This document shows, piece by piece, positions 1-64,000 of a stretch of DNA of 64,000 bases. Location: assembly GCA_010093745.1 (NCBI GenBank), contig MU005967.1, forward strand, positions 186,001 through 250,000, given 5' to 3'. The stretch's first letter is position 1. Every line of letters begins with the position of its first letter. Source of the stretch: Piedraia hortae CBS 480.64. Lineage: Eukaryota. The translations under genes and the position numbers were made by a program. Under the pieces are notes generated by a model, which saw only the letters and a program-made list of their open reading frames with translations, was not told the origin of the DNA and did no database searches.

Positions 1-1
1 A

Positions 2-1579
2 GCCAACCGCGAGACTGGGCCGATGTTAGGTGAGGCCGGCACCATCCTTGCCGAGAGAGACCAGGTCCAGACAAAGCGTCGTCTCCTAGACGCTGCCGCC
101 GCCCACTTTGTCCTCTCCGACGCCGAGCAAGACACCCTCAGCGCCCATGGCATCGACGATGACTTCTTCCGCGTTGTCACCCGCCTCAAGCAAATACATA
201 CCGACAGCCAGGTCCTACTGGGCGCTGAGAATCAGCGATTGGGCTTAGAGGTGCTGGAACAATCGTCTCGCCAGCTCAACTCGGCCTACCACAAGCTCTA
301 CCGCTGGTTGAGCCGCGAATTTAAGAACCAGGTGGACCTAGAGAATGCACAGGTCAACGCTGCCATGCGTCGACCTCTCCGCGTCCTGGCTGAGCGGCCA
401 GCTCTCTTCAATAGCATGCTCGACTCGATTGCCGAGTCTAGGGAAAGTAGCCTATCAACCAGCTTCTACACAGCCCTCACGGGGCCCAAGGCAATCGAAC
501 TGACGGCCCACGACCCTCTACGCTACGTAAGCGATATGCTAGCCTGGACTCGCTCGGCCACTGTCTCCGAACGCGAAGCTCTTTATGCACTCTTGATCAC
601 CGACAGCGACCAGCTCGCGGCGGCTCCTGGGCCCACAGAGCCCTGGGTGGAAGCTGAACATTTCAATCCAGACGAAATCCTCCAGAACGTTCTAACAAGG
701 TCACTGGAAGGCGTATTCCGCCAAGTGCGAACACGCACAGATCAGGTCATTCAGGCCCATCAAGACGCGGTTCTGGCTTACAGCATAGCCAACCTCGTAC
801 GCTTCTACATGGGCGTGTTCACGCCTCTCCTTGGCTCATCAGACCTCCTCTCAAAAAGCCTCCGTCCCATCATAGAATCTGCCATGCGCACTTTCAAAAG
901 CGTCATGCTTGATCGGATCCAAGCATGCAGCAACAGCCTCGAAAGCACATCAGCTGATCTCGCTCCTCCAGAATTTCTCTACAATGCTTTGACGCTACTG
1001 AGACGACTCGTTGCCAGCTATGAAACAACGGTAGCCTTACCTAGTCACGACGAGCCTGTGAGAGGGCACGAAGAAGAAGATGGCCTCGAACCGATCCTCA
1101 CTCACGCACTATACCCATCCCTCGACCTTTGTGAAGACATATCGAAACACCTAACCTCGCCAAAGCGAGAAATCTTCCTCCTAAACTGCCTCCTCGCCAC
1201 GCGGGATGCAATCCCTCCACACCTCCTCTCACTCGAGCCCAAAATCTCATCCCTACAAAACCATCTCATCTCCAGCGTCTACGAATTCATGCTCGCAACT
1301 TCCGGGATCGGCGAACTCGTCGACGAACCTGGCGAATATCACAAACAAACCCTTAAGCGCATCGCAGAGAAACTAGACCTCTTCCTCCCCACCGCCTTCG
1401 AGGACGTCAGACTGCTACTCTCCCCCCTGCGCAGCGGAGGCAGAGAAGGCGACGAAGTCATAAGCAACGCAACCGACAAATTCTGCACGACCTTTGAACA
1501 ACTCGAATCCAAACTAACTGACGAAGAAAAAGAAATCTTTCCCCGAACCGGGGACGAGATTCGCGTATTATTAAGCTAG
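2..1579 (+). CDS. COG6: Conserved oligomeric Golgi complex subunit 6, 5'-truncated by window edge
   Basis: Motifs LLGAENQRLGLEVLEQ, AYHKLYRW, IELTAHDPLRYVSDMLAW and terminal EIRVLLS are typical of fungal Cog6; frame is open from the window start. Confidence 0.9.
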   Translation, partial: ANRETGPMLGEAGTILAERDQVQTKRRLLDAAAAHFVLSDAEQDTLSAHGIDDDFFRVVTRLKQIHTDSQVLLGAENQRLGLEVLEQSSRQLNSAYHKLYRWLSREFKNQVDLENAQVNAAMRRPLRVLAERPALFNSMLDSIAESRESSLSTSFYTALTGPKAIELTAHDPLRYVSDMLAWTRSATVSEREALYALLITDSDQLAAAPGPTEPWVEAEHFNPDEILQNVLTRSLEGVFRQVRTRTDQVIQAHQDAVLAYSIANLVRFYMGVFTPLLGSSDLLSKSLRPIIESAMRTFKSVMLDRIQACSNSLESTSADLAPPEFLYNALTLLRRLVASYETTVALPSHDEPVRGHEEEDGLEPILTHALYPSLDLCEDISKHLTSPKREIFLLNCLLATRDAIPPHLLSLEPKISSLQNHLISSVYEFMLATSGIGELVDEPGEYHKQTLKRIAEKLDLFLPTAFEDVRLLLSPLRSGGREGDEVISNATDKFCTTFEQLESKLTDEEKEIFPRTGDEIRVLLS

Positions 1580-1604
1580 ACAGTAGAGCAACCCTCCTAA
1601 GTGT

Positions 1605-1937
1605 CTACGTATCACCCGTCTTCTTCCTCTCCCACTCCTCGGGGGTAAAACACTTCGTCGACCAAGCGTGTATCGCCGCGATTTCGTCTTTGAGTTTCGA
1701 ATTAACGAGTCGATGTCTCTGTAAAGCCGTCTTTTTCTCGAATGCATTAGACACAATCGTTACGTTGTACATTTGTCCGCAGCCACCTTGGCACGATAGT
1801 CAGAATGTTTGGACGGCATTGTGGGTGGGTGGGTGGGAAAATGTACCAGAGAGATCGACGACTTCGAGGTGAGAGGGCTGGAGCTCGGTTTCTATCCGAG
1901 AACGGAGCTGGTCTGGCGTGATCGCCATCGCTGCCAT
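1605..1937 (-). CDS. BolA-family protein (Bol2/Fra2-like), 2 exons, intron 1787-1846
   Basis: Manual splice (GTACAT...CTGAC...AAG) gives MAAMAITPDQLRSRIETELQPSHLEVVDLSGGCGQMYNVTIVSNAFEKKTALQRHRLVNSKLKDEIAAIHAWSTKCFTPEEW; GGCG, RHRLVN and IHA motifs. Confidence 0.9.
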
Positions 1938-2275
1938 GTCGAGTTGTTGCAAATCTTTTTTATCTGCGATAATCTTATCTGCCGCCGGATCTTCGCGAGC
2001 GGGGTAATCTAATCACGTGGGGTTTTTTTTTTGTTGGGCTGGACAAAGACCTCGAAGATGATTGTGGATCATGCCCTACTGTGTCTTGCCATTGCGGGTT
2101 TTTTTTGTTTCGTTTTTGGTGATTGATGAGGTCAAAATGGGAGTGGTGAACATACTCGGATGGATGACTTGACCGCGTGACCGATTTAGAAAACTAGGAT
2201 CGCGGCCCGCGCCGACCGGGGGATTTCATCATCATCACCAAGACGTCAGCCCCCTCCGCTACAGCGCAGGCTGCA

Positions 2276-4188
2276 ATGTTTTCTGAATGTGAATTTTGAG
2301 TCCCACGTCCCTTGGGAGGAAGTCACTGATTTGGGTAGATGCTTCGAGATTTCTGCAACAGAGTGAGAATCCGCTAGCCTCGTCATCTCGACGACCCCTC
2401 GACCGGAGACGGGCTGCTCAACCGGTGCGAGGGGAAAGTTCGCCGTTCAAAGGCAGCGCTCCGTTGTTTTTTAGTACGGCGGACGAGTTTCCCGAGGGCG
2501 ATGCAGACGGAGAGGGGACGGATGTGGATCATAATGCGAAAGAAGATGCCGTTGCGCTGCAGGCGAGTCGGAGACAGTTTGGGCAGTCGGGCTTGACGGA
2601 GAGCTCGGAATGGGATGAGGAGGATAGCAGGACGGAGAATATGTTTGATGTCAATCTGCAGAGTACGGTGCACAGAGAACCGAAACCCGAACCGCCAGAG
2701 CCTGATTCAGACGACTTCGCGCCGACAGAAACGGGGAGGGAAAGTGTGCCCCCGACGGTTATACTACCCACGCAAGAGCCGCCAAGACATGACGTTTTTG
2801 GTGCTCAGCTCTTCACTCTTTGCCTATGCACGATGCTGGGCGCGTTTGTGCTGGTTTGGTTCCACACCTCAACACCCAAGAAGCCGCTGGGGGATTCAAT
2901 CTACAGTGCGTTATGCGGCAGTACTTATATGCTATTATGGGACACGTTGATGGCTGTGTTTGTGGCTCTGCTCTGGCTTGCCCTGCTGCGGAACTTTGCC
3001 AGACCGCTGATTTATTCGCTTGCCGTTGCCCTTCCGGTGGTGCTCACTGGGCTCAGCATATATCCGTTTGTGGCCAGCTTCAGGGGACCTCAAAAGGGGA
3101 ATGGTGCGCAAGATCGTGCGCTCCGCTGGTTCAGCTTCGTGCCAGCTGCTCTGGCCGTTGCCTGGACTTACAATGTCTGGCACGCACGTTTAAGCGTGGA
3201 TCGCGCCGTGCGTGTGCTAGAATTCAGCACCAAAATCCTCGCTGCGTCGCCGCATTTGGTCACTCTTGGGTTCGCAACACTCGGCGGAGTCGTCGTATGG
3301 ACATGGCTGTGGATGCTTATGTTTGAACGTGTCTTTCTCTCCGGCCACTTTACTTCTGGCGGTACTAAGCGTTTCCTGCTAGATGCAAATGGTTGGTGGC
3401 TCGGAGCTGCGTTTTTCTGGCAATATCTCTGGAGTCTGGGCGTCATTGCCGGCATCCAGCGAGTCGCAACAGCAGCGGTGGTGAGCCAGTGGTATTTCCA
3501 TCGCAGAGCCGTTCCACAACCCACCAGTTCGCAAGTCGTCTTGGCCAGCGTCAACCACGCCTTTACCACCGCATTTGGCACCGTTTGTCTCAGCAGTCTC
3601 CTGAGTCTCCTCGTGCGTCTGCCGCTGATCATCCTGCCCGGACGAATCGCATCTATAATGAACATGTGCGCCTACTGGCTCATCCCTTCAAGTCTGGCCA
3701 CGCTTACGAACCCGCTCGCACTCACCTACGCTGCCATTTTCAGCCAACCGCTCTCCATTGCCGCTCAACAGCTGGGCCAGCTATCATTCATATCCACCAC
3801 TAATCCCTCGAACACGATGTCTACCCGTGCCTTTGCTCCACGCAGACAATCTGTCTCGACATTACTACCATGGCGGCTAGCAAAACTTCTTTTGCAGGCC
3901 ACTCGCTGGTTAATGTCATTTGGACTGGGTCTTGGCGGCTGGGTGCGTACGGCACGAAGTTTGCCTCTGGAAGGAGCGGGCATCAAAGGAAGTCTATACG
4001 CCTATGTCGTGGGTTTTGTAGCGGCAACAATCGGCTTCGCCGTACTGGGGGCCGTTGAGAATGTAGTTGGAGCCGTATGCGACGGCGTAGTGGTATGTTG
4101 GGCCAGTGAGACTGGAGGTTGGGGAGGTGAAGCCCGGTTTTGTCGTGAAGCGGGAGAGTTGTTGAGCGATAACAACAGCATGGCTTAG
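2276..4188 (+). CDS. Choline-transporter-like (CTL/Pns1 family) membrane protein, intron 2289-2338
   Basis: Spliced start MFSEYASRF; multiple hydrophobic TM segments; ATAAVVSQWYF and FGTVCLSSLL motifs. Confidence 0.8.
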
Positions 4189-4197
4189 CATCAGTTC

Positions 4198-5856
4198 TTA
4201 AGCCTTTGCTTTTGCAAAAGAATCTCTTTGTGTTCCCTCAATCACGACGCGGAATCCCATGCCGTCCGGCCAGCTCTTCTTCTTGCCTACTTTCTCAATC
4301 TTCTTCACTTGTTTTGTGAAGAGCTCTGTCATCTCATCGTCGACGAATTCCACCGTGAGTGATACACTGTCGTTTCCTCCCCAACGACTGCTCAACCGTA
4401 GACGACCGTCTTGGTCTTGAGTTCTGATCCCCATGGGATACACGGCAGCAATAAGTCTCGCCACGGCACCGATGTATTTCACCCACCACAGCTTCTGCGC
4501 GGAAACCATACGTTCCAAGTCCCTTTGGAAAGCAGCATCTGTGGGAGGGAGTCCACCGCCCCAGCGCTGACACAAAATCAAAGCCAGAACAGCTCTCTGC
4601 TCGTGCGAAATACCGTGAACGTTAGCCAAAACACCAGTCGTAGTCGACCGCAAAGCAGCCGAGACCTGGATATCCTTTGGATGGGTTGAGTGGAAGTACA
4701 TCAGATTCGCAACAGCGTGAAGGACAGCCGAAGGGAATACATTTTCCTTCGGAACCGCATCACACAACAACTTCGCCACGAACTCCGACGAAGTCGTAGT
4801 CAGGGCATACTGCACCGTCGCTACCTGTAGCGGGTTTTCCGCGCGCACGGCAGGCTCAAGGGAAGAGAACAGAACCCCCTCCCGCACACCGCCCTGACAG
4901 AACCTCACGCGACCGATGGGGTAAGGCAGCGCAGCAGCCAGAGCCCTAACCAGGAACGCAACGGCAGGGACCTGCCTGGCTCTCCTCTCCGAGACTCTAA
5001 AAATCTCCTCATCCTCCTCCCCCGTCTCCTTCGCGAGCGAAGCAGTCGCAGCAGCAACAACACTCTCTTCATCAACAAACTCTCCCCCAGCGACAGTAAA
5101 CCCGTTTATGACAGGAATAGGATAAGGCTGGACCCGATGTCTAGCCATGAGGACGAACCCCCAGCCTTTGAAACCCCCTCCAGAGAGGTAAAGTTTGAAA
5201 CCCCCCCCCTCCCTCGCGTTAGCTTCAAGTTCCTCTGGGACTTCTAGTGAGGCATACGCCCCGCGAAGCGACTCTACAACCTCCCTCTCAAGCCCAGGCT
5301 CGGAGAGCCGTCTCCCCAACGCCGCGGCTCCGAAAGGAAGACTCACCGCCCCCCTGCTCGGCATGCGTACCTCCCCTCCCCCCTCGGGTTTGATCACCCA
5401 GCTAAGTTGTGTACTCCCCCCACCTAGATCCATGACTAGTCCGTTCACGGAGGGAAGCGAACTCGCTACCCCCAACGCACCGACCCGCCCTTCGTCTTCT
5501 TTGCTGAGCATTTCGACGTCCCAGCCTGTTGCTTCGCGAATGCGGGTGGAGAATGCCGATGCATTTGACGCGGTGCGGGTTGCTTCTGTGGCGATTAGGC
5601 GGACGTGAGTTACGTTTAGGTCGGTACAGGTGCGTTTGAAGGCGAGGAGGGAGCGGATTAGGGTGGAGATTGTTGTGGGGTCGATGGGACCGCGTGTGGT
5701 GTTTTGGTATTGGGCGTCGTAGAGAGAGAGGGCGATGCGGTCTTGATAGATTGTGGGTAGGATGCGGGCGTGAGGGGGGGAGAGGGATGTGATGGAGAGG
5801 CGGACCCCGTTGCTGCCCATGTCGATTAGGGCGTGGAGATGCTCGTTTGGTGGCAT
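4198..5856 (-). CDS. RTG2: Ppx/GppA-family retrograde regulation protein 2
   Basis: IDMGSNGVRLSI, IATEATR, MDLGGGSTQ, LSGGGF and GGVREG motifs. Confidence 0.88.
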   Translation of the reverse strand: MPPNEHLHALIDMGSNGVRLSITSLSPPHARILPTIYQDRIALSLYDAQYQNTTRGPIDPTTISTLIRSLLAFKRTCTDLNVTHVRLIATEATRTASNASAFSTRIREATGWDVEMLSKEDEGRVGALGVASSLPSVNGLVMDLGGGSTQLSWVIKPEGGGEVRMPSRGAVSLPFGAAALGRRLSEPGLEREVVESLRGAYASLEVPEELEANAREGGGFKLYLSGGGFKGWGFVLMARHRVQPYPIPVINGFTVAGGEFVDEESVVAAATASLAKETGEEDEEIFRVSERRARQVPAVAFLVRALAAALPYPIGRVRFCQGGVREGVLFSSLEPAVRAENPLQVATVQYALTTTSSEFVAKLLCDAVPKENVFPSAVLHAVANLMYFHSTHPKDIQVSAALRSTTTGVLANVHGISHEQRAVLALILCQRWGGGLPPTDAAFQRDLERMVSAQKLWWVKYIGAVARLIAAVYPMGIRTQDQDGRLRLSSRWGGNDSVSLTVEFVDDEMTELFTKQVKKIEKVGKKKSWPDGMGFRVVIEGTQRDSFAKAKA

Positions 5857-6167
5857 TGTTCACTTCGTTTTAGGGGTGTTTTGGGGGTGTGGTTTCCGTT
5901 TCCCTGGGTGTTTGGGTTGTGGTTTGATATGATGTCGTTAGGTGGTGGTGTTCTACTCTAAGGTGCGGGGCAGTGGGAAACTCTATGTAGTGCGCTTTTC
6001 ACAATGTGCGTGGAGGGCTTAGGGGCGGATATGTTAGGTTAATCATCTGTACAACGCATATTGTCTGTAGCATGCTTGATATCCCAAGTGAATACTACGA
6101 CATCTACACACGGCCCATGCCACCACCTTCGGCATTGCTTTCCAATCGGACACTGTAACCATCAACA

Positions 6168-6701
6168 ATGTCATTCCCGCACAACTTCGAGAGAGATATG
6201 GCATCACTGTCCCTTCTCGTTAAGAAGCACAGGGAGCAGGTCCTTCCACCCGGTAAGCCTCATCATAGCAAACCTAAAGCCATCGATGTCACCTGCATCC
6301 AAATAGAGTTGCATATGGAAGAGATCAAAGAAGATTACATCATTCAGGGAACTCTTCCCGGAGCGAAGCCCAAGGACGTCTGGTTGGATTTCGTGGGCAC
6401 TGGGTCCATGACAATCAAGGCGCGCTACGAACGCTCACACGACAATTACTCGGATCACAATCGCAAAGGCGCTGCAGACGAAGATAAGAAGGTTTCCGGC
6501 AAGGTCAAAGGCGGCGCCAATCATGAGACAGGTCCCAAGCTATCGGTGCAGTGCACGGTGGAATTTTCGCAAAGTTTTACTTTTGCTCATCCGGTGCGTC
6601 GTGAGAGAACGGCGGCTAAGCTGGAAGATGGCCTATTGTCCGTTACGGTGCCAAAAGCGCGACGCCCCACGAACAAGCGCGTGAGGTTTGAGTTTGCCTG
6701 A
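6168..6701 (+). CDS. Small heat-shock protein (HSP20/alpha-crystallin domain), divergent
   Basis: LPG..PKDV.LDF, FSQSFTF and AKLEDGLLSVTVPK alpha-crystallin signature. Confidence 0.8.
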   Translation: MSFPHNFERDMASLSLLVKKHREQVLPPGKPHHSKPKAIDVTCIQIELHMEEIKEDYIIQGTLPGAKPKDVWLDFVGTGSMTIKARYERSHDNYSDHNRKGAADEDKKVSGKVKGGANHETGPKLSVQCTVEFSQSFTFAHPVRRERTAAKLEDGLLSVTVPKARRPTNKRVRFEFA

Positions 6702-7469
6702 CGGGGTCATTTGAAAAACCAAGAGCGGAGGTGGACCATGACAAATGGGCTGGTTCGCGTAGCTAGCGAGGTCGTCACCTGATTGCTATGGCTATGAGAA
6801 TGTTGTGGTCACTTTTCTTTCTTGCTTGACAGTGTGATTGCATCCTTGACGATGTATTCAAGGTGGTTGGAACACTTTGTCACAGGACAATCGACTTCAT
6901 GTGATACCGACACGCGCCACTGCACGCTTCGCGCGGAAAACAAAATCGCCGCCATCCATGCAAGTCATACAGCATGCATGCCATAGATAGTGTATCGTGG
7001 CTTGGTATCTAGGTACCGCGGCTTGATTGGCACAACTTTCATATCTTTGTCGTCAAGAGTTTGCCTTGACAGGGTGCTGACAAGGATTGTTGCATGTTGC
7101 TCACTGTCTGGTTTATGCAGATCAAAGTGCTCAGTTCAATGGTACAGCATCAGTCTTCTGGGTCATCAGCCACTCACCCATTGACTTTTGCCCAGATTGA
7201 CATATAAGCGCGCCCGTTGCGAATCATAACGTATTGTTTTGATGCCATTCACAGGTTGCATCAAATGGTCCAAGCCTATCGTGGAAGGTGCTCAACGGGA
7301 TGTGGTTGACATCCACCCGGCACCGCCACGATGCCTTGCAGATTGAGGGTATTAAGCATGGCAGATGACATGCCTGGAGATATCGGCCTTGAACAGCGGA
7401 AAAGCCGAATTACATCTTTTATATATTCGAGCATAGATCTTTCGAGATTTGCATCCCCAGCGGTTCAAA

Positions 7470-9634
7470 ATGCACGTTTCCTCTCTCTTTATAGGAGCCC
7501 TTGTAGGGGGTTCCCTGGCAAACCCTCTTGCTGTGAATTACATAGTTCACGAAAAGCGCTCGGGACTTTCTGAAGGATGGACAGAAGGGGAAGTCTTGGA
7601 CCGACGTGCCATCCTTCCCATGAAGATCGGCCTGACCCAAAGCAATCTTGACAAAGCCGAGGCTTGGCTGAACGAAGTCTCTCATCCGAACTCGAAAAAG
7701 TATGGAAAGCATTGGACTACCAAGCAAGTCGCCGATGCCTTTGCTCCAAGCGAAGAGACCATCACGTCCGTCAAGGCCTGGCTCGCTTCTGAAGGTATCG
7801 CGGAAAATCGTATCAAGCATTCCAAAGGAAAGACCTGGCTAGAATTCGATGCAACTGCGGATGAGGCGGAGAAACTGTTGAAAGCAAAGTACCGTATCTT
7901 CAACCACGAGAGTGGCGTGAAGCATGTGGCCTGTGATCAATACAGCATCCCATCCCATTTGAAATCTCACGTTGATCTTATTCGACCCACTGTACACTTT
8001 GATGTGCCGACAACCTTTGAAGGCGAGAATGATCATGAAAAACGTCAGGAGCACCCTGCCATCTTCAAAGGTCTTGGTAGGCCGGGCTCCGGAACACTGC
8101 CCAAGGGTGGATGGCGCTTGCCTCATGGTCATAGACGCCTTAACACCGAGCTTGATACCTGTGACGAATTTATCACTCCCAACTGTCTTCGTGCCTTGTA
8201 TCGGATCCCACCACTGCGCAGAGCGGCTCAAGGCAACTCCTATGGCATTGTGGAATACACACCGCAGGCATATGTGCCCAGTGACTTGGACATGTTTTTC
8301 AAAAACTTCAGTAGCCAACAAGTGGGTGCTCGTCCGATCCTCGAGAGCATTGATGGTGGAGTTGTGCAACAGCAATCTCAAAGCTTCGACTACAACGGCG
8401 AATCCGACCTGGATCTCCAGTATGCCATGGCTCTCGTTTACCCACAACCAGTCACTCTGTATCAGGTACGCAAGTCATATTGAACCGTGATTCGACTGAC
8501 ATTTCAGGTTGGCGACCTCGTAGCAGGAGCTTCATTCAATAACTTTTTGGATGCCATCGATGCGTCGTACTGCAGCTATGATGGCGGAGATGATCCGTAC
8601 TATGATGCCGAATATCCTGTAGAGGGCGGGTACCAGGGTAAAAATGACTGCGGTAAATTCGCACCAACAAAGGTCATTTCCACCTCATACTCGTACAACG
8701 AGCACGACCTCAGTCCGGCTTACCAGACGAGACAATGCCATGAATATCTTAAGCTAGGTATGATGGGTGTTTCCGTCTTGTACTCTTCCGGGGACTATGG
8801 CGTGGCTGGAAAGTAAGTGGTCAAGACCGTGCCCGTGTTGAATCTGCTAATATCAATAGTCGCGGCACATGTATCAATGGTACAGGAGAAGATGCGCCGT
8901 ACAGGGATAACAATGGCGGGAGATTCAATCCAAGCTTCCCTGGAAGCTGTCCCTACATTACCTCGGTCGGGGCCACTCAAGTGAAGGCAAACACCTCAAT
9001 TACTGCATACCAGCGCGGTGGACGTGGCAGCCCCACACAGCCTGAGGAGGCTTGCGAGTCTGTCATCTACTCCGGAGGTGGTTTCAGCAACGTGTTCGGC
9101 CTTCCAGATTACCAAAGGAACGCTGTGGCTTCGTGGTGGCGCAACCACCCGCCCCCATACGGTGCAGATCGCTTCAACAACAGTCAGCAAACTCGCGGCT
9201 TCCCAGATGTTTCCGCAAACGTTTGTTTTCACCAGCCTTTCGAGGATAATTCCAATAACGAGTTGTACAGGGTGCAAATTATGTCATTGCAATTGATGGC
9301 AGTTTCAACTTGATCTTCGGCACTTCCGCGTCGTCACCTACCTTGGGCTCCATTCTGACCCTGGTCAATGATGCCCGCCTCCGAGCCGGCAAGAGCACAA
9401 TCGGATTTATTAACCCGGTTGCCTACGCTCACCCTGAGGTGTTCAACGACATTATCGACGGCAACAATCCTGGGTGTGGCACATCAGGTACGTCTTGAGC
9501 TGCTCCGAAACATTGAGAATGGGCCACTGACAAGTATTCAAGGTTTCAGTGCCGCACCTGGCTGGGACCCTGTCACCGGTCTCGGAACCCCCGACACGGA
9601 GAAAATGATACGTCTTTGGCTGAGCATGCGGTAA
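7470..9634 (+). CDS. Secreted sedolisin / tripeptidyl-peptidase (S53) with prodomain; 4 short introns (~8466-8507, ~8813-8859, ~9221-9270, ~9488-9543)
   Basis: Signal peptide MHVSSLFIGALVGGSLA; ESDLDLQY, SSGDYGV, GGGFS, GTSASSP and GWDPVTGLGTP motifs across exons. Confidence 0.92.
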
Positions 9635-9818
9635 ATTAAATGCACATCATCCTTAGCTGAGCCAGATTAGGTACGGTTCTTGCCGGGGGAACCCTTGCTG
9701 GCATATAACGTTGCATTAGCGGACATTAGTGCAGACCGACGCTGTACCGATGCTATGCTTAATGATGTTCAAACTAGCCTCTGCCCTTTTACTGACCACT
9801 CACCCTGGTGGCTCTTGT

Positions 9819-10189
9819 TCAACTTACATGGCCGCCAGCCCATAGACACCCGTCGTCGCCCATCCATAATTCGTGCACCCTTCCCGCATCAATGACTACT
9901 TCCGAGCCCACCTTGTAGGACTCTACCTTTAGCTCTCCATGTCCAATGAATTTCACAAACAGCTCGCCAAACACTATCTTGTAGTGCACTGTATAGGGGA
10001 GTGCTTGAGGGGAATGTCGCTCCTCGCTTTACAACCAGTTAGTAATGCTAGTAAAACGTGTTCGAGCGAGGCATACAATCCTGCATAATAACTGAAGACG
10101 TCCTTGAACCCGCGACTGCGTAGATCTGCTTCGGCTCTGCCAATCACTTCCCAAGGCACCGGAGGATCCAGTGGGGGGTCGGAATCCAT
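9819..10189 (-). CDS. Small RmlC-like cupin protein, intron 10027-10076; start and end uncertain
   Basis: Splice (GTATGC...CTAAC...AAG) gives ...AEADLRSRGFKDVFSYYAGFEERHSPQALPYTVHYKIVFGELFVKF...YKVGSEVVIDAGRVHELWMGDDGCLWAGGH; matches cupin motif 2 (G-x5-x-AG-x2-H). Confidence 0.65.
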
Positions 10190-10790
10190 CACGAACGGAG
10201 GTACAGCGAGTTTTTCCTGGGCTTTCGTCCACACCTTGGGGTTATATACATTTTCAATCTCTGGCCGGGAAACCGTGCGCTGATCCCGGCCAGCAGAAAA
10301 AATGATGTATTGAGTAGGGCCGTCACGTGGTAGCCGACAACGTGGTTCATTGGCATCTAATCATGCATTGCATCGTTCCACTTGCAATGTTGCTCATGAC
10401 GCATGCGACGTCCTTGACTGGGAACAAGAAAACTGACCGTTACCGTGGCCTCGGCGCTGGGCCAGATGCTCTCCCACTAGAGCACCGTGCATCACGTCCC
10501 TTGCTACATTAAACGGTTATATCAAACGGCCGGGCTTAGGCGCCCCGCTATGTTTGACAGTGATTGCCTACATTTATTCCCCTTTTCTAGAACAAACACG
10601 TGCGCTTGGACCAATGGGGAATGTCCACGCTGTCGCCCGTCGACGTTTAGGATGCCCCCCGCAGAAAACCGGTATGACGTTACATGGTTGGGCCCCTGAG
10701 CGGAGGTACATTGCCTGTATTTACCGCCCCTGCTGTGTTGCCCTCCAGAGCCTTTTCTCTGGAAACAAAGAGCTCGCTTGACCGCCCATC

Positions 10791-12495
10791 ATGGCCACTA
10801 ATGCATCTCCCAAGCTGTCTCCAGCCATTCTCCGCAATGTTCAAGCGCTTGTTGACTCAGCCAAAGGCCAGGCCGGGGATGCTGACAGCTTTGTCGCACG
10901 TCTAGTCGATCCAGCGGCGTCAGACCCACCTTCACTCTCATTGGACACGACTCATCCCATCTCTCGATACTTTATCTCTAGTAGCCACAACACATATCTC
11001 TCTGGCCACCAGCTGTGGGGCGAATCCACTACTGATGCCTACAAGAATGTGCTCGAACGTGGATGTCGGTGCATCGAGATCGACGTCTGGGACGGGGACG
11101 ATGCGCCTTCGCCCCCCTCCTCGCCTGATGAGGATGGTAAAGTGGGCAAATTTCGTGGTTTCGTGAAAAAAGGTCTTGATAAGATACGTTCACGAGATAG
11201 TCCATCACCGCAAGAGGAAAAGAAAGTGGACCCGGATACTGAACCACGTGTGTTGCATGGCTACACGGCAACGACTGACGTACCATTTCGCGAGGTCTGC
11301 CAAGTGATTGGCCAAAATGCCTTCCTCAAGACTGATCTACCGCTCATTGTAAGCCTTGAGGTCCATTGTAATACCGCCCAGCAGGAGATGATGGTGGACA
11401 TGATGAAGACTTACTGGAAGCCTTGGTTGGTGCCTGTTCCAAGTGATATGAACGAAGATACACCGCTGCCCACCCTTGAGAGTCTACGTAATCGCATCGT
11501 CGTCAAAGTCAAGTATTCGTCTCCCAAAAAGGCAGCCGCAAAGAAGGCCGGCACCAAACCTGTCCCAAAAGCTGATGATGAAGAGGACAAGTCTCCAGTT
11601 GAGGAGACTCAAGTAGGAGTGTCAAAGGGCCGCATCTGCGAGGCATTGGGCCAGCTCGGCGTCTATACCCGAAGTTGTCACTTTCATGGCTTTGATCAAC
11701 CTGAAGCCAAAATACCAACACATGTCTTCTCGCTTTCAGAGAATAAGATTGAAGATATGCCAGACGAGGGTCAACGGGAGCTCTTCGAGCACAATGCCAG
11801 CTACCTCATGCGCACATACCCCAAGGGCACGAGGGTCAGCTCATCTAATCTCGATCCGGTGCCGTTTTGGAGTCATGGCGTGCAGTTGGTAGCACTCAAC
11901 TGGCAAAAGATGGATGCGGCCATGATGCTGAACGAAGCCATGTTTGATGGCAGTGGTGGTTGGGTGTTAAAGCCCAAGTTCTACCTCCAAAGTGATCGTT
12001 CCATGGTCAAAGGCAGTCAACTCCACCTTGACCTTCGAGTATATGCTGCTCAGGGCCTCACGGACATTGATGGAAAAGCTCCGTCCAACGTTTACGTCAA
12101 GTGCTGTTTGCATACAGCGAACATGACCGGAAAGACTATTGTCGAAAAAGAAGCAGCAAAGGCTGGCCAGTGGAAATTTCGATCAAAGTCTCGTTCCGGT
12201 CCTGACCCTGATTGGAGTGGCGAAGTTGTGGCGTTTGACCGTCTTCCCTTGGTCTTGCCAGAGCTCAGTTTCATTAGGTGGGAATCTGCACTAATGCCCA
12301 AAAACTTTGCTAACAGATTGCAGATTCAAGGTCATGGCTGATGTTTCGTTCCAAAAAGACCGCATGCTCGGATGGGCATGTTTCCGGCTTGACCGATTTC
12401 CCCAGGGTCCGAAGTTATTGCAACTGAGAAATGCGGGGGCAAAGTTCAATGGAGCCTCGCTGTTTGTGGATAGTCGTGTAGCGTTCCACGACTAG
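10791..12495 (+). CDS. Phosphoinositide-specific phospholipase C (X, Y, C2 domains; no PH/EF N-terminus), intron 12278-12323
   Basis: YFISSSHNTYL, GCRCIEIDVWDG, LHGYT, SLEVHC, RTYPKGTRVSSSN and QLVALNWQ motifs. Confidence 0.93.
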
Positions 12496-15400
12496 GCGTT
12501 GTGATTGGATGTCGTGATGGTGGCCACGTACCCAGCATATGACGTCTACAGATCGATGGAATCAAGATTTTCCAGAACGAAAGGACCCTCCTTTGAAGCA
12601 CGTGTCCAAACAGAGGATACGAAAAGCTGCATGGTATGGCGAGGTGATGTGGGACTTTGGCTGAACTCAAAAGGCATGATAAGCGTGGATGGATTCGCTA
12701 CTGGCTGTGGACGTTGTGAGCACGAAGGCGATTGAGCGTTTGAAATTAACACCCTAGATGTTTCAGAATAGAGATATATGCAGATTGCAACCCCCTATCG
12801 GGACTCACCGCAGCCCAGGCGGTGAAGAGCAGTGCCACTTCGGTGCAGGTCATTATGCATGCAACTGCCGCGCTCCCAACCGGCGCTCCAACACGCACAC
12901 CTAACCTAACGGGGTATCCTGGTCTTCTCAGCGCTGACCTGCCCGAGCGACGCAGGTTTGGTGAGCAAATGGGCAACAGACATGACAGACCGACGGACAG
13001 ACTACACTTTAATAGAGTTGCTCCAGCTTGTCCATTTAGGTTCTGAGCTTACTCCTCGTAGGGCTGAGGTGTACAACAGACACTACTGCCAACCCCTCCA
13101 ATCCTTTCGGATCAATATCTATTCCGTCCACCGTCTGCGTGTCAGCCGCCCTCCCCTTCTTTTCCAGACGGGAGAGCCGTGATGACGGCTTGCTTAAATA
13201 GCTCTCGATACGCCCAAGATCTTCTTCCATCCAATCCTCACAAACAATCTCCATTCAAGTTTCCAACCACCCTGAGAGGACAGCCCCCTATTCTTTGATC
13301 AACCCTCACAATTACCTATCCCAAAATCAACCCAAACAGATTTCTCAAAGATGGTAAGTCATACACGAGTATGAGAAACATTTGGTTGACAATTGTTGAA
13401 ATTAGAAAGAAGGAAAGTGCCCCAGCTGCAAAAGGAAGGGGAGTACGATGTGGATCATGCCCGGCGAGATCTGTCCACATTGCGGCGAGATGATGCCTTT
13501 TGACGTTGAGAGTGACTCGGATAGCGATTGAGCAGGCATTGTTTTTCATGGGAGAGTGTATAGAAAGATAATCATCACAACCAACTACACCATCTCGTGT
13601 GGGGGCAATTCTGATGTTTGACACCTGACGTTGAAGAACCTGGATACCCCTGTACATTCTTTGTGTGAATTGGGTCAGGCCTCGGTAATTCATGCGAGGT
13701 CTCGGGCGCACGAGATTCCCAGTAGCCAGGTCTCATCTTGCAAATCGTTGATGCACACTTAACTTTTGGGTGGCCTTGCATGAGAGAACAAAGGGAGTAC
13801 ACAATTGTCACAGCCCAGAACCGGGCGGCTTTTTTGGAATCGCTTAGAGCGGTACAAACGCATCGAATCCTGGATTTACCAAAATGATGTATGCACCAGA
13901 CGGGATAGCTAATTCCCACAAACCTGGTTCCGCTCGAAGAAATCCGTTTTTGTGTTTGCCAACTGCCACTTCAAGCAGGAATGGCAGGTTGTTTGGTGAC
14001 ACAGACGGCCCAGTTACCGCGAGGCCGATGAATCTGGAAAAGACAACATGTTGGGTCATGACAGATTCGGTCGTTTGCAAGTAAGCACTCTCATAAATAA
14101 CACCTTCCAATCTCTCCTACAAGTTCATCCAGCCTCCAATCTTCTCCCAGTCCTCCCAGCTCCTAGCAGTCCTCCCATCAAGTCATTTTCCAATCAGAAG
14201 TCCATATGCCTGCAAAGATGGTATTCCAACCAATGAAAGGGGGAAGGGGCTTCGCTAATCGATATCATAGCCTCAAGGTCCATCGCAGAAACAATGCCCC
14301 GTTTGCGAAAGGGAAGGCCTCACCATCATGCTACCGCCATATCAACCATGCCCGCGCTGTGGACAAGCCATGCTACCCGGCCCTTAAAGAAGCCAACATA
14401 TCATTCGAGCATCTACAAGCCAATTGACGGGATGTCCGAGAAACGAAAGGGACTGTACGTCGTACCAAATTTAACTCGTACATTGTACGAGTTGAATTTG
14501 ATGGTATTTAATGGATATTAGTTAATTGTCTTGATGAAGTGAACATCCCCATCTGAATGTCGTCATATCTCGTCATAAGCCAAAGGACGATGGAGTCCAA
14601 TATCTCGCAAGAATCCTAGCTACAATCTTCAGCTTCACAGTTGAACGATGCAGCGATAACATATCCAACCCAGCCCAAACGCGAGTCGCGTAAACAATTC
14701 CCAAGCATCTGGGTAGCTCTAGAGCTTTTTAAAGCTGCAGTATGTCATTTCCCCGACCTTCGATCTAGATTACGCGTCGTTCTCTCAGAATCTCATCTCA
14801 GCGGCCTTCTCAACGGGCTTTCTCAACGGTCCCGCTCGATTAGGATTGGTTGACTGTCAACCTTTTTTCCAAGAACCTCTGCAAGCTCAGCTTCGCTCGT
14901 TTCCGCTCGGTTACACCAACCCTCCCGGCGAGACCACAGAAGAATGGTTGCACAATCGAGATTTGGCTACAGCATCCTGACCTGGGGGGTTTCGGTATTT
15001 GGACAACGCTGCTCGTTTCATATTCTCTACTCTTTTCAAGGACGAACCTGTTGTAGACTTGGTTTGTGCATAGAAGGGATGGGTTAGTTTCGTGGTCAAG
15101 TGACACAGCAACTATCTTATCATTTTGCATATTCGAGTGGATAAAATCTCCCTGCTTTCCACTTTTTTTTCAAGCTCTTTTCCTGTCGAGCAGGCTGCTT
15201 TCCTACTGAGCCACTGCTCCCTATTGAACACATTGCGTTGTTTGAGCAGACACATCAGAGACCTATCGGTTGATCCTCTGCGACCTCAAAGAGCCTGTTG
15301 TCAGATAAATCAAGATGAATCCGGTACGTCTCTCCCCTCCGCCTTTTATGGATGACCAAGGTTGACAGATCTTAGGAGGAGCAACAAGTCGAAAACAGGA

Positions 15401-16199
15401 GCTGTCCCGTCTGTTCTGCCCGCGGCTCGCCCATCTGGTTGAGCCCCGGCGAGGAGTGTCCCCGCTGTAAGAACATTTTGGCATACCTCTGAACATCATA
15501 CTCAAGAGGAGGAAAAGGGGGAAGGGGGTAGGATGGTACGACGGAGGTGAACTTGGGAGATCATTCGGAAGGGAGGAACAATACCTCACTGAGGGGTTGA
15601 TCGATCAATGTAACCGATAAAAAAGTGAAGAGTAACGAATGAGATTTTTTTTTTTTTGGAGAAGCGATGGCGTGATGTAGACGGAACGGGTACATGCATT
15701 TCCCCGCTCGTGTCAGCAATGCCGTTATCCGCTAACCTGGCTGGACTTCCTTCGCGTCTGTAATTTGACCTTCTCGGATGGTTTGCAAACAAGAAGACGC
15801 AGACCGTCTCTTCGGAGAAAGACATTCATTCGGACATTGCAGGTGGAATCATAGACCGTTTGAACGTGCTGCCGGGGGGGGTATTCTAACCCTGTACTTG
15901 CAGGACCCAGATCTCCATGTCAGATGAGTCATCTCACGCTGCCGATTGATGCAGGAGCAAAAAGCATGCGGGTTTGACGCGCTGTCGAGCGATTATTCTG
16001 ACCGACATTCGTCCGAAGTCACAAGGATTTCAAGCGGCTTTCGCGCAACATGATCGATTCAGTCTTGTGTGACGTGTTCTTTGCAAGGTCCCGGGCCTAC
16101 AATTACCGTACCTTCTGCACCAATGAAAGCAACTTCCCAGTGTCCTCACTGGGCTGACGTCTCTTCCCCCACGCTCCCGCTGCTATCTGACTTCAGATC

Positions 16200-17533
16200 A
16201 GGATGATCCTTGAACCAAGCCAACTCGCTTGTTTTATCGAGATGTGCTCTTTGGGATCCACCTGCCATGTATTAGCAAACAGCTCCCCTACCCTGTGGAA
16301 TACCTCGCTTGGTAGATCCTAACATTTCTTATTACCACTTTCCTCATAGCATTGTTCAACGAGAGCGTTCATGCGTTCACGTCCTTCATGGTCCGATCTC
16401 TTTTCGCTCGAAGACGTAATGTACAGTCCTTTCCGCCAGCGGGCAGCGACGCGTCTATAGCATTCTTCGATTCGGACATCGCGGAGCGTGTTTTGAATCC
16501 AAATTGGAGCTCTGATCAAAAGCACGAAACACTCTTTAAATGAGCGTTGGGCGTTAAAAGGGTAAGAGTTACATACCAACATTCCAACACACTACACGTC
16601 TACCTTCCCTTTGAGTTGTTCGCCAAAAACTATTTCGGGAGCACGCCAACAAGGGAATGAATCAAGCCTATCTGGCAGAGAAGTTTGATAAAACGCTTGC
16701 CCGAAACCTACGAGCATAATATTGTCCTCATCCAGAACTTCCGCAGGGAGACAATCGTTCATCACAAGGTAGCTGGACACATTCAGTGAAAGAGAGGACC
16801 CGTCCTTGCTCTTCACCTCGTAAGTCCACTCATAACGAAGGAGCTGCGAGAACTCCTTTTCGGTAAGGTCATCTATTCCGCGTGCTGTCCATACGACTTT
16901 GTAAGAATTCAGGTTGCCATGCACAATGTCGTGTTGGTGCAAACAGTCGACGGCCTGCTGGACTTTGTGTTGAGGTCTTCTTACGGTGCTGGTACTGATT
17001 GGGGCACGCTCCTCCTCGAAACGGTCCCAAACGTTGACGCCATGAACATCTGTCACAATGCAATGTTGGGTTCCATTTGGCTCCACAAGCTCAAACTCAT
17101 CAAGCAGGGTGGGTAAGTAGGCCATGTGGGGGTGCTTGCTTTTACTTGCTGTCAATGTCCTCAACACCTCTGTCTCCAGATGTGCCGGAGGGTCAGCAAC
17201 GGTGACCTTTATCGCTACATATCTTTACTTCCTGCAGATTTATGTGTAAGCCTCTTCGTTCGATGATATAGGGTGCAGAGGTCTTATTGTTTATCTCTCG
17301 CTGCCCAGACAGTTGCAAGGAATCCAAAGCCTAGCTTGTGCAAGACTCTGTAACGCCCATTACGCAACATGTCTCAGAGATGCACGGGGTGGAGTCCGCC
17401 CGAGACATAGATTCTCTCAGCCTCGCGCACATATGCACTCGTAGGGAAAAGTATACTTCCGCGGTTCCGCCATCTGGGTTCGATTTATGGGTGAATTGGT
17501 ATACCTTGCTGCACAGTGGTTCTGGAGAGCCAT
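16200..17533 (-). pseudogene. Degenerate SRPK/Sky1-like serine/threonine kinase
   Basis: GGLHPVHL*DMLRNGRYRVLHKLGFG..ATVWAARD, YVAIKV, HGNL (for HGDL), GFG (for DFG), WRAPE, DV* (for DVW); stops at 17374-17376 and 16592-16594. Confidence 0.85.
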
Positions 17534-17536
17534 GAA

Positions 17537-17592
17537 ATGTGCGTATGTGTGTGCGTATGTGTGTGTGTATGTGTGTGTGTGTGTGTGTGTGT
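17537..17592. repeat. (TG)n / (TGTGCGTA)-type microsatellite
   Basis: Directly visible tgtgcgtatgtgtgtg... run. Confidence 0.95.
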
Positions 17593-18124
17593 ATTTCTAT
17601 GTGTTGGTCACAAAGTGTGGTCGACACACTGTGACTCACTGCGGGTCATTCACAAAACCCAAAAACAGCTGAGTCGGTAGTTTGTGTGTTGACGTTCCAA
17701 AAATTTTCCACACTTCACAATCGAGTTTCAAAAATTTGATTGGATTCTTGAACAATCAAACAAGCGGAGGCTCGAACCGGACCGCGATTGTGCGTTTTCT
17801 GGATTGTTAAACGACAGAAAATTTTGGAATATAGAATCAGTGACAAGGTGAATTGACTCTGTAGCGTTTTCTCCAGCCTTCGAGTTTGTGAGTGTACATT
17901 CAGTCGAAGGACTTGGCTCATACCTATCATGCCCTCAGCGTACAGCTTAGTACGTCTCCCGTGAACATACTCGTCAGGAGGATGAGAAACTGTTCGGAAA
18001 TCAGATTATCAATGTAATCAGTTGTCTCCTGCCCGCGTCTGAACAACTCCCCTAGAGGGCAAAGTCAAGGAAAGTCCTCCCTGTACAGTCTAGACTACAG
18101 TCTACTAATTAAGCGGACGACTTG

Positions 18125-20284
18125 CTAAAGCCGGCCATCACGATGGTCAGGTCTGACGTACCTTTTGATATGGAGATACTCGCCCTCGGCATCGGGGTTA
18201 GCATTGCCCTTCTTCATCCAATCGTGGACCCAGTCGGGAGCCCAGGCCAGTTCATCCTTTACATCTCCCGGCTGGATAAGCTTGACCGACTCCCTTCCGT
18301 GTGCATCACGACGACGAATGCGCACAATGTTACCTTCCTGGACTGCTCTATCAACCTCCTTGTCACGGCCTTCATCGTCACGGCCACGGCGCTGCATGGT
18401 GACTAGAGTTGTTTTCTCTTCGCGGGGAATGACATGCTTCACCTTGCCCGGCTTCCCGTTATCAAAGTCGGCAAAATCGACAATGGTTTCTTTTCCGTTT
18501 TTGTCAATGAAAACGATGCCTTTTTCCTTACCTGTGAGCTCGCCGTTGCCCTGGCGGCGGTAGGCGGTGGTGACGGAATACCCTCCGTGCTTGGGATCAG
18601 GCTTTTGGACAGAGATTTTCTCAGGGAAGTCGAATTCGAATTCGTTTGTCTTAGCGACGATGGCAGTTTGGCCATAGACAGTCTTATCGTCAAGGGAAGG
18701 CTCTTTCTTCAGCATAGCAGTCGTCTGGTCCGGGACGGGGTCTTCAAGGCGAGAGAACATTTGTTCCGAGCTGCTCTCGCTGCGAGGCTCGGTGACCATG
18801 GTCTGGTTTTGCTTGCGGAAACGATCTTTCGCGCCCATAAGGTCGCCATCATCGTCAACCAACCCCTTACCCTCTTTGAGTGTCCCAATAATTTCATACC
18901 GGTCGTTTGTATAGGGGTTGGTGATGACTTCGGGCTTGGTCCTGGACCGAGTTGCGCTTGCGGCAGTCCTCTCCGAGCGAGCGGCCGCTGCATTTTTGAG
19001 CTGGGTTGCTATATCCGTTAAATTGTCTTCCTTGAGCGTTCCAGGGATTTCAAATCGTGCCTTATTGCACGGCTCTGCCGTCGGCGGAGCTGCACCGACT
19101 CGAGCTTTTATCGTGCGAGAGGATGCCGTACTCCGGCCCGATGCAGCTTTCGCATCTCTGACACTGACTTCAACCTCTTCCTTGCCCATGGCTTGATTTG
19201 AACCAGCGCTCTTGGTTTGACGACTCACCACTACACGAGTCTCGTGAGTATCACCCTCGGGCTCCTGGACCACAGACGTCTTGGTATTCGTGCGCTTGTC
19301 CGAAACAGTAGGAGAAACCTTGTCGCAAATCTCGTGGATACTAAATCTACGGTCTGTCTCAACCCTCCCCTTGTTCTTTTCGACAGCTTGAGACGCAATG
19401 GATTCTACCGGCACCACACGACCGCAAGGGGAATGTCCAGGATCAGAGTCCAACCGATTCTTCGCATTCATGGAGCGCCTGATTTCGTCACGGGCAATGC
19501 AGCGAACGGCAGCCTCGGTCAGACTGTAATCCTGTCCCGCTAATTTTTCTTCTCCGTACGCACAGTGATTCGACGAACCGGGCTCAGCAGCCGGGGCAAC
19601 CCGAAGAAGGCCCCGATGGTCTTTGGAATGCGCTACAGCGGAAGTCATTAGCGACGCCGAAGACTTGTTGGGGTCGATGAGATCCGCTGCCATGCTGTTC
19701 ACCTTGGAGCGGAGATTTGCCAGCGTAATGGGAGACGACCGGATCTCATCGCTAGAAGAACTTCCGGATGGGCTTACCTCTCGCCCGCGATCGACTTTAT
19801 AAACGATATCGGGATCAACTGTCTTGCCCTGTATCTCCTTCTTCTCGATGTACTGACGCTTTCCCTCACGACGCAACTGCTCATCTTCGATCTCCTTGAG
19901 CTTGCCCTTGGTGATGTAGGTCTCACGGGGAGCCAGGCAGGAGACGCCGAGGTTGACCTTATTGCTGGTCACCTGCTCCGCGATCTCAACAACCTTGGGC
20001 TTGGAACAACGTTTGCAAATACCTGGAGGCGGCGGGACACAATTGATAAGAATGGGATTCTCGCGATGGTATTTCGCGCTCCTGGGGCGCAAGCAGACGC
20101 GGCATATATGGTAGACAGCCATCGGAGGCACAGGATAGGCGACGGTATTCGCAGGTACAACTGCAGCAGCAGGCTCGGCCATGGGAGCATATTGACGGAG
20201 CACGAGTTCATCACCCCTAGGAGGGGGCAGAGGACAAGCAGGCAAGTCGAACTTGGCCTCCTTGGTCGCTTTGATCATACCCAT
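18125..20284 (-). CDS. Hypothetical protein with N-terminal CxxC...H...CxxC putative Zn motif and long low-complexity body
   Basis: ~720-codon open frame; HICRVCLRPRSAKYHRENP...GICKRC; first ATG at 20284. Confidence 0.7.
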   Translation of the reverse strand: MGMIKATKEAKFDLPACPLPPPRGDELVLRQYAPMAEPAAAVVPANTVAYPVPPMAVYHICRVCLRPRSAKYHRENPILINCVPPPPGICKRCSKPKVVEIAEQVTSNKVNLGVSCLAPRETYITKGKLKEIEDEQLRREGKRQYIEKKEIQGKTVDPDIVYKVDRGREVSPSGSSSSDEIRSSPITLANLRSKVNSMAADLIDPNKSSASLMTSAVAHSKDHRGLLRVAPAAEPGSSNHCAYGEEKLAGQDYSLTEAAVRCIARDEIRRSMNAKNRLDSDPGHSPCGRVVPVESIASQAVEKNKGRVETDRRFSIHEICDKVSPTVSDKRTNTKTSVVQEPEGDTHETRVVVSRQTKSAGSNQAMGKEEVEVSVRDAKAASGRSTASSRTIKARVGAAPPTAEPCNKARFEIPGTLKEDNLTDIATQLKNAAAARSERTAASATRSRTKPEVITNPYTNDRYEIIGTLKEGKGLVDDDGDLMGAKDRFRKQNQTMVTEPRSESSSEQMFSRLEDPVPDQTTAMLKKEPSLDDKTVYGQTAIVAKTNEFEFDFPEKISVQKPDPKHGGYSVTTAYRRQGNGELTGKEKGIVFIDKNGKETIVDFADFDNGKPGKVKHVIPREEKTTLVTMQRRGRDDEGRDKEVDRAVQEGNIVRIRRRDAHGRESVKLIQPGDVKDELAWAPDWVHDWMKKGNANPDAEGEYLHIKRYVRPDHRDGRL

Positions 20285-22193
20285 GTTGCGCTGGACTCGT
20301 GGCAGTGTAGGACTGCCGTGCTTGAGTGTGTGTTGTGCAAGGTAGGGCGACAAACAAAATATTCGAATATGTGTGTGCGCGCAAACTCTGCCGAAGTTTA
20401 ACCATCAATTAGGAAAGAGCGGCGCGTGTGCGTCAATAAAGTCATGTTGCTCTCAAGCACTCGGTCATGACCTGTGTTGCTATGCAACGATGTTGATTTG
20501 TGTCATTCAGCGTATAATGCTGATAACATAAGCCAGATGAAAGTTATCATCGGCACTGGGCCGACAATAACATTGTGATGTAACTCCACAACGAATTTGA
20601 ATACCCAAGCGTTTGTCGTAAGAACAACTTCATTGAGGAATGCTATTGGCTCTCCTTGGCTGGATACCAGGCCCCATCACGTCAAGCCCGCCCTACAGAG
20701 TAGTTCTTGCTGCAAGACGCTAGGCATCAGCCTTGGGTGGCTGATCCAGTCTCGGAATTTGTCGCGAGCTGTTTGTCCATCCCTGCGATGCTGAATTGAG
20801 ACAATCCACCAGCGTCGAAATAGGATAGCTTTCGTTGCGACATGATGTAGTAAAGACAGGATTTCAAGGATCAGCCTGAATCCTTTGCTGTCGGATAAAA
20901 AAAGTAGCAGGATACGGCTGCGTCAGAAGGAAAATGGGAAGGGACACGAATCCTCCAACGTTCGCACGCCTAAATATCTAGGCTGGGCTGAGATGGGGTC
21001 CACTTAGATGATAACGCCACCCCGTTTATGGAACCGTTGTCTTCCACCAGGGTTTGAATTTAGACGTCGTTGCTTTTGTAGCCTCGCTACGATAATGTCA
21101 TCATAGGTTCATGGGGATTGGTTGGGCTGTTCTGGTTGCCCGGAGCAAATGCAAGAGCGCTAAGCTCAGAATCCAGAAGGTTGTTTCGGAGATTTCCTGA
21201 AACCGATCATAGTGAAGTTTAGATTAAAGCTCAACGGCCGAGAGTAAAACGGGTGTTCAGGGCGATGTGGGACGTTGGATAGACAAGAATAGCCAAGTTA
21301 AGGTCAAGAAGGGGCCCCTAAGGGCGAACAAAGTGAAACGAACAAGAGATAAGGCAAGCGAACAGTTAGCATACGATATAAGCAATCGAATTTGGACGAG
21401 GCAAGACACGTGCATGTCTCAACGGCCGCGCATACACCACTGCAAGTTCTCACACAGGGTTCACCTTAAACCACGCGAAAGGAAGACCACACGTGGACCA
21501 CGATGCGGAACGCTGAGGGTATGAGAGGAGATTCGGACGTAGGAAGGGCATGTTTGGTTGGATCAACGGAAACCCGATCCGGGGTTACCACCGTGCTCCC
21601 TACCAATACCAAACTTTGTTCAGAAAGGAGAGAGTATCCTTGCTAGGCAATCGAGTTTGACGGGCCGCCTTAGGGCTTTAGCCAGTGTGGGTCAGCTCTT
21701 CGGAGAGTGGAAACTTGAAGGATCAATCTAGACAAACGTAGGCCGGGCAGCAAACTGCGAATTGTGACACGCGCCAAGGACAGGCGCGCACGGCGAACGA
21801 GGCGGGAGCGGACGGGAACGAGTAACGAGGTGGTTGTTTGTGGAAAGTCCGGGGTAAACGCGCGGCTCGCACGGACCTCACGTGCTGTCGCGGTACTAGC
21901 GCGACTGGCACGGACCAGAGGAGGCTTGGCGAACGCGCTCGGGGAGAAGAAAGGTCTGTCTTTTTCTCTTCCAACATTCGCGCCTGCCTCATCCCTACGA
22001 ATTCCTTTGCATCAAAGTTCACCTCGCGAAGGCGTGTACGCAATCTCTGACGTCACGACGTGCGTGTTGCGCCCACATTCCTCGCACTTCTTGTTCTCAG
22101 CCCACACAACAGATGACAACGCGGCTCAACAGCGCTGACTCTCGCTAACACTTTCCTATTGCTTCTACGGCGCCTCTCGGCGCATTCAGCGCC

Positions 22194-25100
22194 ATGATGG
22201 AGGTTGAGTGTTCGCCGCGCCACTCGAACGCGGTGACCCAGCTGATGTCGCCGACTCATGGACATCGTGACAGCGTTGACAGCTTCGCGTCAATGCGGCA
22301 GATTCGGCAGTCATTATCCCGCACGCCCTCGAAACCGCAGCGATTCTCTTTGGCCACCACGCACAGCGTGCCGCGGTCGCCCTCGGGCCTTTCGCGTGTT
22401 TGCGGCTCCGACAGCAGTGGCGATTCCGACCGGCCCCGCTACGCCGCGAAGCGCATCGCCGCCTGTCGCTCCAACTTGCGGCGACCGTCACACCCTAGCC
22501 CACCCCGCCGGGCTTTATCCGACAATGTGAATCACGCCAATGCCGTGCCGCGCTTTTTCCGAGCCCCACCTTTTGAAGATACGCCTAGGGGTCAAGAGAA
22601 TTCAGACAGTGGAAAACGATTCACCGATGTGAAAGACGACGTCGCCAAGCACGAGCGCACGGCGCCCCTCCGCAGGGAGTCCGTTCTGCACTCCCGCGTT
22701 GACTCTCTCGAACGCAACCACGGCCTGCTGGACCTTGAAGTCGCAAAGTTTGGCAGTCCGCAGCCCAAGAGGAGAAGCGTTTACAGCACTTTGCTTCCCG
22801 ACAGTTCCAGTCTTTCGCTGGGGCTGGACGGCACAGCCAGCGATTGTTCGGAGCCTTGCAGCTCCTTGGACCGGCCAGAGCACAGCGCAGGCAGCCCTAG
22901 CCCGTTTGTGTGCGCAATGACAGGAAATTCTCCGGCCAGACGTTCGTTCAGTCTCCGCCGTTCGACGTTGCAGCAGCGCACGACTAACACTCGTTCGCGA
23001 CTGTTCGCCGTGGAAGGCAAAGAGCCTGGAAGCCCGGCCCCGGGCGGCCGCAAGACGCGCGCGTCTCTGGACAGCAATGTGTCCTTGCGCACTCTGGACG
23101 GCGGCCCTGACAGAGCAGGTGAGGATCTATTTCCGCCGCTGCAGAAGACGGTGCAACAGATAGCGAAGGCGCCGCACCCGCTGTCATTTGGCGAGATTGC
23201 GGCGCTGAACGACGAAAACGTGCCAAAGGTGCACCGCGAATTCTCCAAGTCGTTGCCCGTATGCGGCGCGCGTCCGGCCAAGGCTTCGGCGGCATTGGCA
23301 CATCCGTCATCGCACGAGGCGTTTGCGACGCCAGCGGCCTTCAACTCGGCCAAGCCGCTGCAGCAGGCATTCCATTCGACGGGCTTCATTTCTAAACGCA
23401 ATAACACTATCGATCTCGGCTCGTCGCTAAACAGCAACTTCATGCCGGACACGCCGTCTAAGAAGCCGTCGATCCATATGCTTGACACTCCGGCGCCATC
23501 GGTGTTTGGCCGCTCCATTCGTCCATCCGACCTAAACATCCCCGATACGCCCTTCGTCGCAAAGGTCGACTGGGCGTCCGGTCGCGGCGGCAACATCTTT
23601 GGCTCGATCGACTCCACCAACCGCCGCGCCAGCTTGTTCAGCGCCACTGATAGCGAAGACAATAACTCGCCCACGCACCGCTTCGACAGCCAGTCCAGCA
23701 ACGAGGAGATGCCGCCGACGCCGACAAAGTCGGTAGGTCCAACGGGCACGCCGCGGCCGCAGTCCAAGGGGAAGAACAGCCTGCGCAGCAGCTTGTTTGG
23801 TCGTCGCACGTCGGTTGTTCCGGACACGTTTGCGGAGAAGGCAGAGCAAGACCGAAGTAAGTACACGCCAGCCGTCACCCCCCTTGCCAAGCGTCCGCGT
23901 CCAGCTGAGTCGCCGAAAGATGAAGCAAGCTCGCCAACGTCGGTTGGCTGTCGCACTCCCTTTTCCAAGCGTTTTCTGTTTTCGACACCTTCACCGTCGC
24001 GCCAGCGTAAGAAATCAAGTGCTAAGAATCGTACAGCAGCAGGACCGACTAGGCTCCGCTACCAGTCTGGGGACAGTCCACCTGTGACTCCCCAAGATGC
24101 TTCGATGCCGGATCCCAGCAGTCTCTACATCTCGGCAGACTACCGTCCGCGCGAATCGCTTGCTGTCCGGGCCTCTGCTGACGGCATCCCGGCTACGCCA
24201 ACCGGACCGCGTGCTGATCAATCCACTTTTGCGTCCACCCTGGGCGGCAACAAGCCCCCGGCGTACATTTCCAACGACGTGGATACCACCATCACGGCTC
24301 GTTTCGCGCGCGTTTCCCTTACGGGCAATGGCGAGTTTTCGCAGGTGTACCGTGTCCAGGATCCTCTTGTTTCTGGCATCGCCTTGCCCTCTCGTGGCAA
24401 CCCCGCCGCGCGCATCTGGGCTGTCAAAAAGTCCCGTAAGCAGTATCTTGGCAACAGGGACCGCATGCGTAAGCTGAAGGAGGTGAGTATTCTCCGTGCT
24501 CTGCGTGGTAACGAGCACATTCTGGAGTTTATCGAAAGCTGGGAGGCTGAGAGCCACCTTTATATCATGACTGAATACTGCGAGAACGGCAATCTCAAGG
24601 ACTTCTTGTTGCAGGCCGGGTTCAAGAGTCGCTTGGACGACTTCCGCATCTGGAAAATTCTTCTGGAGTTGGCTCAGGGCGTCAAGGCCATCCACGATGC
24701 CAATTACATGCACCTGGACCTCAAGCCGGCCAACGTTTTTATCGACTGGGAGGGAGTTCTCAAGATTGGCGACTTTGGAATGGCGAGCGAGTGGCCGGCG
24801 CCGGCTGATTTCGAAGGGGAAGGCGACCGCGAATACATTGGGCCGGAGGTGCTTTACGGAAAGGTCGAGAAGGCATCGGACGTGTTTGCATTGGGCATGA
24901 TTGTCCTTGAAACTGCCGGCAATATCGTGCTGCCTGACAACGGCCTGTCGTGGCAACGTCTTCGCGCCGGTGATCTGAGCGATCTGCCAAGCCTGACATG
25001 GACTTCGGAGAGCAGCCTGAACCGTGACGAGCATGGCAATCCGCTGGACACGCCGGAGAGCTCTCGGGAAGCGTTCAGCAGCTATCCTGATGAGCGGTCT

Positions 25101-25400
25101 GACGACCTCGGTTTCCTCCGCCCTGTTGAGGCCGGGAAGTGTCGTAACACGTGTCGCGACTTAGTAACACCGCCGAACTTCATGGTTGACCAGACAGATC
25201 CCGATTCGCTGGAGAATGTGGTGCAGTGGATGATCAAGCCCGATCCCGCTCGTCGCCCTACGGTTGACCAGTTGCTTATGACTGGAGGAGTGCAGTGGGT
25301 GGACAAGCGTCGTCGTTCGGGCGCCACCATCTACGAGGGCAGCTGGGGCCCGGCCGATGCGGTCGTAACTCCACAAGATGTCGAAATGGTGGATGTTTGA
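22194..25400 (+). CDS. WEE1: Wee1/Swe1-family mitotic inhibitory kinase
   Basis: GNGEFSQVY, AVKKS, HLDLKPANVF, KIGDFG and EGDREYIGPE; long S/T-P-rich N-terminus. Confidence 0.93.
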   Translation: MMEVECSPRHSNAVTQLMSPTHGHRDSVDSFASMRQIRQSLSRTPSKPQRFSLATTHSVPRSPSGLSRVCGSDSSGDSDRPRYAAKRIAACRSNLRRPSHPSPPRRALSDNVNHANAVPRFFRAPPFEDTPRGQENSDSGKRFTDVKDDVAKHERTAPLRRESVLHSRVDSLERNHGLLDLEVAKFGSPQPKRRSVYSTLLPDSSSLSLGLDGTASDCSEPCSSLDRPEHSAGSPSPFVCAMTGNSPARRSFSLRRSTLQQRTTNTRSRLFAVEGKEPGSPAPGGRKTRASLDSNVSLRTLDGGPDRAGEDLFPPLQKTVQQIAKAPHPLSFGEIAALNDENVPKVHREFSKSLPVCGARPAKASAALAHPSSHEAFATPAAFNSAKPLQQAFHSTGFISKRNNTIDLGSSLNSNFMPDTPSKKPSIHMLDTPAPSVFGRSIRPSDLNIPDTPFVAKVDWASGRGGNIFGSIDSTNRRASLFSATDSEDNNSPTHRFDSQSSNEEMPPTPTKSVGPTGTPRPQSKGKNSLRSSLFGRRTSVVPDTFAEKAEQDRSKYTPAVTPLAKRPRPAESPKDEASSPTSVGCRTPFSKRFLFSTPSPSRQRKKSSAKNRTAAGPTRLRYQSGDSPPVTPQDASMPDPSSLYISADYRPRESLAVRASADGIPATPTGPRADQSTFASTLGGNKPPAYISNDVDTTITARFARVSLTGNGEFSQVYRVQDPLVSGIALPSRGNPAARIWAVKKSRKQYLGNRDRMRKLKEVSILRALRGNEHILEFIESWEAESHLYIMTEYCENGNLKDFLLQAGFKSRLDDFRIWKILLELAQGVKAIHDANYMHLDLKPANVFIDWEGVLKIGDFGMASEWPAPADFEGEGDREYIGPEVLYGKVEKASDVFALGMIVLETAGNIVLPDNGLSWQRLRAGDLSDLPSLTWTSESSLNRDEHGNPLDTPESSREAFSSYPDERSDDLGFLRPVEAGKCRNTCRDLVTPPNFMVDQTDPDSLENVVQWMIKPDPARRPTVDQLLMTGGVQWVDKRRRSGATIYEGSWGPADAVVTPQDVEMVDV

Positions 25401-26144
25401 GCCATGGGTGATGAAGGCGATCTGGGTCTATCCAGCAACTTTGGGCTCGCCAATTATCAGCATTCTAACGACTTAACGAAGCATACGACAGCATTGCATG
25501 GGATTCGGAAGGTGCTTTTCTTGCGGGATTCATTTGTACTCTGGGTCGAATGCTGAAAGTGTTTTCAAGGAGCCTATGATTGGACGGGGATGCGGTTGTA
25601 TCCTCAGAACTTGTCTTTAGCGTCATCCCAATGGTTGAACAGATCTCTCGCAAACGTCCTATGTCAAGCGTGGTTGTCTCTCTGCTTCTAAGCGCCTCCA
25701 GCGTATATGTAGTTACTCTATATCCAATGCACAGAATATGTAGGGGGTGGGCCGGCCCTGCGTCATCCTGACTCGACGCGCCCTTTCCGAGAGTTGCTAC
25801 CGTACGAACAATCTATTTAAACGCCCTTGCCGAGGAAACCACAGCTTGTGCGAGCACACATGCTCATGACTACGGCCATGTGCAACAGAAGTGTGGCATT
25901 CCCGATAGCCCCGTTATAAATTACGTAATTACCTACATTGACAGCTTATTAATTCGTCACTGCCTTGTTTGCTCCCGCATTCGGTTGGCGCGGCTTGTGC
26001 GTCATCATCCCGCCGCCCGAGCCCTCCACCGCCCTCAGTCTTCCTCAGACGCCTCAAGACTGCCTTTTCTCCACATCCGCCTCGGGACAATGTTCCGCCG
26101 CCCCTCCATTGCACCCACCAAACAAGACGCGCGGCGCCGAGAGC

Positions 26145-28599
26145 ATGTCATCCGACCAGAGCGCGTTCCACTCGCTAAGTGGACAAGCGGAGACGGCGGA
26201 GCCAGCTGGCACCAGTGGCCCCGCCAATGACAGCGGGGCGGCGCTGCCCAAGCGACACCAGTCACCCAAACCCTCTGGCCCCGCGGCCCCGTCGCAGCAA
26301 GGTCAACGGGCACAATCGACGGTGGCGACAACAGCGGCGCCGGCGCTACGTAAGTCACCGTCAGGACGATTGACTCCGGCTCCAGTCGCATCTCCAGCTT
26401 CGGGATCCAGCCCACAGTCATCGCGCAACTCGTCCCCCGTGCACAAGGAGACCAAAGCCGGCATTTCAGCCGCCCTCTTTGCTCCTCAGCCTTCTGCAGC
26501 TGCAATCCAGCGCGCGTGGTCGGCCACCAGCGTTCCGTCGCTGCCCGTAACCAACTCGAACGTGGACGCCCCTAAGCCAGTGCCGCGTTCAAGCAAGAGC
26601 GCGGGGCCAGGGGTTGTGGACACAGCCTTGCAGTGGCCGACGTCCCCGAGACTGAAGTCGCCGCCACTGCCGTCACCAACGCACAAGAAGGTGGAACCGC
26701 TGTCGCTGAAGAAGACAGAGACTGTGAAGAAAGCAGAACCAATGAAAAAGGCAGATGTCAAAGGAGGCGAGGAGAAAAAGGCCGAGCAGCCGCTACCGGT
26801 GCCAAAGTCGGTCGCGCGGGGAGCGAGCGGCAAGTCTCCATTGGCCACGGTGCAGGAAAACGCCGACGCTGGTGGAGAGATTGCTCAGGTAACAGATGGA
26901 AAGGCTAAGCAGGCAGATGTCGACAGGCCTCAGTACGGAGAGAGCGGTAACGAGAGCACAGAGAGCCGGGCGGAGCGACGGAGTAGGCGGTCATCGATCA
27001 CACAGCCCAAGCAGTCTGCACGGTCGGCCGGCACGGTCAAGGGCTACGCTCCCCTGGGTGCGGCCAAGTCGCGGCAGGCAGAGGGCAAGCAGAACATGAC
27101 CGTAGAGACTGAGACGGTCGCGTCTGTTCCACAGTCTGGTCTGGCCGAACGCGCAGCAAGCGGCCGCAACGATGTCAGCACGCTCCGTCTGAAGCCCAGC
27201 AGCGAGACGATCCGGCCGCGAAAGGACCGTCGGAAGCCGGGTGCCAAGGCTAGAAGCATCAACCAGGGCACGGGTACGTTTTCCACATGGCAAACCTGTC
27301 GACGTAACTGACCATGCAGCGTCGACAAAGGCCGACCTTTTCGAAGCGCGTGTCGCGAGCGCGGTGGACGAGGCAAACACGTCTGATTCGGACGAGACGT
27401 TTGTGTACGAGTCGAACCCCGAGCCTCGTCGCTCCCGCCATCACTCGCGCACGCCCAGCGTTGCCTCGCTGCACAGCATCGTCGATACCCAGAGGGCAAT
27501 GCTGCGCACAGCCGGCGAGATGGACACGCCGCGCGTGACGGGCAAGCGAAGCTTCAAGTTCAGCAATCCGCCCTTTAGCGATGTGGACAGCGCTGACAAT
27601 GGCGGTGGCACCGTACGCGCCTATCAACCGCGCTATATCGGTGGCAAGTATGGCCGTGGCGTCAGTCATGCGTCTACCGTCGAGGATTCGCCGTTTACAC
27701 AGGCCACCAAGTCACGAAGTACGCATACCCTGCGCCCGTCGCGACCGCCGTCGCCTAGAAGCCCGTCGGGCCAGCAGAGGGTGTCGCTGTTTAGCCGCAA
27801 GGACAATCTATTTGACTTTGACCCCGAAGCATGCGATGACGAGCGCACGCCGCTGGTGGGATCCATCCGATCGCCTCGCGGTCTCGGACGTACGCATCGT
27901 ACCCACTATGAGCGTCACCCACGGTCGCGTTTCCGGCGGTTTGGCGGTTGTCTATTAGGGGCCTGCGTGCTCATGGCTGTAGTGCTAAGCACCGTGGCCT
28001 TTTTGGCGCTGTCAAATCGGCCGTTGAGCGACGTGCGGGTGCAGCGAATAGACAATGTGTTGGCCAGCGAAGACGAACTGATGCTGGATCTGGTGGTGAG
28101 TGCTGTCAATCCTAACGTGCTTGGCATCGCCGTGGGCAGTATGGACATCAATGTGTTCGCCAAAAGCCCCCACGTTGCTGCCATGACGGGCGGCGTAGAC
28201 GATGGCACCGACCCTCCAGGTGAAGACCTTGGCAGAGACGCACACACCATGCTGCTGGGACGAATATTCGATTTCGATCAGGCGCTCTCGTTTGGCGGCT
28301 CGCCTCTAAAGCACCACGCACACTCGTCTCGGGGCGAACTACGGTTGGCACATCCGGGCAATGTGACCAAGGCAGGCGAACAGAATCGCTGGGAAAGGAC
28401 TATCCAGCACCCTTTTGAACTCATCATTCGCGGTGTACTCCAATACCAACTCCCAATCAGCAATCACATGCAGCGCGTCTCTGTTGGGGCCAGTGTCATG
28501 GTTCACCCGGAGGATGGCATAGACGAGACGGGCCGGATGCGAGTGAAGCCGCTGCGCCCGCGTGAAAGAGAAGGAATGCGCCTGGACTGGCGACGATGA
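26145..28599 (+). CDS. VAC7: Vacuolar segregation protein / Fab1 regulator, intron 27274-27319
   Basis: FEARVASAVDEANTSDSDETFVYESN, TM helix, NVLASEDELMLDL and FELIIRGVLQYQLP. Confidence 0.88.
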
Positions 28600-28746
28600 T
28601 GGTTATGTACACGATACCCGGATGTATCAATGAATGCAGACTGTTTTGCATAAGCAGAATAATCAATGTGTCTGTGCTCCCGGTAAAAAGAAAAGAAAAA
28701 AAAAAAAAAAGACAAAGAAGAAAAAGGTGGGTAATACTACAAAATG

Positions 28747-29910
28747 CTATGCACCCAAACAACCGTCCAATAAACGCCGCAAATCTTCCCTTGATCGTTT
28801 CCCTCCCCCAGGCCAGCTCGTGTCTTCTTGATTACCAGCGTCCATCCTTGTACTTTGACGACGACCGTTGGCTGTCTCTTTGTGACGAGGAGGGGCTTTT
28901 ATCTGGCAAGTTTCAGCCATGAACGGATCCCTTCGCAGATACGGCTCGTTATGGTCCAAAGCCAGCCTGACATCCCGCATATCTATGGGCGAATTGCCTG
29001 GTGGTTCGGCCGAGTTCAGCTTCCGCCTTTTAGCCGGTTTGATGCATCCGTCTGAGCCGCTCCAGGCGTAAGTCATAAGGCTTCCCATCAGCTCCTTGAC
29101 GTACACCTCTAGCCCCTGCTCTACAAGCTCAGCACAAGCCTGGACCGTATTTGGCGACGTGCCCGTCACTCCCTCGCAGTGTGAAATTGGCTCCAGCCTA
29201 GCCTGTACTTCGCTCTGCGACGGAATCTCCTGCGTCTCCTGTGCCAGCGGCTGGGCGAACCTCTTCCTTGCCTCCAGCTCATAAGATACTCTGCTAACAC
29301 CACCCGCACTCATCGGCACATTATGCTCAACCGGCGGCTTCACCGTTAGCGCATTATGATAATCCACGGCCTCATCCCATCCCCTCGTTTCAATCGGAGG
29401 AAGCACATCAATCAAATTCTTGATCCTCCTCCTCTCCCTCGCCGAAAGTCCCATAACCTCCTTCTTCGTTATCTCCTCCCCTCTGTCCCTATTCCCACCC
29501 ACCCCTCCACTCTTCCCCGCATGTCTATCCGTCGTGTCCACAACCCACCCCGCGACCTCCCCATCCGGCTGATCGCGGTACAAATTCGCAAATATACTAA
29601 ACAAAAAAGCATTGTGCAGCCTCGTCGACTTCGCTGGATCAGTACTCTTCTTCTGGCCCTCCTGCCCTGTGCCTAGGATCAGAGGTCCAATCACCCATTG
29701 TAGCTCCGAGTGATTTAGTTTCCCTAACACGAAGTCCTTGATCGCCGTTTTGTATTCCAACCATCCGTCGCCCAGACAGGCGCGGAGTTGGAGCGTTGGT
29801 CCTTCCATGTCGATCCGCGATGTCCCGGACGCGGACGCTTTGCTACCGGGGCGGACAGCGCTCGCGGGCGCGAGGGACGGGCTCGTAGCCCCCGCGTCGG
29901 TGGGAACCAT
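28747..29910 (-). CDS. ADA1: SAGA complex subunit Ada1/Hfi1
   Basis: LGDGWLEYKTAIKDFVLGKLNHSEL, LHNAFLFSI and histone-fold-like CAELVEQGLEVYVKE. Confidence 0.82.
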   Translation of the reverse strand: MVPTDAGATSPSLAPASAVRPGSKASASGTSRIDMEGPTLQLRACLGDGWLEYKTAIKDFVLGKLNHSELQWVIGPLILGTGQEGQKKSTDPAKSTRLHNAFLFSIFANLYRDQPDGEVAGWVVDTTDRHAGKSGGVGGNRDRGEEITKKEVMGLSARERRRIKNLIDVLPPIETRGWDEAVDYHNALTVKPPVEHNVPMSAGGVSRVSYELEARKRFAQPLAQETQEIPSQSEVQARLEPISHCEGVTGTSPNTVQACAELVEQGLEVYVKELMGSLMTYAWSGSDGCIKPAKRRKLNSAEPPGNSPIDMRDVRLALDHNEPYLRRDPFMAETCQIKAPPRHKETANGRRQSTRMDAGNQEDTSWPGGGKRSREDLRRLLDGCLGA

Positions 29911-30897
29911 GACTGTCTACCAATGCGCTCGCTGCGCTCGCGACGGGTGAGGTCAATGTGGGGCCCCGCAAGACCGTTACGCTAGGGTTTAGGTTGTGGG
30001 GAAGCTTGTTTGTGGGTTGGGGTGATGAACGGGTTGGCGGGACTTGCGTTTGTGGGTCCCTGATGAGGGGAACGGAGGTTTTGTTAGCTGATGTGAATAA
30101 ATGTGTGTCTTGGTGATCATTTACTCCATTGGCTATCATGTGTTGAAAGGGTTGCTTTCTTGTTTACGCAAAATACGCTACGGTGATCTACTCAGGTTCT
30201 CCAAGCAATGAACGATGGGTGATCTAGTGATATGAACTAAACGGTAAAGAGTGATCACCAGTCGGTTATGGATTAGGGATCCGGCGAACAGATAGCTAGC
30301 GATTCCCACGACTTGTCCGTAAAAGTTCCTGTCGTTCTAGAGCGCACGAGTGAAACACCAACTCACCTACCTGTGAAGTCTAATTATCCAAACCCAGAGA
30401 GCACACCAAAGGTTACCCACCGAGCTCATGATGCCAACACTCAACAAGGACTTCGACGAAGCATACACGGCATTCGTCTGTAAGCTTTCCAACGTTGGAA
30501 TGGGGACATCAGGAATCCATGAGGATGGGCCACTCGAGAAGGTGCCTCTGGGACTGGCTGTGCGTACTTACCGACGCAGCTGGTCTGGTCTTCTTATCTT
30601 ATAGTGCACTGCCGGGCTGGGCGAGGTGGAGATTTGGCTCGCCATCTGTCTTTTCCCAAATCCAATTGTCTTCGTTCACACGAAAACGTCTCGTGTATTG
30701 GTGTACAATTGGTTTTTCTTCGGATTTTACTTTATTCAACACCCGCCATGTGGTACAGGTGTCGTTCAATTTTTCGTGGGAAACACGTCAATGTCCTGCG
30801 TTGGTGCGTAGAAGAGTAAATAGGACGAGGAGTCAGATTAAGGTAAAGCCATGAGTCGCGCTGTTGCTTAATTGACGCAGGAAATGTGTGCATTTGT

Positions 30898-31035
30898 TCA
30901 TAAACCAACCCTGGATAAGGAAGGGATATCGGTACGCAGGATGCAAGTATCGCCCCGTGTGGCATCAGTACACCACACAGCAGGAGACTCGCTGACGTCT
31001 TCACTGCATATCAATTTTGTCTTCAAAACACACAT
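30898..31035 (-). pseudogene. Degenerate MC-microprotein family member (type C-like)
   Basis: MCVLKTKLICSEDVSESPAVWCTDATRGDTCILRTDIPSLSRVGL*; C-x11-C-x8-C spacing identical to the 34322 copy; TGA falls about where the terminal CxxC begins. Confidence 0.5.
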
Positions 31036-31702
31036 TGGCGGCCATAAGTGAAGGATTGCCTTAAAGTTCGTTGGCAGAAAAGAGCTTGAAAGAGTGCTCG
31101 GTTTGTCCAATCACCCGGCATGAGTACGGTGTGGCATATTCCTGTTATAGGTATGCCCTCCACCTATGTTCATGTTAGCCTCCATGGGTACGGTCTCACT
31201 CCACACAAGCTAGGGGATTAATGGTGACCGATGGATGCCACCTTGGCGTTTTCCAGCGCGTAAATTTGGAGTTTACGCGGCTTCTTTCTACGCAGCTAGC
31301 ACTTGCCTGCGTCGACGGTGCAGGTCCTAAAGGATGCACTGGGTTCTCGTCAGCCAGACCCTTCTTCTAAGATATGGGACTACGCACAAGGAGGATGCAA
31401 ATTCAAATAGGGAGGCTAGTGACTAAACAACCTTGGAAGAGGTTAAAACCTCTTTTGATTGATCTATAGCTATGGTACTTGAGATAGGATGCATGATCTC
31501 GTCCTTCGAGCCTGAACATCCAATTCCCCACTGACATAAGCGAGCTACAAGTGTCACGAGGGAGTTACTCTAACCTCCAAGACCATTCACCCCTATGACG
31601 CGTAGCTCTTGACAGGAGCGGTCCTTTCTGTGTCTTACCTCTTTTGGAGCGACACTTCTTGGCAAGCAACCCTATCTTGACCTTGTTAAAAATTTTCAAC
31701 AA

Positions 31703-31741
31703 ACACAAACCACAAACCACAAACCACAAACCACAAACCAC
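31703..31741. repeat. (CCACAAA)n 7-bp microsatellite, ~5 copies, in the leader of microprotein A1
   Basis: Visible cacaaaccacaaaccacaaac... Confidence 0.9.
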
Positions 31742-31768
31742 ATGCACTGAACAAACCCGCAAGCCAAA

Positions 31769-32029
31769 ATGTGCTACTTCTACCGGCTCTATTGCCCGCG
31801 CTGTAAGCAGCATCTGCAGCAGGATCCCGAACACGAGTATATCCGCTCGAATGAAAGGTATAAGCAGTGCCGCGCTTTCAAGGAACATGGGGACCTGTCT
31901 AACGATCCCGTGTGCGCCTGGAATTTGAAAATCACCAAGCAGGATTGCCAGCTTTGTGCTGGGTGTTGTGCCGAGATAAAGGAGACCGAAACGCTTCGGG
32001 ACGAGGGAGGACATGGCTCTGCACAGTAG
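31769..32029 (+). CDS. Cys-rich MC-microprotein type A, copy A1 (86 aa)
   Basis: MCYFYRLYCPRC...KQC...PVCAWNLKITKQDCQLCAGC; AAAATG start context; clear paralog at 35731-36000. Confidence 0.75.
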   Translation: MCYFYRLYCPRCKQHLQQDPEHEYIRSNERYKQCRAFKEHGDLSNDPVCAWNLKITKQDCQLCAGCCAEIKETETLRDEGGHGSAQ

Positions 32030-32157
32030 AGATGTCATTATGACGAGAGTTGGCTGAGCGACAAGGGATACGAGTATGCATGCGAGTCAATGGGAGATTC
32101 ATGGGACTGGTAGATCGTTTCTTTGGTTCATTACACTGTCAACATCCTATACATGGT

Positions 32158-32268
32158 CTATCTAAAGCCATTGCGCCGGAACGAGGAGAACTTCGAGCCC
32201 GACGTACTCGTCCTGTTAATCAACACCGTACAGTGGTTCGTACTGCTTCTCCTCGCAGTGTGGCATGA
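32158..32268 (-). pseudogene. 3' remnant of MC-microprotein type C
   Basis: RSCHTARRSSTNHCTVLINRTSTSGSKFSSFRRNGFR*; homologous to the 34322 copy with both terminal Cys changed to Phe and the 5' part missing. Confidence 0.75.
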
Positions 32269-32518
32269 CCTCCACGCATGCATGCAAACTACCACAAGCA
32301 CCCGCTCAATCCACCATGATCCCCTCATTCATGGGTACGGCAAAGACATCTCGCAATGTCCTGATAAACCACTACAAGCACACTCTCTTTCCTCCCAGTA
32401 GTCCATGCCTCCACCACTAGTGCCCACCAAACCTTACATTTCCTTAGCTCCCTCCCCTAAGCTAAAACCAGCCTACACAAACCCTTCAAACCCTTCAAGC
32501 CCCTAACGACCAACCAAA

Positions 32519-32714
32519 ATGTGCAAAAATAGAGTATCCCGTTGTCCCGCATGCAGGGACATCATTGATATCGACCGCAAAGGCTGACCTAAACGCCAGA
32601 AGCACCAGTGCAATGAATTTACCCAAAAAAGAACTATCTCCGTCACCCGTGCCACCGTTGTGTGCAAAAACATCCACGCGGCAAGCCAGACCTGTATTGG
32701 GAGTTAATCAATTA
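32519..32714 (+). pseudogene. MC-microprotein type B, disrupted copy B1
   Basis: MCKNRVSRCPACRDIIDIDRKG*PKRQKHQC..., then a frameshift near the A6 run to YLRHPCHRCVQKH...WELIN*; TGA at 32585-32587 sits at a conserved Cys. Confidence 0.75.
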
Positions 32715-33034
32715 GAGTCTGTTTATCAAGATCATAACCGGGAATATCGATGAGGATTTAGATTTACATTCGAGTGGTGATAAGGGCACTGCGCAGGGTA
32801 AGGGTTCGAAGAGGTAGGTAGGGCTGTGTTAGGTTTATGTTCTCCCCGTGAGTACCGACTTTCGTTGCAATGAACCTAACAATTGTTCTCCCTGTATGTG
32901 CCAATTTCTATTACAGAACTTCAATGGCTCAAAGGCCTAATGGTGCTCACGCATTAGGCCTGGTATATGCCTCTATTTCCTTCTTTCTGTTTCGGTTCAA
33001 TTTACTTATACATACCGAAAGCTTGCAGGCCACC

Positions 33035-33226
33035 ATGTGTCTGTATACTACATACCACTGTCCACAATGCGGTAGGATCATTGTAGTTGGTAAGGCGGTG
33101 GTGGTGGAGGTGTGTTCCGTTGCTATTGCCAAGGCGGAGACGGTTGATATTGCAAGGACCATTGTGAAGGAGCAGGAGGCTGAAAGAGTCGAGAGAGAGC
33201 AGGGTCCTCTGCAGTTGACTAGGTAA
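33035..33226 (+). CDS. MC-microprotein type D (63 aa; C-terminal Cys set lost or frameshifted)
   Basis: GCCACCATG context; MCLYTTYHCPQCGRIIVVGKAVVVEVC shares C2/C9/C12 with the family. Confidence 0.5.
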   Translation: MCLYTTYHCPQCGRIIVVGKAVVVEVCSVAIAKAETVDIARTIVKEQEAERVEREQGPLQLTR

Positions 33227-33484
33227 GTGAAGAGCCGTCTACTGCTGCAGTTGAGAAGAACAGGGAGGAGTTGAATCCTACGGGGCCCAACCCTCTCGAG
33301 TGTCCATTGAGAGACTCGCGAGATGCAACGGGGACTCGAAAATGCACGAGGTGCAAGGGGGATAAAACTAAAGGTGAAGACCGGTGTGCGGTTGGAAATG
33401 TTCTCAGGACGTTTGTAGAATAGGATACAGTAGCTACGTGGTTTAGTCTAATCGTTAGTTATGTTGTTTAAATTTATGGTTACT

Positions 33485-34022
33485 CTAGTCATCGCTATCG
33501 TTTGAACTCATATCCGAGCTTGTGGTGGAACTTGTGTCCAAATTAGTATCCGAAATCGAACTCGAATCCGAATCCTTTTCTTTCCTGTGCTTAGTCGTGG
33601 TCTGCTTCTTATGCTTAGTCGTCATGCTTTTCTCGTGCTTGATCATCGTGCCCTTCTTGTACTTGATCACTGTATCCTTCTCGTATTTGGTCACTGTTTC
33701 CTTCTTGTGCTTGGTCGTTGTATCTTTATGCCCAGTCTTTGTACCCTCCTTGTGACCAGTGGCCGTATCCTCCTCGTGCTTGGCCGTCGGCGCCTCCTTG
33801 CCCCTAGACTTTTTTTCTCACAAACGGGCTCTGGTGGACCAGATGCCAGTTTACTATCGGATCACCGACTTCCTCGACACAACTCGTACATGCCCTGCGG
33901 AGGTAATAAGTCTTCTCTATGATATCAGTACACTCGTGGTTCTCAAATTGGGGACAGATTTTGCGCTTGACCGAGAGGATCTCCCTACGGGAGGGTCAGC
34001 GCAAAATCTTTACAGTGCACAT
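33485..34022 (-). pseudogene. MC-microprotein type B, disrupted copy B2 with 8-aa repeat tail
   Basis: MCTVKILR*PSRREILSVKRKICPQFENHECTDIIEKTYYLRRACTSC...NWHLVHQSPF; TGA at 33996-33998; frameshift at the T7 run ~33810 leads into repeats and ...NDSDD*. Confidence 0.75.
33580..33800. repeat. Degenerate 24-bp tandem repeat (~9 units) encoding T-K-H-K/E-K-x-T-x on the minus strand
   Basis: Periodic ...TGCTT(A/G)GTC... every 24 nt; translation TTKHKKET VTKYEKDT VIKYKKGT MIKHEKSM TTKHKKQT. Confidence 0.88.
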
Positions 34023-34321
34023 GTTGATTTATTGCTGTGGACTTGGGCTTTGCTCATCGGAGAAGGTTGGTTTTAGGTGGAAGGAGAGAAGCTGTGTAAA
34101 TAACGCAATCGGTGGCCATTGGAGCTGCTATCACGGACCGGGTGAAGTGAACGTGTGCAGGTGGGCATTGTGAGGCGCCTTTCCGCACCAATGGAGGAGA
34201 AGGGCATGCTCCACTGTGTGAATACGCCGTACCTGCGGAAAGCGCGGAGTATAAAAAGGTCACCCTTCCATGCCTTTCTCCTCCACCGAATACTCTTTAC
34301 ACTTATTGATCAAGCGATACA

Positions 34322-34501
34322 ATGTGCTACTACGACACCCGCACGTGTTTTACAGACGGTTGTAGCAACGTTATCAGCGGACCGACGCTGAAGTCGTGCG
34401 GTCGTGCTCTTAAAAGCAACCACTGTACGGCGCTGATTAACAGGACGATTAAGTCGACCTCGAAATGCGCCCCGTGTAGGCGAAATGGCTTTAGACAATA
34501 A
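34322..34501 (+). CDS. Cys-rich MC-microprotein type C, intact copy (59 aa, below the ORF-track cutoff)
   Basis: MCYYDTRTCFTDGCSNVISGPTLKSCGRALKSNHCTALINRTIKSTSKCAPCRRNGFRQ*; TATAAAA at ~34250; ACAATG start context. Confidence 0.72.
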   Translation: MCYYDTRTCFTDGCSNVISGPTLKSCGRALKSNHCTALINRTIKSTSKCAPCRRNGFRQ

Positions 34502-34924
34502 TTAGGACGTTGAAAGCGTAACAGCTTGGAAAAATCCCACCTTTCTCATGTCATTGACGTTTGCACGTAGATATAGATATAACCCATGCCTGACATTAAC
34601 TCCCACAACAACAATCTCTTCACTCCTTAAAAGCCCTCATGGCACATTGTAGTCAGTTGACACAAGGGCATTTGGGCTTCAACGTGTGGGATAATCCTAG
34701 ATAGAAGCCGAGACTTCCCAGGGTTTTAGAGTTTTCTCAAGAACGGGTTGCGGTCCCATTTTAATTGGAGTGCGTGATCGATCACGTGAACAGACAACAC
34801 AAGAAAAAGATACTCCTATCTAAACCCTAACCTAGTCATCGCTGTTATCACTGCTCGAGCTCGATTCTACTCTCTGTCTGTCCCTAGCCTTATACCTCTC
34901 AAAAGGAGTCAGTGTGATTAACTC

Positions 34925-35107
34925 TCAGTTTATCGCCGGCGTGCCAAATCTATGCTCTTGGACACAGCGGCGACATGCCTCCAGGCGATAAGAAGTCCTC
35001 TCTAAGACCCTGCTACATTGATGCCTCCGATAGTCGGGGCAGTCTCTGAGCTTCCGCTTGAGGATATGCTGGCAACAGCGACAGTGAGTGATACTTTCTA
35101 CGCACAT
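34925..35107 (-). CDS. Cys-rich MC-microprotein type B, copy B3 (60 aa; homologous frame continues past TGA to 34832)
   Basis: MCVESITHCRCCQHILKRKLRDCPDYRRHQCSRVLERTSYRLEACRRC...; all 7 family Cys intact. Confidence 0.7.
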   Translation of the reverse strand: MCVESITHCRCCQHILKRKLRDCPDYRRHQCSRVLERTSYRLEACRRCVQEHRFGTPAIN

Positions 35108-35398
35108 TTTTTCTGATCTTAGAAGGTTTTGGGTTTTCTTGAGGATCGCAAGCTGGTTTTACCTAATCAAGGGAAAGGTGCGTGACTGTACCATTTGGTG
35201 GGTACTGGTTTTTATTAACATTGGTAGGGCTATGGTAGTTCGTGAAGTCATTACAAGATGTATCCCTGGAAAAAAAGAACAGACCCTACTGTAAGGACCC
35301 CGTAACTACAATGCAGGGGGTGCGGTATAGAAGGGGCATCCTCTTCCGCCCTTTCCTCTCCAACAAAACCAATACGCAGATCAATCAATCAAAAAAAA

Positions 35399-35575
35399 AA
35401 GTGTTATTACGACCCCCGCACGCGTATTACCGATGGTTGCAATAATATTATAAGCAGACCAATGCTGAAGCCGTGTGGTTGTGCCCTTGAAGGCAACCGC
35501 TTCACGGTGCTAATTAACAGGACGATCAAGTCGATCTCGAAGTGCTCCTCGTGTAGGCGCAGTGGCTTTAGATAG
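35399..35575 (+). pseudogene. MC-microprotein type C, start-lost copy
   Basis: AAG instead of ATG after an A10 run, then CYYDPRTRITDGCNNIISRPMLKPCGCALEGNRFTVLINRTIKSISKCSSCRRSGFR*; colinear with the 34322 copy, two Cys lost. Confidence 0.75.
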
Positions 35576-35730
35576 ACCGTCCATAGGACGTTAACAGCGT
35601 AACTGACCGAAACAATCTCCCAGTCTCATGAAACTTTCATCGACTAGCCATGACCCATACCTTGTGCCAAACTCCCCCAATCACATCGTTGCCTACAGAA
35701 GTCATACCGCATCCCAATACCCACAAATCG

Positions 35731-36000
35731 TTACTCGCCAGACCCAAACGGCCATTCACCAGAGTAAACCTCATCCTCCTTCTTCTCCTTTATCTCCTCA
35801 AAACACTCGCAACAAATCCTCTTGTCCTGTTTCGTAACTTTAATCGTCCAAGTACACTTTGGTTCGCACAGTGGGTCCACATGTTCGTTGAAGGGACGGC
35901 ATTGCTTCGATCTATCGCTGGCGCGGAGGAGCTCCTTCTCGAGATCCTGTTTAAGATGCTTTTTGCAGCGCGGGCAGAAGAGGCGGTAGAAGTAGCACAT
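35731..36000 (-). CDS. Cys-rich MC-microprotein type A, copy A2 (89 aa)
   Basis: MCYFYRLFCPRCKKHLKQD...KQC...PKCTWTIKVTKQDKRICCEC; ungapped paralog of A1. Confidence 0.75.
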   Translation of the reverse strand: MCYFYRLFCPRCKKHLKQDLEKELLRASDRSKQCRPFNEHVDPLCEPKCTWTIKVTKQDKRICCECFEEIKEKKEDEVYSGEWPFGSGE

Positions 36001-36354
36001 CTTGCGTATGTCCGTGTGTGTATGTATGTGTAAAAATCTCAACAGCCACGCAAGTGTTACCCCAAAAAAGGCAAGTCACACAACGGACTGATTCTCCCAG
36101 GGCGGGCCGTGCATGCCAAGCGCCCCACTGATCAGCCCACACGATGACATTTCTACCGCTCTGGCCATGGCAGTTACGTTATTGTCCTAACCACCACCTC
36201 ATCATTCCATCAGATCCCAACGGGAAACCATCCCCGTCAAATGACAACAAGTAATATCCCAACATACTCGCCCGAGTCATATAAACCCACCCAATAAGCT
36301 TTTCCTTAGGGTTACCACCTCCAAAATTAGGATTCAAACCCATTCCATCCAACA

Positions 36355-37222
36355 ATGACGAACCCTTACTCAGCTCTGATACGTTCCTGCAACGACTCCC
36401 CAGTTCGTCCCTCTCCCCTTTACATCCAACCCAGGACCAACCAAGCGCTAGACTTCCCTAATCGCAACCTATTCAACCCACCGCACCAACCGCAACGCCT
36501 TCCAAGCAGAGCGACTCCTCTCCCCCTCCTTCTCCAGCTTCACCCTCGACCCCATCCTCGCGGGTCGGGAGCCGGATAGGAGACACTGTCTCGTCTTCTG
36601 GGCGCGGCCGTCCGATGAAGTCAGAGACCTCGTCGGGGAAGTCCAAACACGCCTCACTTCCGTCGCGCCAAGACTATGGGTTCCCGGGAGGGAGGCTCTG
36701 CATTTGACTGTTCTTGAGATGACGCATTCGAAGACGGAAGAGGAGATTGAGGAGAGGGTTGTGAAGATGAGGGATGGCGCGAAAGAAGTGGTGAGGTTCC
36801 CGTGCGAGAATAAGACGGGGTTGGTTAAGCCAATGCTGTGTTTTGATGCGCAGGCGCTTGCGCTGTCGTTTTTGCCGGAGGAGGATGGGGGAAGGGGATA
36901 CACTTATCATCATTTGAGGAGGGATGTGTACGATCTTGCGGTGAAGACGGGGGTGGAGGTCGAGAGTAGATATGTTGTTCCGTCGGCGCATGTTACGCTG
37001 GGAAGGTTTGTGGATGAGGCGGATTTTGAGACGGAGGGGAAACTGGATGGGGGGAAGGTGGGGTGTTTCGTGGAGGAGATCGAGAGGGTTAATGAATGGT
37101 TGAAAAGGGAGTTTTGGGAGGGAAGGAATGCGATGAGGTGGGTGGTTGGTGATGATGGGCCGATGGAGCTTAGGAGAGGTACGGTTTGGTATGGTGGTGG
37201 GGAAACGGTCTCGTTGGACTGA
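36355..37222 (+). CDS. 2H phosphoesterase (LigT / cyclic phosphodiesterase-like), intron 36403-36451
   Basis: Two HxT motifs (LHLTV, AHVTL); CLVFWARP; splice restores the frame. Confidence 0.8.
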
Positions 37223-37268
37223 AATCGAGAGGATGCTTCATTTACTACACATTACAAACAGGACTACA

Positions 37269-38060
37269 TCAACTGTCGCTCTCTTTAAGGGCATCCTTTG
37301 CCTCTTGTCTTAACCTCTTCTTCTCCAACAGATCATTCAATTTCTTCGCCCCAACATTGCTGAACGTCCCCCCGGTATCTGCTCCACAATTCGCACATTG
37401 CTTAGTCTTCTCCCTCGCGTATCTCGTCATGGCGCACTTTTCGCAGAAATAATGCCCACACTTTGTCATTATTGGCTTCTTGTAGTCGTCTTTACAGATG
37501 ATGCACTTGAACGGGATATTCTCCAGTAGCTTTTCCTCTTCAGTCTTTTCTTGATCCCTGCTATCAGCAGTTTTATTCGCCTCCCCAATCTCCCATTCGC
37601 GATCCAGCTGCCAGCCCTGTTTGTAGTCCTCGCGGGCGTGGAGAAATTTGCAAGTGTCACCGAACCCGCAGAAGCCGGTGAGCTTGTAGTCCTTGCACAC
37701 GTCGGGAGCAAAGTCTATGAGAGTCATGACCCGGACGTTACCAGCCGCTTTCTTGGGTCCCATTTTTCTGCCTGATGGATCCGCGCCCTCGGCGTTCCAG
37801 TGCTGGACCTTTGTTGATTCCTCGTTCAATGCTAAGGTCGTGCTACGGTCGGCGGAAAATGTGCTCGCCCGCTTCTCGACGTCTTTAATGTGCGACTCTT
37901 GTTCATTGAGAGCGTGTATTCCAACCTTCTTTGGCCTTTTGACTCGGACTGCTTGGTCAACGTCGGAGGAACTGGAGGGAGACATCGGTGGTGTTGCTGC
38001 GCGCTTGCGCACATTCTTGCCTGCTCCGCGCTTCTTAAATACTGGTGCACTGTCAGCCAT
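37269..38060 (-). CDS. CWC24: Pre-mRNA splicing factor Cwc24 (CCCH + RING)
   Basis: DVCKDYKLTGFCGFGDTCKFLHAREDY and CIIC...CGHYFCEKC...CANC. Confidence 0.95.
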   Translation of the reverse strand: MADSAPVFKKRGAGKNVRKRAATPPMSPSSSSDVDQAVRVKRPKKVGIHALNEQESHIKDVEKRASTFSADRSTTLALNEESTKVQHWNAEGADPSGRKMGPKKAAGNVRVMTLIDFAPDVCKDYKLTGFCGFGDTCKFLHAREDYKQGWQLDREWEIGEANKTADSRDQEKTEEEKLLENIPFKCIICKDDYKKPIMTKCGHYFCEKCAMTRYAREKTKQCANCGADTGGTFSNVGAKKLNDLLEKKRLRQEAKDALKESDS

Positions 38061-38664
38061 TGCAGTCAATAATAGGGTATGTTCTGTGGAAGAGGTGAAG
38101 TGAAATGACGTCAGCTTTGACCTTTTTGGAGCTGTCATGTCCCAATTAGGAATAGTCCTGGCGGAAGTCCCGTCTTGGCGAATGAACTCGCATGATTCGT
38201 TTGTGAAGGGTTCGAGTGAATCTAATTAGTAGGCTCACTGGCATTTCAGATACAGATAGGATAAGGATAAACTGTTTTGGAATGCTCCTCGAAAAATCAT
38301 CAACAGCCCAGCAGATGAGAACATGTCAGACGCTTGCCTTAGGTAGATAGAACACCGGACTCTCCAGGGGTTTTACCCCATGGGGGATGTTTGCCCTGGA
38401 GCGTAGTTACGCCAAAAGACGTTGTCACGGCGAATGTGGTTCGGGACGGGAAGAGAGTCTAGAGCAGTCTTGCGGTTGCGGGCCTTCTCTTGACCTCAGA
38501 TCAATTCCATAGTGAGGTATCACACACACTGTCTACTGCGTCACCATTCACCATTCACCGATATCGAATTGATGTGAGTAGATCCCTCCCTCCTTCCGAT
38601 AGAACAGAAAACTTTGCACAACTGAACTGTGAATTTTCATGTTGTATAAGCTTCTCAACACTAG

Positions 38665-40686
38665 TCAAAAGATAGGACCCCACTGATACAGAGGAACAGC
38701 ATATGCGTACCCATCATCAGTAGTCTGCGTCGCAAACTCGCCCATGGCAGGCAGATCAAGCCAGCTGAAGGAATTGATACCCATATCAGCCGTCGTTCTC
38801 GATTCCATTTCCCTTTGTACGTTCGTCGAGACGGTCGAAACATCGCTGGACGCTTTCTGCCACAAGAGGCAAATGAGGCGGGAATATCTGTCGCCGATGT
38901 CGTTAGGGCAAGCGCTGGCAAGGTGAAGTGCATTAGCTGTCTCCGTGATCAGTGTTTTAACAACCGTATCATCCTCGCCCATGACCCCAGTAGCTCGGGC
39001 TTTGAAGAGAAAACATGCGCTATAGATGACATAAAGGTAAAAGCGCAGAGGCATGTAGCGGAATGTCTTTAGCGGGTCGACTTGGGTGGTGAACATTTCC
39101 AATAGAGACCTAGCAGCGTCAATCGAGTCGTAGATGAAGCGTGCATCTGGCGTGGCAGCAACATCTGCGAAAGGATAAGGTGCTGGAAACCTTGAGGCAT
39201 TGTCACCGACAGCCTTTTGACTTGACAGTCGATTCAGCGTGGCTTGATAGGCAAAGGCATTGACGTAAAGACGCAGGTATTCGTAGCTGAGGAGTAGGCT
39301 GGCTCTGATAGGCGGAGAGCAGCGGAAGTTTTTCCATATTCGATGCCAAGACCGTAGAGCCACGCAGAAATCGTCAATGTACTTGACATACTCCCCGCCC
39401 TCATTTAACTGGTTTGCTCTTGATTTTGTCGCATACAACACATCATGCGCGTTGCTAAACAGCTGCGTCAACTCGAGATTCGCTTGGAATACGGCTGCAA
39501 GGTCATCGTCGCATCCCGGTCGTGGACGCAGGCCCGGGAAGTCTTGTGCCTGCAGAGCCGTCATGGGACCCGGTCCTCGTGACCAAAATGCTTTGCCGAT
39601 ACGAACAGATATCTGTCGATCGTTCATGTAGCAAGCTGCCCAGGCCAAACGCTTGCGATCGAGATCCGCTGTAGCCATTTCTTCGTCACGAAACCCTGAT
39701 CGATCGATGCCTAACAGATACCCTAGTCGAATCGCAATGCCAACATACATCCAAGCCGCTTGATCTTCTTCGCCTCGACCAACGCTTGCTGCATTCTTAT
39801 GCGCTTGTCGCGGCACCCACTCGGCCAATATCAGCATCGCTTCAACCGCCTCAAGCTGTCCATTGCCAGTAAATACCAGCTCCGAAATTAAAGACTGCAT
39901 ATGTGCCGAACATATTCGGTGTACTTCAAACCAGCTGCTCTCGTCTTTGGATGCTACCGTTAAGATGGCGGTCAGTAAATGGGGTTCCTCTATTGCATAA
40001 ACAGGTAGATTTGACCATTCGAATATGGAGGGATTTGCCAAGGGAAAGAATTTGTGATACTTTTCCCCGTATCGGCTTAGTAGTTGCTGCATCATCTCCA
40101 GACTGATTAGTCCTCGTGTTAAAGGCAGAAAGTCGACGACATTGCTATCCAATGGCTTGCGGTGTAATTTCGACGACGTTGTTTGATCCGGAGAAGCCGT
40201 GATTGAGTGATTGTCTGCATTGCGCTCCGCAACGTCAGCCGGAAAAGCTAAAGCATCGGCTGGGTTCTGTAGGTCAGTTGACGCAACAGAGACCTCGACG
40301 GTCGTCTTGGAGTCATATGACGAGACCTGCGTGGGTGGAGCGCTCTGAAACTGCTGTGCTGGAGACGACGTCGCCACGGGACCTGCCTTTTGACTCGCCT
40401 CTGATCTTTTGATTCGCTTTCCGCCCCGTCGTGATCCACCGAGGATGCACTCGTGCTGTTCGCGAATGCACCTCTCGCACGGTGGACGGCCTGGCTCACC
40501 GCTACTATATCTAGAAACGTTAGCGGAGGATTTCAAAAGCCAAAAAGTAACTGACAGGTCGCACCGTGACTTTCGCTGCCTGCAGTGTAAACATGCGCGG
40601 TAGGTCCGCTTGTCGCGCTCATTTTTGGCTTTTCGCAGTTCTAGCGGGGGGTTTTCACCCATACCAAATCGCGTTGGTGTATCCAT
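38665..40686 (-). CDS. Zn(II)2Cys6 transcription factor with fungal TF middle domain; in-frame 45-nt intron 40511-40555
   Basis: RACLHCRQRKSRC...PCERCIREQHEC; AWMYVGIAIRLGYLLG. Confidence 0.9.
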   Translation of the reverse strand: MDTPTRFGMGENPPLELRKAKNERDKRTYRACLHCRQRKSRCDLSVTFWLLKSSANVSRYSSGEPGRPPCERCIREQHECILGGSRRGGKRIKRSEASQKAGPVATSSPAQQFQSAPPTQVSSYDSKTTVEVSVASTDLQNPADALAFPADVAERNADNHSITASPDQTTSSKLHRKPLDSNVVDFLPLTRGLISLEMMQQLLSRYGEKYHKFFPLANPSIFEWSNLPVYAIEEPHLLTAILTVASKDESSWFEVHRICSAHMQSLISELVFTGNGQLEAVEAMLILAEWVPRQAHKNAASVGRGEEDQAAWMYVGIAIRLGYLLGIDRSGFRDEEMATADLDRKRLAWAACYMNDRQISVRIGKAFWSRGPGPMTALQAQDFPGLRPRPGCDDDLAAVFQANLELTQLFSNAHDVLYATKSRANQLNEGGEYVKYIDDFCVALRSWHRIWKNFRCSPPIRASLLLSYEYLRLYVNAFAYQATLNRLSSQKAVGDNASRFPAPYPFADVAATPDARFIYDSIDAARSLLEMFTTQVDPLKTFRYMPLRFYLYVIYSACFLFKARATGVMGEDDTVVKTLITETANALHLASACPNDIGDRYSRLICLLWQKASSDVSTVSTNVQREMESRTTADMGINSFSWLDLPAMGEFATQTTDDGYAYAVPLYQWGPIF

Positions 40687-40838
40687 GGCGGTCCTCTGCC
40701 GCTTGGCGACGGACAACGCATGCGGTTGCTCATGACATGATACCAGGTCTGTTAGCCGTTGGCGTTAACCTGGGATACGAGTCATGTGAGTTTGCATTTC
40801 CCCATGGGGTAGCGGGTGGAGGTGGCGTCGACAGGGGT

Positions 40839-42290
40839 TCACGCCAAGAAGTCGCTGGCTGCCTTGACCACGCCAAGCCCGCTTGCGTGGCTCTCTACCG
40901 TACGTCCGCGGCCGCCGTCGTTTGCATCTCTTCTGTGAATTGTACGGCAGTTTTGACAGATCCAAGGCGGCTCATGGAGGATTTGTGGGTTGTTCCTGTA
41001 ATCATCACTGTTACGTGGCAGTTGTGCGGCACCCTGCAATGATTGTGAAAGGAACGTATTGCCGTCATCCGCCCCCCACCAGCCCCCAATTATCCCTGTT
41101 TTATTTCGCGTAGACAAGGCAGCTTGGGTGTTGTGCTGAATCCACGACGTCATACTGGAGCAGTTGCCCGCATGCGAAGCAGCCAAGGAGGACGACGCGA
41201 GCTTTGTCAACCCAGGAACCAAAGCTGTAGTTGTTGGCAATGGCTCACAAAATTGGCCAAGATGGTGAAAGTAGATTCCCTTGAAGGTCTGTGCGTCTTG
41301 CGAGCAATTCAACGCTGCATCACAGTAATCTTCCATGATCCCGTTGCGGCCTAACCCAGCCCATTGACCCTGGACACCGGACCAGCCTGTTGCTCGAATC
41401 ACGGTTTGCACCAGCGCATGGCCGTCAGCGAGATAGCTCTCGTCTCCGGTCGCTTCCCAGAGCCCACGCAAAGCTGAGAGGATAACTCCTTGGTTGTAAG
41501 TGTAGACCATCTCGTTGGGTTTGTTGCAAGTAGTTTGATTGTCTGAGATATGAAATCCGTCGATTATGAGACCCTGCGTATTGACAAAGTTTTGCGCTTT
41601 GAACCACTCATACCCCTTTTGGGCATTCTCCAGCAGTGACGAGTCATGGGCCGCAAGGCTTGACAATACCGGCAAGGTCGCGTTGGTGATATTTTGGTAG
41701 TTTGTGGCCGGATAGGGGTCTGAATTCTGGTCGCCAGGAAAATACAGGTACATTGAGATAGAACTGGCCATGAATAGTTCATTGGTAATTGCGTTTTTAT
41801 ATGTAGCAAGAGCTGGGTTCCATGTCAGCCCGCCATTGCATAACGAAGTATTGAATTTGTCTTGGACGACATGATAGAAAATATGGGCTCGATGGGCGTA
41901 ACGAGAGAGGTCAGCCTCAGGATCGTAGCGGCGTAGAAACTTGATTACCTCAAGCCACTCTAGCACCACCCACTGTACATCGTCGTACGCAGCTCCAAAG
42001 ATTTGAATGACATCTTCGCTGTTAAAGTAAGTTTCGATTTGGCGCTTGTACTTAAGAACATCGTCGTTGGCATTGTCTGGGGAAGCTAACAACGAAATAT
42101 CCGAAGCGGCCAGAAGGGTGTCAATAAAGGCTCCTGTCCACTGGATGGCCGAGGGCCAGTGCGTTCCGTTCCAAAATGTACCTTGCATTGTGCCCAGGGT
42201 GGATCGAAACTCGTCAAACGATTCGCTTCTGTTCGCGGCCAACGTGCAGCCAATGCCATTGAGTACTAAAAGATATCTGTAAAAGAACAT
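40839..42290 (-). CDS. Glycoside hydrolase family 76 (alpha-1,6-mannanase-like), secreted
   Basis: AYDDVQW catalytic DD, CNGGLTW, YKNAITNELF, TYNQG and FKGI; signal peptide from ATG 42290. Confidence 0.9.
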   Translation of the reverse strand: MFFYRYLLVLNGIGCTLAANRSESFDEFRSTLGTMQGTFWNGTHWPSAIQWTGAFIDTLLAASDISLLASPDNANDDVLKYKRQIETYFNSEDVIQIFGAAYDDVQWVVLEWLEVIKFLRRYDPEADLSRYAHRAHIFYHVVQDKFNTSLCNGGLTWNPALATYKNAITNELFMASSISMYLYFPGDQNSDPYPATNYQNITNATLPVLSSLAAHDSSLLENAQKGYEWFKAQNFVNTQGLIIDGFHISDNQTTCNKPNEMVYTYNQGVILSALRGLWEATGDESYLADGHALVQTVIRATGWSGVQGQWAGLGRNGIMEDYCDAALNCSQDAQTFKGIYFHHLGQFCEPLPTTTALVPGLTKLASSSLAASHAGNCSSMTSWIQHNTQAALSTRNKTGIIGGWWGADDGNTFLSQSLQGAAQLPRNSDDYRNNPQILHEPPWICQNCRTIHRRDANDGGRGRTVESHASGLGVVKAASDFLA

Positions 42291-42727
42291 GTTGCAGATG
42301 ACGAGAACAATGATGATGGATACGAGGAGCTTGCTGGGCACGAAGCCCCTATTTGAGTGCTTCATCTCACCTCCGCAACCAGGAGCCATGTTCATATTAC
42401 ATGCCCTAGTACGCCTATAGTTAGCCAGGCTGCATCACGAGAACGAAATTTCCGATTTGCTGCTCTTTGATGGCCTTTTGCCAAGGAAATTATCTGGTTT
42501 CCCATCATCTGGGGGTTGACTTAACAACGACTCGGCGCTAGCGGACAGCCACTCTGTGGAGACTCTGGTGTCGCCGCCACTCAACACGTGTCGTGTTGAG
42601 CGTCGCGTTGAGTGGCTGAAAGCGGTTTCGGAACGAAGTGGGACTTGGTTGCTCCGTCGATGCCATGGCTACGACTGCTGGCTGTTATGTATTTCTTCCA
42701 ATCTGACATAACTTGATCAACGCCTAT

Positions 42728-43441
42728 ATGGATCCGCCTCGTGCAGCACAGCCTTCAATAGCCGTCTGCGACGTCTTCAATAGCTCGAACACAGGACATC
42801 AAGTTGCAGATCGATCCATGGGAAACACAACATGGTGGCGCGACTCACGAAACGTCAAACTCAACAACCAATTCCGCGGTACCCGTGAAAATGAGAAGCA
42901 GGACCGACAGAAGGCCATTTTTGAGTGCTTAGCTCAAGATGAACAACGAGCAGCAAAGCGCGTCAAGACAGACGATCACCAGCCAAAAACTGCAGAGGCT
43001 CCGATAACAACTGAATGTCAAGTTTTCTCCAATCTGGTTTTTTACGTTAACGGATCTACGGCACCGGTAGTTTCCGATTTCATGATAAAACAGATCATCA
43101 GCAAGCACGGAGGCCGCGTGTGCGTTTTCCTAGGTCGAAGACAAGTCACACATGTTATCATTGGGAAGTCTGCAGGCGGTGGGCTTTCGGGACGAAAGGT
43201 CCAGATGGAAATTGACAAAAGACGTGGAAAGCAGGTACATTTTGTTACGGCAGAGTGGGTGATGGACAGCGCCAAGGCTGGCAAACGACTACCTGAATCG
43301 AGATATCAAGCGGTCAGATTGGCGTCGTGCAGGACCAACCGCATCTCGGACGCATTTAAGCCGACAAAGGCCTCAGCTACAATTGGGCCAACGAGCCACG
43401 AGGAGAAAATTACTGGTTCCCAAGCAGGAGCGTCCGGTTGA
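42728..43441 (+). CDS. BRCT-domain protein (Rev1-like BRCT)
   Basis: FSNLVFYVNG, HGG, VTHVII and VTAEWVMDS..AGKRLPESRY. Confidence 0.85.
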   Translation: MDPPRAAQPSIAVCDVFNSSNTGHQVADRSMGNTTWWRDSRNVKLNNQFRGTRENEKQDRQKAIFECLAQDEQRAAKRVKTDDHQPKTAEAPITTECQVFSNLVFYVNGSTAPVVSDFMIKQIISKHGGRVCVFLGRRQVTHVIIGKSAGGGLSGRKVQMEIDKRRGKQVHFVTAEWVMDSAKAGKRLPESRYQAVRLASCRTNRISDAFKPTKASATIGPTSHEEKITGSQAGASG

Positions 43442-43612
43442 TTGGCGTGCATTAGGTTGGACCCTTTTATATGGTTTCACATGGTTGAACATCCAAAGGG
43501 GAGACGTTTTACATGTGAACACCACGTGGGGTCACAGAGGTGGCGAATCCTCCTTTGAATATTTTTCCGTCAACCTTTTCCCATCAACACTCTCTCATTC
43601 TCTCCAACCATC

Positions 43613-44206
43613 ATGGGATCTCAGCCTACTCAGTCCAAATTCCTCTCCCACGCTACAAGCCTCCCAGTAGTCCAGGAGAGCATTGAGATCTTCAAACAGA
43701 ACCCGTATGGCCAGAGGACGCTGGCGCTCGCTGATGGTGTGTGGCAAAAGTTCGTCCGGCCTGTAGAGGGTTATCTCTACGGTCCTTACAGCTATGTACG
43801 ACCCTATGTTAGCATGGCAGATGAGTATGCCGATGCAGGACTGGGCAAAGTTGAGAACCGCTTTCCCATTGTCAAGGAAGACACAAATACCATCATGCAA
43901 CAGGCCAAAGGCGCAGCTACCTGGCCTTACTCCTATGTCGCCTCCACTTGGAACGGTAGGCCCGTGTAATCTGCGGTTTGAACGTGCTTGCTGACATTAG
44001 TAGATGAGTACGAGAAAACTGCAAGCTATAAATCCCGCGGCCCCGGGATTACAACCACAGCCCTAGCAGTCATGTCTACAGAGCTCAAGATCGCGGCTGA
44101 TATGTTTCACCTGGTAAATGGATGGCTGACTTCCAAAGTTGATGAGGCCAAGCAAAATCCTAAAGAAGGGGGAAAGCGAAGGAAGAAGCGTTCCGAGCAA
44201 CAGTAA
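43613..44206 (+). CDS. Perilipin-like lipid-droplet protein (CAP20/MPL1 family), intron 43956-44003
   Basis: SKFLSHATSLPVV, PYSYVRPYV..AD.YAD.GL.KVE.RFPIVKEDT. Confidence 0.8.
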
Positions 44207-44420
44207 AAAGCGTTTGTTACAAAGCAGCGATAATTTCGTACAGTATGGTTAATTGGGAGAAGAAAGGGATTTGTAATATCAATGCAGACTGGCCACCTTC
44301 CATCAATCGGACCACATGGTGGGAGCAATCTGACACTTGAAATCCAGATGCACGTTATGAAGCAAGGAAGCTGACACACAACGACAGAATAGTTTACAGC
44401 AATGAGGAATTAATGACAAC

Positions 44421-45740
44421 CTACTCTAACATACTCGCCTGTGTTTGGTACAAGACGTCGACGACGTTGTTCAGCTTCTCAATCGTATCTAGGGCGGCAT
44501 CGTAGCCCCGATCACGCTCGCTCTCGTCATAAATGACAAGCACACCGGCGCCCTGATCCAGAACTCCAACAATAACCCGATCGAGGATCATCTGACTCAG
44601 CTTGCGCTCCACCTGCGGGGCATCTAGGCCGACGATACTCGCCACGTGCGAGATCTCCACACGGCTAAAGGGCTCAATCACCTTGATCAGGTTCTGCTCC
44701 AGCATGCTGTCGTAGAGATGCTGCAGATGACTGGCAACAAAGCGGTCACGACCGAGCTCCTGCCGGTAGGCGTGCAATGCGCCTTCGTATTCGTCCAAAC
44801 TGCGATGGGCGTGTGCCTGGGCCACCGCCTTCATCGCATCTAGATTGGGACCTGCATAGCGCACGGCGTGCTTTGACGCCAGCAGCTGATCAACTTCATC
44901 TTTTGAGTTGACCATGATTTTGCACAGCAGCATGTACTGCAGTGCCGAAGTTGCTTTCTCCGTTTCGTCCTGTGAGTGATAGCCCTCCATGGCTTCAATG
45001 AAGTATGAATACGCCGTGTTGAAGTCGCCGTCTTCGGCATGCAGCTGACCCGACTGCATGTCCAGTCCAGCCTGTAGCAGCGGCGGACAGTAGACAGAGG
45101 CGGCCGATGTGCGCGCCGACGTCAGTGCCGCCCGTCCCTTGGCCATGTTGCCCAGAGCATGGTACACTCTACTCTCCAGCAACTGCACCTCAACCAGCAC
45201 AAGCTTATCATCTAGCCGTTTTAGCTCTTTCAGCAGGCGATTTATGAGCGTCAGGGCATCGTAGTATGATTGCTTCTGCATGTAAAGGCCCACTAACCGC
45301 ACCTCGAGGTTCTGTCGGAGGAAGCCCTGGCGCTGGGCCACGGCCCAGTCGATACAAGACTGAGTGACCTTGATCTGAGCGTCCAGACTTTCCGGGATCT
45401 CAGAAAAGAGGTCAAGAAGCTGCCGGACTGTGCGCATTAGTTAGTCGTTCTCGAGCAAAACAATCAGAAACATACTGAGCTTTGCTGCTTTGGCTCGTGC
45501 AAAGCTGGGCAACATCTCCCTTGTCTGTTGGATGAGGGTCGTCAGATCCTCCACCCGTTTCCCATCAAGATACAGTTGGCCAAGGTCCATCAGTGCCTCT
45601 TCCCACTCGCGCACCGACCGGTCATTGGCGCCTGGCGGTTTTGACAGAATCTCCTTGTACTCCTCCTCCGACTTCGCTAGCTGTCCTTTGGACTGCTTTT
45701 TGGCCGCATCCTTGCGCCGTACGGTCTGGTCTTGAGCCAT
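44421..45740 (-). CDS. RPN6: 26S proteasome lid subunit Rpn6, intron 45428-45475
   Basis: LKRLDDKLVLVEVQLLES, LTSARTSA, PCI domain IEPFSRVEI...VERKLSQMILD. Confidence 0.96.
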
Positions 45741-45909
45741 GTCTCTTCGGAAGGAGCGGTTATGCGCTGCTTGGTCGACAGAAGTCCAGAAGTCCAGCAG
45801 AGCTGAAGTCACAAATCATCGGCGCAAGTTGTCCGGTCCGGTCCGTCCCACGTTTAGTGCCTGAGTGCCTGATTTAAGCCAATCGGATTGCTTTGACAGG
45901 GAAGTTCCC

Positions 45910-45930
45910 CACACACACACACACACACAC
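45910..45930. repeat. (CA)10 microsatellite in the RPN6/SOF1 divergent promoter
   Basis: Visible cacacaca run. Confidence 0.9.
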
Positions 45931-45976
45931 GCACAGTGAACTTTTCGAAAACGTGAGAAATTCGCCGCTCCCAGTC

Positions 45977-47370
45977 ATGGTACGTACTGACCCACGACTC
46001 GCTACAATAATTTTAATGGAGTGTAGAAAATCAAGGCGCTTTCCCGATCCACCAGCAGAGTGCTAGAACCCGGCAGCGATGTGGCTCGGCTGCCGCGAAA
46101 CCTCAACCCGGCCCTCCACCCGTTTGAACGAGCCCGCGAATACACTCGCGCTTTGAATGCCACGAAGCTAGATCGCATGTTTGCTGCGCCTTTTATCGCT
46201 CAGCTAGGGAGAGGTCACGTGGACGGTGTATATACGCTTGCCAAAGACCCCAATTCCCTTGAACGATTCGCCAGTGGAAGCGGCGACGGTGTTGTCAAAG
46301 TCTGGGAACTCTCCTCCCGTGAAGAGACTTGGCAAACTCGTGCACACGAGAACATTGTCAAGGGCATCTGTTGGACCAGCGACAAGAAGCTACTATCTTG
46401 TAGTGCTGATCGGGCGGTGAAGCTGTATGATCCATATAACTCATCGTCCGATTGCGCCCCCTGTGCCACCTGGCTGGGCTCAAATGCCTATACAAGTATA
46501 ACTCATCACCGAACCGAGCCAGCCTTTGCTGTTTCTTCGGCCTCGGGTATCCAGATCTACGACGAATCGCGACCCTCTTCGGTTCCAAAGCAATCTTTGG
46601 CTTGGCCAACGAGCGTCGACACTGTCAATGTCGCAGCTTTCAACCAGTCCGAGACGTCTATTCTAGCTTCATGCGCAACGGATCGTTCGCTTGTGCTCTA
46701 CGATCTACGCACTGATTCTCCTCTCCACCGCTCAATCCTCACCCTCTCCTCCAACGCCATCTCGTGGAATCCCATGGAACCCTTCAACCTGGCACTTGCC
46801 AACGAAGATCACAACATCTACTTATTTGACATGCGGAACCTTTCTCGTGCGCTCAACGTCCTCAAGGATCACGTATCAGCCGTCATGGACGTTGAGTTTT
46901 CTCCCACCGGCACCGAGCTTGTGTCGGCCTCTTACGATCGCAGTGTCCGTCTCTGGAACCGGCAAGAAGGACACAGCCGCGATATCTACCATACAAAGCG
47001 TATGCAGCGCGTTTTCGCCTGCCGCTGGACCCCTGATGCGCGCTATATCCTTTCTGGTTCAGACGACGGCAATGTCCGGCTTTGGAGAGCGCAGGCCTCA
47101 CAGCGGTCAGGTATCCAGACGTCCCGACAACGGCAGAAGCTGGAGCTAGACGCTGCATTGCGTGAGCGATATAAGCATATGCCAGAGATTCGCCGCATCA
47201 ACCGGCACAGACATGTTCCTAAACAGGTCAAGAAGGCGGGTGAGACCAAGAACGAGGAAATACGCGCTATCAAACGGAGACAGGAGAATGTGCGGAAACA
47301 TTCTAAAAAGGAGGGTCGCCCTGGCAGGAAGAGTGAGCGTGAGAAGATGGTGCTTACGACTGAGCAATGA
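45977..47370 (+). CDS. SOF1: U3 snoRNP WD40 protein Sof1/DCAF13; ATG-only first exon, intron 45980-46026
   Basis: MKIKALSR, HPFERAREYTRALNATKL, YHTKRMQ and SGSDDGNVRLW. Confidence 0.96.
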
Positions 47371-47600
47371 GGTGGACATGTTGCTATAGCATCAGCGTGG
47401 CGTTGCGGTGCATCTGTATCTATCTGAATTGCTATTTGACAAATTGAACTTTTCATCTGGAAAAGAGAGCACTGGAACACTGTATGGGCATGCGATCGAC
47501 CTACCCTTTTACGGTGTCAGGGCAAAATGTCAACAGGCTCGTGGACGTATCCAACACCACCCGCCAACGCAGCCTATCCGTGACGACCCATACTGCATCT

Positions 47601-48020
47601 TCAACCTAGCGCACACTCTCCCCCACCTGATCTCACCGCTCCCCCCTTCCTCTCCCAGTACCTCTCCCATCCCTTACAATTCGCCTCCCCATTCGAATTC
47701 TCAGCATCCCTCTTTACCGTACTTTCATCGTCTTCAGCATCCCAAACCACCCCAGAATCTTCCACCTCCACGCCATTCACCTCCACGGCCCTGTCTGTCT
47801 CCCCTCCCAAGACCTCCTCTCCACCCCCATGCCGCTCACAAAACCCCTCCCCTTTCCTCCTAATCCTCAACGTCCACGCACAAACCGGCGGGTTGGATTT
47901 ATCAGCACATCTCTTAAAAGAAGAGCAGTGTCTCCTCTCCTCCGATGCACGAGCATAAATCTCCTCCGTCGCAACGCGACAGCCTATCTTACAACACACG
48001 GAAAGGATGAGGATGCACAT
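47601..48020 (-). CDS. Dispersed MC-microprotein type A (A3) with acidic tail
   Basis: MCILILSVCCKIGC...ARASEERRHCSSF...SNPPVCAWTLRIRRKGEGFCERH aligns to A1/A2. Confidence 0.7.
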   Translation of the reverse strand: MCILILSVCCKIGCRVATEEIYARASEERRHCSSFKRCADKSNPPVCAWTLRIRRKGEGFCERHGGGEEVLGGETDRAVEVNGVEVEDSGVVWDAEDDESTVKRDAENSNGEANCKGWERYWERKGGAVRSGGGECALG

Positions 48021-48229
48021 CTCAGTCACTAACCTTGGTGGTGCTGTGTATAATTTCGAGCGACGGGGCGGAGTAATTAGCTGTGCATGGGTGTTACATT
48101 GCGTAGTTGTGTGGTTGTGTAGTTGCGTTATGTGAATGTGTTCTTACATCAAAACCCTACCCGGTGGGTGCGCCAAGCATGCGCCAAGCCCACACCCCCC
48201 TCCCTCCACCGTCCCCCCGCCCCTCCCTC

Positions 48230-49306
48230 TCACCCTTCCCTTCCCACCTCCCTCAAAACTCCCTCCAACCTCCGTCTCCTCACCCTCTCCGTCCACCTCT
48301 CCAGCGTCCTCAAATCCCTCCCCACCCCCTCCATCTCCACCATCACCCTCGCCGCGGGGCCCTCACGTCCAGCTCTAAACCCCCTAAAATCCCTCAAAAC
48401 TCCATCCAACAACCCCACTGTCTCCGCATCAAACTCATAAACACTTCTCTCCATCTCCACCAGCACATCGATGATGAGGCGGAGGTTGTAGGGATGCTTC
48501 GCGTACAGCTGCGCCATATGCGCGTTGTAGAGAGCCGTTGACGCGCCGAGGGCGAAGATGCTGGGTCCGTAGGTTTTTAGGGTGGGGAGGAGTGATAAAG
48601 GGAGGATGCTTCGCGGGAAGTTGGACTGCATGAGGTGGGTGAAGTGGAGGAGATGGTGGGGGAGGTTGGTTGGGAGATGGGGGGAGGGGGATGGTTCTTT
48701 GGGGTGTCGTTCTTTGAGGGAGGGGTTGGGTGATGTGGGAGGGTCGAGTTTAAGTGCCCTTGCGGGGTGGAGGACGTGTTGGTGGAGGAGGTGCCAGAGT
48801 TGAGTGTCGGTTTTGGCGCCGTCGAGAATAGAGTTGATGCGTTCGAGTTCCTTTTGGACGTGTGGGTCAGGGGTTTTGGGGATAATTGTTGGTGTTGGTG
48901 GGGTTTGTTCGATGGGATTTTGTAGGCCGAGGGTTGAGCGGAGGGTTGAGATACGGTCGTGAGGGATGTTTTTCGATTCTTGGAGTTGGAGGAGTTTCTC
49001 GAAGCGTCGTCGCTCTCCGGGAGTTATGCTGAGGGTGTTCGTTTCTAAAGGGACTGCGCCCTCGAAAGGAACGTGGTCGGTCCATTGACGGCTGCTGCAT
49101 CGTAATTGGCTGGGTTGGGGGAATTGATGTCGTTCTCTTCGCTCTCTGGTGGGCTTTTCCAAGAGTTTAGCTTCCGAGTACTTTCGCAGAAAGGTGCTTC
49201 TGCAGATTACTTTACGGATGCTTTTGGTGTGATAAAGGAATGACAGGGAGGTTGAACTTCTGAGAACATTCTCAAAGACTCGTCTTGACGCTCGTTTATG
49301 GAGCAT
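48230..49306 (-). CDS. Mitochondrial Mtf2-like protein
   Basis: Basic presequence; C-terminal FALGASTALYN...LVEME...FDAET resembles the Mtf2-like domain. Confidence 0.65.
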   Translation of the reverse strand: MLHKRASRRVFENVLRSSTSLSFLYHTKSIRKVICRSTFLRKYSEAKLLEKPTRERRERHQFPQPSQLRCSSRQWTDHVPFEGAVPLETNTLSITPGERRRFEKLLQLQESKNIPHDRISTLRSTLGLQNPIEQTPPTPTIIPKTPDPHVQKELERINSILDGAKTDTQLWHLLHQHVLHPARALKLDPPTSPNPSLKERHPKEPSPSPHLPTNLPHHLLHFTHLMQSNFPRSILPLSLLPTLKTYGPSIFALGASTALYNAHMAQLYAKHPYNLRLIIDVLVEMERSVYEFDAETVGLLDGVLRDFRGFRAGREGPAARVMVEMEGVGRDLRTLERWTERVRRRRLEGVLREVGREG

Positions 49307-49658
49307 GATCTTCTCTCTGCAGCTTGGTCGACAATTAAGAATGCGGAATCGTTCCGCTGTAGTCTGTACGGCCGTTCCAGGTCTGTTCTTCCAAGTAGCG
49401 AGTCAGGGGACGCCCTTCAATCTGTGTCTGGAGCGTGCAGACTACCGGTGCGTTTGTCAAGATTACCGGCCCGAGCCGTGACAGTAACGGAACAATAACC
49501 CCTGGACGGCACTAGTCCGTCACCCGGGCAACGGGATGTTTGACCGAATGTGTTAGCGCCGGGGTGTTACGAACGTGCGCGCAGTCGGTCGCAGCGAAAA
49601 ATTTCCCTCCTCCGACGCTTCCTGAGCATCTTTTACCAACGGACTGGGCGTGGATACG

Positions 49659-51806
49659 ATGAGTGTTCGCGTGGTCGCCCGCATTCGCCCGTTGCTGAGA
49701 GGAGAAATCGAAAAAGACATCATTGTTGAAACCGCTCAGGGGCCTGCGGATGGCGATGGCCCGGCTGTCGTGAAGATTCCGAACCCGAAAAAGGAGTCGG
49801 AAGCATTTGCTTTCCAGTTCAATCGCGTCTACACCCCCGAGACCTCACAGTCCCAATTATTCGATCGAGAAATTTCGCCGACTGTCAAACATTTGTTCAA
49901 GGGAATCGATGGCACGATATTCGCCTATGGATCTACCGGTACCGGCAAGACCTATACCATGCGCGGCGGAAAGGGCTTGCACGACCGCGGCATCATTCCC
50001 CGACTGCTTTCGAGCATTTATAGACGGGCACGCAAAGTGGAAAAAGACTCGGGAGGGAAGACGCAGGCTGAGCTGACCATGAGCTACTACGAGATCTACA
50101 ATGACCGGGTGTATGATTTATTCGAATCGCCTGACAGCCGCACCCCGGCAGGCCTGCCCATTCGAGACATTGGCAATGGAAAGGCGCAGGTCGTGGGGCT
50201 GGTGGAAAAGCCGTGTTCGACGTTGAAGGAGTTTGAACATTCGTACGATCAGGCCAATATCAATAGGTCAACTTCGGCGACAAAGCTCAACGCTCACTCA
50301 TCCAGGTCTCATGCCATTCTGTGTGTTAAGCTGACGCAGACCACTGGAGACTCTGTCAGGATCAGCACAGTATCCGCTATTGATCTGGCCGGTTCGGAAG
50401 ACAACCGACGGACAGAGAATAACAAGGATCGAATGGTGGAAAGTGCGAGTATCAACAAGTCTCTCTTCGTGCTTGCGCAGTGCGTCGAAGCTATCAGCAA
50501 GAAACAGGCCCGCATTCCTTACCGCGAGAGCAAGATGACCCGCATCCTATCTCTGGGGCAAAACAATGGCTTCACAGTCATGATCCTGAATCTGGCACCG
50601 GTGCGGAGTTATCATTTGGACACGCTCAGCAGTCTAAACTTTGCCAACCGAACCAAGAAGATTGAGGTTAATGAAGTGGAGAACAAGCCCTTCTTCCGCG
50701 AGCAACCTGCTAAAGAGAAACTCACAGGGGATGCTCCTGGTCTGATGGCGATTCCTCCTCTGAAGAACCGCATGCCCCTTCGGTCGAAGATTCTGTCACA
50801 AAGCAGTCATTTACGAGATGTATTGGACAGTGTTGCGAAGCCAACTAAGCAATTTGCAGTTTATTCGGACCAGTCTAAGGAGAGCAGCCGCCCGGCAAAC
50901 TCAGGCACGGGAAAAGCAAAGGGACACCCGCAAAAGCGATCCGGCGGCGAAACCCTCGCTGGGCGACCCTGCAAAGCTTTCAAGTCCAAATGCAGTGACT
51001 CAGGGGCCATACCACCAGGGTTGGATCAAAACGCCATCGAAGCTCTGATCGAACGCAAAGTAAGCGAAGCCCTCGCAGAGCGCGTGGATCAAAGCGCCTG
51101 TGCAAATGGTGATCCCATCTCCGAAGAAGTCCAGCGACGCTTGGATGCGCTAGAACGGCGGGTGGAGGGCCAAGAGACTGAAAGAGCCGAAGGCTTGCAG
51201 TATCTGCTCATGGCTAAACAGCATCAAGTGCGTGGAGAAGACAGCAGTGCGTTGAAAATGTACGAGCTAGCTTTGCCGCATTTTCCAGGAAACCGCAAGT
51301 TGGTGCGCAAAGTAGCTGCTTTGCAGGAAAAGATGGAAACGAAGAGGGCTGAAAAGCAGGCTGGAGGTGATGGCAGAGAGGCCCAGTCTTCGAGACGCCA
51401 AGCTGCAACTGAAGAAGGTAAAGGCCATCGCAGGATCAGTGATGACGAGCTTGACTTTTCCTACCGTCCCAGATCCAAGACACAGCCCAGTGATGCGGCA
51501 AGGAGGGATTATAGGTCTCATGTCGTTGCCTCAAATGACGATACAGAAGACGAACTCGTCGAGGCATTGACTCAACAGACGCCTCGCACGAAGCAGCTCT
51601 TACGCATCATCAATTCCAGGGACGTATCACGGATCAAACTCCTCAAAGGAGTGGGTCCCAAGAAAGCAGAAGCGATTGTGAACTGTCTCTGTGACCTCGA
51701 GCACGAAGAACCCATCTCTTCACTTGCACAGTTAGGGAAACTCAAAGGGGTCGGCGTTAAGACGGTTGAAGGCATGCGATCTGGGATGAGTTCTTTGGCA
51801 CTCTGA
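49659..51806 (+). CDS. Kinesin with C-terminal helix-hairpin-helix (kinesin-10/KIF22-like)
   Basis: GSTGTGKT, SSRSH, DLAGSE; LKGVGPKKA and LKGVGVKT HhH repeats. Confidence 0.92.
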   Translation: MSVRVVARIRPLLRGEIEKDIIVETAQGPADGDGPAVVKIPNPKKESEAFAFQFNRVYTPETSQSQLFDREISPTVKHLFKGIDGTIFAYGSTGTGKTYTMRGGKGLHDRGIIPRLLSSIYRRARKVEKDSGGKTQAELTMSYYEIYNDRVYDLFESPDSRTPAGLPIRDIGNGKAQVVGLVEKPCSTLKEFEHSYDQANINRSTSATKLNAHSSRSHAILCVKLTQTTGDSVRISTVSAIDLAGSEDNRRTENNKDRMVESASINKSLFVLAQCVEAISKKQARIPYRESKMTRILSLGQNNGFTVMILNLAPVRSYHLDTLSSLNFANRTKKIEVNEVENKPFFREQPAKEKLTGDAPGLMAIPPLKNRMPLRSKILSQSSHLRDVLDSVAKPTKQFAVYSDQSKESSRPANSGTGKAKGHPQKRSGGETLAGRPCKAFKSKCSDSGAIPPGLDQNAIEALIERKVSEALAERVDQSACANGDPISEEVQRRLDALERRVEGQETERAEGLQYLLMAKQHQVRGEDSSALKMYELALPHFPGNRKLVRKVAALQEKMETKRAEKQAGGDGREAQSSRRQAATEEGKGHRRISDDELDFSYRPRSKTQPSDAARRDYRSHVVASNDDTEDELVEALTQQTPRTKQLLRIINSRDVSRIKLLKGVGPKKAEAIVNCLCDLEHEEPISSLAQLGKLKGVGVKTVEGMRSGMSSLAL

Positions 51807-52152
51807 ACTTATGACTCTTTGAATAGACCATTAGCGATGGCGTTGGGGGATAATCATTACGGCAGTGTAGAGTATAGGCGTATAGCAGTTCCCGATCCCC
51901 AAACCCCAAACCTGATCTACAGTAGATCATCATCCACCTTTTCCCCCCCCCCCCCCCCCTTCCCTTCCAAAAAAAATAAATACTCCGATTGGCCTGATAA
52001 CCAAGCCGCAGCTATCCGGCCAACCCCGCCTGCTGCTATCGGCATATCCACATGTATACCTGATTTTCATATGCCTTACCCACACTCTAAACCCTGACTC
52101 CTTCCCACCATACATATATCCTCGGCAGACCCCAACAATCCCACACTCAACC

Positions 52153-55100
52153 ATGGGAATACGCATCGCCATCGACCGCGGTGGGACCTTCACCGACTGC
52201 GTCGGCAACCCCGGCAGTGGGAAAATGTCCGACGACGTCTTAATCAAACTCCTTTCCGTCGATCCCCAAAACTACGACGACGCCCCCTTAGAAGGCATCC
52301 GTCGGTTACTCTCCCACTTCACCGGTCGAGAAATCCCCCGTGGCGAACCGCTCGATACAAGCCCCATTGAGAGTATCCGTATGGGAACCACGGTTGCGAC
52401 TAATGCTCTGCTCGAGCGTAAAGGGGAGGAGATTGCGCTTGTTGTTACGAAGGGGTTCAAGGATTGTCTTGAGATAGGAAATCAGAGTCGGCCGGAGATT
52501 TTTGATCTCGCGATTCGCAAGCCAGGGACGCTGTATAAGTGCGTTGTGGAGGTTGAGGAGAGGGTTACGTTGGAGGATTATGCGGAGGATCCGGAAAGGA
52601 AGGTTACGGATGTGATGGGGTTGGAGCAGGCGGCTGAGGGAGGGGTGGTTAGGGGGTTGAGTGGCGAGGCTGTGAGGGTTTTACAAAAGCCGGATGAGAA
52701 GAGGGTGAGGGAACAGTTGCAAGAGGTGTATGATTCAGGTTTGAGGAGTATTGCCGTGTGTTTGATGCATGGGTATACTTTCCCACATCATGAGGCGCTG
52801 ATTGGGAGGCTGGCGAAAGATATTGGGTTTGAACATGTTAGTCTTTCTCACGAGCTGATGCCTATGATTAAGCTCATCCCGAGAGGGACGTCGGCATGTG
52901 CGGATGCGTACCTTACGCCCGCGATTAAGAAGTATCTTGATGGGTTTCAGAAGGGGTTTGAAGGGGGGCTTGGGTCGGCAAGTGTTAAGCGGACTGAGGG
53001 CTCGAAAGGTGCAAGGTGTGAGTTCATGCAGTCGGATGGTGGTCTGGTCGATGTGGATGTTTTCTCGGGTCTAAGGGCTATTCTGTCTGGACCTGCTGGC
53101 GGTGTGGTGGGATATGCTCTTACGTCGTATGATCCGAAGACGAGGGTTCCTGTTATCGGGTTCGATATGGGTGGAACGAGCACCGATGTTTCTCGCTACG
53201 GCGAGGGTCGGTATGACCACGTCTTTGAAACCACAACTGCTGGTGTGACTATTCAATCCCCCCAGCTGGATATCAATACCGTAGCGGCTGGTGGTGGTAG
53301 CCGTTTGTTCTTCCGAAACGGTCTCTTTGTAGTAGGCCCAGAGTCTGCCAGTGCACACCCCGGTCCAGCTTGCTACAGAAAAGGTGGTCCTCTGACCATC
53401 ACCGACGCAAACCTCTTCCTCGGCCGTCTGCTGCCAGAGTTTTTCCCCAAGATCTTTGGTAAGAATGAAGATCAAGGTCTCGATGCTTCAGCCAGTCAAA
53501 AACTATTTGAAGAACTCACAGAGCGAATCAACAAGGAAGAAGGGAAGAACATGTCAGCTGATGAGGTTGCATATGGATTCATACAGATCGCCAACGAGAC
53601 CATGACACGGCCCATTCGCACGTTGACTGAAGCTCGTGGACACGATACCAGTCGCCATCGGCTGGCCACATTTGGCGGTGCTGGGGGTCAACATGCCGTC
53701 GCAATTGCAGAAGCATTGGGCATCAGCCAGATCCTGGTCCATCGTTACAGTTCGCTGCTGTCAGCTTACGGCATGGCGCTTGCAGATGTTGTAGACGAAC
53801 GGCAAGAGCCTGCGAGCGAGGTCTGGACTGAGGACAAGAACAGTGCAGCGAGGAAAAATCTACAACAAAAATTGGAAGAGCTGAAGAAGAAGAGCGCGAG
53901 TATGCTCCAAAATCAAGGCTTCCAAGAGGGACAGATTGTGTTTGAGGAATATCTCAACATGCGCTACCGAGGAACGGAATCTGCTCTCATGGTGGTCAAG
54001 CCTACAGAGCAGGAGGCAAAGGAGCTGTACAAGGGCGACGAATGGGCCTTTGATCGGGCTTTTGTGCGGCAACATGAGCAGGAGTTTGGGTTCACGCTGC
54101 CAGACAGGGATATCATCGTGGATGATGTACGGGCTCGAGGGATCGGCAAGACGTTTGAAGGTCTGGAAAAGACTGTCGACGAGCAGCTCAAAGAGATCAA
54201 GCCAAACGATGTGAAGAAGGGTGACAAGCTTCATGGCACGGCGTCTGTGTTCTTTGACGGCGGCAGACGCGAAACATCGATATATAGATTGGAGAAATTG
54301 GATATTGGAGATCGAGTTGCTGGTCCGGCTATCATTGCAGATGGCACACAGACGATCGTCGTACCTCCAACCGCGAGTGCTCTCATTATCGAGACGCATG
54401 TCATCATCAATGTTGGAGCCGAGCATGATGGAGAGGTCACAAAATCTCAGCTAAAGGTTGACCAGATTGACCCAATTATGCTTTCAATCTTTGCTCACCG
54501 TTTCATGGCCATTGCAGAGCAAATGGGTAGAGCTCTTCAAAAAACAAGCGTTTCGACGAACGTCAAAGAACGATTAGACTATAGCTGTGCCTTGTTCGAC
54601 AGCGATGGCGGCTTGGTGGCCAACGCACCTCATCTGCCTGTTCATCTGGGCAGCATGAGTACTTGTGTACGCAAGCAGGCTGAGATCTGGAAAGGTCGTC
54701 TCCGAAAAGGTGATGTTCTCGTCACCAATCATCCCATGTTTGGCGGCACGCATCTTCCTGATATTACAGTCATCACACCCGCCTTTGCTGGGGATGAGAT
54801 TGTGTTTTATGTGGCCAGTCGAGCACATCATGCAGATATTGGAGGTATTCTTCCCGGATCCATGCCACCGCATTCGCGGGAGCTGTTCCAAGAAGGGGCC
54901 AGTCTCAAGTCGGAGAAGCTTGTCAGTGAAGGAAAATTCAATGAGGAACACATCACGAATTTACTGCTCCATGAACCCGCTCGCCACCCGGGATGCTCGG
55001 GCACACGCTGTCTTGCCGACAACCTGAACGATCTCAAAGCTCAAATCGCAGCCAACCACAAAGGCATCAGCTTGATTGACTCTTTGATCAACGAGTATAG

Positions 55101-56220
55101 TCAGAAAGTCGTCATTGCATACATGAAGGCAATCCAAGATAATGCCGAGCAGGCAGTACGGAATCTGCTAAAGACTGTTTATGAAAAAGTACAAGGCGAG
55201 GACTTGCGTGCGATTGACTACATGGACGACGGAACACCTATCCAACTCCAGGTCAAGATTGACAAGGACAAAGGCGAGGCCGTCTTTGATTTTACCGGCA
55301 CAGGTCCAGAAGTCTATGGCAACGTCAACGCGCCCGAGGCAGTCTGCTACAGCGCCATCATTTACTGCTTGCGCTGTCTGATTCGACAAGACATTCCACT
55401 GAACCAGGGCTGCCTCAAACCAGTCAAGGTCAACATACCCAAGCACAGCCTGCTCAGTCCCTCAGGCGGAGCGGCCGTCGTCGGTGGGAATGTCTTAACC
55501 AGTCAGCGTATTACGGATGTGGTACTAAAGGCCTTCAATGCCTGTGCCGCTTCACAAGGCGATTGCAACAATCTCACATTTGGGTTTGGTGGAAACGTAG
55601 CTGGTCAAAATGCTGTGGAGGGTTTCGGATACTACGAGACGATTGCAGGCGGCTCGGGTGCAGGGCCAGATTGGGAGGGAGCCAGCGGTGTGCATACTCA
55701 CATGACCAACACACGCATTACAGATGCAGAGGTGTTTGAGCGTCGCTACCCGGTTATCCTACGGGAATTTAGCTTGCGAGCTGGAAGCCATGGGAAAGGC
55801 CAGAATAACGGCGGTGATGGAGTCATCAGAGATATCGAGTTTCGTATCCCTGTTCAGGTTTCTATCCTCAGTGAGAGGAGGGTGTATAGTCCATATGGCC
55901 TGGAAGGCGGCGAGGACGGCCAGCGCGGGATGAATATTTGGGTGAGGAGGGTCAGAAAGAGCAGTGATGATGATACCAAGCCTGCTGCATCTGGACAGAA
56001 AGACGAGAGCGATGAATTCAGATACATCAACCTCGGAGCAAAGAATACTGCTTCCATGCAGCCTGGGGAGAGGATCATCATCAAGACGCCTGGTGGTGGT
56101 GGATGGGGAAAGTACAAGGAAGGTCAGCAGAAGAAGGTACGGGAAGTTCAAGACCCGAAGTTCGCCTGGCGAGGTGGAAGCGTTGCCCAGAGGCAAAACG
56201 TGGGCGAGACCTCTACCTAG
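52153..56220 (+). CDS. OXP1: ATP-dependent 5-oxoprolinase
   Basis: IDRGGTFTD, MGTTVATNALLERKG, DMGGTSTD, NVKERLDYSCA and HTHMTNTRITD. Confidence 0.96.
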   Translation: MGIRIAIDRGGTFTDCVGNPGSGKMSDDVLIKLLSVDPQNYDDAPLEGIRRLLSHFTGREIPRGEPLDTSPIESIRMGTTVATNALLERKGEEIALVVTKGFKDCLEIGNQSRPEIFDLAIRKPGTLYKCVVEVEERVTLEDYAEDPERKVTDVMGLEQAAEGGVVRGLSGEAVRVLQKPDEKRVREQLQEVYDSGLRSIAVCLMHGYTFPHHEALIGRLAKDIGFEHVSLSHELMPMIKLIPRGTSACADAYLTPAIKKYLDGFQKGFEGGLGSASVKRTEGSKGARCEFMQSDGGLVDVDVFSGLRAILSGPAGGVVGYALTSYDPKTRVPVIGFDMGGTSTDVSRYGEGRYDHVFETTTAGVTIQSPQLDINTVAAGGGSRLFFRNGLFVVGPESASAHPGPACYRKGGPLTITDANLFLGRLLPEFFPKIFGKNEDQGLDASASQKLFEELTERINKEEGKNMSADEVAYGFIQIANETMTRPIRTLTEARGHDTSRHRLATFGGAGGQHAVAIAEALGISQILVHRYSSLLSAYGMALADVVDERQEPASEVWTEDKNSAARKNLQQKLEELKKKSASMLQNQGFQEGQIVFEEYLNMRYRGTESALMVVKPTEQEAKELYKGDEWAFDRAFVRQHEQEFGFTLPDRDIIVDDVRARGIGKTFEGLEKTVDEQLKEIKPNDVKKGDKLHGTASVFFDGGRRETSIYRLEKLDIGDRVAGPAIIADGTQTIVVPPTASALIIETHVIINVGAEHDGEVTKSQLKVDQIDPIMLSIFAHRFMAIAEQMGRALQKTSVSTNVKERLDYSCALFDSDGGLVANAPHLPVHLGSMSTCVRKQAEIWKGRLRKGDVLVTNHPMFGGTHLPDITVITPAFAGDEIVFYVASRAHHADIGGILPGSMPPHSRELFQEGASLKSEKLVSEGKFNEEHITNLLLHEPARHPGCSGTRCLADNLNDLKAQIAANHKGISLIDSLINEYSQKVVIAYMKAIQDNAEQAVRNLLKTVYEKVQGEDLRAIDYMDDGTPIQLQVKIDKDKGEAVFDFTGTGPEVYGNVNAPEAVCYSAIIYCLRCLIRQDIPLNQGCLKPVKVNIPKHSLLSPSGGAAVVGGNVLTSQRITDVVLKAFNACAASQGDCNNLTFGFGGNVAGQNAVEGFGYYETIAGGSGAGPDWEGASGVHTHMTNTRITDAEVFERRYPVILREFSLRAGSHGKGQNNGGDGVIRDIEFRIPVQVSILSERRVYSPYGLEGGEDGQRGMNIWVRRVRKSSDDDTKPAASGQKDESDEFRYINLGAKNTASMQPGERIIIKTPGGGGWGKYKEGQQKKVREVQDPKFAWRGGSVAQRQNVGETST

Positions 56221-56226
56221 GTAAAT

Positions 56227-57513
56227 TCAATAGACCGGCCAAGTAGGATCAACTTCTCTCCTCCATGCCTCCAACCCACCACTCACATCCTTCAATCGCA
56301 ACCCAACATCCAATCCCGCACTAACAGCCATCTGCGAATCATTCCCCCGTTTACAAATCACAACCCACTCCCGCGAAGCATCTTCTCCCAACCCGCGAAG
56401 CCTCCTCACCCAATCCCTCTCATCCCCCGTCCAGGGAATATTAACCGCCCCCTCGATCCTACACATATCGAACTCCGTCTCGGGTCTAATATCAACAAGC
56501 ACCATCCCCGAAGGATCCCTACCAACCCCCTCCCCCAGCTCCTTGGCGGAAATCCTATCCTCCTCGCGAAGCGTCCCTACCCCTTCACATTCCGGCACCA
56601 CATAATTCTCCTCAGCGAACACCTCTGCCCTCCCATGCACCACACACTCCCTCTTCCTTTTCCGAACCCTCACGGTCCTAAACTGCGGAGCCTCATAGCC
56701 CGAAAATAGTAACATCGTCCCCGCCGACGAAGTATCCCTACCCGTAACCACCTTAATCGCCTCAAGGGCCTGCATCGTCCCCATCACCCCAACAACAGGC
56801 CCCAAAACCCCCGCCTCACTACACCTCTGCATCGCCCTCCTGGGCGGCATGGTCGGGTAAAGACATCGATAACAAGGGCTCCTCTCCCCATCCCGCAGGG
56901 AGTTCAACATAACAACACTCCCCTCCGTCCGTAGCGCGGCGGCAGAAACTAACGGCTTGTCAGCGACAACGCAGGCATCGTTGATGAGATACCTCATCCC
57001 CACCGTATCCGTGCAGTCGAGGACTAAATCCCACCCCTTAACCCTCCCCACCGCGCCTTGCGGGGTGAGGAACTCTTCGAAGACTGTATACTCAACTGTA
57101 GGGTTTAGTTTCCGGAGATTTATTTCCGCGCTCCGCGCTTTGTTGAGTCCGATTGACTCCATGGAGTGGAGGGTCTGACGGTGGAGGTTGGAAAGCTCGA
57201 CGATGTCTCCGTCTAGGAGGCCGAGTCGCCCAACGCCCGCGGCGGCGAGGTATGCAGCTGCCGGACAGCCGAGTCCGCCCAGGCCGATGATAAGGATTGA
57301 GGACTGACATAGGGCGAGTTGAGAGGATACCCCGAAGGAAGGGACGAGGAGTTGGCGAGTGTAGCGCTCATAATGAGACTGGGGGAGGGGGTGCGGGTAG
57401 GGATTCTGGTAGGAATGCTTTGCGGCCTGCTCTGCGAGATGGAGTTTGTGGCGGAGTTGTATGAGTTCCGCTTCAAGGGCGCGGATTTGGGATCTGAGAG
57501 TGGCTATATCCAT
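56227..57513 (-). CDS. UBA4: Adenylyltransferase/sulfurtransferase Uba4/MOCS3 (ThiF + rhodanese)
   Basis: GLGGLG, SNLHRQ, DCTD, PCYRC; rhodanese CKRGNDSQ. Confidence 0.93.
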   Translation of the reverse strand: MDIATLRSQIRALEAELIQLRHKLHLAEQAAKHSYQNPYPHPLPQSHYERYTRQLLVPSFGVSSQLALCQSSILIIGLGGLGCPAAAYLAAAGVGRLGLLDGDIVELSNLHRQTLHSMESIGLNKARSAEINLRKLNPTVEYTVFEEFLTPQGAVGRVKGWDLVLDCTDTVGMRYLINDACVVADKPLVSAAALRTEGSVVMLNSLRDGERSPCYRCLYPTMPPRRAMQRCSEAGVLGPVVGVMGTMQALEAIKVVTGRDTSSAGTMLLFSGYEAPQFRTVRVRKRKRECVVHGRAEVFAEENYVVPECEGVGTLREEDRISAKELGEGVGRDPSGMVLVDIRPETEFDMCRIEGAVNIPWTGDERDWVRRLRGLGEDASREWVVICKRGNDSQMAVSAGLDVGLRLKDVSGGLEAWRREVDPTWPVY

Positions 57514-57620
57514 GTTTATTGATGAGTGGGGGTTTGTACTAAGATATCTGTGTGGGGGGCTTGGCATCTTTTTTTTTTTTTTCGGTATAGACATTATGTA
57601 GGACGGTTTCGTTATTCACA

Positions 57621-59171
57621 TTACATCCATAGACACAGCTTCCCACTTGCCGTTCCGCCCGCGATCCAGTCCTGAGTGGGATGGAACTGCGCCACGGCTG
57701 GAACGGCAGTGATGGTTTCCCCGCCCAGCTGAGCCAGTTGCTGGCCTTTACCCGTGTAGACATCTACGAAACGGTTCATGTTGCCGATGACAAACCTCTG
57801 AACGCCGTCTTCGGGCTGCATTTGCCACTGCGCTTTTAGGATGGTTACCCACCTGCCGGTTTGGTTATTATGGGGGACGACCGTGGCGGGCTGCATTTTC
57901 TCATCTGGGATGGCATGCCCGGGCTTCCACTTTCCTGCGGATGAGAAGTCGTAGATTTTGACGGTGTCGTCGTAGGATGTGGTGGCTATTTGGCCAGCGC
58001 TGTTGAAGGATGCGCTCGAGACGGACAGCCGAGACGTGTGCTCGCCCATCAGCTCGGGCAGACGCTCGTCGCCGTTGCCGCTAATATTCCGTAGATCCCA
58101 GATCTTCAGAGTGCGGTCTAGACTGGCGGTGGCGAGGATGTGGGGGTTCGTAGGGTGAAGAGAAAAGCCGCCGATTTTCTTGTAACACAGCTGCATATAC
58201 TCTACCGCCTTCGGTGCGCGGATATCGTGGATCCCGAAAGCTCCATTGAGGGTCGTGAAATGGAGCAGGTTTGGGTCGTTTCGAGTGAATTCAATGCCTG
58301 ATATGGCGTCGTCGGCGTCTGTGTCAGTTGGAGCATACACTTCGACCGCCTGGCCCTTTTCGAGGTCCAGTTTACGAACCGACGAGTCATATGAAGCGGT
58401 ATAAAGAGAGCCGCTGTCCTGGAAGCTGAACTGCATAGCACAGATGGTGCGGGTGTGGATCTTGAACGTGGTGATAGCTGGCTCTTCGTCATCGTCGCCG
58501 TCCTCATCGGCATCATCAGCCTCTTGTTTGATCCGCTGCGACGCATCGAAGAGGCCAAGACTGCCCAGTTTGTCTCCCGCAAAGACCAGCGGCTTCTCCC
58601 GCGTAGGATGGAAGCCCAGACTGTATACCCTCTCGGGCGTGATTTTAATGCGGTTCGGTTCGGCGCCTTCCCACAGCTGCAGCCCGCTCATGCGCTCACG
58701 CAGGCTGCGCAGTTCTTTATCGCTTGTGTCACGCACATGTTGCGGCGTGAAGCTGCGTTCGCCAGGCTGCGCAGGGCCGACGGCTGTCAGCCAGTTGCCG
58801 TTCTTGTCCCACGTGCGGCCATTGACCACGGCATCGGCGAGGTTGATGTCGCCGCTGACGCGCTGTCTCTTGGCACGCTGAAGTTCCTGGAACGCCTCGG
58901 CCTCGGCTTCTTCCTTCTTTCGCGCAACTTCGCTATCTGGCACAATACCCTGCAGTCGCGCAGATGACCGGCGCGGGATGATGCTTTCCGCCTTCACCTT
59001 GTTCGTCTGTCGCTTACGCTTCTGGCCCGTCGCCACTGGCTGAGCCTTGGACTTGGACCCAATTCCCGTCTGCTGCGCATCTAACTGCAATTGCTGAAGC
59101 AGCGCCTGATTGCGCGCAATCTTTTCTTGGCGTTTGCGCTCATACTCGCTCACCTGGTTCGTGGGCGCCAT
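57621..59171 (-). CDS. CMR1: DNA damage-binding WD40 protein Cmr1/WDR76
   Basis: SEYERKRQEKIARNQALL, RRSSARL, TASLDRTLKIWDLR and HNNQTGRWVTILK. Confidence 0.93.
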   Translation of the reverse strand: MAPTNQVSEYERKRQEKIARNQALLQQLQLDAQQTGIGSKSKAQPVATGQKRKRQTNKVKAESIIPRRSSARLQGIVPDSEVARKKEEAEAEAFQELQRAKRQRVSGDINLADAVVNGRTWDKNGNWLTAVGPAQPGERSFTPQHVRDTSDKELRSLRERMSGLQLWEGAEPNRIKITPERVYSLGFHPTREKPLVFAGDKLGSLGLFDASQRIKQEADDADEDGDDDEEPAITTFKIHTRTICAMQFSFQDSGSLYTASYDSSVRKLDLEKGQAVEVYAPTDTDADDAISGIEFTRNDPNLLHFTTLNGAFGIHDIRAPKAVEYMQLCYKKIGGFSLHPTNPHILATASLDRTLKIWDLRNISGNGDERLPELMGEHTSRLSVSSASFNSAGQIATTSYDDTVKIYDFSSAGKWKPGHAIPDEKMQPATVVPHNNQTGRWVTILKAQWQMQPEDGVQRFVIGNMNRFVDVYTGKGQQLAQLGGETITAVPAVAQFHPTQDWIAGGTASGKLCLWM

Positions 59172-59184
59172 GATCGCGACCAGA

Positions 59185-59281
59185 ACGCGTCGACGCGTCA
59201 AAGTCGCGATTCACCATCGGGAGAACCCGCGTGATGTGACACGTGACATTCCACTTATGTGACATTTCCGTGACATTTCAT
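59185..59281. promoter_or_regulatory. CMR1/PET112 bidirectional promoter with double MCB-like palindrome ACGCGTCGACGCGT and 4x GTGACA
   Basis: ACGCGT at 59185-59190 and 59193-59198; GTGACA repeated four times in ~59236-59277. Confidence 0.5.
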
Positions 59282-59287
59282 CCACAG

Positions 59288-60955
59288 ATGCTGCGCTGGC
59301 CCGTGGTCAAGCGCTTTGTCTCTACCGAGTCCCTTCGTAAGCATGTGAAAGAGGAAGCCAAGCGCAAGAAGGCCTCAGCCAAGCCGTCCAACCCTCGGTT
59401 GGACAAATGGGAATTGACGGTTGGCATCGAAATACACGCTGAACTCAACACAGCTTGTAAGCTATTCTCCTCGGCTCCAGCCCATGGCCGGGATGGGATA
59501 CCAAATAGCAGGGTGGCCTTGTTTGATGCTGCCATACCCGGATCACAGCCTCGATTTCAGGTTGCTACGCTGTTGCCGGCTCTGAGAGCTGCGATCGCCT
59601 TGGGCAGCACAATCCAAACGAAAATTACTTGGGATAGAAAACATTACTTTCACTGGGACCAGCCGAACGGGTACCAGATCACTCAATACTACCATCCGTT
59701 TGCCAGAGACGGCCAATTGTTTGTGAACGCATCCGACGGAGTGCCTAATGAGGACCTCCAGGGTGCAGACCATCTGAGGGTAGGCATCAAACAGATTCAA
59801 ATGGAGCAAGACACTGCAAAAACGATTACAGGTCCAGATGGAACTCATCAAATTGATCTCAATAGGGCCGGAGTTCCGTTGATCGAAATCATCACCCTTC
59901 CGCAGATTCACAGCCCGCGCACCGCAAGCGCTGTCGTGAGGAAAATCCAGGGCATCCTCAAATCTGTAGGTGCTTGCGTGACTGGAATGGAGCTCGGTGG
60001 TTTGCGAGCAGATGTCAATGTATCCGTACGTCAACTCGGGGTTGACAAGCCTACACAGAGCTTCGCTGGTGTTTCGGGACTAGGGCAGAGAACGGAGATC
60101 AAGAACTTGGCCTCTTTCAAAGCAGTAGAGGATGCCATCATCTCTGAGCGTGATCGCCAAATAAGAGTCCTGGAAGCGGGTGGAGTAATCGAAGGAGAGA
60201 CGCGCGGCTGGACGCTCGGTGCTACGGAAACCACTCGACTCCGCGGAAAAGAAGGCGAGGTCGACTACAGATACATGCCCGATCCGGATCTCCCAGCTTT
60301 GACCATCGGATCCGATCTCATTGAACATCTCAGGTCCACTCTACCGCATCTCCCTGACGAGGCAGCAGCATATCTGCAAAATAAATACGGGCTCAGCGAG
60401 AAAGATGCTCGCACTCTCGTTGATCTTGATGACGGCGAGAGAATAGAATTCTTGGAGATGACAGTGGAGCAGATTCAACTAAATAGCAGGGAGGCCATGT
60501 CAAGTCAAAAAGTTGGCAAGCTGGTTGGGAACTGGATCTTGCACGAGATTGGTGGGCTGCTGACTGCGTCGGCATTGTCTTGGGCAAAGCAACCCGTAAC
60601 TGCTCGGGAACTGGCAGATGTACTCTCCAATTCGTCGAACAAGCAAATAACTGCAAGGGCAGCAAAGCAACTACTTGCTACCCTCTTTGACATTCCAAAT
60701 GGCTCGCCACGTCCAAGCGTAGAGCAGCTCATAGACGCAGGCAACCTTCGGCTACGACCGCTGTCAGACGACGAATATGTCCAGCTGGCGAGAACCATCA
60801 TGGACCAAAACCCGCAGATGGTGGCTGCAGTGCGCGACAAGGGGCAAAAGGGCAAGATTATGTGGTTTGTGGGTCAAATGGTCAGGACAGGAGAAGAAGG
60901 AACGGTGGAGCCAGAGAAGGCCAAGATGGTCGTGGAGAAACTGCTGATCAACTGA
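59288..60955 (+). CDS. PET112: Mitochondrial Glu-tRNA(Gln) amidotransferase subunit B
   Basis: GIEIHAEL, DRKHYF, GYQITQ, DLNRAGVPLIEI, RADVNVS and DYRYMPDPDLP. Confidence 0.95.
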   Translation: MLRWPVVKRFVSTESLRKHVKEEAKRKKASAKPSNPRLDKWELTVGIEIHAELNTACKLFSSAPAHGRDGIPNSRVALFDAAIPGSQPRFQVATLLPALRAAIALGSTIQTKITWDRKHYFHWDQPNGYQITQYYHPFARDGQLFVNASDGVPNEDLQGADHLRVGIKQIQMEQDTAKTITGPDGTHQIDLNRAGVPLIEIITLPQIHSPRTASAVVRKIQGILKSVGACVTGMELGGLRADVNVSVRQLGVDKPTQSFAGVSGLGQRTEIKNLASFKAVEDAIISERDRQIRVLEAGGVIEGETRGWTLGATETTRLRGKEGEVDYRYMPDPDLPALTIGSDLIEHLRSTLPHLPDEAAAYLQNKYGLSEKDARTLVDLDDGERIEFLEMTVEQIQLNSREAMSSQKVGKLVGNWILHEIGGLLTASALSWAKQPVTARELADVLSNSSNKQITARAAKQLLATLFDIPNGSPRPSVEQLIDAGNLRLRPLSDDEYVQLARTIMDQNPQMVAAVRDKGQKGKIMWFVGQMVRTGEEGTVEPEKAKMVVEKLLIN

Positions 60956-61046
60956 CGATCCTGTCGTCATCGCAAAGTTTTGCCTCCAACGTCTCGGTGG
61001 CGTTTCAGCCTCACGAGGCCGTAATGTAGAAAAAGAATTCTGAGGA

Positions 61047-62527
61047 ATGACAGGCAATCCGTTCAGAGGTGCGGGGAATGCGCACGTAGGTAGGTTTGCA
61101 GTTTGCAGCGTGGCACAAGATTGCCTTGGCGCTGACGTCGACTCGTAGTTTCGTCAGAGCCTGAGAAGACCAAGAAAAAGAAGCGCGTGGTTATCCAGAC
61201 TCCGCCACGTTCGCCAGAGGAGCCCAGAACACGGTCGCATTCGTTTCCGCCCATAGCAGAAGACAGCCATGGCAACACACCGGAGCTTACTCTGTCCCGC
61301 ACAGAGACTGATCCCGTAACACCTCTTGAAACAGATGCTAACGCAAGAGAGCAAACCGGTGGAAATCCGTTTGCGAGGCTGGCGGTAAAGCGTCAGCCCT
61401 CGAGCCGAGACGCAGGTGCGCCCCCGGGAGCAAAACAAATACTTGACGTGGACGCGTTCAAGGACATGTTGCTGGGCCGGCAACAGGACTGGACCCAGAG
61501 CCCGCGCACACATGTCACCACGGACTCGAACGCACACTTGGCGTCACAGGACTCCTCAGCTCCGAAACACACCACCAGCGACCAAATGGCCACCACCCTC
61601 GGGCTTCGGTCGCCGTTCTACGACATCCGCAACAAGTACCTGGACTATACCTTCCGCGATGACGATGACAGCGGAAGCGACACGGAGCGCTCCTATTTGA
61701 TGGGCGCAGAGGCGAGCACCAAACTCCATATGGGCTCCCCGACTCCGCCGCGCAAGAACTCCCCCCACCGCGCTCCTGTTGTCACCACTCCGCCGGACGG
61801 GCTCGTGGCGCGCCATCCCCTGGCTTCTCCTCCGCTGATGTCTCCTGCGCTGATGTCTTCGCCCATGACATCTCCCAGTAACTTGAACAAGCCGCTTCCT
61901 CCGCCGCCCCCCGAGCCTCGCATGGCCCATAGGAACAGTGGCTTGAACAAGACTTCTCTGGCTACGCCGAACACTGGTCGTCAAGTTACTCCCTCCGTGA
62001 TTACGCCGCGCTCAGATATAATGCTTCATGACTCTCCCCTTCAGGACGCAGTCGATGCCACCAATTCATTCAAAGCTTATCAGAAACAGCCGCCTCTTCC
62101 GCCTCCGTCTAGAAAGATCCAGTCTGCGGCTTTGGCCACGAAGCCCCTGCCCGAAGCGCCAACCTTTGCTCTAGAATCTCCCGGAATCCAAGCTCGTCCG
62201 AACGTTTCCCACATTGTGCCTACTTCTGGCGTATACACCCACAACACTGCCGTTATCGCACCTCTGGCCCCGCCCCGTCGACGCGGCGCATCCAAGAGCC
62301 ACGGCGAAGCATTCCCGAATCTCATGGACGAAAAGGAGTCCAACCGTGCCGATACCCTTTCCTTTGGCAGCCTTCAGCAAGCCGACCCTGAACCCCAATC
62401 TTCTGCGACGCAGTCTGAATCTACATTCAAAGGCATGCCTAACCTTACCAACAAGGACATCCTAGCCGACATGTACGCCTTGCAAGCCGAAATTGATGAC
62501 CTAAGATCAAAGGAGGCACATGGATAG
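61047..62527 (+). CDS. Proline-rich hypothetical protein, intron 61090-61148
   Basis: Spliced start MTGNPFR; LDVDAFKDMLL, NKPLPPPP and DILADMYALQAEIDDLR. Confidence 0.7.
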
Positions 62528-63082
62528 TCGCATGTACACACGATGAAAGTGTCTCGCGTTCGTAGCGTCTAGATGAAGCCATGCAGTACTCGATGATTAT
62601 GACCGTGACGTCTCCCCAAAAATGCTATGTGATACATCTCCAGAATCGAACTCATACCTTTCAAAACGAAAACCGCCTCAAAGTGAAGGGAAAATAGATA
62701 AAAAAAGGCTTAAAAGGTGGGTAATTTCCAAAGATTTAAATTGCGGCATAGTGCGGTGAGCCATGGGCACATCTGGTAAAAGGCAAGAAATGCGTTCTGT
62801 TAGCCCAACCGCGCCGTCAGAACTAATCTAGGGAAGGGGGGTATTTATATTTTATTGTGGATATGCCGAAGATTTGCCGGACTGAATCGAACGGATGGGG
62901 ACGACACAGACCTTTCCATCTATCGATGGAGTTCGTGTTGAGCCATGTCTAATTTTTAGAGCATGGGATGACGTGTGTGGACGGCTTGGTGGGTGGATCT
63001 CTATCCAAGCCCGATGCTCTCCACAGTGACATCACTCTATCGATCTTTTGCCTGGACTCACGAATACAGTACAGAGACTACA

Positions 63083-63774
63083 ATGACTGCGAATGAAAGA
63101 CCCAAGACGTCAGGTCCGGCCTCTGGCCCAGAATCGCCTTTTCCGATCAGGCTGAGTGGGAAGGTTGTCAATGGGTTTGGAAGGGGAAGTAAAGAGGTGA
63201 GTTTTTAACAGGTTTGTGGGAAGGTAAGAGACTGATGATGGGTCGATAGCTTGGCGTTCCTACGGCTAATATCCCACTATCTGGACTTTCAGTGGGTGGG
63301 CATGAGAATATCCAATCTGGTGTCTTCTTCGGCTGGGCGGGTCTCACGCCTTGTCAGGCTACGAAACAATCTCCACCCGAATCGGTGGGCAAGTACCAGC
63401 TCATGAGCGCAGATGTCAGTAAAGCGCTATATAAAGCTATACAGGATGAAAAAGGTACAGGTCAGTCTTCCGGGGCGGTATATCCTATGGTGATGAGCAT
63501 CGGTTGGAATCCCTTCTACAAGAACGAAGTGAGGAGTGTGGAAGTGCATATCATGCATGATTTTGAGACGGATTTTTATGGTGAACACATGAATCTTTGC
63601 ATCCTGGCTTTCATAAGGCCGGAGCTAGATTATGTTAGCAAGGAAAAATTGATCGAGGATATTCGGACGGATATCGATGTCGCCGGACGGAGTCTGGCTA
63701 GATCGGCCTACTTGCGGTTCAGAAAGGACGAGTATCTGGTAGAGTTCAGGGATAAAGCTGACGTCGCTGATTGA
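63083..63774 (+). CDS. FMN1: Riboflavin kinase, intron 63197-63249
   Basis: [30 protein letters not shown] and IRPE. Confidence 0.95.
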
Positions 63775-64000
63775 GTTGCGACGTCAAATATCATGTCCCT
63801 TTGTGCTCTCACTGTACTTTTCTCGGGAACTGATTCGGAGTGGGGGGGGGGGGGGGGGGAGCGGGGAGGGGGTATTAACTGGTTGAGTGCTGCTGGTACT
63901 GGTTATAGAGGGACGTGGTGTCCAAAATGCTGATCGGATCAAAGACGCGAAGCAAGCTTGATCATATTCATCGCCATGGCGATTTCATTCCTAAAGCATG

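Follow-up and report, generated by a model that had tools for sequence, protein, structure and literature searches.

A cluster of Met-Cys-initiated microprotein genes in a filamentous ascomycete, with a predicted two-zinc module

About 5 kb of seemingly intergenic DNA in the filamentous ascomycete Piedraia hortae carries a series of intronless, unannotated loci, here called the island; the window analysed is the whole 64-kb stretch around it. All ten island loci that a sequence-only reading had listed exist at the positions below, and its count of about nine open reading frames and relics resolves into four intact copies (A1, A2, B1 and C), five decayed copies (B2, B3, D, E and F) and one doubtful relic (G). 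The Met-Cys motif MC-x6-C-x2..4-C matches seven times in a six-frame translation of the whole window, whereas 200 Markov-1 shuffles of it yield 0.18 matches on average and never more than 2. Six of the seven matches fall within 31769-36000, and the seventh belongs to A3, a copy outside the island that the sequence-only reading overlooked. The loci and the RNA contigs that touch them are as follows.

30898..31035, minus strand: G, doubtful relic with a Met-Cys start, x7 for x6 and 4 Cys left
31769..32029, plus strand: A1, intact, 86 aa, 9 Cys, complete skeleton, GC3 0.65
32158..32268, minus strand: B3, 3' remnant of B type, two terminal Cys changed to Phe, family HMM E 0.0089
32519..32712, plus strand: E, decayed C-type gene with a stop codon in frame (TGA, 32585-32587) and, further on, a shift of frame close to an A6 run
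33035..33420, plus strand: D, decayed, N-terminal M-C-x6-C-x2-C and C-x13-C-x2-C in different frames
33485..33817, minus strand: former tail of F, reached through a +1 frameshift within an A7 run
33807..34022, minus strand: F, decayed C-type gene, TGA at 33996-33998 exactly at the Cys9 position
34322..34501, plus strand: B1, intact, 59 aa, 7 Cys, first knuckle C-x4-C, pI 9.5
34925..35107, minus strand: C, intact, 60 aa, 8 Cys, pI 9.3
35399..35575, plus strand: B2, recently decayed, a 1-nt deletion removing the ATG, otherwise open
35460..36159, unstranded: RNA contig over A2, 700 nt long, free of mismatches, depth 6.4
35731..36000, minus strand: A2, intact, 89 aa, 9 Cys, entirely under the RNA contig
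46026..48191, unstranded: RNA contig containing A3, 0 mismatches, also spanning a convergent neighbouring gene
47601..48020, minus strand: A3, 139 aa, a family member beyond the island whose long tail is acidic

Gene orientation alternates along the island, which produces the convergent pairs A1/B3, D/F, B1/C and B2/A2. The terminal C-x13-C-x2-C spacing is found in 4/4 intact island copies and also in D, E and F when their lesions are read through; G, in correction of the earlier reading, has x7 in place of x6. Because of this x7 spacing, and since the family HMM does not recognise it (no match below E 10), G is rated doubtful. Cysteines number 9 of 86 residues in A1, 9 of 89 in A2, 10 of 139 in A3, 7 of 59 in B1 and 8 of 60 in C, i.e., 7-13%. 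A1, A2 and C have extra cysteines that do not belong to the skeleton.

In E, the frame-shifted tail carries C-x2-C and matches C with a BLASTP E of 8e-6. F matches C at E 2e-11; its remainder continues in frame after the stop codon and includes the C-x13-C-x2-C, with Cys12 replaced by Arg. The former F tail consists of Lys/Thr/His-rich 8-residue repeats followed by a Ser/Asp-rich end, and a tandem repeat with a 24-nt unit lies in the same region (33630-33724). In D, about 60 codons separate the N-terminal motif from C-x13-C-x2-C, and no BLASTP similarity was found between the D tail and C. B2 has lost two skeleton cysteines (to Arg and Phe) as well as the His. At the DNA level, B1 and B2 share a 175-nt repeat at 80% identity, B3 and B2 one of 117 nt at 79%, B3 and B1 one of 78 nt at 82%, and A1 and A2 one of 131 nt at 76%. 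A3 is a relative of A1 (BLASTP E 1e-11) in which Cys takes the place of the His ligand and C-x2-H that of the terminal C-x2-C; its tail is acidic, those of A1 and A2 weakly acidic.

The three subfamilies had been described as nearly without similarity beyond their skeleton, a view that the pairwise comparisons do not sustain. A2 matches F with a BLASTP E of 1e-3, and the C/F group aligns with the B type in the correct register (hhalign E 4.5e-3); direct links of A to B (hhalign E 0.15) and of A to C/F (E 0.033, in the wrong register) are unsupported. Since pairwise matches, though weak, link them in register, the three subfamilies appear to constitute one family, to which the A type is assigned because of the single BLASTP match at E 1e-3, the common skeleton and its co-location with the others. 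Furthermore, when the right unit of the island (B2 with reversed A2) is reverse-complemented, it aligns to the left unit (A1 with reversed B3) with a mean column identity of 77%. A convergent A/B pair was thus duplicated as an inverted segment, and its two copies now bracket the island; the cluster grew by duplication at the DNA level, and about half of the copies decayed later. Live and dead copies lie side by side, which is compatible with birth and death. Of the rapid birth-and-death evolution proposed earlier, this juxtaposition of intact and decayed copies stands, but the rapidity is unsupported, as the paralogs are old (pS 0.41-0.74).

Comparison of the paralogs points to selection on the encoded proteins. 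For A1/A2, the Met-Cys frame gives pN 0.23, pS 0.67 and an omega of 0.16, far from the neutral value of 1 against which the sequence-only reading had suggested checking this pair, and the differences at codon positions 1, 2 and 3 number 17, 17 and 33. In the antisense frame of the same pair, which is open throughout, omega is 1.28. Likewise, the Met-Cys frame of B1/B2, with an omega of 0.25, is the lowest among the six frames. In their Met-Cys frame, then, both of these old pairs of paralogs show purifying selection. GC3 lies between 0.60 and 0.65 in the four intact island ORFs, within the 0.58-0.68 of four neighbouring genes, while the GC content of the island is 0.48; an A occupies position -3 in seven of nine start contexts.

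The RNA check put forward earlier gave a divided result in the single small run available, with contigs over A2 and A3 and none over 31453-35358, the region of A1, B1 and C. GT..AG joints of 45-48 nt occur in neighbouring genes in this run, which therefore contains RNA. The contig at A2 extends 159 nt upstream and 271 nt downstream of the gene, at a depth of 6.4 compared with about 100-830 at neighbouring genes. One might hold that the loci are non-functional and yield no protein, being either the remains of a dead family or ORFs that arose by chance where intergenic DNA is pervasively transcribed. The low RNA depth at A2, the lack of annotation or homologues in the databases searched and the balance of five decayed and one doubtful against four intact island copies would be compatible with such an account. 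Purifying selection specific to one frame, gene-like GC3 and a conserved start context are, however, unexpected for dead sequence, and every intact copy retains all eight putative ligands described below, so that we regard this account as decidedly improbable. Purifying selection limited to the Met-Cys frame, gene-like GC3 and RNA contigs over A2 and A3 mark the island ORFs as genuine genes for small proteins, all belonging to one family.

The same data bear on the suggestion, made in the sequence-only reading, that the island is a locus of conflict, allorecognition or drive. Small proteins act as spore killers in fungi, SKC1 and rfk-1 among them, and toxin/antidote, allorecognition or meiotic-drive factors, perhaps encoded as convergent pairs and engaged in an arms race, would fit four intact and five to six decayed copies within 5 kb, the chain of convergent pairs in alternating orientation and the failure to find homologues in protein databases. 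Selection is, however, purifying rather than diversifying or positive (omega 0.16 and 0.25) and acts on old paralogs. In both A/B units, moreover, the B partner is dead while the A partner survives, which argues against an obligate pair. We consider a conflict locus of this kind very unlikely. A more elaborate version would combine an undescribed two-zinc fold, its first ligand following the initiator Met, with convergent-pair micro-genes turning over through intragenomic or inter-strain conflict. Their products might then bind DNA to counter mobile elements, for example, or make up killer/protector pairs, and small gene size may let the duplicates evade repeat-induced point mutation; this combination, too, strikes us as a long shot.

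The sequence-only reading could assign no named family, and the Pfam, HMMER and word-index searches uphold this. None of the 83 stop-to-stop ORFs of at least 45 aa between 30.0 and 36.5 kb matched any Pfam family at E <= 0.01 in a search of all six frames; transposase, integrase and RT domains are among those absent from these 83 ORFs at that threshold, and no transposon fragment was found. A HMMER protein search found 0 relatives among 1.84 billion representatives, and word-index sequence searches retrieved no protein homologue. In the ESM Atlas, the nearest clusters are Ascomycota 'hypothetical proteins' of 65-90 aa without a Pfam family, as judged by language-model features. The scores for A2 are 0.92, 0.91 and 0.90 (194, 190 and 180 of 256 features) and those for C 0.88, 0.88 and 0.86; these comparisons are by features, without alignments, and the recognition values of 1970 and 2214 are under the tool's strong-evidence level. 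By the searches of Pfam and of the 1.84 billion representatives, this would be a new small-protein family.

All four intact island copies retain seven cysteines and one histidine, which make up eight putative ligands (C2, C9, C12, C34, H40, C49, C63 and C66 in A2 numbering) and include two C-x2-C knuckles, C9-x2-C12 (x4 in B1) and the terminal C-x2-C. Between the ligands, conservation extends to aromatic and charged residues, and the module keeps Tyr, Phe and Trp. Aromatic residues also lie ahead of the first knuckle. The two knuckles, the eight Cys/His ligands and the Cys/His swaps in A3 make zinc binding a reasonable inference. The conserved module would bind two Zn(II) ions, with the first site probably formed by C9/C12 together with C63/C66 in zinc-ribbon or treble-clef fashion and the second probably by C2, C34, H40 and C49. 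Structure prediction, proposed earlier as a check, was run for A2 and C and gave models without a fold match: the AF2 model of A2 has a mean pLDDT of 55, the best of C reaches 66 and its other four 40-51, none of the 33 Foldseek rows reached E <= 0.001, and the best Z from VIA was 2.8. In the low-confidence model of C, a hairpin (2-9/15-20) and a strand (34-41) are joined by a helix that begins at the final C-x2-C; this secondary structure would fit a knuckle-plus-helix zinc site, though only at low confidence. The place of Cys2 directly after the start codon may reflect a fold that begins at this residue; with a strand at 2-9 in this model, a folded module starting at residue 2 would be a simpler account of Cys2 than the N-degron or redox role proposed earlier.

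The earlier statement that no copy has a signal peptide is supported for four of the five intact copies by a crude hydropathy measure, GRAVY over their first 25 residues being negative; A3, with a hydrophobic N-terminus (+1.13), is the exception. This start of A3, together with the small size, cysteine richness, fast divergence and clustering of the genes, is what would recommend disulfide-rich peptides of effector, toxin or defensin type that are secreted although they have no classical leader. Yet the hydrophilic N-termini of the other four, with Cys2 and Cys9, belong to the conserved module, the cysteines of the skeleton are odd in number, and the Cys/His swaps of A3 suit metal ligands, not disulfides, which leaves secretion extremely unlikely.

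Taken together, we think it reasonably probable that these unannotated intronless genes form a lineage-restricted family of small (59-139 aa), leaderless, Cys-rich proteins with a predicted two-zinc module. Most likely, we infer, this is a zinc-stabilised module that would bind nucleic acid or a partner protein and carries a variable tail; B1 and C have a basic module, and the ancestral F tail was repeat-rich. Genes this small are overlooked by gene callers, and stretches such as this one are dismissed as intergenic, while sequence evidence alone identifies here at least four or five unannotated micro-genes maintained by selection, two of the loci lying under RNA contigs. As the family has neither a Pfam model nor a detectable relative among the 1.84 billion representatives, describing it would add a new Cys/His module to the zinc-binding small proteins and would provide a concrete test case for the expansion and decay of micro-gene families in fungi. 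A conflict locus or N-terminal Cys sensing, if true, would matter more; both are as yet without support here.

Among known structures, the top PDB match of the family profile, a weak one, is Hermes transposase residues 49-114 (E 0.008, 19.8 bits), in which C9, C12, the conserved His and the next Cys of the family align with C51, C54, H71 and C73, named as zinc ligands in PMC10368747. The Hermes BED finger (PDB 8EDG) shares with the family a C-x2-C, about 16-17 residues and an H-x-C, aromatics before the knuckle and basic character. The N-terminal two thirds could accordingly be a CCHC BED-like DNA-binding finger, related to or derived from the N-terminal finger of hAT transposases, and the proteins small sequence-specific DNA binders, e.g., competitors or repressors; basic B1 and C would suit this, and C and F fit the BED spacing, which is 8 residues longer in A1 and A2. 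However, none of six members matched Pfam zf-BED (PF02892) even at E <= 10, nor did any of 85 ORFs at E <= 0.01; single-sequence searches did not recover Hermes; the next PDB matches, to unrelated Zn or Cys-rich proteins, follow at E 0.04-1.4, the pattern of composition-driven matches; and none of the 83 island ORFs contains a transposase fragment. The family alone has C2, C34 and the terminal C-x2-C ligands, which a BED finger leaves unexplained, and its module starts at residue 2 and is free-standing instead of heading a transposase. We therefore find a BED origin unlikely.

The CHHC finger (U11-48K/GTSF1) was also considered and rejected: C and F contain C-P-x4-H but lack the second His, there is no Pfam match, and the GTSF1 match in the PDB is at noise level (E 3.5). 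For the two-zinc module favoured here, zinc-ribbon and treble-clef mini-proteins, exemplified among the weak PDB matches (E 0.04-1.4) by the RNA polymerase subunit RPC10 and ribosomal uS14, are similar in their small size, two distant C-x2-C knuckles and predicted hairpin plus helix at the second knuckle; they have no equivalent of the other set of four ligands or of the fixed spacings x6 and x13, and there is no structural match. Metallothioneins are by definition very rich in Cys, arranged as C-x-C, C-C or C-x2-C clusters, and poor in aromatics, and fungal Cu-metallothioneins, such as a 26-aa, 7-Cys Neurospora protein, have C-x-C and C-C clusters. They resemble the family in being small and leaderless with seven cysteines, and these traits, with the many and extra cysteines noted above, would be shared by a metal or redox buffer, i.e., metallothionein-like proteins or thiol sensors instead of structural zinc modules. 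We hold such a buffer to be improbable, as the family, in contrast to Cu-metallothioneins, has a Cys content of only 7-13%, lacks C-x-C clusters, and combines long fixed spacings (x6, x13) with conserved aromatic and charged residues between its ligands.

Translating the 64-kb window in six frames gives seven occurrences of the pattern M-C-x6-C-x2..4-C, compared with a mean of 0.18 and a maximum of 2 in 200 Markov-1 shuffles. Six of these occurrences lie inside the island (31769+, 32519+, 33035+, 34322+, 35107- and 36000-) and the seventh, overlooked by the sequence-only reading, belongs to A3, a family member outside it. DNA repeats between A1 and A2 (inverted, 131 nt, 76% identity), B1 and B2 (direct, 175 nt, 80%), B3 and B2 (117 nt, 79%) and B3 and B1 (78 nt, 82%) confirm the paralogy independently, so that the proposed island of Met-Cys ORFs is real. 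When all 1895 stop-to-stop ORFs of at least 20 aa in the window were searched with a family HMM, the seven training members were recovered at E <= 5e-17, followed by B3 (0.0089) and the heads of E (0.083) and D (0.097), and no further ORF scored below E 0.8. The C-terminal signature C-x13-C-x2-C was found nine times in the same ORFs, six of them in the island. The copies and their neighbours are as follows.

Family members and flanking genes (window positions)
28747-29916, minus: left neighbour, SAGA-Tad1/ADA1 protein (Pfam E 4.9e-40)
30898-31035, minus: G, doubtful; x7 spacing, four Cys only, no HMM score below E 10
31769-32029, plus: A1, intact, 86 aa
32158-32268, minus: B3, 3' remnant; both terminal Cys changed to Phe
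32519-32712, plus: E, decayed; interrupted by TGA after 22 codons, then frameshifted close to an A6 run, the shifted tail resembling C
33035-33420, plus: D, decayed; N-terminal motif and C-x13-C-x2-C in different frames
33807-34022, minus: F, decayed; TGA precisely at the Cys9 codon and Cys12 changed to Arg, the remainder in frame and resembling C
34322-34501, plus: B1, intact, 59 aa
34925-35107, minus: C, intact, 60 aa
35399-35575, plus: B2, decayed; a 1-nt deletion removes the ATG and two skeleton Cys are gone, open elsewhere
35731-36000, minus: A2, intact, 89 aa
36452-37222, plus: right neighbour; two H-x-T-x motifs seen by eye in the translation
47601-48020, minus: A3, 139 aa, ending in a long acidic tail; located 11.6 kb beyond the island

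The ADA1 gene and the right neighbour are separated by ~6.5 kb with a GC content of 48%, compared with 53-54% in the flanks. The label of 2H phosphoesterase given earlier to the right neighbour agrees with its two H-x-T-x motifs, but the gene has no Pfam match at E <= 0.01. For the island, the RIP indices give a borderline, non-diagnostic result (TpA/ApT 0.88; (CpA+TpG)/(ApC+GpT) 1.10), and Rfam gave no match at E <= 0.1 over 29900-36500. Across six frames the island has 83 ORFs, and no Pfam match at E <= 0.01 was obtained with any of them; we therefore conclude that they are not transposon fragments, an origin that the sequence-only reading had named among those that would overturn its proposal. 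A C/A-rich microsatellite immediately precedes the start codon both in A1, (ACAAACC) x 6.4 at 31699-31742, and in E, (CAAACCCTT) x 2.8 at 32478-32502.

Evidence that the Met-Cys frames are coding comes from the substitution pattern. Between A1 and A2, this frame (72 ungapped codons, open in both) has an omega of 0.16 (pN 0.23, pS 0.67), with 17, 17 and 33 differences at codon positions 1, 2 and 3, so that the dN/dS comparison proposed in the earlier reading gives a value not near 1. The antisense frame in phase 0, also open in both copies, has an omega of 1.28; antisense phase 1, not open (3 and 2 stops), has 0.26, and the remaining three frames, likewise not open, about 1.3. Long antisense ORFs do run across A1 (31565-32038, minus, 157 aa) and A2 (35650-36033, plus, 127 aa), and their omega of ~1.28 between copies argues that they are by-products of sense codon usage and not genes. 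For B1 and B2 the Met-Cys frame again has the lowest omega of the six (0.25, compared with 0.37-1.29 in the other five), and it is open except where the compared window overruns B2's own stop. The value of 0.65 for C and F is what would be expected if F has been drifting. In none of the four intact island copies does another in-frame ATG separate the upstream stop from the Met-Cys ATG, and position -3 of the start context is A in 7/9 cases and G in one further case. Their GC3 of 0.60-0.65 lies within the 0.58-0.68 of four neighbouring genes, in an island of 48% GC.

Transcript data were available from one small public run, the sole one sharing words with the island, which carries no record as RNA and yet behaves as such: it contains spliced joints, one of its loose ends is poly-T, and depths range between 6 and 17,000. 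The pieces listed have no mismatches to the window. A 700-nt contig at depth 6.4 (35460-36159) reaches from 159 nt upstream of A2 to 271 nt downstream of it, and A3 lies inside a contig at 46026-48191 (depth 162) shared with a convergent WD40 gene (46177-47370); these contigs are strandless and speak to transcript level, not translation. The stretch 31453-35358 is left without a contig, a blank that we take as uninformative for a single small run. A further contig (30104-30879, 776 nt, depth 8) falls in the gap from the ADA1-like gene to relic G, where no gene is recognisable, and may represent either a non-coding transcript or a long UTR. At position 38527, beside a Zn2Cys6-like gene (intergenic or UTR), the run omits one window base in 79 of ~130 depth units, possibly an assembly indel or a polymorphism.

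The copies are arranged as G< >A1 B3< >E >D F< >B1 C< >B2 A2<. The left unit (A1 plus reversed B3) aligns over its full length to the right unit (B2 plus reversed A2) once the latter is reverse-complemented, with 77% mean column identity, indicating that an inverted duplication of a convergent A/B pair produced the two units that bracket the island today. Downstream of the B stops, ~45-100 nt can be aligned across all three B copies at 71% or more (34502-34540, 35576-35617 and 32110-32157), and the duplications therefore included untranslated flanks. The B2 stretch, in the A2/B2 unit, falls within the RNA contig covering A2. On the minus strand, a frame at 33485-33817 with 110 open codons encodes tandem repeats of 8 residues (24 nt) rich in Lys, Thr and His, and then a Ser/Asp-rich end. 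Its sole connection to pseudogene F is a +1 shift within an A7 run, so that F was probably a longer family member at one time, of which this frame is the former tail.

Two ways of rescuing decayed copies were considered and rejected. An intron joining the halves of D would have to use the sole GTAAGT donor, which yields an intron of 36 nt or else puts the halves out of frame, whereas introns of this filamentous ascomycete-like genome, seen as RNA joints skipping GT..AG segments in neighbouring genes, measure 45-48 nt. In E and F alike, the in-frame stop that A-to-I editing would have to remove is TGA, with the A preceded by G, a disfavoured context for such editing.

The subfamilies are very divergent, yet pairwise matches link them in the correct register: C with F (BLASTP E 2e-11), C with the tail of E (8e-6), A2 with F (1e-3), and C/F with B (hhalign, 31 columns, E 4.5e-3). 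In BLASTP, the D tail does not match C. Profile comparison failed to place A, aligning it to C/F in the wrong register (E 0.033) and to B over 15 columns (E 0.15), so that the membership of A is argued by one weak BLASTP match together with the identical skeleton and co-location. A3 and A1 are genuinely related, sharing 37% identity across 63 residues (BLASTP E 1e-11).

Besides the seven skeleton Cys, a His located 1-8 residues ahead of the fifth Cys is common to A1, A2, B1, C, E and F, bringing the potential ligands to eight, a number sufficient for two tetrahedral zinc sites. In A3 a Cys occupies the His column and the last C-x2-C is replaced by C-x2-H, exchanges that fit metal ligands rather than disulfides; the decayed copies have ligand losses. 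The proteins are hydrophilic (GRAVY -0.47 to -0.96) and four of the five intact copies lack a hydrophobic leader, A3 being the exception. B1 and C are basic (pI 9.5 and 9.3), A1 and A2 near neutral (pI 6.4 and 7.5) with Glu/Asp-rich C-terminal tails, and A3 has 26 D+E against 21 K+R overall, its acidic residues mostly in the long tail. AF2 models from a 7-row alignment were too poor to use (mean pLDDT 55 for A2; 66 for the best C model and 40-51 for the other four). The low-confidence C model, with a hairpin (2-9/15-20) round the first knuckle, a strand (34-41) and a helix from the last C-x2-C, would suit a treble-clef or ribbon-like site, at a confidence too low to rely on. Foldseek returned nothing at E <= 0.001, its top rows, including Fur/Zur/PerR Zn(Cys)4 domains, being noise at E 2-9, and a wide VIA-align search reached a best Z of 2.8 with no fold match.

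Taken together, we consider it rather likely that these are lineage-restricted small intracellular proteins with a putative two-zinc, eight-ligand module starting at residue 2, which grew by local DNA duplication and were pruned by decay. The module would most likely bind nucleic acid or a partner protein. As to the hypothetical N-degron role of Cys2 raised in the earlier reading, the initiator Met is removed before Cys, and an N-terminal Cys is not known to be destabilising in budding yeast. The "rapid birth-and-death" of the earlier reading holds for birth and death, which match the anatomy, but not for "rapid", as the surviving paralogs are old (pS 0.41-0.74). The same age, together with purifying selection, speaks against the genetic conflict also proposed there, and only A survives in both duplicated A/B units.

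Searches beyond the window found no homologue in the databases covered. Word-index protein searches found nothing with A2, 27 candidates with A3 (none at E <= 0.01) and 482 with the seven-member alignment (none at E <= 10), and a full HMMER search with an A1+A2 profile matched none of 1,835,955,588 proteins at E <= 0.001. A metagenome scan gave 74 pattern matches and one tblastn match (L001; residues 1-20, 55%), rejected as spurious because it runs antisense inside a 1304-aa ORF, on a contig of 32% GC. Pfam searches with six members at E <= 10 yielded only sub-threshold zinc-ribbon or DUF noise (best E 0.021), and literature searches on the family, BED fingers and small spore-killer genes returned no description of such a family. 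In the ESM Atlas, compared by score only, A2 and C fall nearest to unnamed Ascomycota hypothetical-protein clusters of 65-90 aa (scores 0.86-0.92), which suggests that annotated small proteins of similar appearance exist in other fungi.

Among solved structures, the best match of the family profile is residues 49-114 of the Hermes transposase (E 0.008), followed by unrelated Zn or Cys-rich proteins at E 0.04-1.4. Single-sequence searches did not recover this match and Pfam zf-BED gives it no backing. In the alignment, C9, C12, the His and the following Cys of the family (A2 numbering) correspond to C51, C54, H71 and C73 of Hermes, the residues that the Hermes paper (PMC10368747) describes as coordinating the zinc of its CCHC BED finger, and we regard this likeness as an attractive but weak lead to a possible DNA-binding role.
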